From: Waddliaceae bacterium
GTDB lineage: Bacteria > Chlamydiota > Chlamydiia > Chlamydiales > SLFE01
Direction of reading: 5' to 3'
Length of the DNA: 14,198 nt
Assembly (NCBI GenBank): GCA_963783885.1
Contig: CAWAPJ010000035.1
Coordinates: 1-14,198 of the forward strand
Part shown: piece after piece, positions 1-14,198 of the stretch
Layout of the letters: the number at the start of each line of letters is the position of its first letter
Numbering within the stretch: the stretch's first letter is position 1
Program-made: the position numbers and the translations under genes
Notes under the pieces: model-generated
The model's input: the letters and a program-made list of their open reading frames with translations, nothing else
Database searches by the model: none
Told to the model about the DNA's origin: nothing

Positions 1-154
1 GCGTCAATGCCAGATCGAGCTCTTCGGAAATCTTGATTGCGTCGTCATAAAAGGCTTCATAGAAGTCGCCCATCTGAAACAAAAGCAAAGCCTCTTTTGC
101 CTGCTCTTTGCAGTCATGCCACTGCTGCATCATGGGAGTCGCTTTCTTACTCAT
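1..154 (-). CDS. mutS: DNA mismatch repair protein MutS, N-terminal part (continues beyond left edge)
   Basis: Manual translation from ATG at 154 gives [51 protein letters not shown]. This contains the MutS-I TPMMxQ and GDFYE mismatch-binding motifs. Confidence 0.95.
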
Positions 155-163
155 ATCGCGAAA

Positions 164-192
164 ATCTTAACATCAGTTTAGCAGATTAGCAA
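164..192 (-). promoter_or_regulatory. Putative sigma66/sigma70-type promoter for mutS, partly inside the 3' end of the peptidase gene
   Basis: Minus strand reads TTGCTA-N17-TAAGAT with an extended -10 TGn. The -10 ends 9 nt before the ATG. Confidence 0.5.
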
Positions 193-2123
193 GAAAAATC
201 ATGATATCGGAGACTTCACGGATCATCTGGCATGTAGACCGGCCATCGCGATGACCGGTGTCTCGATAAACGCGGAGAAGGATCGGCTTTTCCGAAGCCT
301 GCGCCTGCTGAAGAGCTGCTGCAAATTTGTAGCTGTGCAGTGGAACGACGCGATCGTCATGATCACTTGTTGTGATGAAAGTCAGCGGGATAGGACGTTC
401 CCGCCCTGACATTGTGGAGAGGAGAATAGGACAAAAGATTGGCCCTGTCTTCAGAATTGCCCGGATCGCCATACTCGCTTTTCCAGCACCATCCGATCGT
501 ATATTGATGAAACTTGAGCATATCCAGCACTCCGACTTGCGGGATAGCTGCCCCGAATAAATCGGGCCTCTGCACCAAAGCCGCTCCGACAAGGAGTCCC
601 CCGTTGCTTCTGCCGTTGATTGCCAGTTTTTCCGGAGAAGTATAGTCGTTTTTAACAAGCCATTCGGCAGCAAAGATAAAGTCGTCAAAGACATTTTGCT
701 TGTTCTTTCCTCTGCCGGCATCATGCCACTCGGGACCATATTCTCCTCCGCCGCGCAAGTTGACCGAAATGTAAATTCCCCCGCTGTCAAGCCAGGAGAG
801 GGCCAATAAGGAAAAACCGGGCGTCAAGGGGAGATTAAAACCTCCATAGCCATAGAGCAGAGCAGGAGTTCTTTTATCAGTTTTCATTCCTTTTTTCCGG
901 ATCACGAACATCGGCACAGCTGTCCCGTCTTTGCTGTCGAAAAAGACCTGCTCGGTCAAGTAGTCAGATGGATTCCAGGAAATTGAAGGCCGAAATACGC
1001 AGCAGCTTTCTACCTCCTCGAAGCTGTGTTGAAAAATGGTTGAAGGACTGACAAAGTCAGTATAGCTGTAATAAAAAGTCGACTCTCCGCTCGACAACGC
1101 AACACTTCCCATTCCGGGAAGCTCGATATTATAGAGAAACTTACCTTCGAGAGTAAAAACTTTTAACTCGGAGACAGCATGTTTCATATAATGGCAGACC
1201 AGACGATTCCCGACAACAGCCGCATCGGCAAGATTGTCATTCCCCGGAGGGATAATCACCTTTGATTCAGCAGGATTTAAAGGATCGATTTGCAAAAGAG
1301 CCCGTCTATTTTCGATAACAAATATGAGCCCTTCCCATTCATTGACAAATTGGCAGGAAGCCTGTCCGGAAGAAACCACCTCCATTAGCTGCCCGCTTTT
1401 TAGATTCAAGAGAAGAAGTCCATTTTCTCTTTCCAACGAGTCCCGAATGGTCAGAAGCAGATAAACTCCTTCCAGAATGATCTTTGGTTCAAGCAACAAC
1501 TGATTTTCGACTGCCGGGACAAAGAGGCATAAATCCTCGCTTTGGGGAGTGCCTAGGCGATGGTAAAAGACCCCTTGTTTTGTTTCAGAAATGAACTTGA
1601 GGTAATAAACACCGCGGCTATCCCTTGCCCATTGGGGAACATTAAACTTAATCCCTGTCAAGACATCGGGCAAAGTTTTCCTCGATTCCAAGTCGATAAA
1701 ATGCCAGTTCTGCAAATCGCTCCCGCTGTAGGATAAACCATAGGCAACTTTGGTCCCTTCTTTGTTGACCTCAAATGCCGACAAGCATACCGTTCCCTCT
1801 TCCGATAAAACATTGGGATCTACAAGAGTGTTTTGACCTTGCCTTAGAACCGCCTGTTTTTTCCCTGGGCCAAGGTATGTATAATATAGATGGCCTTCCC
1901 TCTCAATGGGCAGAGTCATCACATCAAAAGCCGCCAGCTCCCCGACGCGATTTTCAATAGCTTCCCGAGATTGATGATTAAACAAATAGCGGTTGGTCGT
2001 CTCATTCTGTTTTTCCGTCCATTCCCAAACCGCCGGGGAGTCCATCTCCTCCAGCCAGGCATAGGGGTCGTGCTCCGCAGCTAAGCTGAAAATAAACACA
2101 ATTGCCAAAAAAAATTTATTCAT
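173..2123 (-). pseudogene. Prolyl oligopeptidase (S9A) with signal peptide, frameshifted near 383 (pseudogene or sequencing error)
   Basis: Frame 2123-363 carries DPYxWLE, YGYGGF, NLRGGGEYG and GRSNGG (catalytic Ser). The catalytic Asp (DHDDRV) and His (TGH) are in frame 173-382. One extra base in CCC GCT G ACT TTC; removing it gives about 649 aa. Confidence 0.9.
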
Positions 2124-2682
2124 TAAAAGTGTTATAATCCTTCAAATAAATAGGATCAACCAGAAAACGCTTCCAGTACAGTCTCGAAATAAAGAGAATA
2201 TTCATCAATTTGCCAGCCTGATTTCTCAACCATATTTTAAACGAGGAAGAAGGAACAAATGACTGTACAAACGAATCTGCGGTCTTTTGTTTTTTCTCGA
2301 CAAAGTCCATAAAAAAAATTTCAAAATTTTTGAAGCCCTCAAAATAATCTCCCTCAGCCTGATACAATTCCCCTGCCAGAACGTAGGCGCCGGCCATAGC
2401 CAAAGCCGCCCCCTGCCCTGAAAGCAACGACGGGCAAAAGGCCGCATCGCCCAGTAAGGCGACCCTTCCTTTCGACCAGGAGTTCATCTGAATCTGGCTG
2501 ACCGAGTCGAAGTAGAAATCCGTTGCCGAATCAAGCCGCTTTAGAAACTCTTCCGTTTCCCACTTTTCTCCTCTGAAATTTTCAATAACAACCCGTTTTT
2601 GAAAGTCGATGTCATCAAAATGATAATCCAATTTCTGCGCTCTTTTAAAAATAAAAAACACCGCAATCTTATTCTCTCTAAG

Positions 2683-2819
2683 ACCCTGATTGCTACCTAA
2701 ACTTGTTGTTAAAGTCTTTCGTTGGATTCAGATGCGTAGACTCGATTTGAAGGCAAGGGTAATCCCTTGCCGATAATCGAGGCTTAGCAGATGAATTCAA
2801 TGAAAGATTTTAACGACAA
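2683..2819 (+). repeat. Element A: one terminal repeat plus a ~117-nt imperfect hairpin, no second terminal repeat
   Basis: Arms 2703-2730 and 2792-2819 pair with 4 mismatches, all G·T. Apical stem-loop GGCAAGGG-TAAT-CCCTTGCC at 2752-2771. Confidence 0.9.
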
Positions 2820-2842
2820 TAGTCTCTATGATACTTCCTTAG

Positions 2843-2998
2843 ACCCTGATTGCTACCTAAACCTTAGCTAGAGCTTACACGAGTGCGCCAGATACAACTG
2901 TAGCGTCGACGGCAAGGGTAATCCCTTGCCGAGGCGCTACAGGCAGTAGATGGTGTGCTCGTGTAAGCTCTAGCTAAGGTTTAGGTAGCAATCAGGGT
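2843..2998 (+). mobile_element. Element B: complete 156-bp palindromic MITE
   Basis: 42-bp perfect arms at 2842-2883 and 2958-2999. Same apical stem-loop as A at 2911-2930. Confidence 0.92.
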
Positions 2999-3723
2999 CT
3001 AAGGGAATAGACGGCCGCCTGCTTATCAGGGATAGAGTACATTGAATAGTTGGATTTAATTTTGTCTCCCAGAAAATTATCCGTAGTGAAAGAAGCGACG
3101 TAATAGCCAAGATAGCGTTCATAATTGGAAAGGGGCCCGAAGGCCAGCGACCTGACTTTCGAGTGCAGACCATCAGCGCCTATGACCAGATCAAACGTTT
3201 GAGCTCCACGGTTTTTAAAGACGACGTCGACGCCCGCATCTCTTTGTGCAAGCGAGGCGATCTCATCGCCGAAGATGTAGTCAACCTGTCCCTTTGTCTT
3301 ATCATACAGCACTCTTGACAAATCGCTTCTTAAAAAACTAATGAGCCTCCGATCGATGACATCGAGGGCTTGTTTAATCTGTATTTTTCCTTTGACTTCG
3401 CCTTGGCCTCCTAGAAAAACGATCTCTTCAATCGAATAGCTCAGGGATTTAAGCTTGTCTAAAATACCCATTTTCTCTGCGGCATCATATCCTGCGCCCC
3501 AAAAATCAATGACATATCCCCCTTCCCTGATCTTTGGAAAACGCTCGACAACTGTCGGATTAAACCCATAGCGGCAAAGCCAATAAGCCAACGCCGGGCC
3601 AGCAATCCCCGCACCCGAAATGAGAATATTCTTGTTTTTCATGAAGCGTTAGCTCCTTTTAACGCCAGCCGCCACAGCATAACAAAAATTTAAAACAAGA
3701 ATCCGTATAACACAAGGCATAAC

Positions 3724-3739
3724 GACTCAATAGTCAGTC
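3724..3739. promoter_or_regulatory. Imperfect palindrome, possible repressor operator upstream of the monooxygenase
   Basis: GACTCAATAGTCAGTC is 12/16 self-complementary and overlaps a minus-strand TTGACT. No regulator gene is present in the window. Confidence 0.25.
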
Positions 3740-3810
3740 AAAGTTATCAGCAGATTTATGCTTTTTTGCAACGCACTCCTTTTTTACGATTTCCTGTTCA
3801 ATACAACTTA

Positions 3811-3857
3811 GGCCCTGATTGCTACCTAAACTTGTCGTTAAGGTAGCAATCAGGGCC
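3811..3857. mobile_element. Element C: 47-bp internally deleted derivative of the A/B family; may act as a terminator-like hairpin after the MFS gene
   Basis: GGCCCTGATTGCTACCTAAACTTGTCGTTAAGGTAGCAATCAGGGCC. Same terminal repeat as A/B and the start of the A-type arm (TTGTCGTTAA). Lies 36 nt past the MFS stop. Confidence 0.88.
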
Positions 3858-3893
3858 TAAGGGAATGGACATTTCTTTATTGCCAGGACAGCA

Positions 3894-5456
3894 TTACGGC
3901 CGCTGGCGTGTAGTGAACGGGATCTCTTTGAGGCTCAGTGCGATAATAATGCCGATGGCAAGTATGGGGACAAAGAGCAGAAAGATCGATGGCAACACGG
4001 TGCCGAATGCCTGAATGACCGCATCATGGATTGCGGGAGAAAGATTGGCGATGTCGTTTGGATCGATCACGGCACCGCCTTTGAGTTTGGCGAGCTGGCT
4101 CGGCAAGAGATGGTCGGCGAGCTGTGAGGCAAGCCGCGAAGTGAGGAATGTTCCGGCAAGGGCCACGCCGATCGCGCCGGAGAGTTGCCGGGCAAGGTTT
4201 ACACCTGATGTTGCAACACCGATCTGCGTGCGATGGACGGCATTTTGCGCAACTTGCGTCAGCACTGGCATGACCATACCGATACCGGCACCCAAGATCA
4301 CCATAAACACGCTCAAGACCAGGAACGTAGTTTGTGCGGTTATGGTCGAAAGCAGATACATGCCGATGGTCGCCATGATCGTACCGGTGACAAGGAAGGA
4401 TTTATAACGCCCCGTGCGGCTGATCGCTTGTCCGGTCGTGATAGCCGCGGCAAAGAGTCCGAGCGAAAGAGGCAGCATGAGCAGTCCCGAATCAGTCGGT
4501 GATGCGTTTTGTGCGATTTGCAAAAATGTCGGCAAGTACGTGAGCGATCCGAACAGCCCCAATCCGACTGTGATGCCAAGAAGCATACAGGTTGCGAGCG
4601 TGCGGTTGCGAAAAAGCGCCGTAGGGAAGATCGGATCGTGGGCGCGGCGCTCAGCCCATATGAAGAGTGAAAGCGATGCGATCATCGCCGCGCCGAGTCC
4701 CCATATTATGGCTGAATTCCACGGATATGCACTTCCGCCCCACGTGATGAAGAGGACAAGACAGATCATCGCGATACCAAGCGTGCTTGCACCGAGGTAA
4801 TCGATCTTGTGCATACCGCCCGGAGCGGGAGGAAGTCTCAAATAGTGCCATGCAGCATAGATCGCAAGAGCGCCGATCGGTATATTGATATAAAAGATCC
4901 ACCGCCAGCTGAAGTTGTCGATAAAGAATCCGCCGAGCGCGGGACCGAAGACGGTCGTAAGACCGAAGATCGGCATGAGATAGCCGAGATACTTTCCCCG
5001 ATCACGCGGCAAGATAACGTCACCGATCACCGAGAACGCGGTGACTATGAGGCCGCCGGCGCCGATGCCTTGCAATGCGCGGAAAATGATTAATTGAAAC
5101 ATCGATTGCGATACACCAGAGAGCACAGAGCCAATGAGAAATATCCCCACGGCATACATAAGGAGCTTCTTGCGGCCGTAGAGATCGCCGATCTTTCCAT
5201 ATATCGGCATCACGATGGTTTGCGCGAGCAGGTATGCGGTCACGAGCCACGAGATCTGATTGAGGCCATTGAGCTGTCCAGCGATCGTAGGCAGGGCGGT
5301 GGAGACAATCGTCTGATCGAGCGCAGCAAGCAGGATGCTCAATACCAACACCCAGATCACCGTGAGAATCTCGCGGTGCGAGTATACGCGGCCTTCTTCT
5401 ACGATGCTTTTTTGTCGATTTGTTGTTTCGTGTTCGGGTTGGGTGTTTTGCGACAT
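3894..5456 (-). CDS. DHA2 (EmrB/QacA-type, 14-TMS) MFS drug efflux transporter
   Basis: 520 aa with motif D1 LDQTIVSTALP, motif A GKIGDLYGRK, RALQGIGAG, GPALGG and WRWIFYINIPIG. Confidence 0.95.
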   Translation of the reverse strand: MSQNTQPEHETTNRQKSIVEEGRVYSHREILTVIWVLVLSILLAALDQTIVSTALPTIAGQLNGLNQISWLVTAYLLAQTIVMPIYGKIGDLYGRKKLLMYAVGIFLIGSVLSGVSQSMFQLIIFRALQGIGAGGLIVTAFSVIGDVILPRDRGKYLGYLMPIFGLTTVFGPALGGFFIDNFSWRWIFYINIPIGALAIYAAWHYLRLPPAPGGMHKIDYLGASTLGIAMICLVLFITWGGSAYPWNSAIIWGLGAAMIASLSLFIWAERRAHDPIFPTALFRNRTLATCMLLGITVGLGLFGSLTYLPTFLQIAQNASPTDSGLLMLPLSLGLFAAAITTGQAISRTGRYKSFLVTGTIMATIGMYLLSTITAQTTFLVLSVFMVILGAGIGMVMPVLTQVAQNAVHRTQIGVATSGVNLARQLSGAIGVALAGTFLTSRLASQLADHLLPSQLAKLKGGAVIDPNDIANLSPAIHDAVIQAFGTVLPSIFLLFVPILAIGIIIALSLKEIPFTTRQRP

Positions 5457-5526
5457 GAAAAAGTGCCTGCTTTTTACATACGTACAGTATCATCAATCCA
5501 ACCATAAGAGCAAGAAAAGCCGTTTA

Positions 5527-5689
5527 ACCCGTGATTGTGACCTAATCTGAGGCCAAGCGCTACAGATGGAGGTTAGATTTCGAAAATTTTGACGAGAGGC
5601 ATGTCTTAAGACATGCCGGAGGAGAAATTTATCGAAAGATGACCTTCAAGTATAGGTGATTGGCCTCAGATTAGGTCACAATCACGGGT
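5527..5689 (+). mobile_element. Element D: complete 163-bp palindromic MITE, second terminal-repeat subfamily
   Basis: Perfect arms at 5523-5556 and 5660-5693 including ACCCGTGATTGTGACCTAATCT. Apical stem-loop GGCATGTC-TTAA-GACATGCC at 5598-5617. Confidence 0.9.
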
Positions 5690-5690
5690 T

Positions 5691-5879
5691 AAAAGACAAC
5701 ATTCTCAAGAGACAAATTGAATGCTTTGTTCAGAAAGAAATAAAATTGAAACGGTTTTCAGTAGCATTGTGAGTCTGATGCCAAGATATATTCGTGCAAG
5801 AACGGAGTCCGGTTTTTGCTTGAAAGTTACATTTTTTATCCTGGCCTATATGGTAAACTTATCTTATCCATTGGGATAA
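5691..5879 (+). pseudogene. IS982-family DDE transposase, C-terminal remnant
   Basis: Manual translation gives KRQHSQETN*MLCSERNKIETVFSSIVSLMPRYIRARTESGFCLKVTFFILAYMVNLSYPLG*. This matches the IS982 pattern as I recall it (R..IETVFS, I.A.T..GF.LK...FILAY). One internal TGA; the 5' end is cut off at element D. Confidence 0.8.
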
Positions 5880-6022
5880 TCGTCCCCCTCAGTGATTTTA
5901 GCAATCCATCTGCAAACTTACCCTCCTCGGTAAGCTCTAAAGAGCTTACTCTTCGTCACGTAAGTTTGCAGATGGATTGCTAAAATCACTGAGGCGAACG
6001 AGATTAGGTTACAATCACGGGT
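5880..6022 (-). mobile_element. Element E: right end of the IS982-like element (long hairpin plus right terminal repeat)
   Basis: 35-bp perfect arms at 5887-5921 and 5960-5994. Apical GTAAGCTC-TAAA-GAGCTTAC. Terminal repeat 6001-6022 differs from D's by 1 nt. Starts immediately after the transposase stop. Confidence 0.85.
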
Positions 6023-6129
6023 TTAATATTTGGTTGATTGATTTGGTTATTTTTATAGCTATTTTTGTAGGTGAACAAAGATCCAAAAATGTTTTTAAAA
6101 CATTTCGTTTTCTGACCTATTAAAAAAAA

Positions 6130-6201
6130 CTCCGGATGTTGGATTCGAACCAACGACCAATGGATTAACAGTCCACTGCTCTACCGCTGAGCTAATCCGG
6201 A
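6130..6201 (-). tRNA. tRNA-Asn (GTT), CCA not encoded
   Basis: TCCGGATTAGCTCAGCGGTAGAGCAGTGGACTGTTAATCCATTGGTCGTTGGTTCGAATCCAACATCCGGAG folds as a cloverleaf. Anticodon at 6169-6167; T-loop GTTCGAATC. Confidence 0.98.
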
Positions 6202-6211
6202 CCAGACAAAC

Positions 6212-6241
6212 ATATTAGTTGATCAGGAATTTTTTGGGCAA
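6212..6241 (-). promoter_or_regulatory. Putative tRNA-Asn promoter
   Basis: TTGCCC-N18-TAATAT, ending 10 nt before the tRNA 5' end. Confidence 0.45.
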
Positions 6242-6249
6242 CAACTTAT

Positions 6250-6277
6250 TTGTTAAAAATGCCTCCTTTGCTAGTAT
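6250..6277 (+). promoter_or_regulatory. Putative promoter of the hypothetical-hypothetical-priA operon, divergent from the tRNA
   Basis: TTGTTA-N16-TAGTAT with an extended -10 TGn. G-rich SD-like run before the TTG at 6301. Confidence 0.45.
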
Positions 6278-6300
6278 TGGCTTGAAAGTGGGGGTATCGC

Positions 6301-7026
6301 TTGCCGGAAGTCTCTTACCGCAACTATCTGCAGGATGAATCGGTTTTAATACAATTAATTCTTTACGAGTATCTTAACGCATGCCGGGCGTTTAAAGCCA
6401 CTCGAAGACTTTTAAAAAAAGAATTGAAAAAAGACAAGTGGACCTCAAGAGAAACGGATAAAGTCATCGAAGGGATCCGCCCCTCGGTAACCGCCCTGGC
6501 CGGAACTTCAAGGCGGGTTCTCTTTCCGATTCCCTGGAAAAATCAGCTGGGACACTTGGAAAAGCTCGAGGATTACTGCTATTTGCTCGTTCTCCATTCC
6601 GAAAGCAACAACCCGACCTATTTCACCCTGCATCAGCAAATACAAGGCGCCAGGGTGATGGCCAAACAAATGATGCGCATCATGCAGCTTTGGGACTGCC
6701 AGTCCTCTTTCTTTCTGGAAACCTTCGAGACAAAACACGTTCATACAACGCTTGAAGAGCTGTGCGAGAGGATGAAAAATATCGCAGACGCCCTCTCCAC
6801 CGCTCTGCAATTCTCTGTAAATATGGAAAATGTTATTCTCTTTTTCATCAGAAACCATCAATCCCTGTCCGCATACCTGGGAAAACGGTTTATGAAAACA
6901 ACTCTAACAAACATGTTCCCCCACGGGACGAAAAAAATCAGGCAGCAGCTCAAAAAAACATTATCAAAAAAAGGTCTTGAGCACTTGGAAGACGACATAG
7001 ACACAGTATTCAATAAGGTGAAATGA
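6301..7026 (+). CDS. Hypothetical protein, probably helical
   Basis: 241-aa ORF with TTG start and an ATGA overlap with the next gene. No recognised motif. Confidence 0.8.
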   Translation: MPEVSYRNYLQDESVLIQLILYEYLNACRAFKATRRLLKKELKKDKWTSRETDKVIEGIRPSVTALAGTSRRVLFPIPWKNQLGHLEKLEDYCYLLVLHSESNNPTYFTLHQQIQGARVMAKQMMRIMQLWDCQSSFFLETFETKHVHTTLEELCERMKNIADALSTALQFSVNMENVILFFIRNHQSLSAYLGKRFMKTTLTNMFPHGTKKIRQQLKKTLSKKGLEHLEDDIDTVFNKVK

Positions 7027-7751
7027 AAGAACAACTCAAAGAATTGACGCACCTGACCAGGCAGCATCTTAGCGAAGAGTATGACGAGAGCGAATGGCTC
7101 TTCACCGATCAACAGTCTTATGACTATTTTCGCAAGATGGCGCAAAAAAATCCTTCTCCCCCGCCCGCCACCCCAAAGCCGGTAAAAAAAATCACAACGT
7201 GTGTTCCGGAAAAACCAAAGAAAACCTCTCTTCCTCCCCCCGAGCCGGAGGCCCCCGCGCCTGCGGGGCCGGTCAAAGAGTCCATTCAATTGGAAACCAA
7301 GACGACCGAAGAGGCCCCGGACCTCTCCCCGCAACTCGATTTGATCAGACGGGTATGTCCAAAGATCAAGTTGATTGAAGAAATACCGGAGCCCAATAAC
7401 GACTATGTCCAGTTTTATTCGGTTAACTCGAGCGAAGAGGAAAGAGCTTTCTGGGCCAAAGTGATCCAAGCTTTGGAAGACAGAGGTATCGAGTGCCGCC
7501 GGACTGACTGCGAAAGTCAAAAGCAATTGATCGATTCGTTAAAAGAGATTGCCAATATAAGGCTTTTACTTGTCCCCCGAAAATACCTTGCGGTTCTAAA
7601 AGAGCTGGGCTATCGGCAGCACGCTTCCACAATGAGACATTATATTCAGAATGTTCCCCTCATTGCTTTGGAAGATGTTTCACTCTATGAAACAGATCTC
7701 TCATTAAAGCGCATGCTCTGGCAAAATTTGCGATCCGAGCTAAATATATGA
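7023..7751 (+). CDS. Conserved chlamydial hypothetical protein upstream of priA, with Pro/Lys-rich linker
   Basis: 242 aa with ATGA overlaps on both sides. The C-terminal YETDLSLKRMLW resembles, from memory, the priA-adjacent C. trachomatis CT779. Confidence 0.85.
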   Translation: MKEQLKELTHLTRQHLSEEYDESEWLFTDQQSYDYFRKMAQKNPSPPPATPKPVKKITTCVPEKPKKTSLPPPEPEAPAPAGPVKESIQLETKTTEEAPDLSPQLDLIRRVCPKIKLIEEIPEPNNDYVQFYSVNSSEEERAFWAKVIQALEDRGIECRRTDCESQKQLIDSLKEIANIRLLLVPRKYLAVLKELGYRQHASTMRHYIQNVPLIALEDVSLYETDLSLKRMLWQNLRSELNI

Positions 7752-9967
7752 AATACGTTTCCGTGATTCTGGATGTTTCGATCGACAAATCACTCGATTA
7801 TTCCGTCCCCTCCCGATTTTCCGATTCCATCGGCAAAGGGCTTAAAGTCACCGTGCCTGTCAGAGGCTATCCCCGAACCGGCTATGTGCTGGAAGTGAAA
7901 GACAGGCCAAACTTCACCCCTGTAAAGGACGTTTTGAAGGTTCATGAAAGCTGCGCCATCTCCCATGACCTGTTTTCCCTTGCCCTTTGGATGGCCAAAT
8001 ACTACGGAGCCCCCTTGAGAAATGTTTTCAAAACGATCCTTCCCTCGAGCGTGAGAAGGGAGACAAAGGAGAAACAACAGCTTTTTGTGATGAGGGCACA
8101 AACAAAAGAAGAGCTTCGCTCGCTGTGCCAAGATTTAAGAAATAAGTCATCAGGACAAGCGGCAGTGCTCGATGCCATGCTGCAAGCAAAAAAAGGGCTG
8201 CTGCTTACAGAACTCTTAGAAATAGCGGGCGTGTCGAGAAGCCCCGTCGATTCTTTGGTCAAAAAAGGGGCGCTTGCCATCGACATCATCCGTATCGACC
8301 GCTCGCCGCTCGTCAATGAAGAGTATTTCCAGACGCCGTCAAAAACATTAAACCCTCAGCAGGAAATAGCATTCAACGCGATTGCAGAAAACATGGATGC
8401 CGGGGGGTTCAAAACTCATCTGATCCATGGCATTACCGGAAGCGGAAAAACCGAAATCTATCTGCAAAGCATACAAAAGGCCCTCGACATGAGCCTGGGA
8501 TCAATCGTCTTGGTTCCGGAAATCTCTCTGACAACGCAGATGATCGAAAGATTCCGCTGCCGTTTTGAACACAAAATCGCAGTCTTGCATTGCCGCCTAA
8601 GCCATGGCGAGAGGATTGATGAATGGAGACGGATTGCAAACGGCGAGGCGCCCATTGTCATCGGCCCCAGATCGGCAATCTTCAGTCCTGTCAAAAACCC
8701 GGGTCTGATTATTGTCGATGAAGAGCATGAACATACCTACAAGCAATCGGAAGAGCCCCCTTATTACCATGCCAGGGATGTTGCGGTGATGCGAGGAAAA
8801 CTGACAAACAGCACTGTCGTTTTGGGATCGGCCACCCCAAGCCTGGAAAGCTTTCATAACGCCAAAAGCGGCAAATATGTTTTGCTCTCATTACAGGAAA
8901 GGGCAGACGCGGCCTCCCTGCCGCAAGTGAAAATTGTCGATATGAAGCAAGAATTCGAAAAGGCCAAGGGATATACGCTCTTTTCAGACAAACTCCTCAG
9001 CGGAATCTGGTCCAGGCGGGAAAAGGGGGAGCAATCGCTTCTTTTTTTGAACAGACGCGGCTTTCATACGGCCATGATCTGCCAGGGCTGCCGTGAGCCG
9101 GTTAAATGCAAAAGCTGCGATCTGGCGCTCACCTACCACAAAAACACCAATTCCCTTTCCTGCCACCTCTGCGGATTCGCCTGCTCCTGCCCTGCCAAGT
9201 GCCCTCTTTGCAAAGAAGACTCCCCCATGAAGTTTCGCGGCGTCGGAACAGAACAGGTCGAAAGAGCTTTGCACGCGATTTTTCCGGAACTGAGGACAAT
9301 CCGTGTTGACGCCGACACCACGCGCCATAAGGGGAGCCACCAGAAGCTTCTCCGGCAGTTCGGATCGGGAAAAGCGGATGTTCTTATCGGCACCCAGATG
9401 ATCGCAAAAGGACTCCACTTTCCCTGTTTAACCCTGGTAGGGGTCCTCAATTCCGACGGAGCTTTGAATATTCCCGATTTTCGCTCATCGGAAACCGTCT
9501 TTCAGCTGATCACACAGGTAGCCGGCCGCTCAGGACGGGGCTTTTCCAAAGGAGAGGTCATTATCCAAACCACCATGCCGAGCAACCCGACCATCCTTCA
9601 TGCGGCAAAACAGGACTACCTCGCATTCTACGATGAGGAAATCGCTGTCAGGGAGATGTTTAACTATCCCCCGTTCGTCCATCTTTTCAAAATCACCTTT
9701 TCAGGTGAAAATGAAAAACAAACACAAGTCCTCGCCGAAAATTTCCGCAAACAACTGACAATCATTCTTCCGCCATCTTTCGAGTTGCTGCCCGTCTGCC
9801 CTTCGGGGTATGCCAAAATCAAAGATCGGTATCGATTTCAATTTCTTGTCAAAGGCAGAGCCGTCTACCATGCTGCCCTTGCCATTGAAACGCTCCGCAC
9901 GCAATTTTCCCTTCCCAAAGGCATGAGAATCTCCCTGGATGTCGACCCCGTCTCAACCTATTTTTAA
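7748..9967 (+). CDS. priA: Primosomal protein N' (replication restart helicase)
   Basis: Walker A GITGSGKT, DEEH, LGSATPS, LNRRG, four CxxC pairs, GTQMIAKG, QVAGRSGR and a C-terminal DVDP. Confidence 0.98.
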   Translation: MKYVSVILDVSIDKSLDYSVPSRFSDSIGKGLKVTVPVRGYPRTGYVLEVKDRPNFTPVKDVLKVHESCAISHDLFSLALWMAKYYGAPLRNVFKTILPSSVRRETKEKQQLFVMRAQTKEELRSLCQDLRNKSSGQAAVLDAMLQAKKGLLLTELLEIAGVSRSPVDSLVKKGALAIDIIRIDRSPLVNEEYFQTPSKTLNPQQEIAFNAIAENMDAGGFKTHLIHGITGSGKTEIYLQSIQKALDMSLGSIVLVPEISLTTQMIERFRCRFEHKIAVLHCRLSHGERIDEWRRIANGEAPIVIGPRSAIFSPVKNPGLIIVDEEHEHTYKQSEEPPYYHARDVAVMRGKLTNSTVVLGSATPSLESFHNAKSGKYVLLSLQERADAASLPQVKIVDMKQEFEKAKGYTLFSDKLLSGIWSRREKGEQSLLFLNRRGFHTAMICQGCREPVKCKSCDLALTYHKNTNSLSCHLCGFACSCPAKCPLCKEDSPMKFRGVGTEQVERALHAIFPELRTIRVDADTTRHKGSHQKLLRQFGSGKADVLIGTQMIAKGLHFPCLTLVGVLNSDGALNIPDFRSSETVFQLITQVAGRSGRGFSKGEVIIQTTMPSNPTILHAAKQDYLAFYDEEIAVREMFNYPPFVHLFKITFSGENEKQTQVLAENFRKQLTIILPPSFELLPVCPSGYAKIKDRYRFQFLVKGRAVYHAALAIETLRTQFSLPKGMRISLDVDPVSTYF

Positions 9968-9995
9968 TTGTTTTTAATTGATCTTTGACCATACT
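9961..9995 (+). promoter_or_regulatory. Tandem 10-bp repeat and putative promoter for the phosphatase gene
   Basis: TTTTTAATTG occurs twice (9961-9980). TTGTTT-N16-CATACT ends 8 nt before the ATG at 10004. No SD visible. Confidence 0.35.
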
Positions 9996-10003
9996 GTGAA
10001 AAT

Positions 10004-10891
10004 ATGCAAGTTGACAGTTTATTCAAGCAGATAAGCACACAATACCCTGAAATGATTCCCGATGACTGGAAGCCCTTAGTCGAAATTCTGAACAAGCCTC
10101 TGGATACGCTTCAAGATCAGCTCGACGCAATCCCCAACGCAAACAAAACATGCAAGATTGGAAAGAGCTTCCTCACTCTTAATCGTTATACAAATGTTTT
10201 TCCTTATGATGAGAACCGAGTCACTCTCGACGAAGGGCGCTATATTAATGCTTCGAGAGTTGAGCTGACAAATCTTAATTGCCTCGTTGCCTCGGCCCCC
10301 AGGGAACACACTCTTGCCGACTGGTGGGAGATGATCATTAAAGAGGAGTGCCAACTGATTGCCGCTGCGACAAATACATATGAATGGCGGCGCGAAAGGC
10401 TGATTCAAAAATGCACCCCTTATTGGGAATCCTCTCAAAACATCAACAATTCTCTCGACGAGGGGTGGAAATGCCTATCAATCACAAAAGGAAAAGTGAT
10501 TGACAGCAGAGGCCTGCAAAAACTCGTGCAACGAATTATAACCCTACAAGGGCCCGAGGAAAAAGTCCGCAAACTCACTCACCTTCATTTTGAAAACTGG
10601 CCCGATTCAGGTGTCGCGCATATATCACTTGCTATGAAATTTCATAAGCTTATCAAAGAAAAAAACTCGAAAAAGCAACCCGCCGTTGTCCATTGCTCCG
10701 CAGGAATCGGAAGAAGCGGGACAATTCTTGCTATCAATGAGGTGCTGGAAAGTGAAAAGCCGCCCGATGTCATGACAATCATTGAAATGCTCCGCGAGCA
10801 GCGCGCCGGCATGGTGCAATCCGCTACCCAAGTTAAGATGATTGCCCGAGCCGCTCTCATCATTCTAAATGCAAAACAGGTCACCAGTTGA
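10004..10891 (+). CDS. Classical (tyrosine-specific) protein tyrosine phosphatase
   Basis: pTyr loop NRY, YINAS, WPD loop, P-loop HCSAGIGRSG and Q-loop MVQSATQ are all intact. Confidence 0.95.
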   Translation: MQVDSLFKQISTQYPEMIPDDWKPLVEILNKPLDTLQDQLDAIPNANKTCKIGKSFLTLNRYTNVFPYDENRVTLDEGRYINASRVELTNLNCLVASAPREHTLADWWEMIIKEECQLIAAATNTYEWRRERLIQKCTPYWESSQNINNSLDEGWKCLSITKGKVIDSRGLQKLVQRIITLQGPEEKVRKLTHLHFENWPDSGVAHISLAMKFHKLIKEKNSKKQPAVVHCSAGIGRSGTILAINEVLESEKPPDVMTIIEMLREQRAGMVQSATQVKMIARAALIILNAKQVTS

Positions 10892-11651
10892 AATCGGTTT
10901 CATAGCCGAGGTCGATCAATTCCTGGCCGTAATACTGTTTGTAAAGAGCTTTATTCTCCTCTGTAAAATGAGTTTTCCAGGAGCCGATCTGCCCTTTACG
11001 GAAGGTATAATCCTTCCCAAAAGCTTTTTTGGCGATTATTTTACATTTTTTGACGTTTAAAGAAACGCCGATATGGCTCGCAATATTCATAAGCTCTTGC
11101 ATCTGCAGCTCATCGCTGCCGCCCCCCCGCCGCCCGACCAGCTTTTCAAATGTTGTCACATAGGTGATATCAGGGCCCAAGTCAATCCAGCCTAAACGGG
11201 GAATAAAACTTTCTTCGTAGCACTGAAATCCGAAACGTTCTCCGGTAATCAGTTCTGTAATTCTATCCTCAACAGTGAAATCATTTATTGGGAGCTGAGG
11301 CCAGTATCCATTTTGATTGAAATACATCAAAGAGACCAGCTGATCACGGGGATCTCTGATGACAAAGATAACTTTGTAGCCATTTTTTCTTATCAAGTCG
11401 ACAGCTTTTGGAATGCATAGCTGGTGCGTGGAGACATAAGTCCCTTTTCCTTCGGCGATGAAGAACTCTTTCAAAAACCCTTCAAAATCGGAATTAAGGT
11501 GCCTTTGGTCGTCTTTTTCAAGCATCTCGTTCAACATATGTACGATAAGATGGGACCCGCATTTAGGGACGGTGACTAAAACAAACTTGTCATGCGCCGA
11601 AAGCAAAGACGTAAAACAGAGAAAAAGGATGAGAAGCTTAAATATTTTCAT
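10881..11651 (-). CDS. PAPS-dependent sulfotransferase domain protein with probable signal peptide
   Basis: 5'PSB loop TVPKCGSH, 3'PB IRDPRDQLVS and C-terminal FRKGQIGSWK. Start placed at 11651 (MKIFKLLILFLCFTSLLSA) rather than 11741. Overlaps the convergent PTP stop by 11 nt. Confidence 0.88.
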   Translation of the reverse strand: MKIFKLLILFLCFTSLLSAHDKFVLVTVPKCGSHLIVHMLNEMLEKDDQRHLNSDFEGFLKEFFIAEGKGTYVSTHQLCIPKAVDLIRKNGYKVIFVIRDPRDQLVSLMYFNQNGYWPQLPINDFTVEDRITELITGERFGFQCYEESFIPRLGWIDLGPDITYVTTFEKLVGRRGGGSDELQMQELMNIASHIGVSLNVKKCKIIAKKAFGKDYTFRKGQIGSWKTHFTEENKALYKQYYGQELIDLGYETDFNW

Positions 11652-11781
11652 AATCCAGAAAAAAAATGATACATTTTTTAAGAAATAGACACCAGGTTTT
11701 TTCATTATGGCCTTCCCCCGACTCAGTGGTGAATTGCGCAATTAGAGAACAAAGCCATAGCGGATTAGAGTCACACAGGGT

Positions 11782-12909
11782 CTAAAAGTTAAGCGCTTGC
11801 TGAAAAATCAACCGGCTAGATTCAGCGTTTAAATCTTTTGCGGCTTTATGAGCATTTTCTTTCATTGATTTAATCTCTTCTGCTGTTAAGCGGTTCAGCT
11901 TATCCGCCAGCGACGCCGGATCAAAATCCTGAGAAACGACGCCGCATTGATAGTGTTCAACGATATTTTTCATCATAGGGGAAGGGCCTATAGCGATTGA
12001 AAGGCGCGCCTGAATGAATTCGAATAATTTGTTGGGAAGTCCATTTAAATAATTGAAATTAACCGGAGGTAAAAGATACACCCCCATATCATATTGATGG
12101 GTAAAGGGGACGATATCCTTCATGGCAACTGGCTTAAGAAAGCGAATTTTTTGATTGCCTTCAGCTAATTTTTTGATTGAATCGATATAACATTTATCGC
12201 CGGGCACTAAAATCAGATCCATCTCAAAACGGCTGTCAAGATAAGTAGATAATTCAATAATCTTATCAAGAGACCTTGAGGGGGTTGCCACTCCATGATA
12301 AATCAAACGAATCCTTTTGGAATCAACATCTGTAGGCTTAAGATCAAAAAAATCAGGCGCATTTGTCACCACTTTGGGCAAGGGAATAGCAAATGCCCGG
12401 CTATATTTTTGAGCGATGGCGGAATTGACTGCGACCATAGAATCAACATGCTTTAAATAGGTGCGGCAAAGCCAAACGACATAATTTTTAATGAGCAGCC
12501 TCCAAAGAAACCTGTCGGTAAATTCTTCTGGGGAATACTCATGAGCGTCAAGAAGAATTTTGCCTCCTCTTCGATAGGCATGGGCAACAGGAAGAGGATC
12601 GGGATCATTCACAATAATGACATCGAAAGGGTCCGTAAGAGTATTTTCTAAAAGCTGTTTAAGCTGTTTGACAAGTTCATTTGTCCAATAATACTTTTGA
12701 TACCGCCTGAATAGGAGAAGAAACCCTCGCATGATTTTTTTAACCAACGTGCGCGGCGAAGGCAGATTCAAATTAAAATGCCGCTCTACACGCGATCGGG
12801 GCGCTCCTAGTCCCACAGTTGTCACAAAATGCCCTTGAAGCCACTGAATTTGTCTCGACACCCGTGGATCTCTGGCAAGATCGGAAAAGCTGATAATCAA
12901 TACTTTCAT
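11782..12909 (-). CDS. GT-B fold glycosyltransferase (GT4-like, surface polysaccharide type)
   Basis: 375 aa with DPRV, DAHE, IYHG and LPNKLFEF motifs. Confidence 0.85.
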   Translation of the reverse strand: MKVLIISFSDLARDPRVSRQIQWLQGHFVTTVGLGAPRSRVERHFNLNLPSPRTLVKKIMRGFLLLFRRYQKYYWTNELVKQLKQLLENTLTDPFDVIIVNDPDPLPVAHAYRRGGKILLDAHEYSPEEFTDRFLWRLLIKNYVVWLCRTYLKHVDSMVAVNSAIAQKYSRAFAIPLPKVVTNAPDFFDLKPTDVDSKRIRLIYHGVATPSRSLDKIIELSTYLDSRFEMDLILVPGDKCYIDSIKKLAEGNQKIRFLKPVAMKDIVPFTHQYDMGVYLLPPVNFNYLNGLPNKLFEFIQARLSIAIGPSPMMKNIVEHYQCGVVSQDFDPASLADKLNRLTAEEIKSMKENAHKAAKDLNAESSRLIFQQALNF

Positions 12910-12929
12910 TGCACGAAAATCATAACAAA

Positions 12930-13526
12930 CTATCGCTTATACTTGAAACATAAATAACCAAGCAAAACGACGGCAATGACTACTGAAATTCCGATATCGA
13001 AATAGTGACCCAGATACTTGAAGTACTGAGACCAGGCTTCTCCAAAGAAGTATCCAAGAGACATAAACAGCGTAGCCCAGATAATAGATCCGCTATAAGC
13101 GAACAAGGCAAACTCGTGGTATTTGAGGCTGGTGAACCCCGCTGATAGCCCCGTAAAGTGGCGCACCCCGGGAATGAAATAGCCAAAAAATAGCGTCCAC
13201 TTGCCATAATGCTCAAACCAGCTGTGCATCGCGTCCATTTTTCCATCGGTGATGCCGATTTTATTGCCATATTTTTTGAATAAATAGATTCCTACAAAAG
13301 AGCCCGCAAGATAGCTCACAGTAATGCCGCAAATGGGGCCTGCGTATCCGGCAATAATTGTCGGCGCTATGTACAAGTCCCCCTGACTCATCAGAATACC
13401 GGCAGTAATCAGAAGAGTTTCATCGGGAATGGGCAGTCCGATAATTCCCAGAGCCAAGAGTCCAAATATGATAATGCTGCCATATTGCAAAATCCAGGAA
13501 ATGAAAGGCTCGGACAAATGCTCCAT
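12930..13526 (-). CDS. dedA: DedA-family membrane protein
   Basis: 198 aa, hydrophobic, with GLPIPDETLL..AG, F..YG and FIPGVRH motifs. Confidence 0.92.
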   Translation of the reverse strand: MEHLSEPFISWILQYGSIIIFGLLALGIIGLPIPDETLLITAGILMSQGDLYIAPTIIAGYAGPICGITVSYLAGSFVGIYLFKKYGNKIGITDGKMDAMHSWFEHYGKWTLFFGYFIPGVRHFTGLSAGFTSLKYHEFALFAYSGSIIWATLFMSLGYFFGEAWSQYFKYLGHYFDIGISVVIAVVLLGYLCFKYKR

Positions 13527-13614
13527 AGATGGATATCCCCTCCCCGAAACTAATGATTCAAATGAAAATAGTCAACTGTCAGAAGACGCAGGATCTTGTT
13601 TTTTAGGATCAATC

Positions 13615-14198
13615 TTAAGAAATTGATTTGACACCTGGAATATTGGCATCTTTGAAATTGAGTGCGTAGTAAACTTTGTACACATGAAGCTCGATATCTT
13701 TTTTGCAGCTTAAAAGAGCTTCCCACGTGTTATCGACGACTTCCGGAGAAAATGCTTCCTTAAAAGATTTTTTTTCTTCAGCTATGAAATTTTCATTGCT
13801 TGAACTTAAAATCCCTTCAAGAGCAGAAAAGATTGCGCTTCTCTGCTCTTCGTCTTTAACTCCCAACTGAGAAAGATCAATAGGAATATCAACTTCGCGG
13901 ATTGGACCCCATTCTTCTTTATCGGACTCATATCTCCCCAAAGCGAGATGGCAAATAGGCTGGTCATCTTTCGATTCCCAATTGACCCGAGAAATCAGCA
14001 GGTAATCTGCGGTTTCTTTCCAAATCTTACCGCCAAATCCCTTTTTCAAAGTCTCGGGTATTATTTGGCGTTCAATTTTTTTCATAAATTTCTTATTTTC
14101 TCGCACCATTCTACCTACTTTTCCCGCTAGAGAGTATCCCTCAACATCATCGGGATTCTTTCCCGAAAGTTCGAATGAATCGGTGAGCATTTGAATAT
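13615..14198 (-). CDS. Hypothetical protein, possibly 5'-partial
   Basis: 191-aa ORF from the ATG at 14190. The frame stays open to the window edge. No recognised motif. Confidence 0.7.
   Translation of the reverse strand, partial: IQMLTDSFELSGKNPDDVEGYSLAGKVGRMVRENKKFMKKIERQIIPETLKKGFGGKIWKETADYLLISRVNWESKDDQPICHLALGRYESDKEEWGPIREVDIPIDLSQLGVKDEEQRSAIFSALEGILSSSNENFIAEEKKSFKEAFSPEVVDNTWEALLSCKKDIELHVYKVYYALNFKDANIPGVKSIS

Follow-up and report, generated by a model that had tools for sequence, protein, structure and literature searches.

The window, meaning the whole 14,198-nucleotide stretch of Waddliaceae bacterium DNA analysed here, very probably contains, in rearranged form, insertion sequences of the IS982 family (DDE type) that belong to two lineages of a PVC-associated clade, a clade in which each end consists of a terminal inverted repeat of about 20 bp followed directly by an imperfect hairpin of about 115 nt. 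The two hairpin modules (rods) of an element are homologous and, like the terminal repeats, mirror-oriented. A preliminary description had assigned the rod to the right end; a rod does occur there, but the module is not right-end specific, a homologous mirror copy being present at the left end. The five elements of that description (A to E) were all recovered at their positions, with A composed of a left terminus plus rod and C of termini only:

2678..2682, no strand: left copy (CTAAG, 5 bp) of the target duplication of the A+B composite, as read from the sequence
2683..2842, plus strand: element A, left end (nucleotides 1-160) of the 1,145-bp IS, with 100% identity to reference IS positions 1-161; left inverted repeat 2683-2702, left rod about 2703-2822, apex 2752-2771
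2843..2998, plus strand: element B, 156-bp palindromic MITE (repeat, right-end-type rod, repeat)
2999..3003, no strand: right copy (CTAAG) of the target duplication of the A+B composite
3812..3856, no strand: element C, 45-bp mini-palindrome of two terminal repeats and a 5-base spacer, without rod
5524..5526 (other copy 6023-6025), no strand: TTA, possible 3-bp target duplication of the D..E composite
5527..5689, plus strand: element D, 163-bp palindromic unit of the second IS982 lineage (repeat, rod, repeat)
5721..5879, plus strand: C-terminal fragment of an IS982-family transposase, 52 codons, the first ~230 codons missing
5880..6022, minus strand: element E, right-end module of the second lineage (rod 5880-6001, right inverted repeat 6002-6022)

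Rearranged Elements of the Window

Elements A and B have a common terminus and apex (GGCAAGGG closed by TAAT) and unrelated stems, as first described. Element A runs into the start of the promoter region that follows the left rod and breaks off after CTTAG. Because it lacks a right terminus it is not a stand-alone MITE, as had been proposed, but the left end of an IS; the MITE designation holds for B and similar units. Element B, which has four similar copies elsewhere in the genome, is fused to the IS copy that includes A, at its right end, and, with the CTAAG duplication on both flanks, A+B is best read as one rearranged IS copy. The first base of element C is G where the IS has A, and comparable repeat-only units occur at C29:111556-111594 and in other places.

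In the second lineage, the arms of element D (34 nt) are 100% complementary, its apex is GGCATGTC/TTAA and its polarity resembles that of a left-end module, while the apex of element E, on the minus strand, is GTAAGCTC/TTTA. The 52-codon frame just 5' of E aligns to positions 199-241 of the 243-position NCBIfam model NF033520 (E 7.8e-8), so that rod E is indeed placed after the stop codon of a transposase and before the right repeat, and 53 of 400 genomes from the phylum contain relatives of this fragment. The segment from D to E (5527-6022), with TTA on both sides, is best read as one rearranged copy of the second lineage, and both composites as products of recombination between MITEs and IS ends. 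No intact copy of the D/E lineage was found in this genome or in the same-genus genome G379 (fragments only), the nearest intact relative seen being L121.

The Intact Insertion Sequence

The full IS comprises 1,145 bp with a single 279-codon frame (the reference numbering, 1-1147, includes one flanking base per end). The left rod, at about 22-138, is placed between the left inverted repeat and the ATG, and the right rod, at about 1012-1126, overlaps the stop codon; both bear an identical 20-nt apex. The expectation that intact copies would have a rod after the transposase stop was borne out by 10 complete copies in this genome and by complete relatives elsewhere.

Assignment to the IS982 family follows from several features. 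The transposase of the intact copy scores 152.8 bits with NF033520 (cut-off 130) and is also matched by Pfam DDE_Tnp_1_3 and DDE_Tnp_1. The ends read ACCCTG...CAGGGT, and the 5'-AC start, the size and the single frame agree with the definition given in the available text of the IS982 review (repeats starting 5'-AC, element of ~0.85-1.3 kb, one reading frame; PMC7335449). A 5-bp CNNAG target duplication, within the 2-10 bp of the family, flanks 7 of the 8 IS copies inspected. Residues D106, D187 and E235, invariant in 24 aligned homologues, form the putative DDE catalytic triad, and the 279-aa protein has no extra domain with respect to rod-less relatives of 276-296 aa.

The rods are readily lost. 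Six copies in the genome present five different right-rod deletion junctions (no exact junction is common to two copies, although two are alike), and there are copies without rods in which the reading frame is intact and a target duplication is present.

As for expression signals, a conserved TAnnnT box lies in the alignment columns just downstream of the left rod, where it probably serves as the -10 box, so that the transposase mRNA would start past the rod. Between the left rod and the ATG there is another, small hairpin, in which the -10 region is paired with the ribosome-binding site. Promoter scanning revealed no consensus promoter at either end and none conserved upstream of either rod. 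A terminator scan flagged the upper stem of the right rod followed by TTGTATCT on the transposase sense strand; a possible terminator role for the right rod on that strand was set aside because the selected strand, as described below, is the opposite one.

Architecture and Conservation of the End Module

From the tip inwards, the module starts with a stem of about 26 bp and free sequence, followed by a tandem G.A mismatch in which AGAT lies opposite AGAT, a short stem, an internal loop, a second variable stem, a purine-rich asymmetric loop and, at the apex, an 8-bp stem whose sequence is conserved (GGCAAGGG for the main lineage) with a closing loop of 4-6 nt. The AGAT/AGAT opposition is seen in 14 of the 18 left modules and in 22 of the 24 right ones, the G.A site having been turned into perfect pairs in some copies (window element E, right module of L054). 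The pentamer AGATG is found twice per module, in direct orientation and about 60 bp apart. Two further resemblances were considered and discarded: that of the apex to the transposon tip (AAGGGT versus CAGGGT) as a case of mimicry, given that the apex is constant and the tip is not (CTGCGT, CTGGGT, CCAGGT), and that of the loop beside the apex to a kink-turn, whose consensus does not fit the loop sizes (4x3 or 3x2).

Both rods, mirrored, are present in related elements of Chlamydiae and of one Verrucomicrobiae genome whose transposases are 49-77% identical. In the complete relatives L005, L006, L007/L010 and L021 (transposases 54-68% identical), which come from Chlamydiae genomes and one Verrucomicrobiae genome, they occupy the same places, and the distant intact elements L118, L125 and L121 have kept both rods together with other terminal repeats and apexes. 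The apex motif was detected in 53 of 92 related loci, and left and right modules maintain their own type-specific motifs across the clade. A covariance model built from main-lineage modules only, that is, with D and E outside the seed, retrieved 49 full-length modules from this genome, all scoring 114 bits or more, and yielded modules in 27 of the 150 genomes sampled from the phylum (22 of 90 genera).

Such persistence over deep divergence of rods that are easily lost implies selection for their retention. The rods are absent from the three outgroup IS982 members examined, and canonical members lack the module; the trait therefore holds for the PVC-associated clade, to which these comparisons confine it, and not for the whole family. 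No described repeat family was matched: with Rfam release 15 only tRNA passes, the rods giving sub-threshold scores with generic hairpin (microRNA precursor) models (for example, 47.8 bits against a gathering score of 90), and no account of the rods was encountered in the literature searched, including the available text of the IS982 review (PMC7335449).

Folding, Covariation and Strand Preference

Each of the four rods of the window folds better than all 200 of its dinucleotide shuffles, with z-scores of -14.0 (A), -14.6 (B), -9.3 (D) and -16.3 (E, minus strand). For the alignments, 14 apex matches without a terminal repeat inside the locus were left out, sequences exceeding 88% identity to a retained one were removed (73 to 45), and L040 (truncated), L064 and L057 (odd placement) were excluded before left and right modules were aligned. 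The left modules (n=18) have 48 pairs with compensatory changes in 41 of them, and the right modules (n=24) have 39 pairs with compensatory changes in 32. Paired cells amount to 94.9% in left modules (71.6% when shuffled, 37-49% when slid) and 94.2% in right modules (74.2% and 37-50%, respectively), although, the modules being akin to one another, these counts overstate the number of independent events. The covariation scores, 0.720 versus 0.244 for left and 0.615 versus 0.210 for right modules, were reached by 0 of 500 shuffles in both cases. The covariation anticipated from the original fold is thus strong and above both shuffled and slid controls.

The fold is moreover directed to one strand. 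Read 5' to 3' from the tip inwards, the sequence is more stable than its complement in all 18 left and all 24 right modules, with mean energies of -76 versus -59 (left) and -77 versus -62 kcal/mol (right) under RNA parameters, and of -40 versus -35 and -41 versus -36 kcal/mol under DNA parameters. On this strand G.T exceeds A.C (left modules, 88 versus 11; right modules, 79 versus 22), and in neither alignment are the rods followed by a T-run. The degenerate right module of L122 favours the complement (-52.1 versus -57.7 kcal/mol).

The window elements show the same bias as the aligned modules. The plus strand is preferred by A (-69.1 versus -46.0 kcal/mol), B (-89.2 versus -72.8) and D (-56.8 versus -41.8) and the minus strand by E (-87.9 versus -76.7). 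The covariance model gives the same strands: 138.9 bits on plus versus 45.5 on minus for A, 140.4 versus 84.3 for B and, for the unseeded elements, 37.4 (E 4.3e-7) on plus versus 21.3 on minus for D and 72.3 (E 1.3e-14) on minus versus 36.9 on plus for E. Together, the one-strand stability and the excess of G.T over A.C point to a single-stranded fold and disfavour a cruciform or a plain duplex site.

MITEs Derived from the End Modules

Taking as MITEs non-coding units below ~300 bp that carry the terminal repeats of an autonomous element, generate a target duplication and occur in several copies, 11 units of 156-159 bp and three forms were identified in the genome: four left-module palindromes, five right-module palindromes and two apex-joined chimeras. 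A perfect 5-bp duplication flanks 6 of the 11. These MITEs most probably arise as a repeat, one module and a repeat, or through recombination between the two apexes. The two apex-joined copies are unable to form the rod, which means that the fold may be dispensable for mobilisation in trans.

Relation to Known Systems

With catalogued IS982 members (ISfinder; ISPasp1-3 of Parachlamydia, IS982B of Lactococcus; available text of PMC7335449), the elements described here have in common the transposase family, the short target duplication and the single frame. Their terminal repeat starts with AC and has a core, ACCCnnnTTGCTA, common to IS982 members of Lactococcus, Thermus and Pseudanabaena. According to Table 1 of the same review, most catalogued members have ~50-125 nt before the frame and ~5-25 nt after it, which leaves no room for two 115-nt rods, and hairpins, palindromes or MITEs at IS982 ends are not mentioned in its available text (PMC7335449).

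Like the IS200/IS605 group (IS608), the present elements have subterminal hairpins at either end, which fold strand-specifically and contain conserved stem mismatches. In IS608, imperfect subterminal hairpins, both on the same strand, are recognised as ssDNA by an HUH tyrosine transposase, and neither terminal inverted repeats nor a target duplication are known. Here, in contrast, the two ends favour opposite strands, the hairpins are mirrored beside inverted repeats, the enzyme is of the DDE type and a 5-bp duplication is made, so the ends are not of the IS200/IS605 type.

The MITEs resemble MITECca01/02 of Cardinium, which are also transposase-less, multicopy IS982-family derivatives with the terminal repeats of their parent (ISCca4, in an intracellular bacterium; ~240 bp; PMC9769881). 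Whereas no fold or counterpart in the parent is described for the latter in the available text of that source (PMC9769881), the interior of the MITEs reported here is the parent's own end module. Correia (Neisseria), RUP (pneumococcus) and Rickettsia palindromic elements are likewise of 100-170 bp, rod-like and numerous. Their fold results mainly from terminal-repeat pairing or is not known to be tied to an autonomous parent, unlike the present fold, which is an internal module found also twice, and mirrored, in an autonomous element. Integron attC sites and plasmid single-strand origins or initiation signals offer another parallel, in that structure is conserved while sequence drifts, specific unpaired bases are conserved and only one strand is functional; the ssiA/ssiB signals of RSF1010 even form a mirror pair on opposite strands. 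Nevertheless, the element described here has no tyrosine recombinase, primase or rolling-circle gene, and a single-stranded intermediate is only proposed for it.

Possible Function of the Modules

That the module is functional, as proposed from the outset, is suggested by its conservation, covariation and strand bias. The explanation to which we lean, in preference to an RNA made by inward read-through, is that the module acts in cis as a component of the transposon end and works as folded ssDNA of the non-transferred strand, a proposal held tentatively and at somewhat less than even probability. The folding strand would be the non-transferred strand, with its 5' end at the tip, and would become exposed upon entry of a replication fork or of a strand-displacing step into the element. 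The rod would place the apex stem beside the terminal repeat, where the transposase or a host protein could read its conserved sequence as an ordinary B-form duplex. In one version, each strand of the element would have one correctly oriented module, by which assembly or priming on a single-stranded intermediate would be signalled.

The main competitor, which is rather less likely, is that the module acts as RNA. Host read-through transcripts entering from either side would carry the tip-inward sequence and fold into the rod, which would be a processing or stabilising signal, for example for a double-strand-specific RNase. It would sever read-through RNA from the transposase frame at the left end and from antisense RNA at the right end, and the host mRNA would keep a protective 3' hairpin. 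The selected strand does have the polarity of inward transcription at both ends, and G.U pairs are many, with tandem G.U beside tandem G.A and purine-rich internal loops. Pairing of the -10 region with the ribosome-binding site is moreover a classical block of insertion sequences on read-through expression, so the small hairpin before the ATG indicates that read-through is evidently an issue for this element. The larger strand advantage under RNA than under DNA parameters favours RNA and speaks against folded DNA, as does the more RNA-like design of the G.T-rich stretches by the tandem G.A (pairs 52-55). On the other hand, the lack of a conserved promoter upstream of the rods and of a U-tract after them on the tip-inward strand does not fit RNA, and a processing hairpin would need no sequence-conserved 8-bp apex stem across transposases of ~50% identity. 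We take folded DNA to be favoured over RNA also by the arrangement of the modules, which mirror and abut the terminal repeats, by the probable start of the transposase mRNA beyond the left rod, and by an apex that keeps its stem sequence with a variable loop, which would suit groove read-out of a B-form duplex better than of an RNA helix.

Folded DNA faces difficulties of its own. We know of no DDE transposase that requires a folded single strand, and the present enzyme has no domain beyond those of its rod-less relatives. The rod-less copies with intact frames and target duplications, the apex-joined MITEs and the inverse strand preference of L122 also count against it. The lack of a replication-orientation bias of IS982 elements in the available text of a published survey (PMC3971601) is unsurprising, because a mirror-symmetric element would not be expected to show one.

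It is improbable that the rods are functionless for the element, that is, self-maintaining palindromes whose arms are kept by hairpin-templated repair or by MITE exchange. MITEs and IS ends do recombine, as the A+B and D..E composites are best read, the G.A site made perfect in window element E and in the right module of L054 is what templated repair would produce, and transposase and module identities show no significant correlation (rho 0.21 and 0.15, 45 pairs of 10 elements), although global identities of the 120-nt hairpins saturate at 0.6-0.8, which makes this comparison uninformative. However, templated repair should remove mismatches, whereas the lineages have kept the same non-Watson-Crick features; the one-strand bias in 42 of 42 modules and the type-specific motifs kept by left and right modules across the clade would have no explanation; and, deletions being frequent, neutral rods should have vanished. 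A reading of the module as double-stranded DNA, with the apex, a perfect 8-bp inverted repeat of conserved sequence with 4-6 bp between its halves, as the target of a dimeric protein and the pair of AGATG motifs, ~60 bp apart, as direct-repeat sites in a subterminal array of the kind found in Mu, Tn7 or P elements, has little probability, for it accounts neither for about 40 covarying pairs in free-sequence stems nor for the preference of G.T over A.C on one strand, the strands being equivalent in duplex DNA.

Significance for IS982-Type Transposition

IS982 members activate antibiotic-resistance genes and shape endosymbiont genomes and, to our knowledge, the transposition mechanism of the family is not known. 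A conserved, covarying and strand-specific mirror pair beside the terminal repeats offers a concrete handle on that mechanism. For one kind of rod-shaped bacterial MITE the origin is explained, as end modules of an autonomous element, and its polarity relative to the transposon tip is now fixed, which studies of MITEs by themselves cannot provide. In environmental chlamydiae, the strand-directed fold of IS982-type elements hints at a single-stranded step. As far as we know, the logic of a folded single strand has been restricted to HUH transposons, integron cassettes and filamentous-phage integration. That a clade of DDE transposons needs a folded DNA strand at each end, with the tip-5' hairpin recognised by the transposase or by a host replication or repair factor, is a speculative extension that we consider possible rather than probable. 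If true, transposition of the IS982 type would be coupled to replication or to a single-stranded intermediate, and the hairpin MITEs noted in many phyla would be by-products of such transposition.

Units of the window and their origin

The preliminary description had recognised, between 2683 and 6022, five units whose termini are related, four of them able to fold as rod-like hairpins, and repeat finding and direct reading recovered them all. A rod is an imperfect hairpin module of about 115 nt lying just inside the terminal repeat, and its apex is the capping 8-bp stem with its loop.

2683-2842, unit A, main lineage, with rod
2843-2998, unit B, main lineage: terminal repeat, right-type rod and terminal repeat
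3812-3856, unit C, mini-palindrome
5527-5689, unit D, second lineage, with rod
5880-6022, unit E, second lineage, with rod

The four rods gave folding z-scores of -9.3 to -16.3, with no shuffle as good in 200 dinucleotide shuffles of each, and their apex sequences were as first described. The frame directly before rod E (5721-5879) is indeed the end of an IS982 transposase, its match covering the final 43 positions of the NCBIfam model (E 7.8e-8). The reading of A as a MITE, in turn, had to be abandoned: the unit is 100% identical to positions 1-161 of the reference, an intact copy of the insertion sequence (IS), and is therefore a truncated left IS end.

The A+B composite has CTAAG on both flanks, and A is cut off immediately behind a CTTAG, consistent with the target preference of the IS. 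A minus-strand gene for a FAD-dependent monooxygenase is split by the composite into 2992-3642 and 2116-2661, the N-terminal part corresponding to positions 4-166 of Pfam FAD_binding_3 and the C-terminal part to positions 273-319. The simplest history, we infer, would have three steps: insertion of the IS into the monooxygenase gene, landing of a B-type MITE within that IS, and recombination of the MITE with the right-end module identical to it, with loss of the transposase gene. The D..E composite, which is flanked by TTA, is probably the same kind of rearrangement product in the second lineage; a minus-strand tRNA-Asn (GTT) gene (6130-6201) lies 108 bp from its right end. Within rod E, the site at which AGAT opposes AGAT as a tandem G.A mismatch (5905-5916 / 5965-5976) is perfectly base-paired in the window, whereas the copy in a same-genus genome (L098) keeps the mismatch, which suggests that one arm of E was recopied from the other.

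The complete element

The window's genome (2.16 Mb, 46 contigs, 44.8% G+C) contains many copies of the A/B terminus. Plus/minus terminus pairs are spaced by 1142-1146 bp (10 pairs), 1038-1041 bp (4), 1091-1092 bp (2) or 154-157 bp (11), and more full IS copies are broken by contig ends. The long units encode one protein of 279 residues, scoring 152.8 bits against the IS982 family model (cut-off 130). In the reference numbering (1-1147, counting one flanking base per side of an element proper of 1,145 bp), a left rod at ~22-138 lies upstream of the ATG (near 181), and a right rod at ~1012-1126 overlaps the stop codon, in agreement with the earlier proposal that intact copies carry a rod after the transposase stop. 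An identical 20-nt apex caps both rods. The basal stem of the right rod contains the transposase stop and last few codons (L001:1205-1225; inner arm in the right-module alignment), so that its outer arm covaries with coding sequence.

Target duplications of the IS copies are of 5 bp and of the form CNNAG. Six copies have the right rod deleted through five different junctions, with no exact junction in common, though two are alike. Both IS types are represented in the same-genus genome by fragments only, so the IS burst in the window's genome is recent.

Conservation and covariation of the modules

A protein search returned 268 homologues, the best 120 of which are 54-77% identical (the window genome's own protein excepted) and mostly come from contigs 1-1.5 kb long. 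Scanning genome and metagenome collections recovered 92 loci, including Chlamydiae, Parachlamydiaceae bacterium HS-T3 and a multi-copy Verrucomicrobiae genome. Complete relatives carry both rods, with unchanged spacing to the repeats and the reading frame, and the apex motif occurs in 53 of the 92 loci. Even the distant intact elements L118, L125 and L121 have mirrored left and right modules with AGAT opposite AGAT. When 400 genomes of the phylum were searched with the E fragment, relatives were found in 53; the search returned 30 loci, 27 of them assessable. Judged by eye, a rod separates the stop codon from the right repeat in about 18 of these, some with other apex sequences (GGCAAGAG, GCCAAGGTG, GCAAAGGG, GTTAAGGTG, GCTTGACTT), and is missing in about 9.

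For comparative analysis, modules were cut out with their terminal repeat, tip inward, giving 73 distinct sequences, 45 after clustering at 88%; with three odd ones left out, 18 left and 24 right modules were aligned. The covariation expected for a conserved fold was evident in both sets. RNAalifold assigned 48 pairs to the left modules, 41 of them compensatory, and 39 pairs to the right modules, 32 of them compensatory. Paired cells amounted to 94.9% in the left set (71.6% when shuffled, 37-49% with partners slid by 1-3 columns) and to 94.2% in the right set (74.2% shuffled, 37-50% slid), cell counts that are not independent events, given that the aligned modules are interrelated. In neither set did any of 500 shuffles match the observed covariation score. 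Sequence is kept in the apex stem, the AGAT/AGAT site and the loops, while the variable stems are free in sequence.

A covariance model built from main-lineage modules only recovered E (72.3 bits) and D (37.4 bits) on the expected strands, and detected 49 full-length modules in the window's genome. Among 150 sampled genomes of the phylum it found modules in 27 (22 of 90 genera), and none in the 26 genomes of one small-genome family (f4).

Strand polarity of the fold

The fold favours the tip-inward strand, which runs 5'->3' from the transposon tip into the element. On this strand, the left modules have 88 G.T pairs against 11 A.C and the right modules 79 against 22, and the tandem mismatch reads G.A (C.T on the complement) in 14/18 left and 22/24 right modules. 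Folded without the consensus structure, under RNA and DNA parameters, the tip-inward strand was the more stable in all 18 left and all 24 right modules, as in the four window rods; the degenerate module L122 is an exception to the strand rule. A cruciform or duplex binding site was rejected as the source of this bias, as both strands would be treated alike, and transcription of the transposase gene would, at the right end, bias the opposite strand. Therefore, selection acts on a single-stranded fold. At each end this fold has the polarity of the non-transferred DNA strand and, equally, that of an RNA read in from outside.

MITEs and other short derivatives

Three forms of MITE are present in the genome, namely left-module palindromes (4), right-module palindromes (5) and chimeras (2), with a perfect 5-bp duplication in 6 of the 11. 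The chimeras correspond to the IS minus everything between its two apexes, and these apex-joined forms cannot fold into a rod. In addition, there are mini-palindromes made of two terminal repeats with a few bases between them: unit C, C29:111556-111594, C17:70365-70401 and C6:56148-56190. Beyond the terminal repeat, C and the downstream flank of B have 10 further bases in common (GGGAATrGAC). The mini-palindromes may each represent a footprint, a minimal MITE or a rod deletion. In another Chlamydiae genome, a deletion derivative of ~540 bp with D/E-type termini (L027:1469-2008) is nested in a main-lineage element.

Possible roles of the rods

The reading that we tentatively favour from the sequences is that the rod would act as folded single-stranded DNA forming part of the transposon end. 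We lean to it because the modules mirror each other and abut the terminal repeats, because the apex stem is kept in sequence and its loop is not, and because no conserved promoter precedes them, either in the module alignments or in a promoter scan of both ends; moreover, a conserved, putative -10-like box comes after the left rod in the left-module alignment. Given that rod-less copies and apex-joined MITEs exist, the fold may not be strictly required in cis.

A function of the module as RNA is possible, if less probable, and is in keeping with the wobble-rich design of the stems, with a strand advantage that is larger under RNA parameters and with the element's evident concern with read-through transcription. 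Regarding the latter, the stretch separating the left rod from the ATG contains a second small hairpin, in which the ribosome-binding site and start codon are paired with the putative -10 region. Each of the five left ends that were folded has it (they represent six loci, of which two are copies of one element), at L001:345-385 and at the same place in L005, L006, L007 and L021. It would silence read-through transcripts and spare those from the element's own promoter. A neutral, self-maintaining palindrome is improbable, being hard to reconcile with the conserved mismatches, the one-strand bias and the frequent loss of the rod (six copies, five junctions).

Relationship to other IS982 elements

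No Rfam family matched the rods at threshold. Section 4 of the IS982 review and the passages located in it by term describe no structured ends (PMC7335449), nor is a fold described in the abstract and main section of the paper on a Cardinium IS982-derived MITE (PMC9769881). Titles and abstracts on IS982 hairpins, MITEs, subterminal sequence or Verrucomicrobia, and on Chlamydiae MITEs, yielded nothing relevant. This is a real, well-supported feature that is apparently undescribed. Its closest working analogy is with the subterminal hairpins of IS608, from which it differs in enzyme class and strand arrangement; the likeness is one of logic and not of membership.

The Pseudanabaena (929 bp), Thermus (897 bp) and Lactococcus IS982B (1003 bp) members have the terminal repeat core in common with the rod-bearing elements and no rod, their reading frame being preceded by 48-92 nt and followed by 12-62 nt. 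Such rods are likewise missing from metagenome elements whose transposases are ~35% identical, and the same appears to hold for most of 70 catalogued IS982 members, judged from the coordinates in Table 1 of PMC7335449. As these outgroup members are without rods, the modules are, on sequence comparison, a derived character of one clade, so far known from Chlamydiae and one Verrucomicrobiae genome.
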